Source: Candidatus Peribacteria bacterium
GTDB taxonomy: Bacteria > Patescibacteriota > Gracilibacteria > Peribacterales > Peribacteraceae
Direction of reading: 5' to 3'
Assembly (NCBI GenBank): GCA_943354555.1
Contig: CALRCM010000001.1
Coordinates: forward strand, 7,453 to 71,452
Length of the DNA: 64,000 bases
The notes beneath the pieces were generated by a model that ran no database searches, was not told the DNA's origin, and saw only the letters and a list, made by a program, of their open reading frames with translations. Numbering within the stretch: position 1 is the first letter of the stretch; every line of letters begins with the position of its first letter. Shown piece after piece: positions 1-64,000 of this stretch. The translations under genes and the position numbers were made by a program.

Positions 1-1845
1 CGTTGGCAGACCAAATTCATGGGTACGCATTCCCTCTTGCCGTTTGCGATCTATCCGCAGCAATCCGCCCCGTTTCTTGAGATCAAGTCCATGAGACTGC
101 ATACGCACCGCTTCATCTTCATCGATGTCTTTCAGCATCAGCTTTCCAGCGCTCTCCATTTCCCGGATGAGCGCATCACCCTGCTCTGTCCGTGTGATCA
201 ACAGAGAGAATCCCTTGCCGCGCTCCTCGTAGACCGGTGCCCACGCATCGCCACCGGAGAGATCGGTGAATTCATTCGTCAGATCGTGACTGAGGAGAGA
301 ATTTTCCGTGATGTAAAAAGGAATGAGGTAGTTTGCATGGAACTTCGGCAACTTGATTGTGCGTCCATCCTTCAAAATTGCCTGCAGATACCCCGGCCAC
401 TCGCCCGCGCGGTACTGGAAATCCTTCACATCACTTTTCCGCGCGCCGAATTTTTTCAGGAAGGCATCGACCGATCCTCCTTCGAGTTCGTTGCCGAAAA
501 ATGGCCCGAAAATATAGCGGATGGCACGCACCGAAGGATGGTTCATCTGCTGGAGTCTGCGTATGGCAAAGACCTGATGCGGGAGGCCGATGTAGGCGAG
601 CGGTCCCTTCTCCTTTTCCAGCGATCCAAGGATCGTGTTCACCGGAGATACTGCGTACTTGCTCTGCGCTGATGCCAGTATTTCCTCTTTTGTACGCGCA
701 ATTGTGGGAATCGCGCGCCATGGATGATTCGGATCCATCTTGAGCACAACTGCACCTGTGATAGATCCTGTTTCCAGAAGATGAAGAAGTGTTCCTGTGA
801 GAATGCCACCGCTTGCAGCATTCCTGCGAACTTGTTCATCTGTGCAGTGCGCAATAGCGATACGTTTATATGTCCCGAGCAGCGCGCTTCGGGGATCGGG
901 TTTTCCAAAGATAGCAGTGTGCATCGCTGGATAATCCGGCTGCACTTCCGGTGATGCGTCATAACAGATGCGCGGGATGGGCCCACTATTTGTCGGCTTT
1001 GGAAGACACGTACCGTCAGGGTCATCCATCACTAATGTCCCCTGTGAAAGACCGATTGCCGTTCCGCACTGCATACTGAGGCCCGGTCGGATAATTTCCT
1101 CGTGGAGTTTGTTCCATACAGGATCCCGCTCTTCCGTTTTTTTCGCGACGAAGAAATGCCGGATGCCGAGGCGATTGGTTCCGATGTACCGCAGGAGGGA
1201 TTGTTGGAGAGCTTCGGCAACTCTCTTCAGCCAAGCCGGACCGACAGGAAGCAAAACAGTACCGCGGTGTTCGATGATGGTGAATCCACACTGACGCATT
1301 GTCTTTAGCACTTCTCCCACCTGCGGGAACCGGTGCGGTCCTTCGCCGTGGTTTTCACAGAAGCGTTCATAGAGCTTGAGTGGTTGCTCGGCCCAAGCTG
1401 GTGGGCACGAGAGGATCAGGGTTCCTCCGGCTCTGAGCACGCGATGGCATTCCAATAGAAAATGAAGCGGATCGGGAATGTGTTCGAGGGTTTCCAGAGA
1501 AACGACGACGTCTTTGGATGCATCCGGGTAGAGGAGATCGTGGAGGTCTGTCTGAGCGAAGGATTCCTGCGGATATTTTTTTTGTGCGAGTCCGATCATC
1601 ACCTCCGATGCCTCCAGATTTTCGATCTGTGCGTGCGGGCAGCACGCGCGAATGAAAGGAATCGCGTTTCCCGTCCGTGACCAGATATTCAGAATGGCGG
1701 ATGCATCTGCCGGCAGAAATTTCTGCATCGTCGTGAAGCGCTCGGTGTGCGTCCAGCCGAAGCCGCCGTTGATCCGGTCGTATTCCACTGCAACCTTGTC
1801 CCAATGTTCCCGAACCTGACCGATGGAAAACGGATTGCGTTGCAT
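1..1845 (-). CDS. Fusion protein: N-terminal class I SAM-dependent methyltransferase + C-terminal coenzyme F420 hydrogenase/dehydrogenase beta-subunit-like (FrhB/FdhB) domains; 3' end runs off the window
   Basis: Absent from the ORF track because it is open at the window edge. My translation of the minus strand from ATG 1845 is stop-free to position 1 (615 codons): MQRNPFSIGQVREHWDKVAVEYDRING..., MTase segment VVSLETLEHIPDPLHFLLECHRVLRAGGTLILS, then AASGGILTGTLLHLLETGSITGAVV...SAQSKYAVSPVN...YIGLPHQVFAIRRL (FrhB/FdhB-like). Every listed short ORF in 1-1924 is in another frame. Confidence 0.7.
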   Translation of the reverse strand, partial: MQRNPFSIGQVREHWDKVAVEYDRINGGFGWTHTERFTTMQKFLPADASAILNIWSRTGNAIPFIRACCPHAQIENLEASEVMIGLAQKKYPQESFAQTDLHDLLYPDASKDVVVSLETLEHIPDPLHFLLECHRVLRAGGTLILSCPPAWAEQPLKLYERFCENHGEGPHRFPQVGEVLKTMRQCGFTIIEHRGTVLLPVGPAWLKRVAEALQQSLLRYIGTNRLGIRHFFVAKKTEERDPVWNKLHEEIIRPGLSMQCGTAIGLSQGTLVMDDPDGTCLPKPTNSGPIPRICYDASPEVQPDYPAMHTAIFGKPDPRSALLGTYKRIAIAHCTDEQVRRNAASGGILTGTLLHLLETGSITGAVVLKMDPNHPWRAIPTIARTKEEILASAQSKYAVSPVNTILGSLEKEKGPLAYIGLPHQVFAIRRLQQMNHPSVRAIRYIFGPFFGNELEGGSVDAFLKKFGARKSDVKDFQYRAGEWPGYLQAILKDGRTIKLPKFHANYLIPFYITENSLLSHDLTNEFTDLSGGDAWAPVYEERGKGFSLLITRTEQGDALIREMESAGKLMLKDIDEDEAVRMQSHGLDLKKRGGLLRIDRKRQEGMRTHEFGLPT

Positions 1846-1871
1846 GGGGAGGGGGCTTCCTTAAAAGGGGA

Positions 1872-2771
1872 TCACACGGTTCGCTTGCCGATTTCCCGCC
1901 GGAGAGTCGCCACCTGATCCGCAAGAAGTCCGAAGAAGAAGATCATGCAGGTGAGTGACAGCAGTGCGACGCCGGCATCGGAGAAGTTCCGGTGCACGAT
2001 GAGTTCGTAACTTACTTCCACGATTGCCGTAACTGCCAAAACCACTGTTGCCGGCATGAAGATGCGCAGAGGGGAGAACAGCATGATGAGTCGCAAAATC
2101 AGCATGAAGGTTTTGACGGCATCGCGCGGACGGACAGTGCTTTTTCCTGTACGCTCCTTGATGTGGATCGGAACGAAGAGGACGTTCAATCCCTCCTTCA
2201 AAAAACAAACAGTGCTTGTTGTGGAAAAGGAAAAGCCGTTCGGAAAGAGATGCAGATAGGGCAGGACTTTTTCCCTGCGGAATGCGCGGAATCCCGAGTT
2301 AAAATCTGGGATCTTTGTCTCGGTCAGATAGTTGGCCACTACGCCGATGATGCGCTTGCCCGGCTGACGGACCAGAGGACCGCTGTATCCCTCTCGCTTG
2401 CCGATCACGAGATCGACATTGTCCTTCAGTGCCGGCAGAACCGCTGCCAGATTTTCCGGCGTGTGCTGGTTGTCGCTGTCGTAGGTGATCACCCATTCTG
2501 TTGTCGCTGCGCCGATGCCGGTTTTGAGTGCGGCGCCGTATCCCTTGTTGCGGATATGGGTAATGACGCGAACACCCTGGATGAGTGAAGCTTTGTCCCC
2601 CGTTCCATCCGTTGAGCCATCATCGATGACGATAATTTCGGCCTGCACATTCTGCTGATCCAGAAATGAGCGCAGGGTTGTAAGGACCGCGCCGATTCCC
2701 TCAGCTTCATTGAATGCCGGAATAATGATCGTCAGGTTCATAGCGTGGTTATTGTAGCGTAGATGGAACAT
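1872..2771 (-). CDS. Family 2 glycosyltransferase, polyprenyl-phosphate sugar synthase type (GtrB/DPM1-like) with C-terminal TM helices
   Basis: MNLTIIIPAFNEAEGIGAVL...IVIDDGSTDGT GT2 signature; hydrophobic C-terminus. The internal ATG at 2741 (MNLTII) is the more likely start. Confidence 0.8.
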   Translation of the reverse strand: MFHLRYNNHAMNLTIIIPAFNEAEGIGAVLTTLRSFLDQQNVQAEIIVIDDGSTDGTGDKASLIQGVRVITHIRNKGYGAALKTGIGAATTEWVITYDSDNQHTPENLAAVLPALKDNVDLVIGKREGYSGPLVRQPGKRIIGVVANYLTETKIPDFNSGFRAFRREKVLPYLHLFPNGFSFSTTSTVCFLKEGLNVLFVPIHIKERTGKSTVRPRDAVKTFMLILRLIMLFSPLRIFMPATVVLAVTAIVEVSYELIVHRNFSDAGVALLSLTCMIFFFGLLADQVATLRREIGKRTV

Positions 2772-3627
2772 GTATATTCCTCTTTACACCCCGTATCCAG
2801 TACCAACCGCCGATAATCGCGAGAATTATGAGTTGCAGGAGCATCATGGTGGAGAGGGCGACAACGTGTTCCGCTTCCACTCCGTACGGAATGAGAATGG
2901 CGAGTAAAGCGGCTTCCCGGGTTCCAAGACCTGAGGGGGAGATAGGGAGTGCGTTGAGGATGCTTGCTGCGGTGAGCGCGGCGAAAAGTACGGGTACGGG
3001 AGTGGTGATGCCCAGGCTTCGTGCAATCCAGATTGCCCAGAGAAAGTGCAGTATCCATGCGACAAGAGTGGAGAGCAGTACTCTGGAAAGAGCACGATGA
3101 CTCATGCAGTAACGGATCGCCGCCGCGAATCCGGACCAAAATCGTGCAATCAGTGCGAGACCGAAGACGATGGCAATCGTTGCGAGCAGCCCGATCCAAA
3201 GCCCCTGTGTCTGCGAAAGAATTACTGCACTCAAAGCCGCAAGCGGCAGAAGAACGATGACATCCGCGATGCGTTCTATGACGACGAGCAGTGCGCCGGT
3301 TTTTGCTCCCACCCCGTCTTTCTTAAGATAGGTGATCTTGCCGAAGTCTCCGAGCTTCGCCGGCGTAAAGGTCGAGAGAAAAACGCCGATCATAAATTCC
3401 CGCCACGAGAGCATCCAGCGGCGCTTTGCGCCTGCGGCTTGCGCGAGCATGTGCCATCGCCATGCTTTCGTTGCAAGCACAGCAAAGAGCACACTGAGTC
3501 CTGCACATAACAAGAGAACATCAGCTTGTCGGTAGTATCCGAAAACGGCTCGGATATCGATGCGTGTCAAAATCCCCACAAAGAGGAAGATGCCGATGCA
3601 TTTCAGCAACACGCTGAATCGACGCAT
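2749..3627 (-). CDS. Flippase-like / lysylphosphatidylglycerol-synthase TM-region family (UPF0104) membrane protein
   Basis: 292-aa polytopic protein (MRRFSVLLKCIGIFLFVGILTRIDIR...). Its partnership with a GT2 immediately downstream is typical of this family. Confidence 0.6.
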   Translation of the reverse strand: MRRFSVLLKCIGIFLFVGILTRIDIRAVFGYYRQADVLLLCAGLSVLFAVLATKAWRWHMLAQAAGAKRRWMLSWREFMIGVFLSTFTPAKLGDFGKITYLKKDGVGAKTGALLVVIERIADVIVLLPLAALSAVILSQTQGLWIGLLATIAIVFGLALIARFWSGFAAAIRYCMSHRALSRVLLSTLVAWILHFLWAIWIARSLGITTPVPVLFAALTAASILNALPISPSGLGTREAALLAILIPYGVEAEHVVALSTMMLLQLIILAIIGGWYWIRGVKRNIHVPSTLQ

Positions 3628-3670
3628 AAGGAAAGAGTAGCACGGCCTGCATCATGCGACGTTTACTGGT

Positions 3671-5317
3671 ATGCTTCTTTCTGTGTTTTTCATCAAGCGC
3701 ACGCATCCTTGGCCGCAAGCAGTACATGTTCTTCTTCTCGTCGTTTTTGCGGCTGCAATGGTCGGTGTCTGGATGCTTCCATCGCTCTTCGCCGGATATC
3801 CGTATGTCATTTCCGGGATGATCCCCCGTGTACGGGATTATGTGACAAGCGGCGTGATCACCATCGACAGCATGCGTCTGGAGACGGTTATTCTCGGGTT
3901 CCTGTATCCGCTCGTCGGTTTTAAAAATATCCTCGGATGGACTGCCGTCAGCGCAGCAGCATTCGCAGCCGCGCTTATTCCTTGGTGGTTTTTTGTTCGC
4001 AGGCTCTTCGATGTGCGCATTGCGTGGGTATCGACGGTCATCATGAGTTTTATGCCGATGTATTGGGTGGAGGCCGTGCGGCTTGAAGGCTATCCCTTCG
4101 CGTTCTTTTTTCTCTTCCTGAGTTTTGCGACATTCCTTCGATGCTATCCGAGGCATCCATTTATTGCGTGTATACTTTCAGGTCTCTGCTTTGGTGCGGT
4201 GATCGCCTCACGTGATGCATTTCTGATTTTGCTTCCGTGGATGGTGCCGGCGTACATCTGGCATCACCGGTCTCGCTGGATGCGGTCTATGGTGCATGCA
4301 GGTATGTATTGTGCATGTGCCTACCTTGCATTTGTGTTGCCGCTTCTGCCGAATGCTCTTCAGGATGGCATGACCCCCTTGCAGCGTGTTGCGGTTTTTC
4401 TTCCTTCGCTTGAGCATCGCACTCCCGGGGAAGGCCATCTCTATCCGGATCAGTATGCATATGAGTTTCTCCGTGAGGAATTTGATCAGCGCATTGTGGA
4501 TCGCGTCGAGAGCTCCTCTTTCCTTGTCCGGCAGCAGGATGAAAATTACCGGTACATTTTTGGTGTAGGGGATATCAGTCTGACGCGCATTCTTATCAGT
4601 GGAGCGTGGCTGACCGTCAACGCACTACCAGAATTCTTTCTGCTCGATACCGTCGGAGGAATCTTCCTGTGGCTCTTCATCATCCCCGGCATGGTGTACT
4701 GCTTCCGCAATCGGCGATGGGTTTTTGTGGAGTGGGTCGGCCTCTGGCTCTCATCGGAATTTCTCCTCAGATTTATTCTGCACTTCAGCCGTTCGCATCT
4801 CACAGATATCGGATGGGCTCTTCCACTCTTTGCCGCGCTGGGCATTGCTGTGATTGCGGAGACAGCAGCGAAAAATAGCAAAGCGCTTTCGGCAGTTGCC
4901 GTGATGGCATGCATGACTGTGGTTGTTGCCGCGCAGATGCTTGAGGCCAACCGCAAACAATTCGCCTTCTTCTACTCCCGCTCCTCTGTTCCTGAGATCT
5001 ATGCGGCTGCACAAGCTCTCGAAGAAATTCCCGAAACAGCTGTTGTCGCAAACCCACGAAGATCCGAACTATTTTCTCTTTCGGATCGTATGCCGGTGAC
5101 GCTTCATCCGGATACGATTGATATGCTCCAGAGTCAGGGAAGAGTGGGGGAAGCGCTGAAGTATTATGGAGTTACGCACATTATCGGATATGACGATGCC
5201 CATGCGAAAATCATCAAACGGGTGGATCCCCGCATCGAGATTGTTACAATTCCAGATTCTGCATTTAAGGTCACTGTGACGCCGCTGATGCAGTATATTT
5301 TGCATCAGATACGGTAG
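3671..5317 (+). CDS. GT-C fold membrane glycosyltransferase-like protein (PMT/ArnT, GT39/83-like) with soluble C-terminal domain
   Basis: 548 aa, about 10 N-terminal TM segments, divergent from the GT2/flippase pair. No enzymatic motif firmly recognised. Confidence 0.5.
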   Translation: MLLSVFFIKRTHPWPQAVHVLLLVVFAAAMVGVWMLPSLFAGYPYVISGMIPRVRDYVTSGVITIDSMRLETVILGFLYPLVGFKNILGWTAVSAAAFAAALIPWWFFVRRLFDVRIAWVSTVIMSFMPMYWVEAVRLEGYPFAFFFLFLSFATFLRCYPRHPFIACILSGLCFGAVIASRDAFLILLPWMVPAYIWHHRSRWMRSMVHAGMYCACAYLAFVLPLLPNALQDGMTPLQRVAVFLPSLEHRTPGEGHLYPDQYAYEFLREEFDQRIVDRVESSSFLVRQQDENYRYIFGVGDISLTRILISGAWLTVNALPEFFLLDTVGGIFLWLFIIPGMVYCFRNRRWVFVEWVGLWLSSEFLLRFILHFSRSHLTDIGWALPLFAALGIAVIAETAAKNSKALSAVAVMACMTVVVAAQMLEANRKQFAFFYSRSSVPEIYAAAQALEEIPETAVVANPRRSELFSLSDRMPVTLHPDTIDMLQSQGRVGEALKYYGVTHIIGYDDAHAKIIKRVDPRIEIVTIPDSAFKVTVTPLMQYILHQIR

Positions 5318-5327
5318 ATTGCATGGG

Positions 5328-5439
5328 AAGATACAAGATGCAAGATACAAAAAAGATACAAAAACCAAGGCGTAAAACATCCACAGAGTTTTTGGATATT
5401 GGAGTTTAGGATTTATTTGTATCTTGCATCTTGTATCTT
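5328..5439. repeat. Perfect 24-bp inverted repeat (AAGATACAAGATGCAAGATACAAA / TTTGTATCTTGCATCTTGTATCTT) with 64-nt spacer
   Basis: Arms at 5328-5351 and 5416-5439, read directly. Lies between convergent genes. The right arm encodes the last 8 codons (KIQDARYK) of the GT4 gene. Confidence 0.9.
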
Positions 5440-6663
5440 TGAATGAGCCTCGAAGAGCTTTAGGTATGCATCCACCTGCCTCTCCACAGAAAAATCCTTT
5501 TGGACACGTTTCCTCCCCACTTCCCCCATTTTTTTTGCCTGATCGGGATTCTGTAAAAGTGCAATGAGTGCATTGCTGAATTCCATAGTACCCCGTGGGT
5601 TCACAATGATTCCCGTCGTTCCATCCGCCACAACTTCCGGCGTTCCACCGAAGCAGGTGCCAACCACGGGTTTTCCGGCAGCCATCGCTTCCAGATTTAC
5701 CGTCGGAAAATTATCGAGATACAGAGATGGAGTGGTGACGACGTCGCATGCGAAGTAGCTCAGACGCGTTTGTTCCCGCGAGATCCAGCCTGTCGGTACA
5801 ACGGCTTTGCGTACGCGCTCCGTAGCAAATGCGAGATGCGGGAGGAGATGTTCCATTTCTCCATTCACTATGAATTGTGCGCTGGGAATTGCGTCAAGAA
5901 CACGATCAGCCGCAGCGAGCAGTGCACGGATTCCCTTGTCCTCGCGTACACGTCCGACAAAAAGGACAGCAGGTCCGGAAATGCCGTATTTTCCTTTGAA
6001 ATCCAGAATTGCCTCTTGTGATGGAACATCCCAATGTTCGATGCCGTTCGGAATAGTTGCGGCAACCGTGATCCTATTCATCCGGAGAAACGAGGCGACG
6101 GCACTGCTGATGGCAACCACTCCGGTTCCGGATTTCGCAAGAATGCGCCGGGTGGTACGGTTCCTCAGCGGCCAGTATTTGCGGCCGGCTTCTCCGATGT
6201 GATCCCACCAGTGCATCTGCAAAGGCACTCCTTTCATCGCAGCCTCTTCGTATTGCAGTCCACGTACGCGTCCGTACGAAACAAGCAGCGTGTCATGGGC
6301 GGTCAGAAGAATTTTTTTCGTATGACGTGCAGCGATCTCTAGACTTTCGTAGGTGATGTGATGATGCACGTTATGCGCATGTACCGCGTCCGGTTTCCAT
6401 TCTTCGAATACCTGCGAAAGCATCTTGCGCATTGCAGGGTCACCCAGACAATGACGATGCTGCTTGCTCAGCGGATAGGAGCTCAAGAGGCTGATCATTC
6501 CCTGGCTACGCACGATGTTTCCTAAAGATGCATCCTGATGTGTGGTGATCAGAAGCGTTTCATGGCCACGCTCGCGGTACCCCTGCTGCAGTTTATCGAC
6601 AATAACAGCGGCGCCACCGCGGGCTGTGGGGAGTGCGTCGTCATTGAGCAGGGCGATGCGCAT
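5413..6663 (-). CDS. Family 4 (GT-B, group 1) glycosyltransferase
   Basis: MRIALLNDDALPTARGGAAVIV... N-terminus and FVGRVREDKGIRALL...E(x7)E-type C-terminal domain. Start set at internal ATG 6663; the track ORF extends to 6759. Confidence 0.8.
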   Translation of the reverse strand: MRIALLNDDALPTARGGAAVIVDKLQQGYRERGHETLLITTHQDASLGNIVRSQGMISLLSSYPLSKQHRHCLGDPAMRKMLSQVFEEWKPDAVHAHNVHHHITYESLEIAARHTKKILLTAHDTLLVSYGRVRGLQYEEAAMKGVPLQMHWWDHIGEAGRKYWPLRNRTTRRILAKSGTGVVAISSAVASFLRMNRITVAATIPNGIEHWDVPSQEAILDFKGKYGISGPAVLFVGRVREDKGIRALLAAADRVLDAIPSAQFIVNGEMEHLLPHLAFATERVRKAVVPTGWISREQTRLSYFACDVVTTPSLYLDNFPTVNLEAMAAGKPVVGTCFGGTPEVVADGTTGIIVNPRGTMEFSNALIALLQNPDQAKKMGEVGRKRVQKDFSVERQVDAYLKLFEAHSKIQDARYK

Positions 6664-6775
6664 GCGGGAAGTATGCATTCCCGCTGGAGATTTCCATAGA
6701 GAGACCTCGTCAACATTGCATTCTTCCCTCAAGAAACCGGTTTCCATGGGAACCGGCATTCGCTACTGTTTCTGC

Positions 6776-8593
6776 ATGGCACCGAAGGAGCAGCCTATTA
6801 TCCGGCAGGTATTCGAACTCTTGCGACGGATCGGCATTCCGCCGTCCTATCTGGCTTTCCCTGTATGTCTTTCGCTGTGTACAGCGGTAGCCGAGGGTGC
6901 GAGCATGAGTCTGCTCATTCCTCTGCTGAACGGATTTCTGCAGAGAAACTTTGCATTTGCAAAAGAAGTGCCAGTACTTGGTTCCATCATTGAAAAGTTG
7001 CCACCGGAGGTACTCGCCAACGATCGCATGCTGTTTGCGGTGATCCTTGGCGGGTTTATCACGCTTTTTCTCACCAAGAATGTTCTGCGCTACAGCACTG
7101 TTCTCAGCATTGCGTACTTTTCCGAGCGCGCGCTACACCATCTCCGCAAGGCGCTGTTTACCCGTTACCTAAGCTTCGGGAAACTCTTCTTCGACCGCAC
7201 AAATGTAGGACACCACAGCACGTTGCTTCTGGAATTCGCCCATCTCGCGCTGCGTCCTGTACAAACGATCGATAAATACATGAACTCCATGTTCTCGCTT
7301 GCGGCGTATTTTATCGTGATGATCTCCATTTCCTGGAGACTGACTCTCGTCGCCTTGCCACTCTTTGTCGTGCTGCACTTCACAGTCAGAACCATGATCG
7401 TTTCCATTAAAAAACTTTCCTATGGCATTGCCGAAAGGGGCAGCGCGCTCGGTAAGAAGTCCGTGGAGATTCTTTCCACTATTCCTCTCGTAAAATCCTC
7501 ACGGATGGAACGAGAGGAGCAGGATAACTACACGGCGATCAGCAACGGCAAATCCCGCATGGATTTCCGTGCCCGTGCGCTGCAGGAGATGATTCTGCCT
7601 TTACAGGAGATCATCACCATCACCGCTGTTGCCATCATCTTTTTCGGAGCGCTCTACCTCTTCGGCAGGGACCGCGTGGCGTCGAGCTCTGCGATCATGG
7701 TGTATTTCTATATCGTCATGAATGCTTCCAGTAAGTTTGGTACTCTCTCGGGATTCCGCGGGACACTGGCTGCTGCTACGGGCCCACTCAGTGAAGTCCG
7801 CCGTATCTTTACGGAAGAAGGGAAGTTCTTCGTGCGCGGGGGATCGAAGCACTTTGCGGGGATCGGCAGCGAGATTGCCTGCAAGGATCTCTCATTCTCC
7901 TACGACGATGACCGCACAGTTCTCCAGAACGTTTCCTTCATTCTGGCAAAGGGCGCGATGACGGCTATTGTCGGGCCAACGGGGGCCGGCAAAAGCACGC
8001 TCATCAATCTTTTCATGCGCTACTACGACTGTGCGCCAAAGTCGATTTTCGTTGATGGAACGGATATCCGTGAATTCACACTGGAGTCGTATCTGGAACA
8101 TGTTGCTCTGGTTAGTCAGGAGACTCTTCTATTGCACGACAGTCTCCGCAGTAACATCCTCTACGGAATCAGAAGGGAAGTTGCTGATGCGGAACTCCAG
8201 CGCGTGCTGGAGCAGGCGCGTCTGACGGAATTCGTCGGCAAGCTTACACAGGGCGTCGACACACTCATTGGCGACCGTGGTGTTCGCCTCAGCGGGGGGG
8301 AGAAGCAACGTGTGTCCATTGCCAGAGCCCTTCTCAAGGGTGCCGATATCCTTATTCTCGACGAAGCGACAAGCTCTCTCGACTCGGAAACAGAGAAGCT
8401 TATTCAGGAAGCTATCGATGAGGCCGTGCAGGGGCGTACATCCATTGTCATCGCTCATCGCCTGAGCACTATCCGTAATGCGGATAAGATCGTCGTCGTG
8501 GAAGATGGTTCCATTGCCGAAGAAGGCGATCTGGAGACGCTGCTGCAGAACAAAGGAGCATTCTTCAGGTTGTGGGAGCAGCAGAAGTTTTGA
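6776..8593 (+). CDS. ABC transporter, fused permease/ATPase (MsbA/PglK-like exporter)
   Basis: Six-TM N-terminal half; Walker A GPTGAGKST, signature LSGGEKQRVSIARAL, Walker B ILILDEATSSLD. Start set at ATG 6776 (MAPKEQPIIRQ); the track ORF starts at 6542 and overlaps the divergent gene. Confidence 0.85.
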   Translation: MAPKEQPIIRQVFELLRRIGIPPSYLAFPVCLSLCTAVAEGASMSLLIPLLNGFLQRNFAFAKEVPVLGSIIEKLPPEVLANDRMLFAVILGGFITLFLTKNVLRYSTVLSIAYFSERALHHLRKALFTRYLSFGKLFFDRTNVGHHSTLLLEFAHLALRPVQTIDKYMNSMFSLAAYFIVMISISWRLTLVALPLFVVLHFTVRTMIVSIKKLSYGIAERGSALGKKSVEILSTIPLVKSSRMEREEQDNYTAISNGKSRMDFRARALQEMILPLQEIITITAVAIIFFGALYLFGRDRVASSSAIMVYFYIVMNASSKFGTLSGFRGTLAAATGPLSEVRRIFTEEGKFFVRGGSKHFAGIGSEIACKDLSFSYDDDRTVLQNVSFILAKGAMTAIVGPTGAGKSTLINLFMRYYDCAPKSIFVDGTDIREFTLESYLEHVALVSQETLLLHDSLRSNILYGIRREVADAELQRVLEQARLTEFVGKLTQGVDTLIGDRGVRLSGGEKQRVSIARALLKGADILILDEATSSLDSETEKLIQEAIDEAVQGRTSIVIAHRLSTIRNADKIVVVEDGSIAEEGDLETLLQNKGAFFRLWEQQKF

Positions 8594-8607
8594 TGTGCAT
8601 AGCGTGT

Positions 8608-8702
8608 CGTGCTTCGATACGCGCCGCCGTGTCATGGTGAGTAGTCCTGAGCATAGCGAAGGACGTATCGAACCAGACATGCGGCGCTACTCAGCATGAC
8701 AC
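8608..8702. repeat. Family-1 palindromic intergenic element, copy A
   Basis: Arms GTGTCATGGTGAGTAG (8629-8644) and CTACTCAGCATGACAC (8687-8702) with core CCTGAGCATAGCGAAGGAC. By eye its reverse complement is about 80-85% identical to 16873-16970. Confidence 0.85.
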
Positions 8703-8710
8703 ATTGTTTT

Positions 8711-9541
8711 TTACTTCATGTCAGGCTTGTACCCCACCAGAAAGTGCGCGTGTGCCATGAGTGAATTGGTTTTATACGGGTAATGCATAAAGAGCTTTCG
8801 TAGGGCAAGAATTCCTCTCCGGATAGCGACAATTCTGCGGTCAGTAGAACGACGGATAGGCACATAAATAGGGAACGGGCAGACGTGTGTTACCGCGACA
8901 TTCGTAAAGCCGACATTCTTCGCAAACACCGCATACTCCTGTGCAGAATAGGTATTACGATAGTAGTCTTTGAAGATTTTTCCTTTATACAAACCAAAGC
9001 ATTTCTTGAACATGCGCATAACGAAGTTTAAGTGCTGTACAGAAAATTTCTTCGGAATATTGAGTGAGATCATCACGCCGCCTGGGTGGAGTATTTTCAG
9101 TTGTTCGGCAAAAAGCTCTTCGACATTATCCAGATGCTCGGCGAGCCCTATGGATACTGTAGCGTCGTAGGTTCCTTCCGGGATCCCTGTCTTGAGCGCG
9201 TCACCGACAAGAAAATTGGCATCAAGATTACGGGATCCAAATGCCTCGCGCGCGATACCAATGGCGTTCTCTTCGTTATCCATCAGGGTTACGTCCAACC
9301 CCATGTATGTCTTGCAGTAGAGTCCGATGGTGCCGCGGCCGCAGCCAAGCTCGATTACTTTTTGTGCGCTGATCTTTTGCAGATGTTCCTGAATGAAGAG
9401 AAAGTAGTTATACAAACTCAACTGACGCTGCGTACACGGAACAGTACCTTTCTCAACGTAAATCGACTTCTCTTCAAGATTGCTCTCCACACCACCTTTT
9501 TGGATTGCCGCCCATTTTCCATGGAATGCTTCCTGACTCAT
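8711..9541 (-). CDS. Class I SAM-dependent methyltransferase
   Basis: Motif I VIELGCGRGTIGLY, then VSIGLAEHLDN...LHPGGVMIS. Confidence 0.8.
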   Translation of the reverse strand: MSQEAFHGKWAAIQKGGVESNLEEKSIYVEKGTVPCTQRQLSLYNYFLFIQEHLQKISAQKVIELGCGRGTIGLYCKTYMGLDVTLMDNEENAIGIAREAFGSRNLDANFLVGDALKTGIPEGTYDATVSIGLAEHLDNVEELFAEQLKILHPGGVMISLNIPKKFSVQHLNFVMRMFKKCFGLYKGKIFKDYYRNTYSAQEYAVFAKNVGFTNVAVTHVCPFPIYVPIRRSTDRRIVAIRRGILALRKLFMHYPYKTNSLMAHAHFLVGYKPDMK

Positions 9542-10506
9542 GATGCTTTTGTAGTGGTCTTTATCGTAGAGCGCAACTTCTTGGCGATGAAGATATCTGT
9601 TTTCGTGCGTGCTTCATGCGTCCTTCCGCCGATGTGCGGGGTCAAAAGAACGTTCTTATGCTTTTTGCTGTGCATAACAAGCGGATCACCGGAACAATCC
9701 TGATCAAACCTCGTTTCGCCCGTAAGGACATCTGCTGCGTACCCTGCGATGCGCTTCTTTTTCAGTGCAAACAGCAGTGCCTGTTCGTCCACAATCTTTC
9801 CACGTGCTGTATTGATGAGCATTGCCGTCGGCTTCATGTGCTGGAATTCCTTTTCCCCAATCATTCCTTCCGTTTCCGGAGTGAGATGAACATGTAGGGA
9901 AACGACATCGCTTGTTTTGAGAAGTGTATTCAGTGATACCTGCGTGCAGACGGATGCGGGAATTTTCTGCAGATCATAGCCGATGATTTTCATGCCGAAT
10001 GCCCTTCCGTATCCTGCGATTATCCGTCCGAGTCTGCCTACGCCGATTATTCCTAGAGTTTTGCCTTTCAGTTCCATTCCGGCGAACGGTTTCCCATTCC
10101 ATTGCCCCTGCGATACAGCTTCTGCCGCTGGAGCGGTATGACGTACCAGCGCGAGAAGAAGACCCCATGCATGCTCTGCGGTTGATGGGATATCTTCAAG
10201 AAGATCTTTTGCATCTTTAAGACTGAGCACGGTGATGCCTTGTTGTTTTGTGGCCTTTAGATCGATGTGGTCTGTTCCAGTCGTTGCGGTTGCAATGAAG
10301 CGCAGATTGGATGCGTGCTTCAGGACATTTGCATCAAATTGCAGGCCGAGCTGCGTGACGACTGCATGGTATACACCAATATTTTTTATCAGCTGTGCCT
10401 GAGTAGGCGTTGCGTAGTCAACAGTTCCGATGGATTCGAGGATCTTTTTTGCCTCAGGAGTGAATTCTTTGCCGATGGTGCAGAGGATACGATGGGGCAT
10501 GAGCAT
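9538..10506 (-). CDS. D-isomer-specific 2-hydroxyacid dehydrogenase family (phosphoglycerate dehydrogenase-like)
   Basis: NAD fold GKTLGIIGVGRLGRIIAGYGRAFGMKIIGYD; C-terminal HIGGRT motif; 4-bp overlap with the downstream MTase gene. Confidence 0.8.
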   Translation of the reverse strand: MLMPHRILCTIGKEFTPEAKKILESIGTVDYATPTQAQLIKNIGVYHAVVTQLGLQFDANVLKHASNLRFIATATTGTDHIDLKATKQQGITVLSLKDAKDLLEDIPSTAEHAWGLLLALVRHTAPAAEAVSQGQWNGKPFAGMELKGKTLGIIGVGRLGRIIAGYGRAFGMKIIGYDLQKIPASVCTQVSLNTLLKTSDVVSLHVHLTPETEGMIGEKEFQHMKPTAMLINTARGKIVDEQALLFALKKKRIAGYAADVLTGETRFDQDCSGDPLVMHSKKHKNVLLTPHIGGRTHEARTKTDIFIAKKLRSTIKTTTKAS

Positions 10507-11214
10507 TTATTTGGATAATTTCTTCATCCAGAATTCCGCAAGTTCCAGATCCACTGGTTCGTTGATATCAATGCTTCGTTCGTGAGGCATAACGTATGCC
10601 AGGGATTTTTTGCCAAACTGATCGTCATTGAGGATCAACTCCGTGCGCGTGAGATAGACAGCGCAGTTACGTTTGTAGGCCTTCTTGCCCTTATGGCGTG
10701 GGTCGGATTGCCCTTGTTCTTCTTGTAACAGTGGTTTGATTTCACCATCCTCAATCGTTTTAATTTTCTGGGGGGCAAAATCTGGAAGCTCTACCATGCT
10801 AAACACAGAATCAGCATCGGATTCGGCGGCGATATGTATACAGGCATCGATATCTTCACCGGTGCGTAGCGGTGACGTCGGCTGCAGCATCATTACATAG
10901 TCGAATGTTTGCTTCTCCTGCTCTTCTATCCAGCGGATCGCATGCGTAAGCACATCGAGCGCGAGTGCAGAGTCTGTTGAGAGATCTTTCGGGCGGAGAA
11001 AGGGAACTTCGGCTCCAGCTTTTTTTGCGATGGCTGCGATTTCGTAACTGTCGGTGGAAACAATACAGCGCGTGAGGAGCTTGGAATTTTTCGCTGCATC
11101 AATCGTGTAGGCGATCAGGGGTTCTCCGTGCAAAGGCGCAATATTCTTGTTAGGGATTCCCTTGCTCCCGCCACGTGCGGTGATAATGCCGAGGACAGTC
11201 GGTGTAGACGTCAT
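10507..11214 (-). CDS. Acylneuraminate cytidylyltransferase family (CMP-ulosonic acid synthetase, NeuA/PseF-like)
   Basis: LGIITARGGSKGIPNKNIAPLHGEPLIAYTIDAA matches the CTP_transf_3 N-terminal signature. Confidence 0.8.
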   Translation of the reverse strand: MTSTPTVLGIITARGGSKGIPNKNIAPLHGEPLIAYTIDAAKNSKLLTRCIVSTDSYEIAAIAKKAGAEVPFLRPKDLSTDSALALDVLTHAIRWIEEQEKQTFDYVMMLQPTSPLRTGEDIDACIHIAAESDADSVFSMVELPDFAPQKIKTIEDGEIKPLLQEEQGQSDPRHKGKKAYKRNCAVYLTRTELILNDDQFGKKSLAYVMPHERSIDINEPVDLELAEFWMKKLSK

Positions 11215-11217
11215 GTG

Positions 11218-12186
11218 TTATAGAGTAATCGTTTCATCCCAGTTATATATCCAATTTCCGTCGATCTTGCTCCCAAATCTTCCCCTGTAGTAATCGCGGT
11301 TCAGCAGTTCTGTATGTGTTAAATCCCGCGTTTCAGTGCCAAGGATCATCTCCCAGTCGGGGATTTCCTGTTGTGCGATTTTCAGCTGGTCCTTTTGCGG
11401 CAGCGCACTGAATTCACGCAGCTCTTTCAGGTGTTTCGGTGTGATCGACACAGGTCCATCCTTTGTTTTATCGCTTTCAAGGATGGTGAAGTGCCTTTCG
11501 ATGACATCCGCCCCAAGGGCGATTGCCGCCTTTGTTGCTCTGATGCCGTCTCTGGCGACGAGCGTGTGATCAGACCACCCAATGGAATCGGTGAATTGCC
11601 TCAACCACTGCATTCGCCGCAGATTGCACATCTCCAGAGTATTTGGATAGCTTGTGACACAATGGAAGAAGGTAAATTCCTTGTTTTTCTCCTTTAGTAG
11701 TTTTGCCGTTTTTTTAATCTCCTCGTCAAATGTTGCCCCCGTCGAGATATAGAGGTGATCGAAGCTTGCGGCTAGCTCACTGACCATTGGGTAGCTCGCG
11801 CAGTCATAGCTTGCGATCTTCACGATGCGCTCAGGCCAGGGGAGTGAAGTGGTGAATGGTATGCGGTTGCGGCTGAAGACCGTTGTCATCGGCAGAATAC
11901 GGTATTTCTTGCATTCTTCTATGAAAAACCGGTGATCATCTTCTGTGAGATCCAACTTTTTCAATCGTTCGTATTCCGTTTCATAGGGGCGCTTGATGGC
12001 AAGAACTGTCCCATCGGTAGCAGCTTTTCCCTCGTCGAATTCTGGTCGGCGTGTGAGGTCTTCGGAAAAGATCATTTGAGATTTGACGATATCCGCGCCG
12101 TTTTCCGCTGCCGCCGAGATCATCTCTGAAAGAAGCGTTCGGTCGCCGCAGTGGTTTTGGCAGAGTTCGACGATTAATTGGGTCAT
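11218..12186 (-). CDS. NeuB-family PEP-condensing ulosonic-acid synthase homolog, apparently without a canonical C-terminal SAF domain
   Basis: IVELCQNHCGD (compare IAEIGxNHNGD), KIASYD, WSDHT, ERHFT motifs of NeuB. The C-terminal ~60 aa do not look like the SAF/AFP-like domain present in the PseI of this window. Confidence 0.7.
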   Translation of the reverse strand: MTQLIVELCQNHCGDRTLLSEMISAAAENGADIVKSQMIFSEDLTRRPEFDEGKAATDGTVLAIKRPYETEYERLKKLDLTEDDHRFFIEECKKYRILPMTTVFSRNRIPFTTSLPWPERIVKIASYDCASYPMVSELAASFDHLYISTGATFDEEIKKTAKLLKEKNKEFTFFHCVTSYPNTLEMCNLRRMQWLRQFTDSIGWSDHTLVARDGIRATKAAIALGADVIERHFTILESDKTKDGPVSITPKHLKELREFSALPQKDQLKIAQQEIPDWEMILGTETRDLTHTELLNRDYYRGRFGSKIDGNWIYNWDETITL

Positions 12187-12454
12187 GTAGCTTGGGTGGA
12201 TATCGACAGTATCTACTTTCTTTTGTCAGCCAGACAAAAGAAAGTAGCCCTTCGACAGGCTCAGGGCAGGCGCCGAAAAGCTCTCCGCGCGCCAACGCCC
12301 CTCCACACGGCCCTGTGTCTCATTGGAAACGCCTACAAGGATTCGGCGTTTCCAACTCGACTTGCTGAGGCAAAAGCAGGGCCTTCCCCTTCACCCCCTC
12401 CTTCGTCAGGCTCAGGACAAGCTGTGGCGCGCGGGGCCCCTCCGGAGCTTTTGT
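12187..12454. repeat. Composite hairpin-rich spacer with degenerate family-1 cores
   Basis: Perfect 15-bp hairpin at 12213-12227/12233-12247 (loop AGCCA). Perfect 11-bp hairpin at 12323-12333/12345-12355. Cores CCCTTCGACAGGCTCAGGG (12248-) and TCCTTCGTCAGGCTCAGGAC (12393-). Long-range complementarity AAAAGCTC..CGCGCGCC between about 12262-12285 and about 12428-12455. Confidence 0.8.
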
Positions 12455-13567
12455 TTACAACTTGGAAATACATTCCACTACCTCTTTTGAAGCAAGTGTT
12501 GTTCCATCAAGTGTTTTGTATTTCTTCGTTAATGCAGACCGAAGTTTTTGCATTTCAACTTTCTGCTTTTCTCCTTCTGTCAGTAATTCTTTCAGGCTTT
12601 GACCTCGGTACACCGTTCCTATACCAAGAGATTCAATGCATTGGTTGTTGAAATAGATCTCCGGATCATCCTTCGGGTCCCAAGGAGCCGCGACGAACGG
12701 TGTATCGGTGAGAAGCGAGAGCCAAACCGAGCTCCAGCCGCTTCTTGCGAAGTGCAGTTTGATTGCCGGATTCCCGATAACATCGGGTAACGCTTTCATG
12801 GCTTCTGTTAGGGCTCCCGGATCATTGGAGTATATCGTCATTCCAAGGCCTTTAGCTTCAGTAAAGAGACGTTCAAGTCCGGGAATACCGGTAACGGTTA
12901 CGTAAATGCCCGAAGAGAGTGCGTCGGCGTTGGGTGAGGGCTGTGAAATGGTAGGAGGAACAAATTGAGAATCGAAAATTGAAGATTGAAAATTGAGTAG
13001 ATGAGAAAAAGTACCTGGGTCGGTTAGAAAATTTTTCTGGAAAGATTGTTCGATGGATTGAAACTTGGAGATTGCATGGTCGAGAACTTGCTCAGGTATT
13101 TCAACCTCCGGTTTCCCTTTTGCCTGCGACAGAATGTCTGTTTGCCAGCCGAACGTGAGTGCGTAGGCAGGAGCGAGGCCGATCGTAAGACGCGGGGAAC
13201 GATGCAGTTCCAGTGCGATGGCATTGCCGTAGGTCTTTTGCAGGTAATCACGAATCAGTGCCGATTGTGCATCTACATGATCTATCCATCGTTGTAGATA
13301 GGTGGCATATGATTCTTTACCGTAGAAGAGCGGCGAGAGGAGCTTGCCGTATGTCTCATCGAGAATGATGTCACTCATGCGAGCACCCAAAACTTCTTTC
13401 ATAATGGATTGCTGCTTTTTTCCGTAGACAAGAGGGACGATGATCCGGTGTTTCGCTTTGCCCTGTTTTTCCAGAAGATCTGCGACAGAAAGCGCCCATT
13501 CCGTTGCACGAAGATACGGACCGGTGCCATACGCGAAGCTTGTAAGAATGAAAGGTACTTCGTTCAT
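12455..13567 (-). CDS. Hypothetical protein, GT-B (GT1/GT28-like) glycosyltransferase C-terminal signature
   Basis: 370 aa. HFARSGWSSVWLSLLTDTPFVAAPWDPKDDPEIYFNNQCIESLGIG resembles the nucleotide-sugar-binding motif of GT1/MurG-type enzymes. No other motif recognised. Confidence 0.45.
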   Translation of the reverse strand: MNEVPFILTSFAYGTGPYLRATEWALSVADLLEKQGKAKHRIIVPLVYGKKQQSIMKEVLGARMSDIILDETYGKLLSPLFYGKESYATYLQRWIDHVDAQSALIRDYLQKTYGNAIALELHRSPRLTIGLAPAYALTFGWQTDILSQAKGKPEVEIPEQVLDHAISKFQSIEQSFQKNFLTDPGTFSHLLNFQSSIFDSQFVPPTISQPSPNADALSSGIYVTVTGIPGLERLFTEAKGLGMTIYSNDPGALTEAMKALPDVIGNPAIKLHFARSGWSSVWLSLLTDTPFVAAPWDPKDDPEIYFNNQCIESLGIGTVYRGQSLKELLTEGEKQKVEMQKLRSALTKKYKTLDGTTLASKEVVECISKL

Positions 13568-13603
13568 CTATGCAGAATTGGTAATAGGGGACCCACCCAC
13601 CTA

Positions 13604-15307
13604 TTAGAGGGTTGAATATTGGATCTGTTTGAGTTGGAGCAATTCTTCCTTTGAATACAATCCCCAAGGATCGAAGAGGAATCCCGGTTGTCGCATGGAG
13701 GAAGCGAGGGAATGAATATCCAGTTCAGAGAAGCTCGGGTGATTGGTGAGGACGAGCACGCAGTCCGCATTCTGGAATCCTTCTTTAGGGGAAGGAACAA
13801 CTTTCGCCTTGAGCGCCTTCAATTCCTTGGCGTCTGCGAGTGGATCAGCAATGGTGATCGACGGGTATTTCTTCTGCAGCTTCCTGAGAATATCCACCGA
13901 TGTGGAAAAGCGAATATCGGATGTTTCCGGTTTTCCTTTAAAAGCCATGCCCAAAAGAAAAATGCGTGTACGTTTTCCTGTGCCTGACTTGCGTGCATGG
14001 CGATCGACGAGACTACAGACGAAATCGATCATATTTTCGTTAATTTCGCGGGAGAGCCTGGGGAGCCGCGGCGTTACGGATCGTTTTCCTGATGCAACCA
14101 GCAGCCACGGATCTTTTACAAGGCACATGCCCCCTACACCGGGGCTGGGGAGAGGAATGGGGTTACGCGGATATCCTTCGTTTGCCGCACGAATGACCTT
14201 GCGTGCGGAGATAGTGTGCTCGCTCGCCAATTGTGCAAATTCATTGGCGAAGGCAAAGGAAAGATCGCGGAAGGCGTTATTCAGAAGTTTTACCGATTCA
14301 GCTTCTTCAAGTGTATCCACAGCGACGATCGTTGGTGCGAAGACGCGGAAGAACTGCGCGGTTGCCTCGAAGCTCTCGCGGTTGAGTCCGCCAATGACTT
14401 GTGGGAGTGACCGCAATTCTTCGAGTGCTTTTCCCTCCACAGTGCGCTCCGGTGCGAAGGCGATAAGGAAATCCTCACCTGCCTTGAGCCCTGATGTTTT
14501 CTCCAGCATAGGAATCACGATGGATCTGGTAATGCCGATGGGAACGGTGGAGCGCAGGATGATGAGATCGTGGTGCTTGAGGACACGGCCGATCTCGTGT
14601 GCGGCATCTGCAATGTACGTCGTCACGGCTTTGCCGTCGGGTCCTACTGGAGTGCCTACACAGAGGACATAGATATCACTTTCATTGGCCTTGAAGCGTT
14701 CCCGTACGAGAAGGTTCTTTCCTATGTGCTTCTTTAAGAGCGCACTGAGTCCTTTTTCGAAGAAGTGCGGGATGCCTTTCTTCAGCGATCCAAGAATTTT
14801 GCGATTCACATCGACGCCGATGACTTGAATGCCGAATTCGGCGAGAGTGAGAGCAAGGGTAAGACCGACGTATCCGAGACCTACGACTGCTGCAGTTCGC
14901 ACTTGCACGTCACTGTGCTTCCAGAGCTCCAGTGGCGTGACGATATCTACGAGGTTCCCTTTGCTATCCACCGTGATCACATGATGGAATTTACTTTCCG
15001 CAACATTGCGTTCTTTGATTTTTTTATGAAGCTCGCGGAGCATTGTCCCTGCGGAGGGGTTCCACTGAATCGTCATCGGGTTACGCGTCATGATGTCTCC
15101 GATAGGGGTGGTCAGAGGTTTGCCTGCAAGAATGGCACGACGAATATCACCGTCTGTAGCAATACCCAGAAGACGGTCTCCCTTCGTGACCAGTGCTATT
15201 CCCCAAGGTGCCGGAGGCTTCTGATGAGGCCCTTCGCTGATAACACGCATAGCTTGCCTGATACTTGTTTTGGGCGAGATGCAGATCGGCTTCAGTCTCT
15301 TGTGCAT
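13604..15307 (-). CDS. CBS-pair domain fused to a UDP-glucose/GDP-mannose dehydrogenase-family nucleotide-sugar dehydrogenase
   Basis: N-terminal ~135 aa resemble a CBS pair (ISPKTSIRQAMRVISEG...GIATDGDIRRAI...VITVDSKGNLVDIVTPLEL). Then AVVGLGYVGLTLALTLAEFGIQVIGVD Rossmann fold and the catalytic region GVGGMCLVKD. Confidence 0.75.
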   Translation of the reverse strand: MHKRLKPICISPKTSIRQAMRVISEGPHQKPPAPWGIALVTKGDRLLGIATDGDIRRAILAGKPLTTPIGDIMTRNPMTIQWNPSAGTMLRELHKKIKERNVAESKFHHVITVDSKGNLVDIVTPLELWKHSDVQVRTAAVVGLGYVGLTLALTLAEFGIQVIGVDVNRKILGSLKKGIPHFFEKGLSALLKKHIGKNLLVRERFKANESDIYVLCVGTPVGPDGKAVTTYIADAAHEIGRVLKHHDLIILRSTVPIGITRSIVIPMLEKTSGLKAGEDFLIAFAPERTVEGKALEELRSLPQVIGGLNRESFEATAQFFRVFAPTIVAVDTLEEAESVKLLNNAFRDLSFAFANEFAQLASEHTISARKVIRAANEGYPRNPIPLPSPGVGGMCLVKDPWLLVASGKRSVTPRLPRLSREINENMIDFVCSLVDRHARKSGTGKRTRIFLLGMAFKGKPETSDIRFSTSVDILRKLQKKYPSITIADPLADAKELKALKAKVVPSPKEGFQNADCVLVLTNHPSFSELDIHSLASSMRQPGFLFDPWGLYSKEELLQLKQIQYSTL

Positions 15308-15398
15308 AGCTACAGTGTACGTCCGGGAAACACGACCCCGCCATATTCATTACTGCTTTTCTTGTCACTCCTCGTCCGAGAGTCGATACTCCTCCGGC

Positions 15399-16865
15399 AT
15401 GCTCGCTTCACCATATCGCGCCGTCATTCTCCGGTTCTCCAACGATGCCGCACATGCGGCCATCGAACGCGTGATGGAGAAGGTTCCATTTTCCTATGCA
15501 GCAAGTATCGGCGCTGTTCCAAGAACGTACGCGAATCTCAGTGCCGATGCGCAGCGGTGGTTTTCCTCTAGCGACGTGCGCGGAGGACTGTATCCCGATG
15601 TGGATCCTGCATCACTCCTCCCTTTGGACGAAGCTCTTTTAGAGCGTATGCGGGAATGCGAAGCAATCTTCATGCATATGATGTCACGTCTCGAGCAGAC
15701 GCAGTTCATTCCCTACGATGAACGCAAGCGTGCATACATGTGGTATCTACGGTACTGGAATGATTTTCTGGAGCGACACCGGATCAACCTGCTCCTTGCA
15801 GGAATTCTGCCCCATGAAATTCCCGATTACATCATTTATGCTCTTTGCAAAGCCAAGGGCATTGCGGTGTGGGTTTTTCATGCAACGACCGTACGCGACA
15901 CTGCAACCCTTTTCACGGATATCGAAGATCAGGCACCGGAGGTCGGGGAAAGATATACACAGCTGCTTGCAGAAAATATATCGGGCAAAATTTCCCTTTC
16001 CCCGTTGTTCGAAGAATATTTCCAGAAGCAAATACAGCCGACCGGCAAGGTGGCAATCGCATTCCGGCGCCCAACTGCTTTCGATCGTCTACTGATCCGT
16101 GCACGTGCTTACGGCATTACATCCATAATTGCCTTCCTGCGATGGCTGCCTCTTCTCTTTTCCGTTGCGGCGTGGAAAGGCCGTATGCGGAAGGTGCTTG
16201 CATGGTGGAAAGTTCGTGATCTTCGGCGATTTTACGATGCTCATGCAGTCCTGCCCGATTACTTAGAGTCCTACATCTACGTGCCACTGCATTTCCAGCC
16301 GGAATGCTCCACGTGCCCCATGGCCGGTGCATTCGTCGATCAGCTGATGACACTTCAGGTGCTTTCCAAAGAAGCGCCTGCAGGCGTGTTGCTCTATGTC
16401 AAAGAGCATCCTGTGCAGCGGAAAAAGGGATTTGCCTGCCGCAGTATCGATTTTTACCGGCAGCTCCTTGCGATGTCCAATGTTCGTCTTATCGAGCACG
16501 CTGCGGATACATTTATACTCCGGGAGCATTGCCAAGCGGTTGCGACGGCAACCGGCACCGCCGGATTTGAAGCGATTTTCCGGGGCAAGCCTGTTTTGAT
16601 GTTCGGGCATAGGTTCTATCAGTATGCGCCTGGCGTATTTTCCATCCGTACTATCGAAGATTGCCGCGAAGCGATGCAGGCGATATTTACGGACGGAAAA
16701 ATCCCCGAGCAGCATTATGTGCGACTGTTTCTAAAATCTATGGAAGAAAAATGCATTCATGCTTCAGTGACGGATTGGCACCAGTTGCAAGCGTCCAATC
16801 TTTCCTTTGAGCAGCATGTTGGGGCGATTTCGGGAGCGTTATTGCAAAAAATAGCCCCTTACTAA
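15399..16865 (+). CDS. Capsule polysaccharide biosynthesis (Capsule_synth, KpsS/KpsC-like) family protein
   Basis: YVPLHFQPECSTCPMAGAFVDQL...LYVKEHP...ATATGTAGFEAIFRGKPVLMFG pattern. Paralog of 33320-34753. Start set at ATG 15399 because the track start (15270) overlaps the divergent gene. Confidence 0.6.
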   Translation: MLASPYRAVILRFSNDAAHAAIERVMEKVPFSYAASIGAVPRTYANLSADAQRWFSSSDVRGGLYPDVDPASLLPLDEALLERMRECEAIFMHMMSRLEQTQFIPYDERKRAYMWYLRYWNDFLERHRINLLLAGILPHEIPDYIIYALCKAKGIAVWVFHATTVRDTATLFTDIEDQAPEVGERYTQLLAENISGKISLSPLFEEYFQKQIQPTGKVAIAFRRPTAFDRLLIRARAYGITSIIAFLRWLPLLFSVAAWKGRMRKVLAWWKVRDLRRFYDAHAVLPDYLESYIYVPLHFQPECSTCPMAGAFVDQLMTLQVLSKEAPAGVLLYVKEHPVQRKKGFACRSIDFYRQLLAMSNVRLIEHAADTFILREHCQAVATATGTAGFEAIFRGKPVLMFGHRFYQYAPGVFSIRTIEDCREAMQAIFTDGKIPEQHYVRLFLKSMEEKCIHASVTDWHQLQASNLSFEQHVGAISGALLQKIAPY

Positions 16866-16872
16866 AGAAATA

Positions 16873-16970
16873 TGTCATGGTGAGTAGCGCCGCTGGTCGT
16901 GCTTCGATACGTCCTTCGACAAGCTCAGGACTACTCAGCATGACAAAGCGGCGCGTATCGAACCATGATG
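16873..16970. repeat. Family-1 palindromic intergenic element, copy B (inverted relative to copy A)
   Basis: TGTCATGGTGAGTAG (16873-16887) ... GTCCTTCGACAAGCTCAGGAC ... CTACTCAGCATGACA (16931-16945) ... GCGCGTATCGAA. Lies between convergent genes. Confidence 0.85.
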
Positions 16971-16984
16971 TGTTTGGCGTGCAA

Positions 16985-18028
16985 CTAGGGTCGATACATC
17001 GTCGCAATTGCATCCATATTTTCCCGCAGCCATCCATGGAGTGATGCCAGTCCTTCCTTTAGCTGCATCTTCGGTTCCCACCCCAATTCCTTTTTTGCCT
17101 TGGAATTGTCACTGACGAAAATAGGCTGATCACCGGGACGGACATCCGCGCGCGTCCATATCGGTTTCAATCCCAATGCTTTTTCCATATGTTCCATAAA
17201 TTCGATCAGCGAGAGCGTGTTACCTGATCCTCCGCCGATGTTATAAATCCGGCCATTGCATGTATCGATTTTTTCAATAGCGTTTTCATACAAACGTACA
17301 AGATCATCCACATACAGCAGGTCTCGCACTTGTTTGCCGTTTCCATAAATAGAGAGGGGACGACCAAGCATGCTCGCGATCAAAAACCATGCCACCCAGC
17401 CCTGATCCTCCACGCCAAGCTGATGCGGTCCGTAGATGCATGATTGCCGGAATACTACTGTCGGGATGCCGTACATGCGTGCGTAGTCACGGACGTACTG
17501 ATCCGCGGCGCCCTTGCTGCAGCCGTATGGGGAATGGAAATCGAGTGGCTCTTCTTCTGTCGCCCCCTTTCTGCCGTCGGCAAACACGTATCGATTTTCC
17601 TCCTCGCGCACGGGAATACTTTCGAGTCCGCCGTACACTTTGTTGGTGGAAGCGAAGAGTACGATGGGGGGATTCTTTACAGATCGTGCCGCCTCAAGAA
17701 CATGGAGCGTACCGAGGAGGTTCTGCTCGCAGTCCATCATCGGTTCTTTGACGGATGTTGTGACGGCGACCTGACCTGCAAGATGCAGGATGGCATCATG
17801 TGTTTCGGCCCCCTGTTCCAATGCTTTCTGATCCTTACAGACGTCGCCGCGGATGATCGTAACGGCATCAGGCCATTTCTCTTTTAAGAATGCAGCGTTG
17901 ATATCCACCCCTCTCCTTGAGAAATTATCGAACACGGTCACCTCCCAGCCACGGCTGGCAAAATGGTTAGCAGCGTTCACCCCAATGAATCCTACCCCCC
18001 CTGTAATGAAGATGCGTTTAGCGGGCAT
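16985..18028 (-). CDS. NAD-dependent epimerase/dehydratase (CDP-paratose 2-epimerase-like SDR)
   Basis: MPAKRIFITGGVGFIGVNAANHF...; catalytic YGCSKGAADQY. Start set at ATG 18028; the track ORF runs to 18172. Confidence 0.75.
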   Translation of the reverse strand: MPAKRIFITGGVGFIGVNAANHFASRGWEVTVFDNFSRRGVDINAAFLKEKWPDAVTIIRGDVCKDQKALEQGAETHDAILHLAGQVAVTTSVKEPMMDCEQNLLGTLHVLEAARSVKNPPIVLFASTNKVYGGLESIPVREEENRYVFADGRKGATEEEPLDFHSPYGCSKGAADQYVRDYARMYGIPTVVFRQSCIYGPHQLGVEDQGWVAWFLIASMLGRPLSIYGNGKQVRDLLYVDDLVRLYENAIEKIDTCNGRIYNIGGGSGNTLSLIEFMEHMEKALGLKPIWTRADVRPGDQPIFVSDNSKAKKELGWEPKMQLKEGLASLHGWLRENMDAIATMYRP

Positions 18029-19145
18029 GAAGGATACGATCGTAAAGAGAAATGTATTGTTTGGCAATGTTGCGCCAATCATGCAATGCGGCGTAGCTCT
18101 TTCCGCTTCGGCCCATGGCAACGGCCTGCTCCGGATGATCGAGCAAGCGGATGACTGCATCGGCAACGGCATCTATGTCTCCATCCGGTACCACGAAGCC
18201 GGTTTCTCCATCTTTTACGGCATCGCGTATGCCTCCGGCGTCCGTTGCCACGATCGGCTTTCCGCAGGCACTCGCCTCAAGATAGACGATGCCGAAACCT
18301 TCGAATTTCAGTCCGACAACTTTCGGCGTATGCACATAGATATCAGCGGATTGAAAGTATGCAACAAGTTCATCGCCACTTTTGCGGCCGACAAAATCCA
18401 CCGAGTCTCCGATTCCCAGTTCCTTTGTTAGCGTCTCCAGATCAGGACGCCCGTTGCCGTCACCGACAATGACATACATCGCATTGGGATGATTCTTGAG
18501 TATTTGCGGCATGGCTTTGAGGACAAGATCATGGCCTTTTCTGCCCCACAAACCTCCAACAGTCAGGAGAATTTTTTTCCCGTGATAGCGGTTCCGGATG
18601 GATGCCGTGTCCACGCTTTTTTGGAACCGATCGAAGTGGACGCCATTATGGATGATATCGATCGGGTAAGAACACTTTGCGAGCTCCAGAATTTTTTCTT
18701 TGGTATACACGCTTGGTACAGCGATCGCCTCTGCTTTCTTGTAACAATGTTTCAGCAACCAGCGCTCGGGGAAATACGTCAGTGGCCGGACGCCATGTGT
18801 TCCCTGTGCGCCTGTCATGAAGGGCTTGTCATATTGCCTCGCGGAAAGCAGAGCGGGTACGCAGTAGGGAAAGGCAAACAGGTCATGTACAAGATCACAA
18901 TCTGAAACATCTACAGTGCGGAAGTATTTCAAGCCTTCCGGCTGATATATACGGAAAACATATTCTGGCAGTACGCATCGTGTTTCACAGGGCAGGGAAG
19001 ATTGCGCAATGAATGTTTTCTGGGAACGCGGCAGAAAGAGCGTGCAGTCCACTGAGCATTGCTTTAGTGCATGCACCAGCTCCCAAGTGATATTGCCGTA
19101 GCCATCTTTTGGTTCGGCCGTAGAGGAGAAGAGTGCGATGCGCAT
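18018..19145 (-). CDS. Family 4 (GT-B, group 1) glycosyltransferase
   Basis: MRIALFSS...; LLTVGGLWGRKGHD...EGFGIVYLEASACGKPIVATDAGGIRDAV. The track start 19172 is a TTG; ATG at 19145. Confidence 0.8.
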   Translation of the reverse strand: MRIALFSSTAEPKDGYGNITWELVHALKQCSVDCTLFLPRSQKTFIAQSSLPCETRCVLPEYVFRIYQPEGLKYFRTVDVSDCDLVHDLFAFPYCVPALLSARQYDKPFMTGAQGTHGVRPLTYFPERWLLKHCYKKAEAIAVPSVYTKEKILELAKCSYPIDIIHNGVHFDRFQKSVDTASIRNRYHGKKILLTVGGLWGRKGHDLVLKAMPQILKNHPNAMYVIVGDGNGRPDLETLTKELGIGDSVDFVGRKSGDELVAYFQSADIYVHTPKVVGLKFEGFGIVYLEASACGKPIVATDAGGIRDAVKDGETGFVVPDGDIDAVADAVIRLLDHPEQAVAMGRSGKSYAALHDWRNIAKQYISLYDRILHAR

Positions 19146-19156
19146 ATCGATTTTCA

Positions 19157-20221
19157 TTATGATGCAATGCAATCTTCCCGTAGTGGCGTACCTCTTTCAA
19201 TCCGTTTTGCCGCTTTCTTGCCGATGATGTGATCGTATTCCTTCGGCGGAAGTCCGTTGGCTGGGCGGATGGAACGAATATTCTTGGTAGAGAATGTCTC
19301 GCCTTCTGCGATATCTTCCACAACGAAGAGAGAGCGGCGGAACTGCATACTCTTTTTCTCTTCCGGAGACGGGCCATAGTGTGCGGAGCCCAGGATCACG
19401 GGATCTAGTGACGCTGTTTCTATGTCTTTCTCTGCAGCGCGGATGGCATCAACCATTGAGCGAAATGCCTGAGGATCCAACGAGAAGGCGCTGTCCGGTC
19501 CACATTCATGCTGATCGAGCTTGAAGTGCTTTTCGATGATGCATGCACCGAGGCGGACTGCTGTGACCGCTGCCGCATTGTCCAGTGTGTGATCCGAAAG
19601 ACCGACGGGCACATGAAAATCTTTCATCATTGCGGGGATCGTATTCAGATTCATGGATTCTGGCTGCGCGGGATATGCACTCGTACACTTGAGTAAAGCC
19701 ACTTCACAGCCCTTCGCCGCTTCCAACGCATCCATAATCTCTTCGCGACTTGCCATGCCCGTAGAGATGATAATAGGCTTTCCAGTCGCAGCGACTTTGC
19801 GGATCAGCGACGTATCGACGATCTCAAACGAAGCGATTTTGTATGCGGGGACATCCATAGTTTCCAAAAAATCCACCGCTGTCGGATCAAACGGTGAGGA
19901 AAAGAGATCCATGCCAAGGTCATTGGCGATTTTCTTCAGTTTCGGCTGCCACTTCCATGGAGTGAAGGCCTCGCCGTACAGTGTATAAAGTGTTTTTCCT
20001 TCCCATAATGTTCCTTTCCCAACACGGAACTCTTCACGATCACAATCAATGGTGATGGTGTCGGGCGTGTAGGTCTGGAGTTTCACCGCATCGGCTCCGG
20101 CATTTTTCATGGCACGGATGATCTCCACGGCTTTTTCAAAACTCTGACCGTGGTTCGCCGACATCTCCGCGATGATGTAGACGGGATTGCCGGATCCGAT
20201 GGTGTGTCTGCCGATCTTCAC
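19157..20221 (-). CDS. pseI: Pseudaminic acid synthase
   Basis: Collinear with C. jejuni PseI as I recall it: IIAEMSANHGQSFEKAVEIIRAMKNAGADAVKLQTYTPDTITID, KIASFE, GLSDHT, IIEKHF, plus C-terminal SAF domain (RRSLFVVEDIAEGETFSTKNIRSIRP). GTG start overlaps the upstream stop (GTGA). Confidence 0.85.
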   Translation of the reverse strand: MKIGRHTIGSGNPVYIIAEMSANHGQSFEKAVEIIRAMKNAGADAVKLQTYTPDTITIDCDREEFRVGKGTLWEGKTLYTLYGEAFTPWKWQPKLKKIANDLGMDLFSSPFDPTAVDFLETMDVPAYKIASFEIVDTSLIRKVAATGKPIIISTGMASREEIMDALEAAKGCEVALLKCTSAYPAQPESMNLNTIPAMMKDFHVPVGLSDHTLDNAAAVTAVRLGACIIEKHFKLDQHECGPDSAFSLDPQAFRSMVDAIRAAEKDIETASLDPVILGSAHYGPSPEEKKSMQFRRSLFVVEDIAEGETFSTKNIRSIRPANGLPPKEYDHIIGKKAAKRIERGTPLREDCIAS

Positions 20222-21708
20222 ACTGGCATGGTAGCTCTTGCGATCGTCATATGCAGAGCGGATTGGCCGTGAATTTCCGATAATCCGCGCTCCTGAAATC
20301 CCGCCTTTTGGAATGCTTTTATGGAAGCCAAATTATCAGGCTTGATGAATGCATCAACTTCTTTGGCATCGCTGGTCCTGAATAATCGATTGCATCCCTG
20401 CTTGATCAGAGCTGTTCCATAGCCTTTTCCGCGACATGCCTTATCCAGATTGATGGAGATAGTCGCGCGGTTTCCCTCCAGAGCGAAGCGCACCAGCCCT
20501 ACAGGAAGATCATCTGTATCCATGGCGATAGAGAGCCGGTCATTTGGGGATGTGAGTTTTTTGGTAAACCACTTCCGGTGATCATCTTCTATAATGGAGG
20601 CACTAGAAAAGGATGCAGAGCGGGCTTCCGGATCATTTGCCCATCCAAAGATCTGCATGCAGTCATCGGTCATAGCATCACGCAGCCACAAAGGGTCTTC
20701 GGAAAGCTTCTGGCAAACACGCAGGGCGCCGTATCCATCTACGAAAGACTGACATTGTTTGGACATTATTGATCTTTTATCGGGATCAGCCCTAAGGCTT
20801 TGGACTGCCTGCCGTATTGCTTCCGGAGTGATGTCTGCATGCCATCCCAAATTTACTGCTCCACCCGATCGCTCCCACTGCTGCGCGACGTCCCGCTGGT
20901 TCTCTGCAAGCACAAGAAGAATCATCGGCACTCCCATACACGCGAGTTCGTACGTTGTTGTTCCTCCGGCGGCGAGTGCAATATCTGCTTCCTCCATCAG
21001 CTGCGGCATATTTGTGGCATTGCTTACGCATGTGAATCCTGCGCTTTTTGCCGCCTTCTCCAGTACTGCTTTCTCAGGATGTGCACCTCCAATCACCACC
21101 GTGACATGTCGCAGATGCATTTCAGCGAGAGCCTCAATGATTTTTCTGGTCACATTGGATGGATCTGCTCCTCCGAGGGTGACAAGAATATTGTCAGCAT
21201 TACTCCCAGAGGCTTTCTTTGCTTTATGTTTTGAGAATTCTTCGCGCAGTAGAGCGAATCGCGGCCCTGCAAGCAATTGTGCGGATAGAGGTTGTGCACC
21301 GGCGGATCTTTCTGCTCCGATATTCTGATTTAGAATGACATCTGCAACTCCATACTCTGCAGGAAAATCATGAAGCGCCAGTAGAGGAATTCCTTTTCCC
21401 TGCAGTGCTTTGCGGTACATGTCATCAAAAGCATATCCATCAAGAGCGATCCACAGAGCTTCATATGCTTTTGCATAGGCAAGAGTTTCCTGAGCATCAT
21501 CCGGTCCGTATGCGCTTTTTTTAAGCGATTGATACGCATATCCATCATGGATGATTTTTTCTCTGAGAAAATCCGGCATTTCTGAAGCGACGAAACAAAC
21601 GCTCCCTCCACTTGCTTTGATGGCATGTGCGAGCGCCAGACAGCGCATGACATGGCCTGTGCCAATACTTGGGCTTGCGTCTGCGCGGATGAGAAGACGA
21701 AGCGGCAT
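20218..21708 (-). CDS. pseG-pseH: Bifunctional PseG (UDP-2,4-diacetamido-2,4,6-trideoxy-beta-L-altropyranose hydrolase) fused to a PseH-type GNAT N-acetyltransferase
   Basis: N-terminus LLIRADASPSIGTGHVMRCLALAHAI (PseG signature) with a GT-B-like body. C-terminal ~170 aa are GNAT (IFGWANDPEARSASF...ACRGKGYGTALI). Confidence 0.75.
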   Translation of the reverse strand: MPLRLLIRADASPSIGTGHVMRCLALAHAIKASGGSVCFVASEMPDFLREKIIHDGYAYQSLKKSAYGPDDAQETLAYAKAYEALWIALDGYAFDDMYRKALQGKGIPLLALHDFPAEYGVADVILNQNIGAERSAGAQPLSAQLLAGPRFALLREEFSKHKAKKASGSNADNILVTLGGADPSNVTRKIIEALAEMHLRHVTVVIGGAHPEKAVLEKAAKSAGFTCVSNATNMPQLMEEADIALAAGGTTTYELACMGVPMILLVLAENQRDVAQQWERSGGAVNLGWHADITPEAIRQAVQSLRADPDKRSIMSKQCQSFVDGYGALRVCQKLSEDPLWLRDAMTDDCMQIFGWANDPEARSASFSSASIIEDDHRKWFTKKLTSPNDRLSIAMDTDDLPVGLVRFALEGNRATISINLDKACRGKGYGTALIKQGCNRLFRTSDAKEVDAFIKPDNLASIKAFQKAGFQERGLSEIHGQSALHMTIARATMPV

Positions 21709-23534
21709 CAGGAAGGTGATTGTGGATTCCCGCCCCGACGGAAGAGAACTTTGTAATCGTCGTATGGCAGATAGGGCTTGGCGCAGTCGGGGATATCTTC
21801 CGTAAATCGTTCCTTGATCAGCGGAAGGATCGGCTTGATAAGTTCCCGTGTATAGAATTCCTCTTCATTGAAGACCATGACTTCTGTACGTTCGAGAATA
21901 TTTTCCACGGTCTGCTTTCCATACGCGTGATCGGGCGGGAAATATGCGGGCATCGCCAGTCCCATCAATGGTCCCCAAGGGGAATGCTTAGAGAAGGATA
22001 GGCTGACTGTACTCACATTAATATTAGCTCTCTTCACTCTGCACGCATCAAGCAGGGCATCAAGACGTTCGATGTCTTTCCGAGTATGCGCATAGTTCGA
22101 GAGGAGCAAACCAGCATGTCCCTCCACGTGTTTTGGATTGGGATAATAAAAGATGCCTGCTAGAAGTACTGTGCCTGCGAGTATGGTAAGCAGCATCGGC
22201 GATAGGCGATTGTTTATGCTTTCCCTCATTCCAAGAAGGAGCAGTGTCCCGTAGACCGGAATGGCGAAAACGAAGAAGTTCGAGTGATAGGCAACTCCGG
22301 CGGCAATAGCGAGAGCCGCCAGGTAGAGAATCGCCAGCGTATACACGCTACGCCGCAGAAGCGTCCGGTCGATGCGCCAGAGTCCGAAGCTGCCAGCCAG
22401 AGCTACGATGATCCATGCATATTCTTTTACCGAGAATGATTGATTGATGATGGAGAGGACAGGGGCATCTGGATACATGCCCTTCAATGTGAGAATCAGG
22501 AACACAAGGTTCATCGCGACCATCGTCGGAAACATCATCACCCATGAGCAGATAACCTTCTTCCATGATTGGCGTTTACGGGAGAGAAACAGCGGTGTGC
22601 TCATCCAGAGCAGGATGATCATCCATCCGGTGAATCTGCTGGACGGGTAATACTTAACAATATCCGCGTAGATGCGTCCTGTGCGCATCCGACGTAGCCA
22701 TAGAGGGCTATATTCCGTGACTTCCTGTACGCGGTGAATGAGCATATTGGGCAGATGCACTCCGAAGTACGGCCAGAGCAACCCCAAAGACCACAGCACG
22801 ATGCATCCGGTAATCGCGGCGAGACCGAGAGGCAGGACGAAGGTTCGTAGCAAGCCTTTCCATGATGGCGTGAGAAGCAGGGCGATAGCGAAGTTTGCAA
22901 TCAGAAACGGCTCCTTCATGCCTATGGAGAGGAGCATTGCGACGCTTGCCACCGCAATACTTGTTCGTGAACGTAACTCTGTTCGCAGCAACACGAAGGC
23001 ATAGACCATGCTGAAGAAAAACCCGAATCCCTCCGGTTGCAGTGCTCCGCTACGTTCTTCTGTATAGAACATGAGCACTGCACTGCCGATGAACCCAATT
23101 CCTGCAATAAGCCATGTTTGCGGGAATGTCCACTTTTTCTCAGAGGCCGTGAATGCGTAGGAGGCAATCAGAATCGGAAAGCAAAGAAAGAGTGCCACTT
23201 GTAGCCATGTCGCAAACATCTCTCCGTTCGTAAGCCACAGTGAGACCGCCATCAGGAGATAAATTCCCGGCGGCTTGGCATCGAAAATATCCGTGTATGG
23301 TTTAAGTCCGTTGAGTATTGCCCGTCCCACCATGACATACGATCCCGCATCAGAGTGCATGGGACCTTCAAGCTCCAGTGCCAGCGTATGGACCATGTCC
23401 AACAGCACTTTACCAAGGACGAGGACAACGACGATTGCAACAAGTGCGATAAGAATACGACGGACGTTATGCATGTGCGCTACGATATGCCCTTCGCCGA
23501 CAGCTGCCAACTTGCTAGATGTACTGTCCTGCAT
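21708..23534 (-). CDS. Polytopic GT-C-like membrane glycosyltransferase (ArnT/PMT-like) or polymerase
   Basis: More than 12 TM segments; first-loop motif YTDIFDAKPPGIYLL typical of GT-C enzymes. Alternative start ATG 23474. Confidence 0.5.
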   Translation of the reverse strand: MQDSTSSKLAAVGEGHIVAHMHNVRRILIALVAIVVVLVLGKVLLDMVHTLALELEGPMHSDAGSYVMVGRAILNGLKPYTDIFDAKPPGIYLLMAVSLWLTNGEMFATWLQVALFLCFPILIASYAFTASEKKWTFPQTWLIAGIGFIGSAVLMFYTEERSGALQPEGFGFFFSMVYAFVLLRTELRSRTSIAVASVAMLLSIGMKEPFLIANFAIALLLTPSWKGLLRTFVLPLGLAAITGCIVLWSLGLLWPYFGVHLPNMLIHRVQEVTEYSPLWLRRMRTGRIYADIVKYYPSSRFTGWMIILLWMSTPLFLSRKRQSWKKVICSWVMMFPTMVAMNLVFLILTLKGMYPDAPVLSIINQSFSVKEYAWIIVALAGSFGLWRIDRTLLRRSVYTLAILYLAALAIAAGVAYHSNFFVFAIPVYGTLLLLGMRESINNRLSPMLLTILAGTVLLAGIFYYPNPKHVEGHAGLLLSNYAHTRKDIERLDALLDACRVKRANINVSTVSLSFSKHSPWGPLMGLAMPAYFPPDHAYGKQTVENILERTEVMVFNEEEFYTRELIKPILPLIKERFTEDIPDCAKPYLPYDDYKVLFRRGGNPQSPS

Positions 23535-24252
23535 CCACTTTGATGATCTGCCCCGTCATATGCCGTGAAGATTCGCTGCAGAGGAACGCGACGACTGGTG
23601 CGATGTCCTGTGGCGTTCCCAGTCGCTTGATCACACACTCACTCAGAACGAGATCGCGCATGGCTTGAGGGGTCTCTTTCTGTGACGGAGTTTCGATGAA
23701 GCCCGGTGCAACGAGGTTCACATTCACATTGTACTCACCAAGTTCGATTGCTGCGGCCTTTATAAGGCCCGTGAGACCTGCTTTTGCTGCGTTGTAACTT
23801 GCGGTATTTCTTCGTGCACGTAGCCCGTTAATCGAACCAATCGCCACGATCTTGCCGCTCTTCTGCTTCAGAAAATGCGGCGCGGCGGCATGAATGTAAT
23901 TGAATGTGCCTTTGAGGCAGACATCCACAACCTCGTCCCAGTCTTTCTCAGAGAGTTCCCAAAGGAGTCCTATGCGTGCAAATCCCGCATTGCAGACCAG
24001 TGCGTCGATTCCCCCCAGCGTTTTCTGTACTTCATCGATAACAGAATGTGCCAAGGAAAAATCTGCCGCGTCAGCCTGAATCATCAACGCTTTGCGCTTT
24101 ATCCCCTCGATCTCTTTCACCAGTTTTTTTGCGGCGTCCGCATCTTCCACGTACGTGAATGCGACATCGAAGCCGTCGCGGGCAAGCGTGCGGACGATCT
24201 CCGCGCCGAGTCCGCGTGATCCTCCGGTGACGAGAGCGACTCCATGTGCCAT
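23515..24252 (-). CDS. Short-chain dehydrogenase/reductase (FabG-like)
   Basis: VALVTGGSRGLGAEI, NAG, YNAAK motifs. Confidence 0.8.
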   Translation of the reverse strand: MAHGVALVTGGSRGLGAEIVRTLARDGFDVAFTYVEDADAAKKLVKEIEGIKRKALMIQADAADFSLAHSVIDEVQKTLGGIDALVCNAGFARIGLLWELSEKDWDEVVDVCLKGTFNYIHAAAPHFLKQKSGKIVAIGSINGLRARRNTASYNAAKAGLTGLIKAAAIELGEYNVNVNLVAPGFIETPSQKETPQAMRDLVLSECVIKRLGTPQDIAPVVAFLCSESSRHMTGQIIKVDAGQYI

Positions 24253-24285
24253 GAGGTGATCCTAACACATGCAGTTTGGCTGCAA

Positions 24286-25275
24286 TCAGTGATTTATGTT
24301 TTTTCGTGCCTGCAGGGCGATCGAAAGGACACGGACTCCTTCTGTAAGATTCCCCATAGGCACTACACCTGATGCAATGCACGCAAGAAAATGCTGGAGT
24401 TCGTCGATGTACATCTGATTAATGTCATATCCTGCAGGTTCCGGCACGGATTCCTGCACTTGTCCGGATGTATCCTGAACCTCAACGGTTTTTTTATGAA
24501 TATCCCAAGAGAGCGTTCCTTCCGTTCCCTTGATGATGCAGTACCGTTTATATTCCTTCTCCATAAAACTGAGGTGCACGTTCGAGCTTGCGCCTGATGC
24601 ATGGTGGAGCTTCAGATCTGCTGTGCCTTCTACGGGGATGCCCAGACTATCCGCCTGCCTGAGGCTGCATTCCGTCAGCTTCGCCTCACCAAGATACCAC
24701 AGTGCCAGATCGATTTCATGAATACAGTCGAGGATTGCGCCGCCTTGTGCGGGGTCCGCACTGTAACTTCTGCGGTAGTCGGTTTTTGGCCGCCAGTCCG
24801 GAAGATACGATCCGGTGTAGACCTCCGCATATGTGGGCGTGCCGATCTTTCCCTCTTCCAGAAGGCGCTTCACGGTCGCGGGCCCGAAGTGAAAGCGCAT
24901 ATTGCAGCCGATCATGCATGTCAGATGGTTTTCCTTCACGATCCGCTGCAGATCATCGAGTCCGTCTGCTGTATGGGAAAGAGGCTTCTCGATAAACAAG
25001 TGTTTACCTTGTGCTGCTGCAGCGATTGCCTGTGACACATGGAATTTTGTCGGACTGCAGACAGCGGCGACCGTGATACGGTCGTCTTTGAAAGCCTGCT
25101 CTATGGTGGCGTAATCATCACAGGACATTTCCTGTGCAATGGATATTCTGCGCTCTGCATCAGGGTCGCATATGGCGATATGCTTTACACCGATCGTCCG
25201 GAGATTTCTTGCATGACGCGCTCCGATGGAGCCCGCCCCTATGACCAGTACCCCGTGATTGCCTGCATCCGGCAT
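24286..25275 (-). CDS. Gfo/Idh/MocA-family NAD(P)-dependent oxidoreductase
   Basis: VLVIGAGSIGARHARNL Rossmann N-terminus; EKP motif (HLFIEKPLS). Start set at ATG 25275, right after the pseC stop. Confidence 0.75.
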   Translation of the reverse strand: MPDAGNHGVLVIGAGSIGARHARNLRTIGVKHIAICDPDAERRISIAQEMSCDDYATIEQAFKDDRITVAAVCSPTKFHVSQAIAAAAQGKHLFIEKPLSHTADGLDDLQRIVKENHLTCMIGCNMRFHFGPATVKRLLEEGKIGTPTYAEVYTGSYLPDWRPKTDYRRSYSADPAQGGAILDCIHEIDLALWYLGEAKLTECSLRQADSLGIPVEGTADLKLHHASGASSNVHLSFMEKEYKRYCIIKGTEGTLSWDIHKKTVEVQDTSGQVQESVPEPAGYDINQMYIDELQHFLACIASGVVPMGNLTEGVRVLSIALQARKNINH

Positions 25276-25276
25276 G

Positions 25277-26470
25277 TTATCGGGCGTAAAAAGCACAGAC
25301 CTTGCGTACCGCTTCTATAACGTCATCAGCATCACTGTCGCTCATTGCTGCAAAGATCGGCAGGGAAAGCATCCGTTCGTACGCCGCTTCGGCCATGGGA
25401 CACATGCCTGGTTTCGTCCCGAATCGTTTTTTGTAGAACGGATGCAGGTGTGCGGGAACATAGTGCACATTGACGCCGATGTTTTCTGCCGAGAGCGCTT
25501 CGAAGATTTCCTTGCGCCCCACGCGCAGCCTTTCAGGAACAATCTGCACGACGTACAAGTGATATGCATGTACGACATTTTTGCGGACTTTCAGGGTGTG
25601 AACACCTGGGAGCATCGCAAGGGCTGTGTCATATTTTTTTGCAATGGCTCTCCGTCGCTCATTCCATTGAAGAACCTTTTTCAGCTGACTCATGGCAAGT
25701 GCCGATTGGATGTCTGTAAGTCGGTAGTTGTAGCCCAGTTCCTGCATTTCATAAAACCATGAACGCGCTTCGTGGCGTTCCCGGTGTTCGCTTGTGATGC
25801 CGTGATTCCGGAATCGCCGCATGCGCTTTGCATAGTCATGATTATCCGTGGTGATCATTCCACCTTCGCCTGTGGTCATGGGTTTTACAGGATGAAAACT
25901 GAAGGTGGAAAGATCTGCGAGAGACCCTACCGAATGATCGTTATCCTTTCCTCCGAGTGCATGACACGCATCTGCCACGAGTGCGAGTTTGTGCTTCTGT
26001 GCGATGGCGGATAGTGCTGCGTAATCCGCAGGCTGCCCTGCGTAATCTACTGCGATGATTGCCTTGGTATTTTTCGTGATCGCCTTTTCCACGCATACCG
26101 GATCAATTAGCAGCGTCGCAGGGTCGCTATCCACGAATACCGGTGTACCACCCTGAAAGACAACAGCATTTGCCGTCGCGGCAAACGTCATCGTTGGAAC
26201 AATGACTTCGTCCCCTTTGCCGATATCCAGAGCGAACATGGCCGCATGAAGTGCAGCCGTGCCACTATTTACTGCAACTGCTTCATGTACACCGCAGAAA
26301 TCCGCGAATGCGGTCTCGAATTCCTTTATCTTGGGCCCCGTCGTGAGCCAATCCGAACGAAGTACCTCCGTTACCGCTGCGATATCCTCCTCGCTGACCG
26401 ACTGGCGCCCGTAGGGGAGCAGAGTCTTTCGCACGGGTGTGCCGCCGTCGATGGCGAGAGTGGCGGGCAT
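25277..26470 (-). CDS. pseC: UDP-4-amino-4,6-dideoxy-N-acetyl-beta-L-altrosamine transaminase (DegT/DnrJ/EryC1 family)
   Basis: LPYGRQSVSEEDIAAVTEVLRSDWLTTGPKIKEFE N-terminus typical of PseC; PLP-Lys region FSFHPVKPMTTGEGG; adjacent to pseB. Confidence 0.8.
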   Translation of the reverse strand: MPATLAIDGGTPVRKTLLPYGRQSVSEEDIAAVTEVLRSDWLTTGPKIKEFETAFADFCGVHEAVAVNSGTAALHAAMFALDIGKGDEVIVPTMTFAATANAVVFQGGTPVFVDSDPATLLIDPVCVEKAITKNTKAIIAVDYAGQPADYAALSAIAQKHKLALVADACHALGGKDNDHSVGSLADLSTFSFHPVKPMTTGEGGMITTDNHDYAKRMRRFRNHGITSEHRERHEARSWFYEMQELGYNYRLTDIQSALAMSQLKKVLQWNERRRAIAKKYDTALAMLPGVHTLKVRKNVVHAYHLYVVQIVPERLRVGRKEIFEALSAENIGVNVHYVPAHLHPFYKKRFGTKPGMCPMAEAAYERMLSLPIFAAMSDSDADDVIEAVRKVCAFYAR

Positions 26471-26480
26471 GGGATTTCTT

Positions 26481-27446
26481 TCAGAGCATTTTTTTCAGCT
26501 GCTCTACAGTGAGCCAGTCTGTATTCGTATCACTGGCGTAGCGGTAACCTTCTTTGGTATTGGGCTTCGGCCATTCTGTCTGCGAGGTCCACGTCGGATA
26601 CTCCGGAAGGATGACAAAAGAATCTTTGAGTTCAACTGCGTGGCGCGATTCGTCTTCTGAAAGAAGGACTTCGTGAAGCTTTTCCCCGGCACGGATGCCG
26701 ACGATCTTCCGCGCACAGCCCGGCGCTACTGCATCGGCAAGGTCGGTTATACGCATGCTCGGAATCTTCGGCACGAAAACCTCTCCGCCGCCCATGTCCG
26801 CGATTGCGCGCATCACGAGCCGTACGCCCTGTTCCAACGTGATCCAAAATCGTGTCATACGATCATCGGTGATGGTGATAGTTCCCGTCTCGCGTTGCTT
26901 GAGAAACACGGGAATAACGCTTCCGCGGCTTCCCACAACATTGCCGTACCGGACGCAGGAAAATTGCGTTGGGGCATTGCCACTATAAGCATTGCCCTGT
27001 GTGAAGATTTTTTCGGCAACGAGCTTCGTCGCGCCGTAGAGATTCACGGGATTGACCGCTTTGTCGGTGCTCAATGCGACGACTTTCTTCACTCCTGCAT
27101 CGAGCGCTGCCTCCACCACATTACGTGCTCCACCGATATTCGTTTCCACAGCTTCCAGCGGATTGTATTCACACGCAGTGACATGCTTCAGCGCTGCGGC
27201 ATGGATGACGACATCCACTCCTGCCATAGCACGACGAAGACGGTTCTGATCACGAACATCCCCGATGAAGTATCGCATGCAGGGTGCATCAAATCCCTCT
27301 GCGTGCATGTCATGTTGCTTGAGCTCGTCGCGGCTGAAGATCGCGAGACGTTTGGGTTTGCATTCCTTTACTACAATTTCTGCAAACTTCTTGCCGAACG
27401 ACCCTGTTCCGCCGGTAACGAGGATAGAGGCATTAGAGAGATCCAT
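26481..27446 (-). CDS. pseB: UDP-N-acetylglucosamine 4,6-dehydratase (inverting)
   Basis: Long collinear matches to PseB: ILVTGGTGSFGK, SRDELKQ, PCMRYFIGDVRD, VIHAAALKHV, ALSTDKAVNPVNLYGATK, RYGNVVGSRGSVIP, MTRFWI, IGIRAGEKLHE. Confidence 0.9.
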   Translation of the reverse strand: MDLSNASILVTGGTGSFGKKFAEIVVKECKPKRLAIFSRDELKQHDMHAEGFDAPCMRYFIGDVRDQNRLRRAMAGVDVVIHAAALKHVTACEYNPLEAVETNIGGARNVVEAALDAGVKKVVALSTDKAVNPVNLYGATKLVAEKIFTQGNAYSGNAPTQFSCVRYGNVVGSRGSVIPVFLKQRETGTITITDDRMTRFWITLEQGVRLVMRAIADMGGGEVFVPKIPSMRITDLADAVAPGCARKIVGIRAGEKLHEVLLSEDESRHAVELKDSFVILPEYPTWTSQTEWPKPNTKEGYRYASDTNTDWLTVEQLKKML

Positions 27447-27495
27447 TGATTGGCATCCTAACACAGTTCCCATGGTCTTTGGCTATCGTTCAGCC

Positions 27496-28572
27496 TTATT
27501 TTTTGTGCTTTGCCAGCGCAAGAATGTGTGTGGAAGCGTCGGGATCGGCGCAGAAAAGGTCGACTGGCCCTCCTTCGTTCCTTGTCGGATTCTCCAGTGC
27601 ATGCTTCAGCTCTGCCGCATTCATACATACTGGTACTAGCCCCAAACGGACTGCGGTGCACTTCTCAGGATGGAGTGCATGTGGTTGGTAGGAGATTGGA
27701 TTTCTCCCGAGAATCGCGGCTTCAAGTAGAGTTTTTGAGCACATGCCCACAATGCGGTTGCTGTGCCAGAGCAGGGGGACGAGTTCTGCAGCTCCGGAAA
27801 GCACATGCCACTCCACATTCTCGCCGCACGCAGGCGGGGCTTTTGTACTTTCTGCCGGGTGGAGCTTTTCCACCACGCGCACGGGAGCACCGATCATCGT
27901 GAGAATGTGTGCAAGTTCCTCACGCACGATGTCCTCATGAAATCCGAGGAAGGAGCCATGTGTACCTTTTTTCCCTGTGCTTTCTCCATATGCGGCCTTT
28001 AATTTTTCAGAGAGGAAAAGAACAGAAGGGCGATCGGTAGTATTCCGTAGCACTTCGGGTACGGCGGGAGGGTGGCTCCGGAGCTCGTCGGCTTTTTTGG
28101 ATAGTTCCGCAAGTGCAGGACTGCCGGTGATATGCATGCAGGACTTCGGGATTCCTTCTTCTTCTCCGAGCTTCAGGGAAAGCGCGTCCTGTACGCAGAT
28201 CACATCGGGAAGATAGGTTCCGATTGCACCTTGTTCATCGCGAAACCGCAGAGCGTAGTTGTACCACTCGTCGAGAAGGGTAATGCTCCGTATGCCGCAA
28301 GTGCGCGCCGCTGCCGTCAGGTATCGTTCGCCCGAGATCACTCCGGTTGTGCCGAGAATGACTGTATCCGGATGTGTGTCATTGAGCAGAGATGTTGCAT
28401 CTTCCAGAGATGAAATCATGAGAACTTCCGCGGATAGTTCTGCTGCTTTAAAAAGAGGAGCGGTGACCGATGAAGCGAGAAGACGGCAGGGAATTTTCTG
28501 AAAAAGTGCTTCGCGTACGACAGGAATCAATTCTCTTGCTCCTCCCGCTTCGCTCGCACAAAAAAGTATCAT
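27496..28572 (-). CDS. Hypothetical protein (possible Rossmann-like/GT-B fold), first gene downstream of pseB
   Basis: 358 aa. Coding-like composition and tight operon spacing. No motif I can name. Confidence 0.4.
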   Translation of the reverse strand: MILFCASEAGGARELIPVVREALFQKIPCRLLASSVTAPLFKAAELSAEVLMISSLEDATSLLNDTHPDTVILGTTGVISGERYLTAAARTCGIRSITLLDEWYNYALRFRDEQGAIGTYLPDVICVQDALSLKLGEEEGIPKSCMHITGSPALAELSKKADELRSHPPAVPEVLRNTTDRPSVLFLSEKLKAAYGESTGKKGTHGSFLGFHEDIVREELAHILTMIGAPVRVVEKLHPAESTKAPPACGENVEWHVLSGAAELVPLLWHSNRIVGMCSKTLLEAAILGRNPISYQPHALHPEKCTAVRLGLVPVCMNAAELKHALENPTRNEGGPVDLFCADPDASTHILALAKHKK

Positions 28573-28590
28573 GAGATGGAAAGGGGAAAA

Positions 28591-29880
28591 TCAGGATGTG
28601 CATGCCACAACAACCTTATCGATTGCTGTAATAATATCTGCAACATCATCCATAGTTTGAGGATGACAGAGATGCATGTTCAGAAGCATCTCCTTTGCAT
28701 ATAAGCGCTCGGCAGTAGGGCAGATTCCGGTTTCGTAGCGTGCAGTGGAATCTTTGTTTTCTGGAGCCGTCCAAGGGTAGCCCTTTGTGAATGCGGTGCG
28801 CGTTTTGAAGAGGGGGAGTTCGTAGAGAGGTTTCACATAACTTTCCACAAACGGAATTCCTTCAGCTTTGAGCATTGCCGTAAATGCGCTGCGTGACGTT
28901 CCCCCGCAGTGCTCTGTAAAGTAGCGCATAGGACAGACGTAATATGTTGCCTGAGTTTCCGGCTGTGCGTGCATGGGTACGAGGCAACGATGTCTGGCGA
29001 CTCCTGCGTGCAGCGCTTCAACCATGGCAATGCGCGCAGCATTTAATTGTTTCAGTTTCTTCAGCTGTTCCTGCGCAACGGCTGCAAGCGGTTCTGTAAG
29101 CCGGTAATTGAAGCCGATAATATTTTCGATATGCGCATACTGCGCTGCCTCCACCACTGCCTCTCCGTGGTTGCGGATCATCTGCAGTCGCAAAGAAAGA
29201 TTTTTATCATTGGTGATGCAGAGGCCACCCTCTCCGCATTGAATAGTCTTGTGGACATTGAAACTGAAAACGCCGATATCGCCGAAGGTGCCTACCCATT
29301 GATGACCGATCGTTGCGCCCCACGCCTGTGCGCAGTCCTCAATTACTTTCAGATTGTGCTTTTTCGCGATGGCCATGATCGCGTTCATATTTGCAGGAAT
29401 GCCGAACTGATGGACGACGATGATTGCCTTGGTTCGCTTGGTTACATTCTTTTCTATAGATACAGGATCGAGGCATCCTGTGGTTTCTTCGATGTCAGCA
29501 AAGACGGGGATCGCTCCGTAGATCAGCGGTGCAACCGCGCATGCACTCATGGTGTAGGGCGACACGATCACTTCATCGCCATAGCCGAGACCCAGTGCAC
29601 CGACTGCAGCATAGAGACCCGAAGTGGCGCTATTCACTACTACAACATGCTTTGCTCCGGTCATGTCCACTGCCATTTTTTCCAGTGCCTGTACTTCCGG
29701 TCCGCCGAGAAAGTTATAGGGAGGAGCCGGTTTGTATGCCCCCTGAAAGAGAGAGAGATGTCCGCTCTCCATGGCGCGGAGCATCGCACGCTTCTCTTCT
29801 TCGCCGAGCGCGTTACTTTCCTGCCACGGTTTTGTGCGCACGGGAGTACCGCCGTTGATAGCCAGAGGTTCTTTGCTCAT
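28591..29880 (-). CDS. DegT/DnrJ/EryC1/StrS-family PLP aminotransferase (long form)
   Basis: PLAINGGTPVR N-terminus; FSFNVHKTIQCGEGG PLP-lysine region; 4-bp overlap with the downstream oxidoreductase. Confidence 0.8.
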   Translation of the reverse strand: MSKEPLAINGGTPVRTKPWQESNALGEEEKRAMLRAMESGHLSLFQGAYKPAPPYNFLGGPEVQALEKMAVDMTGAKHVVVVNSATSGLYAAVGALGLGYGDEVIVSPYTMSACAVAPLIYGAIPVFADIEETTGCLDPVSIEKNVTKRTKAIIVVHQFGIPANMNAIMAIAKKHNLKVIEDCAQAWGATIGHQWVGTFGDIGVFSFNVHKTIQCGEGGLCITNDKNLSLRLQMIRNHGEAVVEAAQYAHIENIIGFNYRLTEPLAAVAQEQLKKLKQLNAARIAMVEALHAGVARHRCLVPMHAQPETQATYYVCPMRYFTEHCGGTSRSAFTAMLKAEGIPFVESYVKPLYELPLFKTRTAFTKGYPWTAPENKDSTARYETGICPTAERLYAKEMLLNMHLCHPQTMDDVADIITAIDKVVVACTS

Positions 29881-30818
29881 AGGGACGCGAGGCGCTTTGC
29901 CTCAAAGAGTATGTCCATTGTACCGCGCGCTTCCGCAAATCCTGCGATATCGAGGAGTTTCGTATCGTTTTTACTTAGCAGGGCCGCACTTATGGAATAG
30001 AGCCTGCTAAGCGCTTTTTCGATGGGCTCAGCTTTTTTCGTCTCACTCTGAAAGAGCGCGGGAGCGTAGGTATCCTGCTCTGCCCGGTCGATGGCGATAT
30101 TTTCCCATTGGATACGGATGCGTCCTTTGGAAAATCGTAACTCCGCCTCGAAGATTTTATACGGATGTTCCGGAATTCCCTCCAGAATAATTTCTGCTTC
30201 AGGGAATTGCACGGATTTCAGCTCTGCCCGTAGCAGCGGATCCTGCTCATAGCGATCCACGCTCTGTTTTTTTGCAGAGACGCATTGTAGTTCCCCGAGA
30301 AGCATCCGCAGCGTATCGACTGCATGAACGCCGACGTGGAACCACCCGGCGTAGTAGTGCCAGAGACCTCCTGTGAATGTCCCGAGTTCTCCGCTTTCGA
30401 TCAATGTTCGAAGCTCCATGAATCCCGCATTGAAGCGCCGGCTGTGCTCCACGACAATCATTGTTTTTACCGTAGGGATAGATGCTTCCAGATCACGGAG
30501 TTCTTCCTCCGACATGCACAAGGGCTTTTCCACGATGATCAATCTCGGTGCATGCGTATGTGAGGCAACATCCTTAATCATGCGTGCGTGCGTTTCATCC
30601 GGCGTTGCGATGGTGACGATGTCGGGAGATTCATGTTCCAGTAATTTCTCCCACGTAGCGTACTCTTCGCACTTCCATTCTTTGCCGAAAGCTGCAAGGC
30701 GCACCGGATCGATATCGCAGGCGCCAGCGAGCGTGATGTCCGGGCTTGCTGCGAGTGCCGCTGCATGTGATGTAGAAAAGGATCCTGTGCCGATAATGGC
30801 TGCGCGAAGGGATTTCAT
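29877..30818 (-). CDS. Gfo/Idh/MocA-family oxidoreductase
   Basis: MKSLRAAIIGTGSFSTSHAAAL; EKP motif (IIVEKPL). ATGA overlap with the upstream gene. Confidence 0.75.
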   Translation of the reverse strand: MKSLRAAIIGTGSFSTSHAAALAASPDITLAGACDIDPVRLAAFGKEWKCEEYATWEKLLEHESPDIVTIATPDETHARMIKDVASHTHAPRLIIVEKPLCMSEEELRDLEASIPTVKTMIVVEHSRRFNAGFMELRTLIESGELGTFTGGLWHYYAGWFHVGVHAVDTLRMLLGELQCVSAKKQSVDRYEQDPLLRAELKSVQFPEAEIILEGIPEHPYKIFEAELRFSKGRIRIQWENIAIDRAEQDTYAPALFQSETKKAEPIEKALSRLYSISAALLSKNDTKLLDIAGFAEARGTMDILFEAKRLASL

Positions 30819-31567
30819 GTGGTTGGTTTCTGGTATTGCTTCCATCGTCGGTGGATATCTTTATTGAGAGCGGTGACTTCCGGATGTGCATCGAGAAATG
30901 CGATGATTTCCCCGAGGGAAAAATCCGTACGCGGCGCGAAATGTCTCAGGATCTCTTCAAAAACGCCGAAGTCTTCTTCCGTGTCGACATCGAGATGGAT
31001 GTCCGTACGCTTCAGGGGCCCTTCATACGAAAGATGCTTTTGGCGGTAGAGCTTCGGATGCTGCCTGAGATAGAGCGTTCCATGTTCGCGGATCGCCGGA
31101 TCAGTATTACGTTCTGCTGCATCGCGGAAAGAGGCCACAGAAAATGCTTCGCTATACATTCCTGAAGGGTACACAGGAGTGACGTCGTTGCCGACCCATT
31201 CGAAGTTTCCTTCGCGGTATGCAGTGATGCATTCATCGATCAATGCAGGGTCGATGAGCGGGCTGTCGCCATAGATCTCTACACCGGTTTCCGCCTGCAC
31301 ACTCTCCAATGCACCGAGCATGCGTCCCATCACATCCTCTTCCGAACCACGAAAGCACGGCATGCCGGTCGTCTTGCAGTACTGCGCAATCACATCGTTC
31401 TCCGTTGCAGTGGGGATAGCCACCACCACACCATCAAGGTGTTTTGCCTGCCTCACTCTTCCGAGGAGGTGGCCCAGTAAAGGTGAGCCGAGAGCTTCGC
31501 GCATCATTTTACCAGGGAGCCTTTCGGATCCCATACGCACACAAACGACGGCTACTACTTTCCCCAT
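30815..31567 (-). CDS. Cytidylyltransferase, SpsF/COG1861-like (CMP-sugar-acid synthetase homolog; second PseF candidate)
   Basis: MGKVVAVVCVRMGSERLPGKMMREALGSPLL matches the CTP_transf_3/SpsF N-terminus. Start set at ATG 31567. Confidence 0.7.
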   Translation of the reverse strand: MGKVVAVVCVRMGSERLPGKMMREALGSPLLGHLLGRVRQAKHLDGVVVAIPTATENDVIAQYCKTTGMPCFRGSEEDVMGRMLGALESVQAETGVEIYGDSPLIDPALIDECITAYREGNFEWVGNDVTPVYPSGMYSEAFSVASFRDAAERNTDPAIREHGTLYLRQHPKLYRQKHLSYEGPLKRTDIHLDVDTEEDFGVFEEILRHFAPRTDFSLGEIIAFLDAHPEVTALNKDIHRRWKQYQKPTT

Positions 31568-31627
31568 GTGGCTATAGTGGAACCGTGGCGTTCTCCGCGC
31601 AATACACGCCACACATGTATTTTGCTT

Positions 31628-32269
31628 TTACTCGTACTGCCACAGCGACATTTTTCGTACGGGGTCGCGGAAGAGTTGTCGCATCCCAAGCTCTCCCAGT
31701 ACGCCTTGCTGCATATCATTCGAATAGGCGATCACATGTTTATATGTTCGCAGTGCGTCACGGTTGTTATGTATAAAGAGCCGCATCACTTCCGCCCCGA
31801 AGGGGTTGAACATGAAGATCAGGCTTTGGGGCATTGCGCCGAGTTCGTACGAAGCCGCATCGGCATGCAGAAACTCAATGGGATATTTTGCGAATCCTTT
31901 CTTCAAAAATACATTCGCCTGATCCACGAGTGATGCATCGAACTCCAGTCCGATAATGCGCCTGAACCGATTGGTCGTGGCTGCATAGAAACAAGGCTTG
32001 CCTTTCCCCGAGCCGATATCGATGAATATTTCCGGTCGGATTCCCAGAGCAGCACACTTTTGTATAAGGATGCGGATACTCCTGCACCACGCGGCGTGAT
32101 ATGCGGTGGCATCTTTGCGGTATGCCGAATCTGTTTTGAGAAATTCCCGGGGTACGACACCCGTGGTATCGATGCCGTGACGTATATCAAACCAGCGGTC
32201 TTCCAGCGCACACATGCGCCGCAGCAATGCCTCTTTCATAGTCGTAAACATTCGCATAAACAGTATCAC
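31628..32269 (-). CDS. Class I SAM-dependent methyltransferase
   Basis: Motif I FIDIGSGKGKPCFYAA; GTGA start/stop overlap with the upstream gene (alternative ATG 32257). Confidence 0.65.
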   Translation of the reverse strand: MILFMRMFTTMKEALLRRMCALEDRWFDIRHGIDTTGVVPREFLKTDSAYRKDATAYHAAWCRSIRILIQKCAALGIRPEIFIDIGSGKGKPCFYAATTNRFRRIIGLEFDASLVDQANVFLKKGFAKYPIEFLHADAASYELGAMPQSLIFMFNPFGAEVMRLFIHNNRDALRTYKHVIAYSNDMQQGVLGELGMRQLFRDPVRKMSLWQYE

Positions 32270-33246
32270 ACTCCTGCTGCCGGCTTTTCCCAGCGCACGA
32301 CGTAGTACGGTGCCGGAACGGCATTGAAACTTGTTTTGTAATCGCCGCGTGCAGGGGAATTAATGCCAACAACATCAAAGAGTGTGCAGCGGTGCTTTTT
32401 GCACCGCATCACCGCTTCTGTAAGGAGCATGCTGCCGCAGGCATCTTTGCGGAACGCAGGATCATTGGCGCCGAAGAGGTAATATCCGCACCGGTCGTCA
32501 AAGAGATAGAGGACAGCGCTGGCAACTTCACCTTTGGCGTTTCTGCTCAGGAGAATTTCTCCAAATCCTTCTTCCACCGCGCATTGCGCAATCGAGCGTA
32601 CGAGATCACTTGCTTCCTCGGGGCGCTCCGCATTCTGGCGTTCGAAAGTGCGCTGGTGCAGATCGTCCAAAAGCGCGACATCTTTCGATTCTTCTATGAT
32701 CCATCCTTTTGCAGTTGCACTACGAGTCTCCTGCCTCCTTGTTGTACGGACCGTACTGAGAAAATCGTCGGCCTCCCCGATACCACTGAGGTTGATGAGC
32801 CCCGTATATCCCACGCTGATCTGGAACATTCCCTTGTCTCTCTCGTGATAGTGAAACCACTGGAAGCTGCGGATATCAGGAAAGTTCCAGTGCAGGCAGA
32901 ATTCCATGTTTTCACAGGTCTTCTCCAGCTCTGTGAGAAGAAATTCCGCGAGCTGCAACTGTTTGCCGACGCGCGTGTGGGGCCTGAGTGCATCCAAAGT
33001 ACCGTTAAAGAGCACACCCTGATACATCGTAAACGGCCGCGGAGAGCTGCGGAACTTTCCATTCTTTTCAGGGAATAGGATTGCTCCGAGCATCGGTTCG
33101 CCATCACTCTGCACAAAAACACATTCATATTCTTCGCCGCAGGCTTCGATGAACGAAGATATGCAGAAGATGTTTCTCTGGGGGGATGAACGGACAAATG
33201 CATCCCACGCCTGTTTGTCCCTACAGCGGACAAGGGAGAGCTCCAT
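32266..33246 (-). CDS. FemAB-like / GNAT-fold (Acetyltransf_6-type) acyl- or aminoacyl-transferase
   Basis: MELSLVRCRDKQAWDAFV...; C-terminal YYLFGANDPAFRKDACGSMLL...FDVVGINSPARGDYKTSF, typical of FemX/FemAB-related proteins. Start set at ATG 33246; the track ORF runs to 33525. Confidence 0.65.
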   Translation of the reverse strand: MELSLVRCRDKQAWDAFVRSSPQRNIFCISSFIEACGEEYECVFVQSDGEPMLGAILFPEKNGKFRSSPRPFTMYQGVLFNGTLDALRPHTRVGKQLQLAEFLLTELEKTCENMEFCLHWNFPDIRSFQWFHYHERDKGMFQISVGYTGLINLSGIGEADDFLSTVRTTRRQETRSATAKGWIIEESKDVALLDDLHQRTFERQNAERPEEASDLVRSIAQCAVEEGFGEILLSRNAKGEVASAVLYLFDDRCGYYLFGANDPAFRKDACGSMLLTEAVMRCKKHRCTLFDVVGINSPARGDYKTSFNAVPAPYYVVRWEKPAAGV

Positions 33247-33319
33247 ATGCCCAAACTCTACCACACGAATCAGGGAGATAGGGGATGCATTACCTCTCTT
33301 CCTTTGCGATACTGCTGAC

Positions 33320-34753
33320 ATGAATATCATTTTGAAGGGATTTGATGACGGCAGCGGCAAGCCGATTGTGGAAAGTGCACTGAAGGGTATGAAGATCGGT
33401 ACCTGTATTTCCATCCTCAATGACAAAAAGCAGTGGCCGGAGATCGATACAAAGGAACACATCTGGATGTCCGCCAAACTCCTGCGTGCCGGACAGTATC
33501 CCGATGTGGACTGGTCGAAGATCACGCCGCTTGACGAAGAGGTGATTCAGAATATGCGAAATACGGAGTCTGTTTTTCTCACGATGGTCGAGCGGTATGC
33601 GAAGTATGCGGATATGCCCTATGCAGAACGTCTGCGTCAGTACACGGAACATCTCCGCTACTGGAATCATATTCTGGAGACGAAAGATATAGGTCTGCTT
33701 CTAATGAATACCGCGCCTCATCAGTGTTATGACCTAGTGATGTACGATCTCTGTAAAAAGAAAAATATTCCGGTGCTTTACCTTGAGCGGCTTGTGCATT
33801 TTGGGACGTGTACGCTCGAGGATGATTGGGAGCGTGCCGGAGAAGAGATCCGCGAACGGTATGAAGTATTAGAAAAGGAACATGCCGGTGATCTGCCAGT
33901 TACCCTCTCGGATTCCTTCGAACGATTCTACAAAATGTACTCTGAAGTGGATCGAGGCCCGTGGTACATGGGACCTCGAAGCAAGCATCTGGAGCACAAA
34001 ACGTTTGTGCAGAAATGGGGAGCGATCGCTGTGCGGATTCTCGTACACAAGCCTCGCTACTTTTTCCGATCCGTTCTCAATCCGCTTTTCTGGAAGCGCA
34101 AGTGGCATCAGCACTACACCACACTGCTCTACGATCGCTTCACACAGGATCCTCCGACAACCGAGCCATTCATCTACGTTCCGCTCCATATGCAACCCGA
34201 GGCCACAACGTGTCCTTTGGGTGGCGTCTTCACCGATCAGCAGCTCATGGTGCAGATGCTTGCGCATGCCATTCCCGCCGGCGTTCACCTTGTCATCAAA
34301 GAGCATCCTGCACAGGGGGAAATGTGTCGCAGTGCAGCATTTTACGAAGCGCTGAAAGCTATACCCTCGGTCATTCTGGTTCCGCGGCATTACGATACAT
34401 TTCGTCTTACCAAAGACGCGATAGCCGTGGCAACCGTAACAGGAACGGCAATGCTTGAAGGACTGTTTCGTGAAAAGCCCGCGATCATGTTCGGGCATCA
34501 GTATTTTCAGTATGCCCCCGGCGTGTTCCGTGTTCACACGAGAGAGGATTGTGCAGGCGCAGTACGCATGATTCTTGAAAAAAAGAAGACCCACACCGCA
34601 CGCGAGATGAAACTCTTCGTCAAAGCGATCCAGGATTGCTCCTGTCCGTATGCCGGTTCTCCGGAGGATCCGCATATTTCTCTGACCAAAGATGAAAAGG
34701 CAGTTTTGATGGGGGAGGCGATTGCGGCAAGGTTGAAAAAAATATGGCCGTAA
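33320..34753 (+). CDS. Capsule polysaccharide biosynthesis (Capsule_synth, KpsS/KpsC-like) family protein, paralog 2
   Basis: FIYVPLHMQPEATTCPLGGVFTDQQLMVQML...LVIKEHPAQG...ATVTGTAMLEGLFREKPAIMFG, collinear with 15399-16865. Start set at ATG 33320. Confidence 0.6.
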   Translation: MNIILKGFDDGSGKPIVESALKGMKIGTCISILNDKKQWPEIDTKEHIWMSAKLLRAGQYPDVDWSKITPLDEEVIQNMRNTESVFLTMVERYAKYADMPYAERLRQYTEHLRYWNHILETKDIGLLLMNTAPHQCYDLVMYDLCKKKNIPVLYLERLVHFGTCTLEDDWERAGEEIRERYEVLEKEHAGDLPVTLSDSFERFYKMYSEVDRGPWYMGPRSKHLEHKTFVQKWGAIAVRILVHKPRYFFRSVLNPLFWKRKWHQHYTTLLYDRFTQDPPTTEPFIYVPLHMQPEATTCPLGGVFTDQQLMVQMLAHAIPAGVHLVIKEHPAQGEMCRSAAFYEALKAIPSVILVPRHYDTFRLTKDAIAVATVTGTAMLEGLFREKPAIMFGHQYFQYAPGVFRVHTREDCAGAVRMILEKKKTHTAREMKLFVKAIQDCSCPYAGSPEDPHISLTKDEKAVLMGEAIAARLKKIWP

Positions 34754-34826
34754 AAAGTATAGCTTTACGGTTAAGCAGAGATTTTTCCTGAAATTTCTTC
34801 ATTGTTGAATACTGTACGAACAATAT

Positions 34827-35528
34827 TTATTGATTCGTTTTCTTCACAAACCCCAAAAATTCCTCCAACTCCCCCCACATCCCGTACTTCTCCACTTCAC
34901 GGCTGTGTCCGTAGAGATGGAAGAAGAGCAGATTGTTTTTTAGCCCGTACGCATACAGATATTTTGCGAGTGAAAGCCATGATGTCATTGCACGATGCGG
35001 CGTATCCAATGATCGCAGTCTGCGATAGCGCGAACGCAGCGGCCCCAGCGGATCGAGTACTTTCCACATCGGATGAAAGCGCATGCGCACGGGGAAAGGT
35101 GCGATTTGCAGAGTAATGGGTTTACAAAAAGGATCGCTTGAAGAAAATTGCAAATCTTCCGTTGTCCGTGCATCCGTAAAGCCTGCCTCTTGTACTAATT
35201 GCTCAACTGCATTGTTCGTCGCTCCATAGGGGTAGCAAAATGTTGTGCAGGGTTTTCCCGTTGTATTTTCCACCCACTGCCTGCTCTCCTGGATTTCTTT
35301 GAGTGCATCCTGCGCAGAAATTTGTGTCAGTTTGGGGTGGGTCATGCTGTGGGCACCGATGGTGTGGCGGTTGCTCAATGCTTTGATCTGATCATTGGAA
35401 AGCATTTTCGCCGTGTGTTGTGCAGCGGGACACACATAAAATGTGCCCTTCATTCCGTAATGATCAAGTAGATCCGCAATGCGCAGATCCAGAAGATAGC
35501 CGTCATCCCACGATGTCAGGAATTGCAT
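34827..35528 (-). CDS. Polysaccharide deacetylase (NodB homology domain)
   Basis: LTSWDDGYLLD...GMKGTFYV...IGAHSMTHPKL motifs. Confidence 0.75.
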   Translation of the reverse strand: MQFLTSWDDGYLLDLRIADLLDHYGMKGTFYVCPAAQHTAKMLSNDQIKALSNRHTIGAHSMTHPKLTQISAQDALKEIQESRQWVENTTGKPCTTFCYPYGATNNAVEQLVQEAGFTDARTTEDLQFSSSDPFCKPITLQIAPFPVRMRFHPMWKVLDPLGPLRSRYRRLRSLDTPHRAMTSWLSLAKYLYAYGLKNNLLFFHLYGHSREVEKYGMWGELEEFLGFVKKTNQ

Positions 35529-35599
35529 CTATTCCATGGTAGCGGAATTCTCGCCCTTCCCCCTTACTACTTTCCCCGGAATACGGTTCAATGTTCTCT

Positions 35600-36643
35600 A
35601 TGGGGAAGACGGCACTTATTACGGGCATAACGGGTCAGGATGGTTCGTATCTCGCCGAATTGCTTCTAAAAAAGGGATATGCAGTTCATGGTGTCGTACG
35701 CAGAGCTTCGACATTCAACCGCGGTCGCATCGATCATTTGTTTTCGGATGCATGGCATCCAGATGCCAAGATTTACTTGCACTATGGCGACCTCGGGGAC
35801 AGCAACTCTCTCCTGCGTATTCTCAATGATGTGAGGCCGGATGAGATTTATAATCTCGCGGCCCAAAGCCACGTCGGCGTGAGTTTTGATATGCCGGAGT
35901 ATACGGGGGACATTACAGCGCTGGGAACAACACGATTACTGGAGGCACTGCGCACCAGCAAGCTTCCGGCGAAGTTTTACCAGGCCAGCAGTTCTGAACT
36001 CTATGGAAAGACTACTGCGGAGAAGCAGACAGAAGACACGCCCTTTTATCCGCGCAGCCCATATGGATGCGCAAAGGCCTATGCGTATTACCTCACGCGG
36101 AACTATCGTGAAAGCTATGGTATGTTTGCGGTGAACGGCATCCTGTTCAATCATGAATCCCCCCGGCGGGGTGAAAACTTTGTCACACGGAAAATTACGA
36201 TAAGTCTTGCCAAAATTCTCGCGGGAAAGCAGGAGTGTTTGTATCTGGGAAATCTTGAAGCAAAGCGTGACTGGGGGTACGCGCCGGAGTTTGTCGAAGG
36301 CATGTGGCTTATGCTGCAACAGTCGGAGCCCGAGGATTATGTGCTTGCAACAGGTCGCACAGCATCTGTTCGTGAGTTTCTGGAGCTTTGTATGAAGCAT
36401 TTGAATATTCGTTACGAAAAGAAGGGGTCGGGCAAGGGTGAAGTGTATCTGGATACCAAAACAGGGAAGACGATTGTCGCGCTCGATCCGCTTTACCATC
36501 GGCCTGCGGAAGTGGATTTCCTTCTCGGAGACGCATCGAAGGCGAAGAAGATGCTTGGATGGGAGGCAAAGACCAGCTTGGAAGAACTTGCGAAGATCAT
36601 GCTGGAAGCGGATTGCAAGGAGCTGGGAGTCACTTTGCCGTGA
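35600..36643 (+). CDS. gmd: GDP-mannose 4,6-dehydratase
   Basis: [40 protein letters not shown]...YNLAAQSHV...[11 protein letters not shown]...[20 protein letters not shown]; near-invariant Gmd blocks. Confidence 0.92.
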
Positions 36644-36712
36644 GGAGTGAGGAGGGCGAAGATAGTAATTTCTCATTTCTCCTGACTCGTTTCGCATTCA
36701 TACTTCCCTCCG

Positions 36713-39337
36713 ATGCGCCGAAGAACAGCAATCATCGGAGGTGTTACTGCATTGATTCTCCTTCAGCTTGTTGTTCTCGCAGGGTACGCGGTAATTTTAC
36801 TACGCACGGAAATCGCCCGGGATCCGGATGCTACTCTTTCACGCCAGCTTTCGCCGTTTCTAGAGTTTGGTCGCAGTGCTGATCGTTTCCTCAGCCTTTT
36901 CCTTCAAGCTCCTCAGCCGAGCCGCACACTTCCGCAGATGGACATCACTGTTGCTGATGCCGATTGGGATCGATTGGAACAAAGTTTGCCTACGGGCGAT
37001 ACGTACGATACAAATGTCATCCCTTGGGTGCCGGGTACGCTTGCTGCAGAAGGTCGTACATGGAACATCCATCTACGTGTCTATGGCGAAAGTCCTGCGG
37101 ACTGGTCCAGACCGAAACAGTCTTTGGAGATCCGCTTCCCGCAAAGCGATCCGTATCACAATATTCAGCAGGTTCATCTACTCCTTCCTGAGGCCCACAG
37201 ATGGTTGAACGATCTCCTGCTAATGCATAGGAGCAGAGTGGTGGGATTGCTCCATCCGGATATCGATGTGGTTCAGGTACGTATCAACGGACGCGGTCCG
37301 ATGGTGTATCTCTCGGAAGAGTTGTGGACTTCTGCAATGGCCCAGAGGCAGGGCAGGGGAGGTGCCTCCGTTTTGTATGGCGTATCACCTGATGCAGCCG
37401 ACGCTCTTCCCGCAACAAATGATCCTGCGTACTGGCAGCAGGATGGTCCGGCAGAGATTCGTGCTCCTGCGAATGCGTTAGCTCTTCTTTTGGAACTTTC
37501 CCGCGCAGGAGCTGACAGTGATCCGGATTACCTGAGCAAGCTTGGACAGGTCATGGATATCGATCGCTTGGCGGCCTACATTGCTTTGCGCCTATCTATG
37601 GGTAATCCCTTGGCATCAGCCAGTGAATTACAACTTCTTTATCGTAGTGACACCGGACGCTTCGAACCCGTTGCTCGGCATACCGTGCTGAGTCAGCCCC
37701 GATCCATTCTTGCTCCTTCCGGCATTCCACTTATTGATGTTGCCTCGCGAGTACCTTCGATCCGCAGCAAAGCGCAGATGATCCTGTATGACATGCGTAC
37801 GATCGCCGTGGATGAAGAGCAGTTCTTTTCCCAAATGCGCGAGGACATCGAAGCACCGTTTTTCACCGATGCCTGGAAACTGCCCAGTAATCGTATGGTG
37901 CGTCTGGCAATCACCGCTCAGGCTGATCTCGTGGAGTATGTTCGCGGAGAGATGCGCAGCCAGGTGGAGTCTGCAGAAGTGCTCATCGATCAGCGTGTCA
38001 TTGCAGAGAGCACAGAGCTCCTTCTCGCCCTCGATATCAGTGCGCGCGGACCTGCCGCTGCAGAGGTACGTGGCATCCGGTTTCCTGCAAGATTCAGTGA
38101 ATATCTCTCCAAAGGATTGATCCGTGTATTGCGTGACACAGGAGATGGGGTACTCGGGCCAAGTGATTTACCTGTCCCTACAACGATATTCGAAAGCACA
38201 ATTGTTCCTGAAGTCGGAGAGGAGCGATTGCTCTGGCCGGGCAATCCCGCGATCACTTCCGAGGGGAATCTTCTGCGCCCGCCGCATCGCCGGCACAGAT
38301 TCTTTCTCGTACGGGATTCTTCGGTGCCTGCACTTACCATTGATGCCCTACCCCTTCCCGTGCTCATCGCCAATGCCATTACGGGCGGCAGCGGCTCTAT
38401 CCTTGGTGTCGCTCTTATCGATGAAACGGCATCATTCGGTTCACTTATTCCTCGCATGGATCGCAAAAAATTCCTCGCACGTTACCCTGCATTCAAGTCG
38501 CGGGGAAGCAGCGGGGCTACACTTGCGGGAAGTCCGGTCATCAGTGACATCATCCTCATACCTCCGGACATTGCGCTTACTGTTGATCCGGGGACACGTG
38601 TGCGGATGGGAAGTGGGGCGTCCATTGTGGCCTTTGGTCCGGTGACGATGATGGGAAGTGTGGAGGCGCCCATACGCATTGAGCCGGAACGGGTGGGTGG
38701 AGCATGGGGGACAATCGCCATTGTCGATGCTCCGGAACCGAGCGATCTCCGCTTTGTCACTATTGAAGGAGGAAGGGGTGCCACGGTCGGTACCCGCGTT
38801 CTTGCTGCCTCGCTTGTTTTCGCAGGCAGCCCGGGGAGCATTACTCAAGTGCAGATCAACGATGCTGAGGGGCCGGCGGCTATTGCTCTCTCCCGCGCTT
38901 TTGCAGATATACGTGACACGACGGTCACAGGCAGTCACCAAAGTGGCATCAGGATCGAGAGTGCACTTGCGGGTCGTCTGGAAGACATTACGGTTTCTGC
39001 GTCTTCAGGTGCCGCCATTGTTCTTCTGGGTTCCCCCGTCGTTCTTCGCAATGTCATCGTGGACGGAAGTGCATCGGCGTGCATTCACATTGCGGATCGT
39101 GCAGCGCCGCTCATTGAACAATCGCGATTGCAGAATTGCCGCATTGGCATTCAGGCAATGAATGGCGGGCACGTTGTCGCCAAGAATGTGACACTCGTAG
39201 GTAATGGTATCGGATTCTTTGCAGGTGGTGGTGTGCCGGCATTTGGAGCAGGATCTATCGTGGCCAATGACACGGTATTCATTGATAACAGTCAGAATAT
39301 TCTGGAAGGGAGTGGAGGAGTGGTGGCGGTGGAGTGA
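36713..39337 (+). CDS. Membrane-anchored CotH-kinase-family domain fused to a right-handed parallel beta-helix (PbH1/NosD-like) domain
   Basis: N-terminal TM (AIIGGVTALILLQLVVLAGYAVILL). CotH-like block HLRVYGESPADWSRPKQSLEIRFPQ...VQVRINGRGPMVYLSEEL. C-terminal repeats such as GIRIESALAGRLEDITVSASSGAAIVLLGSPVVLRNVIVDGS. Confidence 0.55.
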   Translation: MRRRTAIIGGVTALILLQLVVLAGYAVILLRTEIARDPDATLSRQLSPFLEFGRSADRFLSLFLQAPQPSRTLPQMDITVADADWDRLEQSLPTGDTYDTNVIPWVPGTLAAEGRTWNIHLRVYGESPADWSRPKQSLEIRFPQSDPYHNIQQVHLLLPEAHRWLNDLLLMHRSRVVGLLHPDIDVVQVRINGRGPMVYLSEELWTSAMAQRQGRGGASVLYGVSPDAADALPATNDPAYWQQDGPAEIRAPANALALLLELSRAGADSDPDYLSKLGQVMDIDRLAAYIALRLSMGNPLASASELQLLYRSDTGRFEPVARHTVLSQPRSILAPSGIPLIDVASRVPSIRSKAQMILYDMRTIAVDEEQFFSQMREDIEAPFFTDAWKLPSNRMVRLAITAQADLVEYVRGEMRSQVESAEVLIDQRVIAESTELLLALDISARGPAAAEVRGIRFPARFSEYLSKGLIRVLRDTGDGVLGPSDLPVPTTIFESTIVPEVGEERLLWPGNPAITSEGNLLRPPHRRHRFFLVRDSSVPALTIDALPLPVLIANAITGGSGSILGVALIDETASFGSLIPRMDRKKFLARYPAFKSRGSSGATLAGSPVISDIILIPPDIALTVDPGTRVRMGSGASIVAFGPVTMMGSVEAPIRIEPERVGGAWGTIAIVDAPEPSDLRFVTIEGGRGATVGTRVLAASLVFAGSPGSITQVQINDAEGPAAIALSRAFADIRDTTVTGSHQSGIRIESALAGRLEDITVSASSGAAIVLLGSPVVLRNVIVDGSASACIHIADRAAPLIEQSRLQNCRIGIQAMNGGHVVAKNVTLVGNGIGFFAGGGVPAFGAGSIVANDTVFIDNSQNILEGSGGVVAVE

Positions 39338-39376
39338 TTCCTCCATCCCTTCTCTCTGGTCTCCTCCATCCCCCGG

Positions 39377-39477
39377 CCCCTTCCTCCACGGGAGGAAGGG
39401 GAGCTCCGTTCAAGGAGAAACCGAATTGTTTCTGCTTTAAAAGTGTTCCCCCTCCTCTGTGGAGGAGGGGGTTAGGG
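39377..39477. repeat. Two family-2 polypyrimidine/polypurine hairpins (CCCCTTCCTCC-ACG-GGAGGAAGGGG; CCCCCTCCTC-TGTG-GAGGAGGGGG followed by TTAGGGG)
   Basis: Perfect 11-bp stem at 39377-39387/39391-39401 and perfect 10-bp stem at 39448-39457/39462-39471. The motif TTCCCCCTCC...GGAGGGGGTTAGGGG recurs at 55212-55241. Confidence 0.85.
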
Positions 39478-39664
39478 GAGGAGGAATTTTGGAGAAGCTT
39501 TGGTAATACAGCCACCGCACCCGGGGACGGGTGCTGCTGGGGTGCAAATAAACAACTAACCAGCAGCACGTGTCCTCACGTGCGGTGCGGGTGTATTTCA
39601 ACATTCTCCAGCGTGGCCACCTGTCCTGAGCAATGTCGAAGGGTTCCTGGCCGCGCGTTACTTC

Positions 39665-40933
39665 TTACAATGTCACATATTTCCTTCCCGCCATCACAAT
39701 CACCGTTCCATCCAGAATCGATTTCAAATCATAGATCAATCCTCCATTCTTCGTCGCTCCGATCAATCCTTCTGTTCCTATGCTCAGATATTCCTTATGC
39801 GGGACCAAGAGGATAACGGCGTCGTATGGTCCTTGTTCCAAAGCTCCCGGCGTCCAACCATTGCGCTGTATGACTTCACCTGACATGTACGGATCATGAA
39901 CTGAGACGGTATGACCGTGCGCCTTCAGTGCCTGAATAACATCTCCGGATTTACTATTTCTCGTATCAGGCACATCTTCTTTGAAGGTGGTGCCGAGAAC
40001 GAGAATGGATTTACCCTTTCCCCCGAGTGCTGCATGTATCTGATCAGCGACGAACCGTGCGACCGCTTCGTTGACGGCGCGTCCTGCAGTGATCACGTGC
40101 GTATTCATTCCCAATGTCTTTGCCTTTTCCACTAGGTAGTACGGATCCACGCCGATGCAGTGTCCGCCGACGAGGCCCGGAGTAAACCGTAGAAAGTTCC
40201 ATTTTGTGCATGCAGCATCCAGCACGTCTTTGCTGGCGATCCCGAGCTTGCCGCAGAACATCGCAATCTCATTGATGTAGGCGATATTCAGATCGCGCTG
40301 CGCGTTTTCGATAGCCTTTGCCATCTCTGCGACCTTGATGTTCGGTGCCTTATGTATGCCCGCCTCGATGACGGACCCATAGAGAGCGGAGAGCGTCTCG
40401 AGTACTTCCGGCGTTTGTCCGGATACTACTTTTACAATCGTTTCTAGTCGGTGCTTTTTGTCCCCCGGGTTGATCCGCTCGGGGCTGTACCCAAGGAAAA
40501 AATCTGTACCGCAGACCATGCCCGACGCTTTTTCCAAAATCGGGCCGCAAATCTCTTCCGTGGTGCCGGGCCATACGGTGGACTCGAAAACGACGATGGT
40601 ACCTTTTTTCATATTCTCTCCGACGGTTTTTGATCCGGCACGGAGGATGCTGATATCCGGAGTGTTGGTCTCATCGACAGGTGTGGGCAATGCGACGATG
40701 ACGATGTCGGCACTTTGAATGTCCTTGGGGTTTGCGCTGAACGTCATCGAAATTTCCTGCAACTCTTTGCTACTGAGTTCTTTGGTTCTGTCATGCCCCG
40801 CATTGAGCTCGCTGACGCGCCCTTCGTCGATGTCGTAGCCGATCGTCGTGTATCCCTTCTTCGCAAATCCATGAGCCAGCGGGAGGCCGACGTAACCCAA
40901 TCCCACGATACAGACGGTCGGAAGCGATTGCAT
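39665..40933 (-). CDS. Nucleotide-sugar 6-dehydrogenase, TviB/WbpO-like (UDP-N-acetyl-hexosamine dehydrogenase type)
   Basis: VCIVGLGYVGLPLAHGFAKKGYTTIGYDIDEGRVSELNAGHDRTKE; catalytic GLVGGHCIGVDP. Confidence 0.8.
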   Translation of the reverse strand: MQSLPTVCIVGLGYVGLPLAHGFAKKGYTTIGYDIDEGRVSELNAGHDRTKELSSKELQEISMTFSANPKDIQSADIVIVALPTPVDETNTPDISILRAGSKTVGENMKKGTIVVFESTVWPGTTEEICGPILEKASGMVCGTDFFLGYSPERINPGDKKHRLETIVKVVSGQTPEVLETLSALYGSVIEAGIHKAPNIKVAEMAKAIENAQRDLNIAYINEIAMFCGKLGIASKDVLDAACTKWNFLRFTPGLVGGHCIGVDPYYLVEKAKTLGMNTHVITAGRAVNEAVARFVADQIHAALGGKGKSILVLGTTFKEDVPDTRNSKSGDVIQALKAHGHTVSVHDPYMSGEVIQRNGWTPGALEQGPYDAVILLVPHKEYLSIGTEGLIGATKNGGLIYDLKSILDGTVIVMAGRKYVTL

Positions 40934-41033
40934 AGGGAGAGTGTACTGGACCGCAGGAAGAGAAGAAAAGGCAGGAGCAGCAGAATCATTCCTGTTTTTT
41001 GCCTTTCCTATCTTTCCTGCCTACAGTTCCTCC

Positions 41034-41438
41034 ATGCGTCATCTCGTCTTTGGTCGTGCCAAGAGCCCCCGTATTCAGTTCTTACGTTACTTCTTTGTGG
41101 GCGGCAGCGCCGCGGTGATGGATCTGGTGTTCTTCATAGTAATGGTGACGGTCTTTCATGTGCATTACGCCGTCGCAGCTTTCGTGGGCTATATGCTGGG
41201 GCTTGCCTGGAATCATTTCCTAAGCGTCATTTGGGTATTTCAGGCAAGCAAACACGCACGTTCCAAAGAGATTGCCATTGTCGTAGGGATCGCGATCGGG
41301 GGACTACTGTGGACGTGGCTGCTCCTGTATCTGATGATCGATGTCATGGGCATCCACGAAGTGGCGGCTAAGATGATTTCGCAGGTGATTGTGCTCGCAT
41401 GGAACTTTGGGATGCGAAAGATGTATGTGTTTCATTAA
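41034..41438 (+). CDS. GtrA-family membrane protein
   Basis: QFLRYFFVGGSAAVMDLVFF...AWNHFLSVIWVF...LAWNFGMRKMYVF pattern; 4 TM. Start set at ATG 41034. Confidence 0.75.
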   Translation: MRHLVFGRAKSPRIQFLRYFFVGGSAAVMDLVFFIVMVTVFHVHYAVAAFVGYMLGLAWNHFLSVIWVFQASKHARSKEIAIVVGIAIGGLLWTWLLLYLMIDVMGIHEVAAKMISQVIVLAWNFGMRKMYVFH

Positions 41439-41448
41439 AGACTCCTTT

Positions 41449-41527
41449 GTCATTCCAGCTATGTCACCCTGAGCTTGTCGAAGGGCGACATAGCGTGTCT
41501 ATGCTTCGACAAGCTCAGCATGACACG
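41449..41527. repeat. Family-1 palindromic element, copy C
   Basis: TGTCAT...ATGTCACCCTGAGCTTGTCGAAGGGCGACAT...GCTTCGACAAGCTCAGCATGACA. CTGAGCTTGTCGAAG and CTTCGACAAGCTCAG form a perfect 15-bp inverted repeat. Confidence 0.85.
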
Positions 41528-41554
41528 CTGTTTAGTTTTGGATACGAGGCTTTT

Positions 41555-41579
41555 AGCTGAGACCTGAAAGCTATAAGCT
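41555..41579 (+). promoter_or_regulatory. 25-nt leader motif AGCTGAGACCTGAAAGCTATAAGCT, 9 nt upstream of the start codon; second copy at 56618-56642
   Basis: 22/25 identical to the reverse complement of 56618-56642, which sits 8 nt upstream of another start codon on the other strand. Confidence 0.6.
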
Positions 41580-41588
41580 CCCTCTGTC

Positions 41589-43319
41589 ATGAGCAAAATC
41601 GCCATTATCGCCGGAGCGGGGCCCGCAGGCCTTACGGCAGCATATGATCTCCTGAAGCGCACGGATGTTCATCCGATTGTTCTGGAGTCCACACAGGCCA
41701 TTGGGGGTATCGCGCAGACATTCAATTACAAAGGCAACCGCATCGACATCGGCGGGCACCGGTTCTTTTCCAAGAGCAAGCGCGTGATGGACTGGTGGTT
41801 CAATATTCTGCCGCATCAGGGCGCCCCTGCAGCAGATTCTATAGAGAAAGGCCATGAGATCGATTATGCGGCGGAGGTGATTGTGGAGTTCCTCTGTAAA
41901 GAGTGTGCTTCTGGTCATGAAGAATTACGGGTGACAAAACCGGCGCCGGATCCAGAAAAAGAAGACCAAGTGATGCTGCAGCGCCCGCGCCTTAGTCGTA
42001 TTTATTTCCGCAGAAATTTCTTTCCGTATCCCATCGGCATCACGCTGACGGTTGCGCGGAGACTCGGCATAGTAAATACCTGTCTCATCGGTTTTAGTTA
42101 CATCAAGGCCCATCTCTTCCCACTCAAAGACGAATCTTTTCTTGATGCCTTTTTCGTCAATCGCTTCGGCCGCAGGCTTTACGAAACTTTCTTCCGTGAT
42201 TACACCGAGAAAGTCTGGGGAGTTCCTTGTGCCCAAATCCGTGCGGACTGGGGTGCGCAGCGCATCAAGGGATTATCGCTGAAGCGGGCGGTTTTTCATG
42301 CGGTGAAGGATCTTCTTACTTCCGATTTTGCCAAGGCACAGGTGGAGCGTGAGACCAGTCTCATTACGCGGTTCTTCTACCCAAAGTTTGGGCCCGGCCA
42401 GATGTGGGAGACGGTGACTGATCAAGTCCGTTCATGCGGAGGGGAAGTGCGGATGGGAAGACGGGTTGTAGGTGTGCGGTGGGAATCAGTTCCGGGTTCC
42501 GGGTTCCCAGTTCAAGACGTGCAGAACAAGGAACAAGAAACAAGGAACTCACAAATCACGTCCGTCACTATCGAAAACTCCGATACCGGTGAAACCGAGG
42601 AACTGCCGTGCGATTATTTCTTCTCCACCATGCCCGTGCGGCATCTGATCGGGATGATGCACCCGAAGCCGGATGACCGTGTGTGTGAAGTGGCGGAGGG
42701 ATTAATTTACCGCGATTTTCTGACGGTAGGATTGCTCTTGAAAAAACTTCATGTCGAGGAGAAAGGCAAAAAAGCCGCCGCGGATGTTCCGGATAACTGG
42801 ATCTACATCCAAGATGGCGGCGTGCATGTCGGACGCATCCAGATTTTCAATAACTGGAGTCCGTACATGGTTGCCGATCGCAAGAATTCCATTTGGATTG
42901 GACTCGAATACTTTGTAAATGAAGGCGACAAGATTTGGGTGATGCCGGATAAGGAGCTTATTGCACTAGGTATCGCCGAGATGGAGAAGATCGGCTTTGC
43001 GCGGAAAGCAGACATCCTCGATGCCTGTGTTTTGCGTATGCCGAAGGCCTATCCTGCGTACTTCGGCAGCTACAACCAGCTGGACGTTGTACGGGATTTT
43101 ACGGTGCAGTTTTCCAATCTCTTTCTTATCGGACGCAACGGTATGCATCGCTACAACAATCAAGATCACAGCATGCTCACGGCGATGACGGCGGTGGATA
43201 ACATTGTTGCCGGCATCACCGATCACCGGAATATCTGGGATGTGAACGTCGAGCCCACGTACCACGAGGAGAAGGAGCAGTCGGAGGTCGATGTGGAGGC
43301 GAGAAAGAGGGCTGTGTAG
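41589..43319 (+). CDS. NAD(P)/FAD-dependent oxidoreductase (amine-oxidase/UDP-galactopyranose-mutase-like fold)
   Basis: [18 protein letters not shown]...[32 protein letters not shown] dinucleotide-binding N-terminus. Contains a low-complexity insert at 42489-42548. Confidence 0.7.
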
Positions 43320-43358
43320 ATTCACGGACAAACGAAGTCAAAGCTCTAGAATATTTTT

Positions 43359-46300
43359 TTACGGCATTTTCATACAGCTTAATCCTGCATCAGCATTGAA
43401 TTTCCAGTATCCGCCCTTCCAGTCGGTGAAGTCATCACTGGAAATGCAGGAAAGCGAACTTGTGCCAGCCTGACAAGAATCAATCCCTTGGATTTTTTGC
43501 CAGAGAGGATAGGCGAGAATGCCATTCGTCGTTTGTGTTGTATCGACATTTCTGATGTCATATGCGCCAAACATGCCTTTCGTCATGTTTCCCAAAGGCA
43601 TGAATGTCGCTCCGGGAATGGAAGGAGTGACACTGCTGATACCGATGAAGCTGATGAATGTTGTCCCGTCTTTTTTAACAGCTCCTCCATAGGCCTCTGC
43701 ATTGGTGTTATACGAAGCCAAAGTGTTCCAACCATTTCCTGTCCACTGGGAAACGTATCCTGCCCCGCTCGAAGGCCACACAGGATTGTATGTCTGAACC
43801 AATGTGTCATGATCGGCAAAGTATGTACGTGAGGGAACGGTTCCTGGATTTGGGAAAACCGCCTTCGATGTCCATAAGCCATACGTAAATTCCCAAGATG
43901 TGGATGCTTCCCAGACAGATTTTCCGCTGAATGCATAGATTTTCCCGTTTTTCTTCGTAAAGGATGCAACACTCACAGGGAGCCTTCCGAGAAAGTGCCA
44001 TGTTCCTTCCATGTTGGTGCCTTGCACTTGCTGCTTCCACGTATCACCACTGTGGGTTCCGAGATACAACGTCTGTGTTTCTTCATCCAAGTAGAGAGCC
44101 GTCTGCGTTGTAATATTTCTTGTATTTGTACTAAAGCCACTTGGATCAACGATATTCTCTTTTACTCCCGCCGATCTCCATGAAACGTTATTGAAGTACG
44201 ATACTTGTGCATCATCGGCGAGGAAGAGCATGTTCGCCGTCGGATAAAAGAATGAAATGGATTGATAGTGTTGCGTTGCAGTAGGAGAAGGTAGCGTCAT
44301 AGCCTTGAAACTGCCGATGCCGCAGAGAGATGAAACAACGGGTGAAGTGGTGCATACAGGCGTGCATCCGTCATTAACGAGCGTATTGCCGTCATCACAC
44401 TGCTCACTGGTTTGGACCAGACTGTCACCGCAGCGAGCAAGGTTGCATGCATTGCTGCATGCATCCGTATTCACCTGATTGCCGTCATCACACTGCTCTG
44501 AACCGGGTTGAATAAAAGTGTCGCCACATTTGGCATTCTTACATGCGTTGGTGCACGAATCCGTATTGCTTGCATTGTTGTCATCGCACTCTTCAGTTCC
44601 CTCCCTGATGCCATTTCTACACACAGGAAGTTTGCACATGCTGCTGCAGCCATCAGCATAGTCCTGATTTCCGTCGTCGCATTGCTCGCCATTTTGGACA
44701 ATGCCGTCTCCGCAGACTTTCGGAGCAAATGTACATGCTGCCGTGCAGAAAGCCGTTGCACCAGCGTCGTCGCACTGCTCCCCGGCATTGACCGTTCCAT
44801 TACCGCAGTTACGGACGCATGCACTCGGAGCACCGGAGCACGTATATCCTTCTGCGATAATGCATGATACGCAGCCATCATTTGCATTCGCATTACCATC
44901 ATCACAGCCTTCGCCAGGATTTAAGACGCCGTTGCCGCAGATACGGACACACGTACTCGGGGCACCCGAGCAGGTATGGGTACCTTCAATGTTGCAGGTC
45001 AAATTGCAACCGTCACCGGCAGTCCTGTTACGGTCATCACACGCCTCACCCGTATTGATCACGCCGTTGCCGCATGTCGGGAGACAGACACTGGGCGATG
45101 TACCCGAACACGTATAATCAGGTTCGATTGCACAAGACGCATTGCAGCCGTCACCGGCAGTCCGGTTCCCATCATCGCATACTTCCGTTCCTTGCATTAC
45201 GCCATCTCCACAGGCTGGCAACTTGCAGGCATTGGTACAGCTGTCGGTATTGATGGCATTGTTATCATCGCATTCCTCGCCGCGTTCGACGACACCGTTT
45301 CTGCAGACGGAAAGGACGAGCTTCTTACAGCTCGGCGAAATTCTGCTTGTTGTGTCTACAGGGGCAGAGAGTAGGAGTGAGCCGTCGTTTACCGTATAGG
45401 CCGGATCATTATTGCTTTGACGCGTTGCAAAGAGCGTATCTATTCCTCCGAAGTGCACAATGCTTCCAATGCCATTGGATGCAAAGAGTTCGTTATCTGC
45501 AGAGACAAAGGATGGAAGACTCCCTGGACGAAAATAGACTGCAGTCAGGAAACTATTCGGCGTTTCGGCATTCATGCGATAGACCATAAAATTCGTCACA
45601 AAGCGCGGAAGTCCGACAACGAAAGCCTGTCCACTCGCTTCCATTGCCTGAAAGGTAGTCTCCGGCATTGCAGCACCCACTGATTGCCAGCTGGTCCCAT
45701 TCCATGTGCTCACGCCGGTTGTGGGCGGGACGTCGATGATTGCATAGAGCGTATTGCCTCCCCATACAGCAGCTTTCAACTGCAGGAGACCCTGGGTGTT
45801 TGCAGCGATGGCAATATTTTGGCCGAGATGACTCCACGTATGATCGTTGTTGTAGCGATAGACGTTCCCATAATTCCGTACGGCGGCGTAGAGAACTCCA
45901 TTGTGTTCGAGAAGATTAACGATGTTCGGAGCATTCGGGTTTACCACATTGGTGGAAACAAACGGAGTGCCAAGTCCTTCCCACTGTCCATTTGCATTGC
46001 GCCTGTAGACCATGGAATCTGCGGCAGTAACTGATCCTCCATAAGGTGCAGCAATCACTGCATAGAGTGTCCCATGGAGACTCTTCAAGGTGATACCGGA
46101 TGATGGAATGCGCACTTCCGTTACCCATGAAACTCTATCTCCGTTTCGCATCAGTCTGCGGATCGTATTGTCTGTTGCCATATACGCAGCATTATTAAAG
46201 GAGGCAATCGAGGTCGATGTTCCCATTAATTTTTTGAAGGTTCCCAGTGCCACAGGATTCACACTATCGGTACATTTCTCAGAAAGTGATACCGGCAACG

Positions 46301-49300
46301 TGCAGCTCCCCGGGGCACACCAGTTGGGATCCACTTTGCATTCCGAGGTGCATGCATCTTCATTGAGGAGATTGCCGTCATCACACTCTTCGGTTCCTTG
46401 CATAAAGCCGTCCCCGCAGGCAGGCAGTCTGCAGGCGTTGGTACAGCCGTCTGTGTTGCTCTCATTGGTGTCATCGCATGTCTCGCCAAATTCAACGGTA
46501 CCGTTTCCACAGAAGGGAATAGCCAACTTCTTGCAAACAACCTGGGCGGACTTGAATTCCGTCTGGAATGTCAGAGAGGTCGAGAGCATCAGTGGTCCTT
46601 CATCCAGTGATCGTGGATTTGAAACGCCCCATAGGCCCGTATCTTGCCAAATTTTGGCCCTGAGATTGTACTGAAGGAGACTCGTGCCTTTGATAAAGGC
46701 AAAGGGTTTGTCTCCGATACTGAACAACTGAGGTGGCAACACCAAGGGGTTTGAAGTGGATAAAGCTGTGGTAGGAGTGGTTTCCACACGGGTGTCCACA
46801 AGAGGCACATCCGCACCGGGCTGATAACGATAGACGCCCAAAGGTTCGGTTGCGCTGTTACTTGCATCATGTTTCCCGAGAATGAGGAGTGCATTTCCCG
46901 CACCGACAACACCGGAGATGCGTCGCAGAGTGGAGGCTCCCGTGTCGGGAACCCAGTTCGATCCCTCAAGTCGATGCATGGTACTTATCGTCGCTGTTCC
47001 ATCACTAGCAGACCCGATCACATAGAGACGTTCATTGGTGCTTGCCAGAAGTACTGGATTGCTCAGGACAGATCCGATAGCAGCCCAACTACGACCTCCG
47101 TTGTATTGATACACTCGTCCATTGTGCACGGCATACAAGGAGCTCTGGAATTCAAGAATGCTATTGATCACGGGGGGTGCCGAAGTCTGCCATGGCGTTC
47201 CAAGATCCTCCCATGTGCCTCCTCCCGTGCGCCGGAGAATGTGTCCTGCAGATCCGGGCTCCGATACTTCTCCGGAGCGGCCCCTTCTTATGGCATAGAG
47301 TTTTCCTCCTGTTTTGATGAGAACTGCTCCGGGACTTGCAAACGTACTTGCCCCATCTATAGGTGATAATCGTGCTTCCAAAACCCATACTGGTGTTTGG
47401 TTCACTTTGGTATATCGATACACTGTAGGGATCAAAATCCCCGAACTTTGTGTTACGCCGACAATTCCATACGCTTCATCTCGATGCGAAGCGACGACAA
47501 CCCCTGTGAGGCGGGAATCTCGCGTAATAGCACCAAGTGATAAGTGAGATTGCGTGCTATTGCACGCCTGAGTAAGTGGCAATGCAGGGGGAAGGATACA
47601 AATGCTCGGTGAACCGGAGCAGGAATACCCTGTCTCGATACTGCAGGTAAGGCTGCATCCATCTCCTGCTGTGCGGTTATTGTCGTCGCAGGATTCTCCT
47701 GCCTGAATCGTGCCGTTGCCACAGATCAATGAGCATGTACTTCTTGGCGTGCCGGCACAGCTATAACCGGATTCTATGGTACACAGCGCCGAGCATCCGT
47801 CCCCTGCAGCGATATTCTGGTCATCACACTGCTCGCTTTCCTGCTTAACACCATTTCCGCAGTTTCTGGTGCATGTGCTGCGCTCTGTTCCCGTACAGCT
47901 GTAGCCCGCCTCCACCACGCACAGCGCCGAGCATCCGTCTCCGGATGCAATATTGTTATCATCACATTGTTCATTGGACTGCTTCACACCATTTCCACAT
48001 GGTGAGGGTATGACGCAGATACTTGGAGATCCTTCGCAGCGGTATCCTATTTCCACTTGGCATAGAGCATTGCACCCGTCGTTGGGAAAGCGGCTTCCAT
48101 CGTCACACCCTTCTCCAACAGTAACCTGACCATTGCCGCAGAGCAGCGAACAAACGCTCGGCGTACCCAAGCACTGGAATCCCGTATCGACCGTGCATGT
48201 GCTGCAGCCGTCTCCGGAAGTGGAGTTGCCATCATCACAGGATTCACCGGTGTTGATGACGCCATTGCCGCAGAAAAGCGCGCAAACACTCGGTATGCCA
48301 GTGCAGAAATATCCTGAATCTGTGGTACACAGCGCACTGCATCCATCTCCAGCATCACGATCACCGTCATCACATGCTTCGCCGAGCTGAATGGAGCCAT
48401 TGCCGCAATTCAGGGTGCAGACACTCAGTGGTTCCCCTGTACAACTGTAGCCGGTTTCCACCGTGCACAATGCTGAGCATCCGTCGCCCGTTACAGTACT
48501 CCCATCATCACATGCCTCGTCCCGTTCCTTGGTTCCATTGCCACATACGGAGGGCGTTATGCATTCCTGCAGTTGTGTATAGAGAACGGTTCCGGTCGGC
48601 GTCGCAAGAACAAAATCCGGACGGCCATCACCGGTCATGTCGGCTAGAGCAAGATCCAAAACCCCGTTCTCCTGCACCATATGCTTGATCCAAGCCCCGT
48701 TATTCTGCTCCAGCCAATAGGCCGAGCCCTGTGCCATCGCATATGCCCGTACCGCAAGGTCGGTATCGCCGTCGCCGTCGATATCCCCAAGCGCAAATAC
48801 AGGCTTGATCCATGCAACATCGGCAATGAATGACCACGTGCCGTTTGCCGGATTCCACCACATGGCCTTTGAGTAACCACCAGTGGACTGTTTATAAATG
48901 AGTGCAACAATATCCTTCACTCCATCACTGTTCACATCACCAACTTCCAATGCCGAGGCCACCTCGTCTATCTGGAGAGTGGTCACAATATTCGTGGCAT
49001 CATCAATGATAAAATGTCTGACGCCGATAACGTGCTTGCCGCTTGCAAGTGTTGAGCGACTCACGGATTGGTATTGCCAGAGTGCACGGAGACCAAATCC
49101 GTCATCGAAGGAAAGTATTCTGCGTAGGGAGTTCTCATTTCCCAGAATGGAAATGTATTCCAGAGGCTGGTAGGCCGTCGTCGGTGTCATGCCGCGGTAG
49201 ATGGATCCTAAAAACCCGTTGGGTTTCGTGAGGACAAACCGTTCGCCGGCACGCGAGGAACGACGCAACCACGAAAGATTCTGTGCACTTACTCCAGAGG

Positions 49301-51443
49301 TGCCCATGCTGATGATGTAGTGGTTATTCTCATGGTAGCCCGGCAGGGGATTGGAGAGATTGGGATAGATGGATCGTTGCATAAGAGCGACAAGCTGCGT
49401 ATGCGTTGCTCCGCTCGGGTCGAAGGCTTCGATGTACCCGCGATCATTTCTGTCTCCACTGGTAAACGCGCTTGACCACGCGAGCGAGAATCCACTGTCG
49501 GTCTTTTTGAAAATTTTCACAGTGGTTCCGTCGCGGACGGCTACGTCTATAGTTCCGCTTCCATCAAAGTCTCCAGTCACCACTTGCTCACCTTTTGCGG
49601 TATCGATAACGGATTGTGTAAATGTAAGAGAGGCGTTTGCGGGTGCCGCGCAGGATAGTTTTTGCGGTTTCGTGCAGTCTGCAGGGCACCAGCCAATGGT
49701 ATTGCTCGTATTCCCGTCATCGCAGGTTTCCCCCGGTTCCTTTCGGCTGTTGCCGCAGACAATCGGCGTACATGTACTGGGGCTTCCTGAGCAGGTGAAG
49801 CCAGATTCTATCGTGCAGGTGGCACTGCAACCGTTGCCTGCATTGACATTGCCGTCATCACATTCTTCTCCAGTTTCCGTAAGGCCGTTGCCACATACGA
49901 TCGGTGTACAGGTGCTCGGGGTTCCAAGGCATGTGAAGCCAGATTCTACAGCGCATAGCGAACTACATCCGTCTCCTGAATTCAGATTTTGGTCATCGCA
50001 TTGCTCGTTGCCTGCGATCACTCCATTACTACATAGGCGCGTGCAAATACTGCGCGTCTCACCCGCACAGCTGAATCCCAACTCATACCAACAGCTTGAG
50101 CTGCAGCCGTCACCCCCTGCAATATTTCCGTCGTCGCACTGTTCCTGTCCTTCTTTGACACCGTCTCCACAGGCAATCAGATGACAATTGTTGGTGCAGC
50201 CATCCAGATTATTGGTGTTGCCATCATCACAGGTTTCATTCGGTCCTATGGCGCTGTCACCACACACCGCGTTTTTACATATGTTCGTGCATGCATCGGT
50301 ATTGGTCTGATTTCCGTCGTCACATTCCTCTCCCGGATGTACGGTACCGTCCCCGCATGCTGGGAAAAAGGCCGGGAGTTCCGCAAAAGAGACTGTGCGG
50401 TCCGTAAAGATCCACACGCGATTGAGGAACGTGACTGCTTTCTTGGCATATTGCGGCAGTGTACTGCAAGTCGGAGTAGAGGTCTTGGCCCAGCGAATAC
50501 CGTTGTCCGAAGAAAGGACGACCTTATCGCAGCTGGGGTTCCGGTTAGGTACGGATGTGTTTCCAAGCGCGAGAATATAGTTGCCGTTGATCATCAGGTT
50601 GGCGGCATTCGCCACGCTTAGCTGGACATTGGTGGACAGCGGTGAGGGCAAAATGCTTTCCCTAGTCCACGGCGCTACTCCCGTTGGCGAACTCATGATG
50701 TTGCGGCCGTTAAGCGCGAGGACGCGGTTTCCGAGGACTACTACACTTCCTCCAAAGCCGGTTCCGGCTGCTTGCCACGATCCTGTAGCGTTGCTCAGCA
50801 CCTTTACACTGGTCAGTCCCAAAAATAATTTCCCATTGAACACATAGAGCGGTGTGTTGTAGGTGCGGATGCCCACGGGCAGCTGGGGGCCGGGCAACCA
50901 CGTTCTGCCGTCACTTGAGTGGTACGTTGCTCGCGAAGCCGCACAAAGGCGTCCAAACATATTGCAGCGCATTCCTCCAACGACCCACAACTCTCCATTC
51001 CATTCGATCGCGGAGGCCGCGTAGATCCTTTCAGGGAGATTACTTTCCAGGTCCCAGGTGTAGCCGTCCGTCGTCGAATAGGCTTGGCTTGTTCCCAATC
51101 TGGAATTCAAATCTCTTCCGCCGATGATCCACAGTTTTCCCAAAGCAGAGACGAACGCATTGTCACCGACGCGGTACCCCAAGCCTCCACCCGAACGCCA
51201 CGTTAATTCCCTCACGCCACTCGGTTTGTTTTCTGTAAGACACGCGTTAGAGCATCCATCTCCATTGAGTTGGTTTCCATCTTCACATTCTTCATACCGT
51301 GAAAGATTTCCGTCGCCACACACAAATCCATCATTGACTTGTCCGATAGTGGATCCCCATTGCGAAGAGAAAACCCCAACTGCAGCCAGTGTCCCAAGAG
51401 TGACAGAAAGAAACTGAACTCTGCGAGTATGTGTGTTCTTCAT
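43359..51443 (-). CDS. Giant (2694 aa) secreted repeat protein: Cys-rich DUF4215/TIGR02232-type repeats + Kelch-like beta-propeller blocks + FG-GAP/VCBS block
   Basis: Uninterrupted 8.1-kb ORF with a signal-like N-terminus. 25 (E/x)CDD cores within CG(N/D)G...GE.CDDGN...GDGCS..C units. GDFDGSGTIDVAV, GDVNSDGVKDIVA, GDIDGDGDTDLAV and ADMTGDGRPDFVL FG-GAP-type motifs. Confidence 0.9.
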   Translation of the reverse strand: MKNTHTRRVQFLSVTLGTLAAVGVFSSQWGSTIGQVNDGFVCGDGNLSRYEECEDGNQLNGDGCSNACLTENKPSGVRELTWRSGGGLGYRVGDNAFVSALGKLWIIGGRDLNSRLGTSQAYSTTDGYTWDLESNLPERIYAASAIEWNGELWVVGGMRCNMFGRLCAASRATYHSSDGRTWLPGPQLPVGIRTYNTPLYVFNGKLFLGLTSVKVLSNATGSWQAAGTGFGGSVVVLGNRVLALNGRNIMSSPTGVAPWTRESILPSPLSTNVQLSVANAANLMINGNYILALGNTSVPNRNPSCDKVVLSSDNGIRWAKTSTPTCSTLPQYAKKAVTFLNRVWIFTDRTVSFAELPAFFPACGDGTVHPGEECDDGNQTNTDACTNICKNAVCGDSAIGPNETCDDGNTNNLDGCTNNCHLIACGDGVKEGQEQCDDGNIAGGDGCSSSCWYELGFSCAGETRSICTRLCSNGVIAGNEQCDDQNLNSGDGCSSLCAVESGFTCLGTPSTCTPIVCGNGLTETGEECDDGNVNAGNGCSATCTIESGFTCSGSPSTCTPIVCGNSRKEPGETCDDGNTSNTIGWCPADCTKPQKLSCAAPANASLTFTQSVIDTAKGEQVVTGDFDGSGTIDVAVRDGTTVKIFKKTDSGFSLAWSSAFTSGDRNDRGYIEAFDPSGATHTQLVALMQRSIYPNLSNPLPGYHENNHYIISMGTSGVSAQNLSWLRRSSRAGERFVLTKPNGFLGSIYRGMTPTTAYQPLEYISILGNENSLRRILSFDDGFGLRALWQYQSVSRSTLASGKHVIGVRHFIIDDATNIVTTLQIDEVASALEVGDVNSDGVKDIVALIYKQSTGGYSKAMWWNPANGTWSFIADVAWIKPVFALGDIDGDGDTDLAVRAYAMAQGSAYWLEQNNGAWIKHMVQENGVLDLALADMTGDGRPDFVLATPTGTVLYTQLQECITPSVCGNGTKERDEACDDGSTVTGDGCSALCTVETGYSCTGEPLSVCTLNCGNGSIQLGEACDDGDRDAGDGCSALCTTDSGYFCTGIPSVCALFCGNGVINTGESCDDGNSTSGDGCSTCTVDTGFQCLGTPSVCSLLCGNGQVTVGEGCDDGSRFPNDGCNALCQVEIGYRCEGSPSICVIPSPCGNGVKQSNEQCDDNNIASGDGCSALCVVEAGYSCTGTERSTCTRNCGNGVKQESEQCDDQNIAAGDGCSALCTIESGYSCAGTPRSTCSLICGNGTIQAGESCDDNNRTAGDGCSLTCSIETGYSCSGSPSICILPPALPLTQACNSTQSHLSLGAITRDSRLTGVVVASHRDEAYGIVGVTQSSGILIPTVYRYTKVNQTPVWVLEARLSPIDGASTFASPGAVLIKTGGKLYAIRRGRSGEVSEPGSAGHILRRTGGGTWEDLGTPWQTSAPPVINSILEFQSSLYAVHNGRVYQYNGGRSWAAIGSVLSNPVLLASTNERLYVIGSASDGTATISTMHRLEGSNWVPDTGASTLRRISGVVGAGNALLILGKHDASNSATEPLGVYRYQPGADVPLVDTRVETTPTTALSTSNPLVLPPQLFSIGDKPFAFIKGTSLLQYNLRAKIWQDTGLWGVSNPRSLDEGPLMLSTSLTFQTEFKSAQVVCKKLAIPFCGNGTVEFGETCDDTNESNTDGCTNACRLPACGDGFMQGTEECDDGNLLNEDACTSECKVDPNWCAPGSCTLPVSLSEKCTDSVNPVALGTFKKLMGTSTSIASFNNAAYMATDNTIRRLMRNGDRVSWVTEVRIPSSGITLKSLHGTLYAVIAAPYGGSVTAADSMVYRRNANGQWEGLGTPFVSTNVVNPNAPNIVNLLEHNGVLYAAVRNYGNVYRYNNDHTWSHLGQNIAIAANTQGLLQLKAAVWGGNTLYAIIDVPPTTGVSTWNGTSWQSVGAAMPETTFQAMEASGQAFVVGLPRFVTNFMVYRMNAETPNSFLTAVYFRPGSLPSFVSADNELFASNGIGSIVHFGGIDTLFATRQSNNDPAYTVNDGSLLLSAPVDTTSRISPSCKKLVLSVCRNGVVERGEECDDNNAINTDSCTNACKLPACGDGVMQGTEVCDDGNRTAGDGCNASCAIEPDYTCSGTSPSVCLPTCGNGVINTGEACDDRNRTAGDGCNLTCNIEGTHTCSGAPSTCVRICGNGVLNPGEGCDDGNANANDGCVSCIIAEGYTCSGAPSACVRNCGNGTVNAGEQCDDAGATAFCTAACTFAPKVCGDGIVQNGEQCDDGNQDYADGCSSMCKLPVCRNGIREGTEECDDNNASNTDSCTNACKNAKCGDTFIQPGSEQCDDGNQVNTDACSNACNLARCGDSLVQTSEQCDDGNTLVNDGCTPVCTTSPVVSSLCGIGSFKAMTLPSPTATQHYQSISFFYPTANMLFLADDAQVSYFNNVSWRSAGVKENIVDPSGFSTNTRNITTQTALYLDEETQTLYLGTHSGDTWKQQVQGTNMEGTWHFLGRLPVSVASFTKKNGKIYAFSGKSVWEASTSWEFTYGLWTSKAVFPNPGTVPSRTYFADHDTLVQTYNPVWPSSGAGYVSQWTGNGWNTLASYNTNAEAYGGAVKKDGTTFISFIGISSVTPSIPGATFMPLGNMTKGMFGAYDIRNVDTTQTTNGILAYPLWQKIQGIDSCQAGTSSLSCISSDDFTDWKGGYWKFNADAGLSCMKMP
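44345..45330 (-). repeat. Cys-rich repeat array 4 of the giant gene (9 CDD cores); approximate bounds
   Basis: Protein segment CRNGVVERGEECDDNNAINTDSC ... SEQCDDGNTLVNDGCTPVC mapped back to nucleotides. Confidence 0.7.
46295..46525 (-). repeat. Cys-rich repeat array 3 (2 cores); approximate bounds
   Basis: CGNGTVEFGETCDDTNESNTDGCTNACRLPACGDGFMQGTEECDDGNLLNEDAC. Confidence 0.7.
47596..48571 (-). repeat. Cys-rich repeat array 2 (7 cores, ~48-aa period); approximate bounds
   Basis: CGNGTKERDEACDDGSTVTGDGCSALCTVETGYSCTG ... ESCDDNNRTAGDGCSLTCSIETGYSCSGSPSIC. Confidence 0.7.
49670..50365 (-). repeat. Cys-rich repeat array 1 (6 cores); approximate bounds
   Basis: CGDGTVHPGEECDDGNQTNTDAC ... CGNSRKEPGETCDDGNTSNT. 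Confidence 0.7.
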
Positions 51444-51517
51444 AGGACCGGAGAGAAATGGATGTGGATGTTTCCGTTTTTTGGAGAATACGGAGAATTC
51501 GCCGTATCGTTATATTT

Positions 51518-51555
51518 TTGCAGAAAAACACGATTTCTGCAATGTTAAGATTATA
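51518..51555 (-). promoter_or_regulatory. Possible -10 box (TATAAT, minus strand, 51550-51555) and 9-bp perfect 5'-UTR hairpin (51518-51526/51534-51542) upstream of the giant gene
   Basis: Minus strand reads ...GTCGTATAATCTTAACATTGCAGAAATCGTGTTTTTCTGCAA... No good -35 box. Confidence 0.3.
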
Positions 51556-51570
51556 CGACTATCCTACGCT

Positions 51571-52485
51571 TTATGTATTGGTCTTATACCACTCCACTGA
51601 TTTCCTCACTCCCTCCGCAAACGGGATTTTAGGATCAAACCCGAAGGCCTTCTTTGCCTTGGAGATATCCGCCACATAGCGGATAACTTCTCCCGTCCGC
51701 GATTCGCCGAGTTCGATCTTCGATTGCGATCCTGTGAGTTCGATGATCATCTCCGCAAGTTTGAGGATGGTATTGCCCTCCCCAAACGCGAGGTTGTAGG
51801 TGTCATTTTTTACTGCGTCGAATTTCTCCAAAGCTCTGATGACGCCGTCGACCGCGTCATTGATATAGGTGAAGTCGAGGCACTTGGCTTTGCCGAAGAT
51901 TTTCAGTGTTTCATTCTTGCGCGCCTGGCGAATGAAAAGGGGGACCACGCGGACGGAGTCGTCATAAGCGCCGTATACATTGGAGAAGCGGATGATCACA
52001 TGATCAATCCCATAGCAGCGTGAATAGGCATGCACGAGTGCTTCGCCGCCAACTTTACTGGCAGTGTAGGGACTCTCGCAGTTCTCCACGCGCACGAGAT
52101 CCTCCGTAAGATGATCAGCCTGAATATTGCCGTAGCCTTCGCGGGATCCGGCAAAGAAAAACTTCTTTGTGTCATTCATTCTTGCAAGTTCCAGTGTATT
52201 AAAAAGCGTAATGAAGTTATCCAGTGCGCGGGGAGGGTCTTCGACGAGCTCATAGACGCGGGCATTGGCGCCAAGGTGGATGATGACATCGGCTTTGAGT
52301 TTTTCGCTTTGGGCAAGCAGAGCTTCCCGGTCGCGTAGATCAAGGATCGTCGTGATCTTTTGCACGGCCGGTTGCCATTTATTGGGTACCCAGTCGACGC
52401 CGATTACGTCGTATCCTTTCTCCAGAAGGGTTTCGCAGAGGCGTGTGCCGATGGTGCCGGAGGAACCAGTGACGAGGATGCGCAT
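51571..52485 (-). CDS. NAD-dependent epimerase/dehydratase (SDR, GalE-like)
   Basis: MRILVTGSSGTIGTRLCETLLEKGYDVIGVD; catalytic YTASKVGGE. Confidence 0.75.
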   Translation of the reverse strand: MRILVTGSSGTIGTRLCETLLEKGYDVIGVDWVPNKWQPAVQKITTILDLRDREALLAQSEKLKADVIIHLGANARVYELVEDPPRALDNFITLFNTLELARMNDTKKFFFAGSREGYGNIQADHLTEDLVRVENCESPYTASKVGGEALVHAYSRCYGIDHVIIRFSNVYGAYDDSVRVVPLFIRQARKNETLKIFGKAKCLDFTYINDAVDGVIRALEKFDAVKNDTYNLAFGEGNTILKLAEMIIELTGSQSKIELGESRTGEVIRYVADISKAKKAFGFDPKIPFAEGVRKSVEWYKTNT

Positions 52486-52517
52486 CGGGTGCAGTGTAGC
52501 GGGAATCTCTGAAGAAT

Positions 52518-52568
52518 TATGAATTAAGAATTAGGAATGTCTTCTTAATTCATAATTCTTAATTCATA
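52518..52568. repeat. 16-bp perfect inverted repeat TATGAATTAAGAATTA / TAATTCTTAATTCATA built from GAATTAAG words
   Basis: Arms at 52518-52533 and 52553-52568. In the divergent intergenic region, ending 11 nt before ATG 52580. Confidence 0.85.
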
Positions 52569-52579
52569 CTTCCTTTTAG

Positions 52580-53674
52580 ATGCTTTCCCTCATCCTTCCT
52601 ACCTACAACGAAGCCGAGAACATCCCTGATCTTCTCCCGAAGATTCGCAGTGTCCTCAAAGGCATCCCCCATGAAGTCATCATCGTCGATGATGATTCTC
52701 CGGATGGTACGTGGAGGATCGCACAGCAGATTGCTCACGATCTTGGTGATGTGCATGTTATCCGTCGCATAGGTCGCCGTGGCCTTTCTTCGGCAGTCAT
52801 CGAGGGATTCCTCTCCGCAAAAGGTGATGTCCTCGCAGTGATGGATGCTGATGGACAGCACGATGTGGCATTACTCACTACATTGCATGCTGCGGTAGCG
52901 GAACATGGCGGCATTGCTATTGGTTCGCGCTATGTCTCTGGGGGGAGTGTGGGGGAGTGGGACGAGCGACGGTACATGCTCAGCCGCATCGCAACGCGGA
53001 TGGCGCTTGCTCTTTGTGCAGTGAAAGCAAAAGATCCTATGAGTGGTTTTTTTGCGGTAGATCGGACTTCTTTTGAAGAAGTTCTGCCGCGTCTGAATCC
53101 CAAAGGATTCAAGATTCTCCTCGATCTGCTTGTGCACATGCCGAAAACAACACCGGTGACAGAATCTCCATTCATCTTTGCTACGAGGCGTCATGGCGAG
53201 AGCAAACTTTCCCGCAGAGTGCAGTTGGAATTTCTGGAATACCTCTACGATGTGAGTTTTGGGAATTGGATTCCCCTCACATTTGTGAAGTATTGCATCG
53301 TCGGTGGGTTTGGCGTTGGCGTACATCTGACGTCGTATAAGCTTCTTTCCATATTCTTTGCGCATGGGCTTCCGCTCACAGAAACGGGGTTTTCGCTTGC
53401 TCTTCTAGGAGCGATTGAAACCGCTATCATCTTCAATTTTTGGCTGAATAATCTCTGGACCTTTGCCCATGCAAAACTGCAGGGGATGGGCATGGTGAAG
53501 GGGTTTCTCAAGTACAATCTTGCGTGCGGTTTTGGGGCTCTGGCAAATTATGCGGTCAGCACGTATCTGTATTCCTATGGGCTCGGAGAGATCACGAGCG
53601 TGATCGTGGGAGCATGTGCGGGCATCGTATGGAACTACACCATGAGTAGAGCATTCGCATGGAAAAATGCATAA
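52580..53674 (+). CDS. GT2 polyprenyl-phosphate sugar synthase (DPM1/Ppm1/GtrB-like) fused to a C-terminal GtrA-like membrane domain
   Basis: LSLILPTYNEAENI...VIIVDDDSPDGT...VMDADGQHD. C-terminal FVKYCIVGGFGVGVHL...IFNFWLNNLWTF...VWNYTMSRAFAW (GtrA pattern). Confidence 0.8.
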   Translation: MLSLILPTYNEAENIPDLLPKIRSVLKGIPHEVIIVDDDSPDGTWRIAQQIAHDLGDVHVIRRIGRRGLSSAVIEGFLSAKGDVLAVMDADGQHDVALLTTLHAAVAEHGGIAIGSRYVSGGSVGEWDERRYMLSRIATRMALALCAVKAKDPMSGFFAVDRTSFEEVLPRLNPKGFKILLDLLVHMPKTTPVTESPFIFATRRHGESKLSRRVQLEFLEYLYDVSFGNWIPLTFVKYCIVGGFGVGVHLTSYKLLSIFFAHGLPLTETGFSLALLGAIETAIIFNFWLNNLWTFAHAKLQGMGMVKGFLKYNLACGFGALANYAVSTYLYSYGLGEITSVIVGACAGIVWNYTMSRAFAWKNA

Positions 53675-53972
53675 GCTGAATAATCAATTATGGGCTGTGT
53701 TCTGGACGATGTGCATCGTCATTGCGGTGGTGATCGCCACCCGTCTTTGGGCAATGAGATTGCTCGCTGATGCGGTCACTCGTGAGCATGTGCAGGCGAC
53801 GCTGGAAACCGTTGCAAAGCGCGAGGGGTGGTTTGTATCCGATATCAGTATTCGACACGTGCAGACGGATAGTGTCATTGTTCAGTACCGGCAGCATGTA
53901 CGCGGCAGAGATCCGAAGAGTTGTTACCGCATACCCTTGCAAACTCTCGAGCTTCTCCCCTGCACAAACTGA
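53667..53972 (+). CDS. Small membrane-anchored hypothetical protein
   Basis: 101 aa, one TM (LWAVFWTMCIVIAVVIATRLW). 8-nt overlap with the upstream gene and a TGATG junction with the downstream gene. Confidence 0.5.
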   Translation: MHKLNNQLWAVFWTMCIVIAVVIATRLWAMRLLADAVTREHVQATLETVAKREGWFVSDISIRHVQTDSVIVQYRQHVRGRDPKSCYRIPLQTLELLPCTN

Positions 53973-55144
53973 TGCTCCTACGTGTCCTCATTTTCGGCCT
54001 TCTTGAAGGATTTGCCGTTCTGCTTGCAGAGCTTCATAGATATCTCGGTGTGCATACCGATGAGGCGAAGTATCTGATAAATATTCCCTATCCCCATCCG
54101 CCGCTTGTGCGATGGATTTTGGAGACCACCGACGGATGGCAGCATCAGGAGATGTTCTGGCGCATCGTCTTTGCTTCACTTCTTACACAGGGGACGTGGC
54201 TGGTGTGGGATATGGCGAGGAAACTTCATAAGGATCAGCGTGTGACGCTCTGCGGTCTATGGATTTTCTCCGGAGCAATGCTTTTACAAGCCGGCACGCT
54301 CTTCATGCCAACGATTACGGCAGTGCAGACACTCTTTCTCTGTTGGATGCTGACGCGCAAAGAATTACTGAAGCAATGGAGTGCGCTCATTGCGCTTCTC
54401 TGGCTGGAGATGCTCTTTACTGCGTATCAGGGAATTCTTTTTGCACCGCTGATCTATGTGGCTCTGCTGAGGTCGGGAATTACTCCTTGGAAACGCTGGA
54501 GCACATTCCTACTGCCAATCGCATTGCTGGTGCTCTATACACCCACCAATCCTCTGACGATCGTGGCAACAGGATCTGTGAGCGGCATGAGTGCAGGATT
54601 ACCCATTGAAGAATCTGTTACGCGTGTACTCAAGCTCTGGGTGATCGGCGGAAGCATCGCTCTCAGCATCCTCGGTTTGTATGGCATGGTGCGTAGTCGT
54701 GATTACGCACTTGTGCTTACGCTTATGCTCGTCACGGCGTATATCTTTGTGGGGTTTAGGAGTTACTACGCCATTCTCTTCACGCCCTTACTTATTGCAG
54801 GACTTCTGAGCGCGCCGAAGCTTTTAAAGTCCTCCGCATTTCTTCTTGCTCTCCAGATCGTCGCTGGCATTGCCATCTTTCTGTATGTGCCGTTTACGGA
54901 GATGTCGAGTGCGAGATCTATTGGGCGTGTTCTCTTGGAGGCGGGCGTTCATGGAGAAATTCTTATCGAAGGTAGCTTTGGCCACGAGTGGCAGTACCTG
55001 ATGCCGGGACCGGTGCGGCGCTACCGGCCGGAATTTATAAAAGATGCTTCGGCGATTGTGTGTTTGGATCGGTGCAGCGGGATTGATGTAAACGTATGGC
55101 AACAGCTACGGAATGTTTCGGAGGAGGTGTGGGTGAAAAAATGA
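53972..55144 (+). CDS. GT-C-like membrane glycosyltransferase (PMT/ArnT-like)
   Basis: Polytopic; first-loop motif HTDEAKYLINIPYPHPPLVRWILE typical of GT39/83-like enzymes. Start set at ATG 53972. Confidence 0.55.
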   Translation: MLLRVLIFGLLEGFAVLLAELHRYLGVHTDEAKYLINIPYPHPPLVRWILETTDGWQHQEMFWRIVFASLLTQGTWLVWDMARKLHKDQRVTLCGLWIFSGAMLLQAGTLFMPTITAVQTLFLCWMLTRKELLKQWSALIALLWLEMLFTAYQGILFAPLIYVALLRSGITPWKRWSTFLLPIALLVLYTPTNPLTIVATGSVSGMSAGLPIEESVTRVLKLWVIGGSIALSILGLYGMVRSRDYALVLTLMLVTAYIFVGFRSYYAILFTPLLIAGLLSAPKLLKSSAFLLALQIVAGIAIFLYVPFTEMSSARSIGRVLLEAGVHGEILIEGSFGHEWQYLMPGPVRRYRPEFIKDASAIVCLDRCSGIDVNVWQQLRNVSEEVWVKK

Positions 55145-55211
55145 ATAACTGCCCCCTCTCGCGAGATTGATTTGTGAAGCGGTAGTTCGCTCCCATTTTC
55201 GGATAGCAGAG

Positions 55212-55309
55212 TTCCCCCTCCCGACGGGAGGGGGTTAGGGGGCGGGGTCTGTGTGATTTTCAACAAATGCCATCACCCCCTCTCCCTCTCCCTCTCCCGC
55301 CGGGAGAGG
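55212..55309. repeat. Family-2 hairpins (TTCCCCCTCCC-GAC-GGGAGGGGGTTAGGGGG; (CTCTCC)3 tract + CCTCTCCC-GCC-GGGAGAGG)
   Basis: 9-bp stem at 55214-55222/55226-55234 and 8-bp stem at 55291-55298/55302-55309. Shares TTCCCCCTCC..GGAGGGGGTTAGGGG with 39446-39477. Confidence 0.85.
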
Positions 55310-55328
55310 GGACGACGCTGCACGAGTA

Positions 55329-55535
55329 TTACTCCTCCAGTGCTGCTTTCAAATCAAACGTATCTCCGATCCTTCCTCGTTCCTGATCAAGCATTGCCTG
55401 GTAATAGGGAGGGACATATCCCAAAGGTCTTTCCACGCGTTCTGTGCGTAATCCATCCGGATTGCAGCGTGCATCATCGACACCGCTCCATTTGGGAGGT
55501 TGATAACCATCAAGATATTCTGAGTGATGCGTCAT
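55329..55535 (-). CDS. Hypothetical small protein (68 aa)
   Basis: ATG-initiated ORF with balanced, coding-like composition (MTHHSEYLDGYQPPKWSGVDDARCNPDGLRTERVERPLGYVPPYYQAMLDQERGR...) inside a repeat-rich spacer. No recognisable family. Confidence 0.3.
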   Translation of the reverse strand: MTHHSEYLDGYQPPKWSGVDDARCNPDGLRTERVERPLGYVPPYYQAMLDQERGRIGDTFDLKAALEE

Positions 55536-55580
55536 ATATGTAGAGTAATGTTAGATCTGATAATATTCCCTGTACCACTC

Positions 55581-55607
55581 CACCCTTCGACTTCGCTCAG
55601 GGTGACA
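55581..55607. repeat. Family-1 core, partial copy D
   Basis: CACCCTTCGACTTCGCTCAGGGTGACA, about 80% identical to the reverse complement of the copy-C core. Confidence 0.7.
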
Positions 55608-55628
55608 CCCTGCTTTTCTTCCTTACAA

Positions 55629-56609
55629 TTAGATACCATAATATTCGCGGTACCAAGTCACAAACTTCGGTACCCCCTCGGATATTCTCGTCTTGGGGTC
55701 GTATCCGAGTGCTTTGCGTGCTTTGGTAATATCCGCTGATGTCGCTACGACATCGCCGGCCTGCATCGGGAGGAATTCTTTCTTCCCTTCTTTTCCGCAT
55801 GCCTTCTCGATGGCACCGATATAATCCATCAATTCCTCCGTTTTTCCTCCACCGAGGTTGTAGATCTCATATGGGTCGTTGCGGTCCAGTGTGGCGATGA
55901 CTCCGGAGACAATGTCGTCGATGTAGGTGAAATCGCGCTGCATTTTCCCATGGCCGAAGACCGGAAGCGTCTCTCCTTTGAGAACTTTGTCGGTAAAGAG
56001 GAAGAGCGCCATATCGGGGCGGCCCCACGGGCCGTACACTGTGAAGAAGCGCAGTCCTGTACACGAAATGCCGTACATCTTGTGGTACAGGTACGCTTGC
56101 AGCTCATTCGCTTTCTTCGTAAATCCGTAGATCGAAATTGGGGTATCTGTCCGGTGCGCTTCGGAAAAGGGATGCTCCTTGTTGTCCCCGTACACAGCAC
56201 TTGTCGAAGCGTAGATCATGCCGCCTACTTTCTTTTTGCGGCCCTCTTCAATGACCATGTTGAATCCGTTGATGTTATCCCTGAGAAAGATCTCCGGATG
56301 GTCGATGCTATGACGGACGCCGGCTTGTGCGGCGAGGTGGCAGACGCGGGTGATGGGTTCCTGGTTCCTGGTTCCTGGTAGCGTCAGGAGTGAAAAGGCT
56401 TTATCGAGGTCTTTCTGGTTGGTGATGTCTCCGCGGACGAGCGTGAAGCCTTTGCGCTTCTCCAGAAGTGCATTGCGGGCAACTTTCAGTGTCGAGTCGT
56501 AGTACTCGTTGAAGTTATCGATTCCGATCACTTCATCACCGCGATCCAGAAGCCTGGAAGCGACGGAGAATCCGATGAAGCCGGCAGAACCAGTGACGAG
56601 AACGCGCAT
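55629..56609 (-). CDS. UDP-glucuronate 4-epimerase-like NAD-dependent epimerase
   Basis: MRVLVTGSAGFIGFSVASRLLDRGDEVIGIDNFNEYYD...HLAAQAGVRHS...YGFTKKANE; directly downstream of ugd. Contains a (GGTTCCT)x3.3 tract at 56356-56378. Confidence 0.8.
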   Translation of the reverse strand: MRVLVTGSAGFIGFSVASRLLDRGDEVIGIDNFNEYYDSTLKVARNALLEKRKGFTLVRGDITNQKDLDKAFSLLTLPGTRNQEPITRVCHLAAQAGVRHSIDHPEIFLRDNINGFNMVIEEGRKKKVGGMIYASTSAVYGDNKEHPFSEAHRTDTPISIYGFTKKANELQAYLYHKMYGISCTGLRFFTVYGPWGRPDMALFLFTDKVLKGETLPVFGHGKMQRDFTYIDDIVSGVIATLDRNDPYEIYNLGGGKTEELMDYIGAIEKACGKEGKKEFLPMQAGDVVATSADITKARKALGYDPKTRISEGVPKFVTWYREYYGI

Positions 56610-56617
56610 TTGCTCTT

Positions 56618-56642
56618 AGCTTATAGCTTTCAGCTGACAGCT
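56618..56642 (-). promoter_or_regulatory. Second copy of the 25-nt leader motif (minus strand AGCTGTCAGCTGAAAGCTATAAGCT), 8 nt upstream of ATG 56609
   Basis: 22/25 match to 41555-41579, in the same position relative to a start codon. Confidence 0.6.
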
Positions 56643-56665
56643 TCTAGGCAAACAACGGAGAACTT

Positions 56666-57976
56666 TTACTTCACCCCGATTCCCCAATAGTTCAGTCCAG
56701 CTTCACGTGCTTCCGAGGGTTCGTAGACGTTGCGACCGTCGAAGAGATCTTTTCCACGCATGGCTTCCTTGAGTTTCTTTAGATCTACTCCGCGGAAGAG
56801 ATCCCACTCTGTCATAAGGATCACGGCATCTGCTTCCTTAGCTGCTTCCATATGAGAAGGGGCGTATGTCACGCGTTTCTTAAGAATCAGCTTCGCTTTC
56901 TCGAGTGACACCGGATCGTAGACGGTGACTTTGTGACCTGCGCGTGTGAGCATAGGAATGAGATCGAGACTCGGAGCATCGCGGAGATCATCTGTCTTGG
57001 GTTTAAAAGAAAGTCCCCAAATTGCGACATGCGCATTGAGTGGAAGCGCTGCGAGGACCTTTTTGAAGAAGCGCTGTCGCTGGCGGTTGTTCATGTCGTG
57101 CGTTGCCTTTACGAGCGGGAGCGGCACGCCGGTTTCCTTCGAGAGGGCAATAAGCGCCTTTACGTCTTTGGGAAAACAACTTCCTCCGTAGCCGATTCCG
57201 GCATGCAGGAATCGCGGTCCGATGCGGTCATCGAGGCCCATGCCTGCAGCAATCTCGCGCACGGATCCTCCGGTGGTTTCACAGAGTTCCGAAATCATAT
57301 TAATGAAGGAGATTTTTGCCGCCAAAAAAGCGTTGCTTGCGTACTTCACGATCTCTGCGGATTCGCGGCTCATGACAAGGAGTGGTTTCCCTACTCGCGT
57401 AAGAGGCTGGTAGAGCTCTTCCATCACCTGCTTGGCATGCGCATCACCATTGATGCCGACAATAATGCGATCGGGTTGCATGGTGTCGTGGACGGCGCAT
57501 CCTTCGCGCAAAAACTCCGGATTGCTGATGACGGGAATCTTGTAGGGAACTTCTCTACGTTTGAGGATGGCGTTGATGGAATCCTCGCACTTGCGGCCTG
57601 TACCGACGGGAATTGTTGATTTATTGACGAAGATAAGGTCGCCGACTGCATGCTCCGCGACGGATTCCGAGACAGTGAATACTGCGCGCAAATCTGCAGA
57701 AAAATCTGCATTTGGCGGAGTGGCTACTGCGGAGAAGACGACCTGAGTGCCGGTCATTGCTTCGGAAAGCTCTGTCGTAAAAGACAGTCTGCCGCTCGCG
57801 AGATTGCGCTGAATGAGTTCTTCCAGCTCCGGCTCGTAGATCGGCGATTTGCCGGCCTTGAGCATGCGCACCTTCGCTTCGTCTATATCCACTCCTACTA
57901 CTTCATGTCCCAGTTCCGCAAAGCACGCAGAGGAGACGAGGCCGACGTAACCGGTTCCCACAATAGCTATTTTCAT
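56666..57976 (-). CDS. ugd: UDP-glucose 6-dehydrogenase
   Basis: MKIAIVGTGYVGLVSSACFAELGHEVVGVDIDEAKV...GIGYGGSCFPKDV catalytic Cys motif. Confidence 0.9.
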   Translation of the reverse strand: MKIAIVGTGYVGLVSSACFAELGHEVVGVDIDEAKVRMLKAGKSPIYEPELEELIQRNLASGRLSFTTELSEAMTGTQVVFSAVATPPNADFSADLRAVFTVSESVAEHAVGDLIFVNKSTIPVGTGRKCEDSINAILKRREVPYKIPVISNPEFLREGCAVHDTMQPDRIIVGINGDAHAKQVMEELYQPLTRVGKPLLVMSRESAEIVKYASNAFLAAKISFINMISELCETTGGSVREIAAGMGLDDRIGPRFLHAGIGYGGSCFPKDVKALIALSKETGVPLPLVKATHDMNNRQRQRFFKKVLAALPLNAHVAIWGLSFKPKTDDLRDAPSLDLIPMLTRAGHKVTVYDPVSLEKAKLILKKRVTYAPSHMEAAKEADAVILMTEWDLFRGVDLKKLKEAMRGKDLFDGRNVYEPSEAREAGLNYWGIGVK

Positions 57977-58056
57977 TATGGAGAGTGTACTTCTTCATAG
58001 GCATCAATTAAAGAGATAAGGCGTGCGTATTTCTATCTTGTTTTGGGGCATACTGT

Positions 58057-59016
58057 ATGTACATGTCCCGCATCCTCATTACCGGCTCCATCGCCTATGA
58101 CCTTCTCCTCTCCTATGAAGGCTCGTTTGCAGATGCCTTAAAAGGAAAGGATGTCGACCGGCTCTCCGTGAGCTTCTTTGCGCCGCACCTCAAGCGTCAT
58201 CATGGAGGAACAGGATCCAATATTGCATGGAACTTGCGTCTCCTCGGCGGAGAGCCATTGCTCGTGGGGACAGTTGGCACCGACGGAGGCAGTTACTGGG
58301 CACTTTTGGAAGAGAGAGGGATTGATACCTCGCATGTCGAGCAAAGGAAGGACAGCATCACTGCGACCGCAATCATCGGTACGGATAATGGTGAACGGCA
58401 GATCGCATTCTTTCATCCCGGTGCGGATGCACTTGGGCATTGGCCTGCCGCAACACTCTGCGACGACCGTGACGATATAGCGTGGGCGATTGTCGGTGCG
58501 CGCAATCCTGTGCTGATGCTGGAGGCAGCGCGATGGTGCGGCGCAGTGGGGTTACCTCTTCTCTTTGATCCTGCACAGCAGATTGTTGCACTGGGTGCGG
58601 ACGAACTACGGTCTGCGATTGGAGCGAGCAGAGCAGTCATTTGTAATGAATATGAATGGAGCGTGCTTTCCGAAAGAACCGGAATGCAGGAACGCGATAT
58701 ATTGAAAACAGCAGAATTCCTGATTGTCACACTCGGCGATAAAGGCGTTGCATTGCATACGAAGAAAGAAATGGAAGGAATTCCTGCATGCACTGCGGAT
58801 CAGGTCGTGAATCCCACAGGAGCAGGCGACGCATTCCGTGCAGGATTGCTTTTTGGATTGGAAAAGAAATGGAGTCTTACGGATTGTTGCAGGCTTGGAG
58901 CTGCAATGGGATCCAAAGTGGTAGAGATCGAGGGAACGCAATTGGATGCTTTGGATTTGGAAGAAGTATGGGAAAGGGCGAAAGTGACGTATGGAGAAAA
59001 ATTGCCAGTGGCATAA
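58057..59016 (+). CDS. PfkB-family carbohydrate/nucleoside kinase (adenosine-kinase-like, given ahcY linkage)
   Basis: HHGGTGSNIAWNL and NPTGAGDAFRAGLLFGL PfkB signatures. Substrate assignment is inference from context. Confidence 0.75.
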   Translation: MYMSRILITGSIAYDLLLSYEGSFADALKGKDVDRLSVSFFAPHLKRHHGGTGSNIAWNLRLLGGEPLLVGTVGTDGGSYWALLEERGIDTSHVEQRKDSITATAIIGTDNGERQIAFFHPGADALGHWPAATLCDDRDDIAWAIVGARNPVLMLEAARWCGAVGLPLLFDPAQQIVALGADELRSAIGASRAVICNEYEWSVLSERTGMQERDILKTAEFLIVTLGDKGVALHTKKEMEGIPACTADQVVNPTGAGDAFRAGLLFGLEKKWSLTDCCRLGAAMGSKVVEIEGTQLDALDLEEVWERAKVTYGEKLPVA

Positions 59017-59121
59017 ATGCACCGAATCCCAAACATCAAAAAAATTCCAAATACACAATGATCAATGATCCTTTGAACCATGATTCTTGGATTCTTATTT
59101 GGGATTTGGGATTCGGTGCAT
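59017..59121. repeat. 17-bp perfect inverted repeat ATGCACCGAATCCCAAA / TTTGGGATTCGGTGCAT spanning the whole kinase-ahcY spacer
   Basis: Arms at 59017-59033 (starting right after the stop codon) and 59105-59121 (ending 12 nt before ATG 59134); 71-nt AT-rich interior. Confidence 0.85.
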
Positions 59122-59133
59122 TACGATCTCCGC

Positions 59134-60387
59134 ATGTCCCACGTCAAAGACCCTTCACTCGCGGCCCAAGGCAAACTCAATCTCGAAATCGCCGAGAAGC
59201 GTATGGGGGCTCTTATGCAGTTACGCGCACGTTTTGCCAAGGAGCAGCCGTTTGCAGGTCTTACGATCGGGATGGCGCTTCATGTCACAAAGGAAACAGG
59301 TATTCTAGTGCGTACGTTACGGGATGGTGGAGCGAAGGTAGCTATCACAGGGTGTAATCCTTTAAGCACGCAAGATGACGTCGCAGCGGCACTCGCAGAA
59401 GAGAAAGATGTCCTCGTTTGGGCCTATAAAGGAGAGAGCACGGAGGACTATTACAAGTTTCTGACAGCAGTCATCGAAACCGAGCCGGATATCACCATCG
59501 ATGATGGTTGTGATCTGGTGACAGAGATCCACACGAAGCATCCCCACCTTCTCCAGAAGCTTCTCGGAGGTTGCGAAGAGACGACAACAGGCATCATCCG
59601 CCTCCATAGTATGGTGCGTGACGGTGCACTGAAGATTCCGATGATTGCTGTGAACGACAACAAAACGAAGCACCTCTTCGACAACTACTACGGTACGGGC
59701 CAGTCCACCTTCGACGGCATTCTCCGTTCGACCAATCTGCTTATTGCCGGAAAGACCGTTGTTGTTGTTGGTTACGGAAGCTGCGGCAAGGGCATTGCGA
59801 TGCGGGCCAAGGGCATGGGGGCGCAAGTCATCGTCACGGAAGTCGATCCATTCTGCGCTTTGCAGGCTGCTATGGACGGTCACAGAGTGCTCCCTATGAG
59901 TGAGGCTGCTTCGATTGGAGATCTTTTCGTTACGGTCACAGGCAACGTCCATGTGCTGCGCGCGGAGCACTTCGACTGTATGAAAGATGGCACGGTGATC
60001 GCCAACTCCGGACACTTCGATTGCGAGATCGATCTCAAAGCACTCGAAAAAATTGCCCGCCGTAAGAGGCGCGTGCGCCATTACCTCGATGAATACATGC
60101 TCAAAGACGGGCGAGTTGTCTACGTAGCGGGAGAGGGGAGGCTCGTGAACCTAGCGTCCGCCGAGGGGCATCCGAGCGAAGTGATGAGTATGAGCTTCAT
60201 GGGGCAGGCACTTGCCTGCGAATACCTTGTGAAAAACCGCGGCAAGCTGAATGCGGAGGTCATCACGCTTCCGCAGGAGATCGACCAGCAGATTTCTGCG
60301 ATGCAGCTCGAGGTGATGGGTATGAAGATTGATACGCTGACTGCTGAGCAGGTGGAATATTTGAAGAGTTGGAAGGAGGGGACATAG
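59134..60387 (+). CDS. ahcY: Adenosylhomocysteinase
   Basis: LAAQGKLNLEIAEKRMGALMQLR...GCNPLSTQDDVAAAL...CEETTTGI...GYGSCGKGIA...SGHFDCEID; canonical SAHH blocks. Start set at ATG 59134. Confidence 0.92.
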   Translation: MSHVKDPSLAAQGKLNLEIAEKRMGALMQLRARFAKEQPFAGLTIGMALHVTKETGILVRTLRDGGAKVAITGCNPLSTQDDVAAALAEEKDVLVWAYKGESTEDYYKFLTAVIETEPDITIDDGCDLVTEIHTKHPHLLQKLLGGCEETTTGIIRLHSMVRDGALKIPMIAVNDNKTKHLFDNYYGTGQSTFDGILRSTNLLIAGKTVVVVGYGSCGKGIAMRAKGMGAQVIVTEVDPFCALQAAMDGHRVLPMSEAASIGDLFVTVTGNVHVLRAEHFDCMKDGTVIANSGHFDCEIDLKALEKIARRKRRVRHYLDEYMLKDGRVVYVAGEGRLVNLASAEGHPSEVMSMSFMGQALACEYLVKNRGKLNAEVITLPQEIDQQISAMQLEVMGMKIDTLTAEQVEYLKSWKEGT

Positions 60388-60483
60388 GAATTGAGAATGG
60401 AAAATTGAGAATTGAGAATGAAGCGAGGTTTAGTGCTGCATTTACCTTGCCCTTGCCATTCCTCGCTCCTACACTTCCGCGCC

Positions 60484-60984
60484 ATGACGCGCCTAGATGA
60501 TCTTCGGCAATTGGAAGCGGAGCTCTCCGCAGTACGCCCAAGCAGGTGTGGTTGTGTCCATGAGCTTATTTCTTTTGCATCGGGAAAGGTGCAGTTTTGT
60601 CCGTCTGCAACGCGTGAGGCTAATGCAATTTGTTTTCACCGGAAGGATACCCGACATTTTTCTAAGCTTCTTGGTGAGGCTGCAAGACTCAATCTTCTCA
60701 ATGAAGAAGAGGAAGCCCAGTATCTTCGCGAAGCGGAGAGCATTCGGCATTCTGTACAGGATATTGATGTGCGTGCACGGGATACCGCTCAAAGTTTGGC
60801 ACTCAGCGGCGATCTGGTAGGCATCACAGATTTTTCCCAGCATTGGCTCGCAAACGAGACGCGGGATCGCCAACACAGCAATGTTGAAGATGTTGATTTC
60901 ATGATCGATACAATTCTCGGTCGTATTCATAGTGAAGCAACGGGTATTACTGATGCTGTAAGTAGACACACTTTCGCTGTCTAA
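60484..60984 (+). CDS. Hypothetical protein
   Basis: 166 aa from ATG 60484 (MTRLDDLRQLEAELS...). Coding-like composition, no recognisable motif. Confidence 0.4.
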   Translation: MTRLDDLRQLEAELSAVRPSRCGCVHELISFASGKVQFCPSATREANAICFHRKDTRHFSKLLGEAARLNLLNEEEEAQYLREAESIRHSVQDIDVRARDTAQSLALSGDLVGITDFSQHWLANETRDRQHSNVEDVDFMIDTILGRIHSEATGITDAVSRHTFAV

Positions 60985-61045
60985 TCTGTGTTTTCCTTGT
61001 AAACAGAAATCCACTCTCTTTGCCGTAATAAGCCATAAAACGCCT

Positions 61046-61129
61046 CTACAGGCATGTACCGTTGCAGCGGTACAATGGTATTGACAATAGTGCGAACATC
61101 CCTAAAATGCTCGCAAGATGAATCTTCAT
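61046..61129 (-). CDS. Candidate 27-aa hydrophobic peptide MKIHLASILGMFALLSIPLYRCNGTCL
   Basis: ATG 61129 is preceded by a perfect AAGGAGG 5 nt upstream (minus strand CCGGAAGGAGGAATGGATG), in a genome where SD sequences are otherwise nearly absent. The coding 5' end and RBS are antisense to the transcript predicted from the 61081-61108 promoter. Confidence 0.3.
   Translation of the reverse strand: MKIHLASILGMFALLSIPLYRCNGTCL
61081..61108 (+). promoter_or_regulatory. Near-consensus sigma70-type promoter TTGACA-16 nt-TAAAAT
   Basis: -35 TTGACA at 61081-61086 and -10 TAAAAT at 61103-61108, read directly. Confidence 0.5.
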
Positions 61130-61775
61130 CCATTCCTCCTTCCGGTCCGTTTCATTCGCTGCAAGAAGCAGACGGAAGGGATTGCATAAAGAGTATTCCG
61201 GAGAAAGTAGCATCCCTTCCCCACTTGGAAGGTTCCTTAGGCAGTGTCTCGTTCCTTGAAAGCATCGCACGTAGAAAACGATCTGCCTTTCTCTACCGGA
61301 GCTTGGATTGCTTTGGGCACCTCCGCTCTGCGTTCGCAGACGGATGCCGCCTCTGTGCGGTGTTTGCCTCTAGTCTGAGGTAAGTAGTGTTGAAAGGTGG
61401 AAGCGTCAGTGTTTCTTTTTTGGGAGATGACCATCATGGTCAACTGGATTGTTGTCGGAGAATTGGAGCTGCCAGCTCCTCGTCTGACTGTTCGCCGCAT
61501 TCGAGCGCGGCGGGTGCATCGTCGCCGCAAGGCGACCGCATCAATGCTCAGCAGGCGGACTTCAGTGTTGCTTCGCAAGTTGCGACGCTCCAGAAGCAGC
61601 ACGGGAATCCGTGCTGAGCTGGAAGCCAATTCCCGGCGTGCGGTGCGCCTCGCGCACCGCCATCTCCACCCTGAGCCGGTCTAACCGGCTTGCTGACGTC
61701 AATGTTGGGTGTCCCCTTGGCACCTAAACGATCTGGCTCCACCAATTGGGTGGGGCCAGATTTTCTTTTTATTTT
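61115..61775 (+). ncRNA. Candidate structured non-coding RNA (unassigned family) between the promoter and the intrinsic terminator
   Basis: No convincing ORF. Perfect stem-loops at 61465-61479 (6 bp), 61521-61536 (6 bp, GCAA tetraloop), 61597-61616 (8 bp), 61640-61660 (9 bp) and 61674-61690 (7 bp), plus a 9-bp stem at about 61137-61178. Confidence 0.35.
61733..61775 (+). terminator. Rho-independent terminator
   Basis: CTGGCTCCACC-AATTG-GGTGGGGCCAG (11-bp stem with one G.U pair) followed by ATTTTCTTTTTATTTT. Confidence 0.75.
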
Positions 61776-61799
61776 AAAGGCAGATCGTTTTTTACTCTC

Positions 61800-62465
61800 A
61801 TGTACGTTCCAACTCTCACTTTCGATGCAGGCAAAGAATCTATAGGTTCAGTGATGCATGCAGAATCACTGAGATGGACTCCTGAAGCCGGATTAGTGCA
61901 GTCTCTCAAGGCGCTCCATCGGCGTGCTGCCGAAGGTCGGTCCATAGAGCGTGATCGGCAAAATGCTGTGCGTCAGTGGGAGCGTACACAGGTTAGCCAT
62001 CGTATCCGTAATCATATTGAAAAACTGGGTTGCCTTCCTACGCGAGCCACACTTCCTACGTATACGTATTAATGGCTACAGAATGCGATTGAGCATGGCG
62101 CAGCTTTTTCAAATGCAGTGGAGATGGAGGTGCTACTAGGTCGAGAAGGCGTTCTGGCATCAATCACTGATCCCGGTGATGGGTTTGATCCTGATGTACT
62201 CATGATGTCTGCACAGTCAAAAAATACAGCACTGTATGAAGCGGAAGGTTATTCTTCAGGGAGAGGATATGGTTTGCATGGTGCGCTCCAAAGCTCAGAT
62301 GTCCGTATCGGTTTTGAGCATCTGGAGCATGGCTTCCGCGTTAATTTATTGAGTAGCAGACAAGAGATGCTTGATCTTATGGTGAGGCAGGAGGCCATGG
62401 TTGCTGGTTACTCATGCGACTCATCATTGTCTCCGAAGTCCCGAAGCTCACCAAGTTGCGACTGA
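61800..62465 (+). pseudogene. SpoIIAB/RsbW-like GHKL (HATPase_c) anti-sigma-factor-type kinase gene interrupted by an in-frame TAA at 62070-62072
   Basis: ORFs 61746-62072 and 62118-62465 share one frame. Reading through the stop gives ...LPTYTY*WLQNAIEHG...ITDPGDGFDP...GRGYGL (N, G1 and G2 boxes). The stop sits exactly 4 codons before the N-box Asn, where GHKL proteins have the catalytic Glu (GAA to TAA is one substitution). Confidence 0.55.
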
Positions 62466-62743
62466 TATCGTTGAACCAATTCCGCGAGTCCAGGTACTTC
62501 ACCGAGATCTCGAAGAAGATCCAATGGTATGCGGATATCGAATTTGCGGACAGCCTCTGCGAGCAAGCCCGCTGGCTTATTCACTTCTGGAAACCCTCCA
62601 ATGAATGCCGAGGCTCTTTCGATAAAATCAGACAATAGTTCGCCAGCCCGCTCCACCTCACCGCTTTCAATATTCAGCCCATCAAGAACGTAGGGAACTT
62701 CGTCGTAGGCCGGATTCAGATTGATTTCTGACACAGGAGACAT
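62408..62743 (-). CDS. Hypothetical acidic protein (111 aa)
   Basis: ATG-initiated, coding-like composition (MSPVSEINLNPAYDEVPYVLDGLNIESGEVERAGELLSDFIERA...). 58-nt convergent overlap with the GHKL pseudogene tail. Confidence 0.4.
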   Translation of the reverse strand: MSPVSEINLNPAYDEVPYVLDGLNIESGEVERAGELLSDFIERASAFIGGFPEVNKPAGLLAEAVRKFDIRIPLDLLRDLGEVPGLAELVQRYQSQLGELRDFGDNDESHE

Positions 62744-62822
62744 AGTTAATCGAACTTGACTCTAGGCTGCAAGGTGAAACTGAGGATAATCGGTTCTAGA
62801 TGAGCTGCACGTTGGATGCTGC

Positions 62823-63039
62823 GTTGTCCCCTCCGCTGCGGCTACGGGGACACAGGATCTTCGGCTTCGTCCATCGTCCTGCGGACTCGGACTCAGCTCG
62901 AATTCACGGGTGAGAAATCTACTGACACAGAATCTATGTTGTATGTCTGGTTGTCCCCTCCGCTGCGGCTACGGGGACACAGGATCTTCGGCTTCGCGCG
63001 TCGTCCTTCGGACTCGCGCTCAGCGCGAATTCACCTGTG
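62823..63039. repeat. Tandem duplication (period 127 bp) of a 90-nt hairpin-rich unit, abutting the 3' end of tRNA-Ser
   Basis: Units at 62823-62912 and 62950-63039. The first 47 nt are identical (GTTGTCCCCTCCGCTGCGGCTACGGGGACACAGGATCTTCGGCTTCG); the last 43 nt are about 79% identical. Each contains GTCCCC...GGGGAC and GTCC-loop-GGAC stems. Confidence 0.85.
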
Positions 63040-63127
63040 GCGGAGAGGGGGGGATTCGAACCCCCGAGACCCTTTCAGGTCTACACGCTTTCCAAGCGTG
63101 CGCACTAGGCCACTATGCGACCTCTCC
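63038..63127 (-). tRNA. tRNA-Ser(GGA): tRNA-Ser (anticodon GGA), long variable arm, CCA encoded
   Basis: Minus strand GGAGAGGTCGCATAGTGGCCTAGTGCGCACGCTTGGAAAGCGTGTAGACCTGAAAGGGTCTCGGGGGTTCGAATCCCCCCCTCTCCGCCA. 7-bp acceptor stem, CACGC/GCGTG anticodon stem with loop TTGGAAA, GACC/GGTC variable stem, GGGGG-TTCGAAT-CCCCC T-arm. Confidence 0.95.
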
Positions 63128-63269
63128 AGCAGAAGGAACTGTAACAAAAATTCTGAGATTCGCATTAGGAATTCTTAAGGTAATCATCAGAAACCGCACC
63201 CAAGAATGGGTGCTCTTTATAAAATCTGCCCCATAATAGGAACAGATTTATCGATGATTGTGCGAGTAC

Positions 63270-63518
63270 CTACTTCTTCGATCCGCATCCCGAGCAGCAA
63301 ATAAATTTGCTCAGGAAGGCGATGTTGATCGCAAAGGCGATCAACGCGAGAGAGGCACTGCTTCCCCCGAAGATAACGCCTCGGTCCGACATCAGTGTGC
63401 TGATGACACCCATCATCGCAGCAAGCGATGTGAGGAGCAGAAGGAAGACAACGACGCCGCGAAGGACGGCGCAAGGATCGATAGCGCTCGGAGCGCTTTT
63501 CTTTTTGAGGATTGGCAT
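63270..63518 (-). CDS. Small membrane protein (82 aa, two TM) with C-terminal CCSGCGSKK tail
   Basis: MPILKKKSAPSAIDPCAVLRGVVVFLLLLTSLAAMMGVISTLM...ASLALIAFAINIAFL. ATG at 63518; the track start 63557 is a TTG. Confidence 0.5.
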   Translation of the reverse strand: MPILKKKSAPSAIDPCAVLRGVVVFLLLLTSLAAMMGVISTLMSDRGVIFGGSSASLALIAFAINIAFLSKFICCSGCGSKK

Positions 63519-63570
63519 AGTGGAAATAAATGTAGCGTCTATTGGAATACTCTGCAATTGGCACGATCAG

Positions 63571-63659
63571 GTATTAGGTATTAAGTATTATGTATTAGGT
63601 ATGAAGCTACGTTTCATGTGCAGTTTTATACTTAATACATAATACTTAATACCTAATAC
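63571..63659. repeat. 32-bp inverted repeat (1 mismatch) built from GTATTAGG/TATTAAGT words, 25-nt spacer
   Basis: Arms at 63571-63602 and 63628-63659. In the divergent spacer, ending 22 nt before the pheT ATG. Confidence 0.85.
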
Positions 63660-63681
63660 TTCTTGCGCTACGCTACGCAAC

Positions 63682-64000
63682 ATGAAACTCTCCCTTCACT
63701 GGCTCTCGGAGTACGTCACATTTCCGGAGAAGGATCCGGAGAAGATCGCTGCGGCCATCACCGGCAGCATCGGCGAAGTGGACGAAGTGGAGGTGCAGGG
63801 GGCATTACTCGAGCATTGCTGCGTAGGCAAAGTCTGCAATCTTCGCAAACATCCGAATGCAGACAAGCTCAATCTCTGTGATGTGGAGACGGACAAAGGA
63901 ATGAAGAAGATCGTCTGTGGCGGTACGAATCTTCGTGAGGGGATGCTCGTGGCGTTTGCCCATGTGGGAGCGAAGGTGAAGCATGGAACTGAGGAATTTG
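63682..64000 (+). CDS. pheT: Phenylalanine--tRNA ligase beta subunit, N-terminal tRNA-binding domain (3' end off the window)
   Basis: Absent from the ORF track because it is open at the edge. My translation from ATG 63682: MKLSLHWLSEYVTFPEKDPEKIAAAITGSIGEVDEVE...GKVCNLRKHPNADKLNLCDVETDKGMKKIVCGGTNLREGMLVAFAHVGA, the classic PheT start. Confidence 0.85.
   Translation, partial: MKLSLHWLSEYVTFPEKDPEKIAAAITGSIGEVDEVEVQGALLEHCCVGKVCNLRKHPNADKLNLCDVETDKGMKKIVCGGTNLREGMLVAFAHVGAKVKHGTEEF

Follow-up and report, generated by a model that had tools for sequence, protein, structure and literature searches.

A conserved three-way-junction leader and a probable small-protein mRNA next to ahcY in Candidatus Peribacteria

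The DNA analyzed here (the window) is a stretch of 64,000 nucleotides from the genome of a Candidatus Peribacteria bacterium, a member of the CPR. The relatives of its AhcY protein are also found in Peribacteria, with 90% identity in the syntenic locus L001; an exact copy of the AhcY sequence is not on record. Directly 3' of ahcY lies a unit bounded by a promoter and a terminator, which keeps this position across the Peribacteria loci. It consists of a long leader and a gene for a small Arg-rich protein (Table 1). The leader adjoins the methyl-cycle genes pfkB and ahcY, and the genes 3' of the unit vary by lineage and have no link to arginine. A neighbouring 205-aa gene contains an in-frame TAA, and a 149-aa gene and a PolX gene that are present in relatives are missing from the window. 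An initial annotation had described the unit as an orphan, a candidate novel structured RNA with no convincing ORF, about 1.3 kb from a tRNA gene. The latter is a tRNA-Ser gene (63038-63127). The promoter, terminator and hairpins of that description were recovered in our analysis, and the statement on ORFs had to be abandoned, as detailed below.

Table 1. Features in and around the unit; positions are counted from the first nucleotide of the window.
Feature	Position	Strand	Remarks
20-nt palindrome TGTACCGTTGCAGCGGTACA	61055-61074		6 nt 5' of the -35 box
Sigma-70-type promoter, TTGACA-16-TAAAAT	61081-61108	+	11 of 12 consensus positions
5' leader, about 320 nt, non-coding	61115-61435	+	identity and indels relative to L088
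Three-way junction	61138-61232	+	helix tables, covariance model, covariation
P1	61138-43 with 61227-32	+	junction helix
P2 hairpin	61155-58/61159-62 with 61168-71/61173-76	+	junction helix
P3 long hairpin	61174-82 with 61212-20 (model: 61177-82 with 61212-17)	+	loop AUAAAGAGUAUUCCGGAG
Conserved block 1, GTTCCTTGAAAGCATCG	61251-61267	+	3' of the junction
Conserved block 2, GTAGAAAACGATCTGCCTTTCTCT	61271-61294	+	3' of the junction
Shine-Dalgarno (SD)-like GGGAG	61422-61426	+	9 nt 5' of ATG 61436, read from the sequence
Start-codon hairpin, GACCA-UCA-UGGUC	61429-61441	+	in the window, L093 and L088
Gene for the 82-aa Arg-rich protein	61436-61684	+	homologues, frame kept
7-bp hairpin, perfect	61465-61479	+	lineage-specific; not kept in L088 and L093
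Hairpin GUCGCC-GCAA-GGCGAC, inside the ORF	61521-61536	+	conserved
8-bp hairpin, perfect	61597-61616	+	stem identical in L093, absent in L088
9-bp hairpin, inside the ORF	61640-61660	+	conserved
7-bp hairpin, stop codon TAA (61682-84) in loop and 3' arm	61674-61690	+	position kept
3'UTR block GCTGACGTCAATGTTGGGTG and short hairpin GGTG (61708-11)/CACC (61721-24)	61692-61724	+	conserved
Intrinsic terminator, 14-bp stem, 5-nt loop, T run	61730-61775	+	kept in L088
Conserved block AAAGGCAGATCGTTTTTTACT	61776-61796	+	between the terminator and the next gene

The promoter is indeed near consensus, as initially annotated. Between 58000 and 64000, only 2 promoter-like sites were found, this promoter among them, vs 4.8 expected by chance. 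In 15 aligned Peribacteria loci, neither the TTGAC of the -35 box nor the TA..T of the -10 box varies. The hexamers, a spacing within the 16-18 nt range and the conservation in orthologues thus all agree with a sigma-70 promoter, from which transcription would start near 61115. The palindrome next to it occurs only once in the window at 0 mismatches, so that a repeated REP-like element was discarded. It is found at the equivalent position in most orthologous loci and is perfect in L001; as read from the sequences, mismatches between the arms are always G.U on the plus strand. This element is a candidate operator, or else it could form the 3' hairpin of the transcript from the upstream gene. 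Lying beside the -35 box, it could serve as the operator of a dimeric regulator; a match to a described LexA motif is conceivable.

The Arg-rich 82-aa frame, which had been dismissed at first, has homologues in syntenic loci. The protein contains 20 Arg and carries a net charge of approximately +17; an alternative start is available at ATG 61427, and GGAG-type SD sites are present at the equivalent place in L093 and L088. An identical gene call exists in a public assembly (P0005). An exhaustive search of 1.84 billion representatives retrieved an 84-aa protein with 47% identity (P0006, E 9.5e-11), and a 90-aa protein was matched with a profile (P0007, E 1.6e-23). All three lie in syntenic loci, where the ORF was predicted by public gene callers, and they are the only members of the family in the 1.8-5.8 billion proteins searched. 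Since one of its frames has significant protein homologues in other genomes, the unit is best read as an mRNA rather than as an orphan gene for a non-coding RNA.

The reading frame is also kept. A codon-aware alignment with L088 required a single 3-nt indel at 61.6% nucleotide identity, and no indel separates the ORF from that of L093, as expected for a protein-coding gene; the leader, by contrast, has indels of 1 and 5 nt when aligned with L088. In the single pairwise comparison with L088, 14 codon differences were synonymous and 44 non-synonymous (32, 24 and 38 changes at the three codon positions, respectively), and selection on the protein looks weak from these counts. Its non-Arg residues are conserved. 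Of the six frames, the 82-aa one scores highest in codon usage, by a slim margin, and its Arg codon mix mirrors that of the genome. The AF2 model (pLDDT 78.5) shows a beta-hairpin and two long helices. No significant match to a known family or fold was obtained in Pfam, NCBIfam, PHROGs or PDB sequences (best PDB E = 2.8), and a Foldseek comparison of the model with the PDB returned generic helical hairpins only, all with E > 0.5. An Arg-rich helical protein of this type would be expected to bind nucleic acid.

Other frames in the unit were assayed and rejected. A 109-aa plus-strand ORF (61054-61383) starts 5' of the -35 box, and its frame is lost in L088, L001 and L083. A Ser/Ala frame of 76 aa (61387-61617) extends to just 44 aa in L088; a MAFFT alignment had set its SD and GTG opposite the start of a 44-aa peptide of L001, but it is ATG 61436 that aligns with the true start context, GGGAG..ATGGTCAAC. 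The minus strand facing the beginning of the leader encodes a hydrophobic peptide of 27 aa (MKIHLASILGMFALLSIPLYRCNGTCL, from 61133 downward) with a perfect SD, which resembles a type I toxin. Its frame is shifted in L001 and meets a stop in L083, and its conservation results from its overlap with the promoter and the palindrome. Finally, we considered whether the 82-aa protein is homologous to the RRGFGCGRRG peptides (41-44 aa) that occur in L084, L001 and L083 (MVNWI vs MANAI; 9/17 identities over KLR..IR..LEA) and discarded this (BLASTP E = 0.03, hhalign probability 0.4%). We treat the resemblance as a positional analogy only.

The five 3' hairpins that had motivated the non-coding RNA call were all found at the annotated places, each of them perfect, and they lie inside or just after the 82-aa ORF. 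At the sequence level they are conserved only as far as the two closest lineages. The hairpin at 61521-36 reads AUCGCC-GCAU-GGCGAU in L088, a compensatory G-C to A-U change, and GUUGCC-GCAA-GGCGAC in L093, a wobble change. The hairpin at 61640-60 becomes GCGGUGCGU-UUG-AUGCGCCGC in L088, where one double change turns C-G into U-A and two further changes are wobbles; in L093, 8 of the 9 pairs are kept. The stems at the stop codon are wholly different (AGCCGGU/ACCGGCU in the window, GCGCC/GGCGC in L093, CGCGG/CCGCG in L088), and in L084, L001 and L083, too, a hairpin loop contains the stop codon. Analogous hairpins with the AUG in the loop are present in L084 and L001. Further 3', the GCTGACGTCAATGTTGGGTG block shows a single T/C difference among the window, L093 and L088 and is otherwise unchanged, and the short hairpin is kept with varying loops. 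The terminator is as strong as first described: its stem (61730-61762) has 14 pairs, 8 of them G-C, and is followed by the tail TTCTTTTTAT. It also shows compensatory changes in L088 (CUGG..CCAG to CUGA..UCAG; CUCCACC:GGUGGGG to CCCCGUCC:GGACGGGG). A G+C-rich stem-loop followed directly by a U run, both kept in orthologues, identifies it as an intrinsic terminator. Compensatory changes have maintained the hairpins around the start codon, at 61521-36, at 61640-60 and around the stop codon, as well as the terminator.

The plus strand of the whole unit folds at -290.9 kcal/mol (z -7.2 vs shuffles), compared with -259.7 for the minus strand. The excess structure is located in 61440-61775 (z -8.2; z -1.7 for the 5' part, +0.4 to +1.4 for coding controls), so that the mRNA is unusually structured over the ORF and the 3'UTR. 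The ORF/3'UTR region is also structured in relatives (z -8.3 in L084, -6.8 in L083, -3.5 in L001 and -4.0 in L035).

Such values bear on a reading in which the segment is decaying or non-functional DNA, a gene-cassette remnant whose hairpins are chance palindromes in GC-rich sequence. The interrupted 205-aa gene, the absence of the 149-aa and PolX genes and the lack of DNA similarity between the 3' half of the window's unit and L084 would fit such a remnant. However, a z of -8 is far beyond chance, and the promoter, leader, ORF frame, several hairpins and terminator are all kept in L093 and L088. Conservation in these two loci largely refutes decay, which we regard as extremely unlikely.

The terminator starts 45 nt past the stop codon, and the stop codon itself lies in a hairpin. 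With Arg at 20 of the 82 codons and a conserved block just 3' of the terminator, this arrangement recalls a leader-peptide attenuator, in which translation of the Arg-codon-rich ORF would control read-through at 61730 into the next gene. The AAAGGCAGATCGTTTTTTACT block does not vary among the window, L093 and L088, where it precedes different downstream genes, and it is similar in L083. Nevertheless, the ORF far exceeds known leader peptides in length, and conservation reaches its non-Arg residues. The downstream genes change with the lineage and are unrelated to arginine, and in other lineages Cys-rich or acidic ORFs stand behind the same leader. The sole alternative pairing of the terminator (61726-38 with 61778-90) lacks covariation; the complementarity of 61726-38 to the post-terminator block is lost in L088, and pairing between them is therefore unlikely. 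The unit thus has neither the short ORF nor the alternative pairings and matching pathway of an attenuator, and we hold this reading to be very improbable.

The most conserved part of the unit is the leader. Its identity to L088 is 85.6%, level with ahcY (85%) and far above the ORF, which evolves much faster than the leader. Iterative nhmmer searches recovered leader homologues in at least 15 loci, all on the plus strand and all after ahcY. Its first 150 nt or so form a three-way junction in 16 Peribacteria loci, to which the covariance model R1 gave scores of 68-124 bits. Of the 16 loci, 15 have P2, whose stem occurs in 7 or more distinct sequences, and P3 closes in all 16 (mean z -2.7). The unconstrained MFE structure is the three-way junction in 9 of the 16 loci; folding z-scores of the junction are modest (mean -1.4) and negative in every locus. 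Both sides changed in a compensatory manner in 11 of the 17 junction pairs. Paired cells amounted to 79%, vs 47-55% with the partners slid, and the covariation score was 0.373 vs 0.243 for shuffles, none of 500 shuffles scoring as high. These counts come from related sequences in an alignment fitted to the model. On that model-fitted alignment, the leader thus has a conserved secondary structure with covariation, as is typical of cis-regulatory leaders. The fold itself was derived from per-sequence folds and the covariance model; RNAalifold on a MAFFT alignment of the 16 leaders recovered just 3 pairs, since corresponding helices do not line up in that alignment. In the same region, a 9-bp stem had been proposed at about 61137-61178. 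The stem exists, with 7 bp (61138-44 with 61173-79), and competes with the perfect 9-bp pairing of 61174-82 with 61212-20. A recombination breakpoint at 61243 coincides with the exact end of the junction.

Two conserved blocks follow the junction, in which the pattern G.TC.TT...A.CA is (nearly) invariant in the 16 loci. Read from the alignment, block 1 varies at would-be first codon positions and is constant at third positions; therefore it does not look coding. In L004 an ORF (MMRNPLL) begins with block 2, and, as read from the sequences, L031, L003 and L019 share this ORF start; the window, L001 and L008 have no start codon there. We also considered that a CCUCC-like segment of the leader sequesters the SD. 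No conserved or consistent helix of this kind appeared in the folds of the homologues, where the predicted partners differ, and this possibility was rejected. Terminator-like sites were not found between the promoter and 61730.

The unit was also compared with known RNA families. None of the 4227 models of Rfam 15 matched it at the gathering score, tRNA-Ser being the sole match in the window; a permissive scan of 60900-61900 gave nothing better than E=3 or 16.7 bits, and ARAGORN detected no tmRNA. The earlier failure to recognize RNase P, tmRNA or SRP is thus borne out, and the fold of the leader matches no catalogued RNA family. The proposal of a novel structured RNA holds in so far as a conserved, covarying structure is present. 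This structure sits in the 5' leader (approximately 61138-61232, with blocks to about 61294), which the initial annotation had treated as secondary.

Behind the leader, our scan criteria identified a small ORF preceded by a good SD in 15 of the 16 loci; L024 offers an uncertain candidate only. These ORFs belong to at least five unrelated families, including Cys-rich and acidic ones, whereas a cis-regulatory leader would be expected to precede genes of one functional class. This swapping of unrelated small ORFs behind one leader is an unusual pattern that merits explanation. One explanation is that the functional product is the RNA: the 5' domain, or else the entire transcript, would work as a non-coding RNA, either in trans or with a dual function, and the ORFs would be incidental, young or secondary. 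What was conserved in the 16 loci would then be the RNA itself, as suggested by the junction covariation, by the higher identity to L088 in the leader than in the ORF, by the breakpoint located precisely at the junction end and by unrelated ORFs that would be unusual for a riboswitch-type regulator. A weak second copy of the leader in L035, again followed by a small ORF, points in the same direction. Against this, nearly all loci have an SD-led ORF after the leader, no terminator separates the two, and the ORF of the window has kept its frame and length over a large divergence. Moreover, in the 41-44-aa peptides of L084, L001 and L083 changes in the conserved core are mostly synonymous. A functional RNA product is therefore, in our view, rather unlikely.

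We consider it likely that the unit is a monocistronic mRNA for a small protein with a new cis-acting structured leader. The leader would act in cis on the expression of whichever small ORF follows, at the level of either translation initiation or the stability of the mRNA. Binding of a protein, for instance, or of a small ligand, to the junction might change access to the ribosome binding site and the start-codon hairpin. A bolder version, in which the junction leader is a new Peribacteria-specific class of ligand- or protein-sensing RNA, used as a portable module for rapidly diversifying small nucleic-acid-binding or Cys-rich proteins, or else a stable RNA cut from the 5' end of the transcripts, appears doubtful.

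Several known systems resemble this arrangement. Like riboswitch-type and protein-binding leaders, the leader lies between a conserved promoter and a same-strand ORF, and like other structured cis-regulatory leaders it is better conserved than the gene behind it. The compact junction with covarying helices and conserved unpaired blocks after it recalls the three-way-junction aptamers of riboswitches. Unlike riboswitch-type leaders, it has no Rfam counterpart, the genes behind it are not of one functional family, and no recognizable expression platform, either a terminator or an SD-sequestering element, was found. Autoregulatory leaders of ribosomal and RNA-binding proteins are comparable in that a structured leader precedes a small, very basic and probably nucleic-acid-binding protein, and by analogy feedback by the 82-aa protein through the leader is plausible. 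Nevertheless, neither its sequence nor its fold places this protein in a ribosomal or any other known family, and elsewhere the same leader precedes acidic and Cys-rich ORFs. Finally, with approximately 660 nt, many hairpins and no annotation, the unit resembles the large ornate non-coding RNAs (OLE, GOLLD, ROOL, HEARO, raiA). It differs from them in that no covariance model matches even at E<=10, two fifths of the transcript are a frame-conserved ORF, and the sequence of the hairpin-rich part is not conserved beyond the closest relatives.

Type I toxin mRNAs (hok, tisB, zorO type) also share a long folded 5'UTR, a structured start region and a small, fast-evolving ORF with its own promoter and terminator. 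The product could thus be a type I-like toxic small protein, with the long and extremely structured mRNA holding translation low until processing or induction. The start codon within a hairpin and the variable ORF cargo would fit, and the palindromic candidate operator could provide stress induction. However, type I toxins are hydrophobic membrane peptides, whereas this product is hydrophilic and Arg-rich and was modeled by AF2 as a soluble helical hairpin. The antisense RNA of such systems was not detected either: a crude consensus scan, which is a weak test, found no minus-strand promoter-like sites in 58000-64000, and the hydrophobic 27-aa minus-strand ORF is disrupted in L001 and L083. A toxin module is thus improbable.

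To our knowledge, Peribacteria and other CPR are not culturable, and their regulation is almost wholly uncharted. Here, at least 16 lineages at the species level carry a conserved leader RNA at the same genomic location. The covarying junction, together with the conserved promoter and its palindrome, makes it a concrete and testable candidate for a CPR-specific regulatory RNA. Since the family is narrow, the immediate impact is moderate. The locus is also instructive for annotation. A GC-rich, Arg-rich ORF that is filled with hairpins and open in several phases seems non-coding by eye, yet it is a conserved gene, and gene callers place a spurious ORF of 109-124 aa over the leader.

Running from promoter to terminator, the unit is a conserved mRNA that consists of a non-coding leader of conserved structure and the gene of a small basic protein. 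Both ends proposed in the initial annotation, a near-consensus promoter and a strong terminator, were found by scanning. An inverted-repeat search also recovered every hairpin listed for the 3' half. The reported 5' stem is present, but it comprises 7 bp (61138-44 with 61173-79) and not 9 bp; a perfect 9-bp pairing (61174-82 with 61212-20) overlaps it as an alternative. For 61115-61775, the + strand had a folding energy of -290.9 kcal/mol (z -7.2), compared with -259.7 kcal/mol for the - strand. When the region was split, the excess structure fell into 61440-61775, at z -8.2; z was only -1.7 for the 5' part and +0.4 to +1.4 for three coding controls. In the Rfam scan proposed by the initial annotation, tRNA-Ser was the sole match in the window, and relaxing the threshold to E<=10 brought up no known family in or around the unit. 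ARAGORN found no tmRNA, and no ORF of the region matched Pfam.

Features of the unit and its surroundings, and first ORFs behind the leader in related Peribacteria loci (L numbers)
Feature	Position	Strand	Remark
ahcY	59134-60384
166-aa gene	60484-60984
Palindrome, 20 nt	61055-61074		TGTACCGTTGCAGCGGTACA
Promoter, TTGACA-16-TAAAAT	61081-61108	+	scan; 11/12 consensus positions
Conserved blocks 3' of junction	61251-67 and 61271-94	+	alignment of loci
Arg-rich 82-aa frame	61436-61681
Start-codon hairpin			kept in window, L093, L088
Hairpin	61521-36		kept in window, L093, L088
Hairpin	61640-60		kept in window, L093, L088
Stop-codon hairpin			same place, three wholly different stems (window, L093, L088)
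Terminator, 14-pair stem, then T run	61730-61762	+	scan; kept in window, L093, L088
Block adjoining terminator 3' end	61776-61796		AAAGGCAGATCGTTTTTTACT
Split 205-aa gene	61803-62465		in-frame TAA at 62070-62072
Tandem direct repeat, 102 nt	62811-62912 and 62938-63039		86% identity
tRNA-Ser(GGA)	63038-63127	-
Arg-rich ORF, 81-90 aa			window, L093, L088
RRGFGCGRRG peptide, 41-44 aa			L084, L001, L083
Cys-rich CxxCP protein			L004, L008, L031, L003, L019
C2H2-like protein			L035
NNVT.ERQ family			L021, L024
Other ORFs			L013, L014, L042

The relatives of the neighbouring AhcY belong to Candidatus Peribacteria (Peregrinibacteria, CPR) genomes. In L001, where the AhcY protein is 90% identical and synteny extends to tRNA-Ser, alignment with the unit was possible only for the promoter region plus its initial ~190 nt, at 82% identity (77% for the flanking genes). 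A gapped DNA pattern from this 5' part gave three metagenome contigs; L084, L085 and L086 were located by protein look-ups via the upstream 166-aa gene. Iterative nhmmer, seeded with six sequences, converged on ~230 nt comprising the palindrome, the promoter and the leader. At least 15 distinct loci carry this element, in each case on the + strand and right after ahcY or the gene that comes next.

When each sequence was folded separately, the long hairpin P3 closed in all 16 loci (mean z -2.7), and 15 of them had the P2 hairpin in the corresponding position, with at least 7 different stem sequences. P1, the closing helix, pairs a C/U-rich with a G-rich segment. The unconstrained MFE was a three-way junction in 9/16 loci. 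A covariance model built on the P1-P2-P3 structure gave scores of 68-124 bits for the 16 loci; in the 64-kb window it found one copy only. In the alignment, which was made by and fitted to this model from related sequences, paired cells amounted to 79% (47-55% with slid partners), both-sided changes occurred in 11/17 pairs and no shuffle matched the covariation score (0/500). The four C-rich/G-rich segments of the leader can also pair otherwise (1:2 and 3:4), and switching between alternative folds is possible. No Rfam family corresponds to the leader, and a literature search on Peribacteria RNA motifs returned nothing.

The initial annotation saw no convincing ORF; however, the Arg-rich frame has homologues in syntenic Peribacteria contigs and keeps its frame. 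phmmer, run exhaustively with this frame against 1.84 billion representative proteins, gave two matches, P0005 (identical, 82 aa) and P0006 (84 aa, 47% identity, E 9.5e-11). A profile search added the 90-aa P0007 (76% identity over the BLAST segment, 63% over the whole alignment). All three lie on Peribacteria contigs in the order pfkB, ahcY, 166/179-aa gene, leader, small ORF. Nucleotide identity between the window and L088 was 85% for ahcY, 82% for the promoter region, 85.6% for the leader, 61.6% for the ORF and 66% for the 3'UTR. Codon-aware alignment of the ORF showed a single 3-nt indel relative to L088 and none relative to L093, unlike the leader, which has gaps of 1 and 5 nt relative to L088. 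Codon differences from L088 were 14 synonymous and 44 non-synonymous, and from these sequences selection looks relaxed. The 82-aa protein is real, though evolving fast. By codon usage, the Arg frame was weakly the best of the six; the proportions of its Arg codons resemble those of the genome.

The protein matched no family in Pfam, NCBIfam, PHROGs or PDB. An AlphaFold2 model from a three-sequence alignment predicted a beta-hairpin and two long helices (pLDDT 78.5), for which Foldseek found nothing significant. The small basic protein may bind nucleic acid. A 76-aa alternative frame was rejected, being only 44 aa long in L088, as was a 109/124-aa "gene" across the leader, which starts upstream of the -35 box and differs in frame among genomes.

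The first SD-bearing ORF 3' of the leader belongs to unrelated families according to lineage. A good SD precedes the 41-44-aa basic peptide, which JGI annotated as a gene; changes in its conserved core are mostly synonymous. Its homology to the 82-aa protein had no statistical support. At least five unrelated small-ORF families (Cys-rich CxxCP, C2H2-like, NNVT.ERQ, acidic and basic types) stand behind one leader; the protein families are orphans. The pattern is cassette-like, in that the leader stays constant and the small-protein cargo varies. The main rival to an mRNA reading, that the leader RNA is itself the conserved product, draws on this high variability; we retain it for that reason, while considering it improbable. 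Readings of the unit as a type I toxin, an Arg-attenuator or junk are weak. As part of an mRNA, the leader would control ORF expression in cis. Structured leaders on small-protein mRNAs are of a known kind; this one has a narrow distribution. The leader model also has second, weak matches 5' of ahcY in L035 (5100-5247, E 9e-5) and L003 (5380-5521, E 0.015); in L035, another small basic ORF follows (86 aa, about 5335-5595).

Comparison of the window, L093 and L088 showed that five features of the 3' half are kept, several via compensatory changes, and that hairpins 61465-79 and 61597-616 are not. In L084, L001 and L083, too, the loop of a hairpin contains the stop codon, and the segment of ORF and 3'UTR in these lineages is also strongly structured. 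Some structural selection therefore acts on the mRNA body, but the series of hairpins does not amount to a conserved ornate RNA.

From 60466 to 61243 (166-aa gene, promoter and three-way junction), the window is 96.5% identical to L084, compared with 85% in ahcY; 61244-61799 is unrelated DNA, and identity is 80% from 61800, in the downstream gene. Similarity is lost abruptly at 61243. This looks like a recent recombination with its breakpoint inside the leader, at the end of the junction. Here 556 nt stand in for 891 nt of L084, which carry genes for the 44-aa peptide and for a 149-aa product.

The 166-aa protein, of unassigned function, has a conserved Cys pattern (RxCGCxHELI...QFC) and only two relatives among 5.8 billion proteins; its gene is always 5' of the unit in the window's sub-lineage. 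The palindrome, 6 nt 5' of the -35 box, occurs once in the window, and its position is conserved across Peribacteria. Its arm mismatches are G.U on the + strand in every case, and in L035 the loop is UACG. Its candidate roles are that of an operator or, at the RNA level, that of a hairpin in the upstream transcript.

Among the window, L093 and L088, the block adjoining the terminator does not vary, and L083 has a similar one; the genes after it differ (205-aa here, 85-aa or 143-aa elsewhere). L084 has GAA at the in-frame TAA and an intact 205-aa gene, whose product weakly matches HATPase_c_2/anti-sigma-kinase-like proteins; the split orthologue may be a pseudogene or be read through, or the TAA may be a sequencing error. 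Finally, the tandem repeat directly adjoins the 3' end of tRNA-Ser(GGA). On the minus strand, each copy contains the hairpin GUCCCC...GGGGAC, and a short related stretch occurs in L084 (3079-3115).
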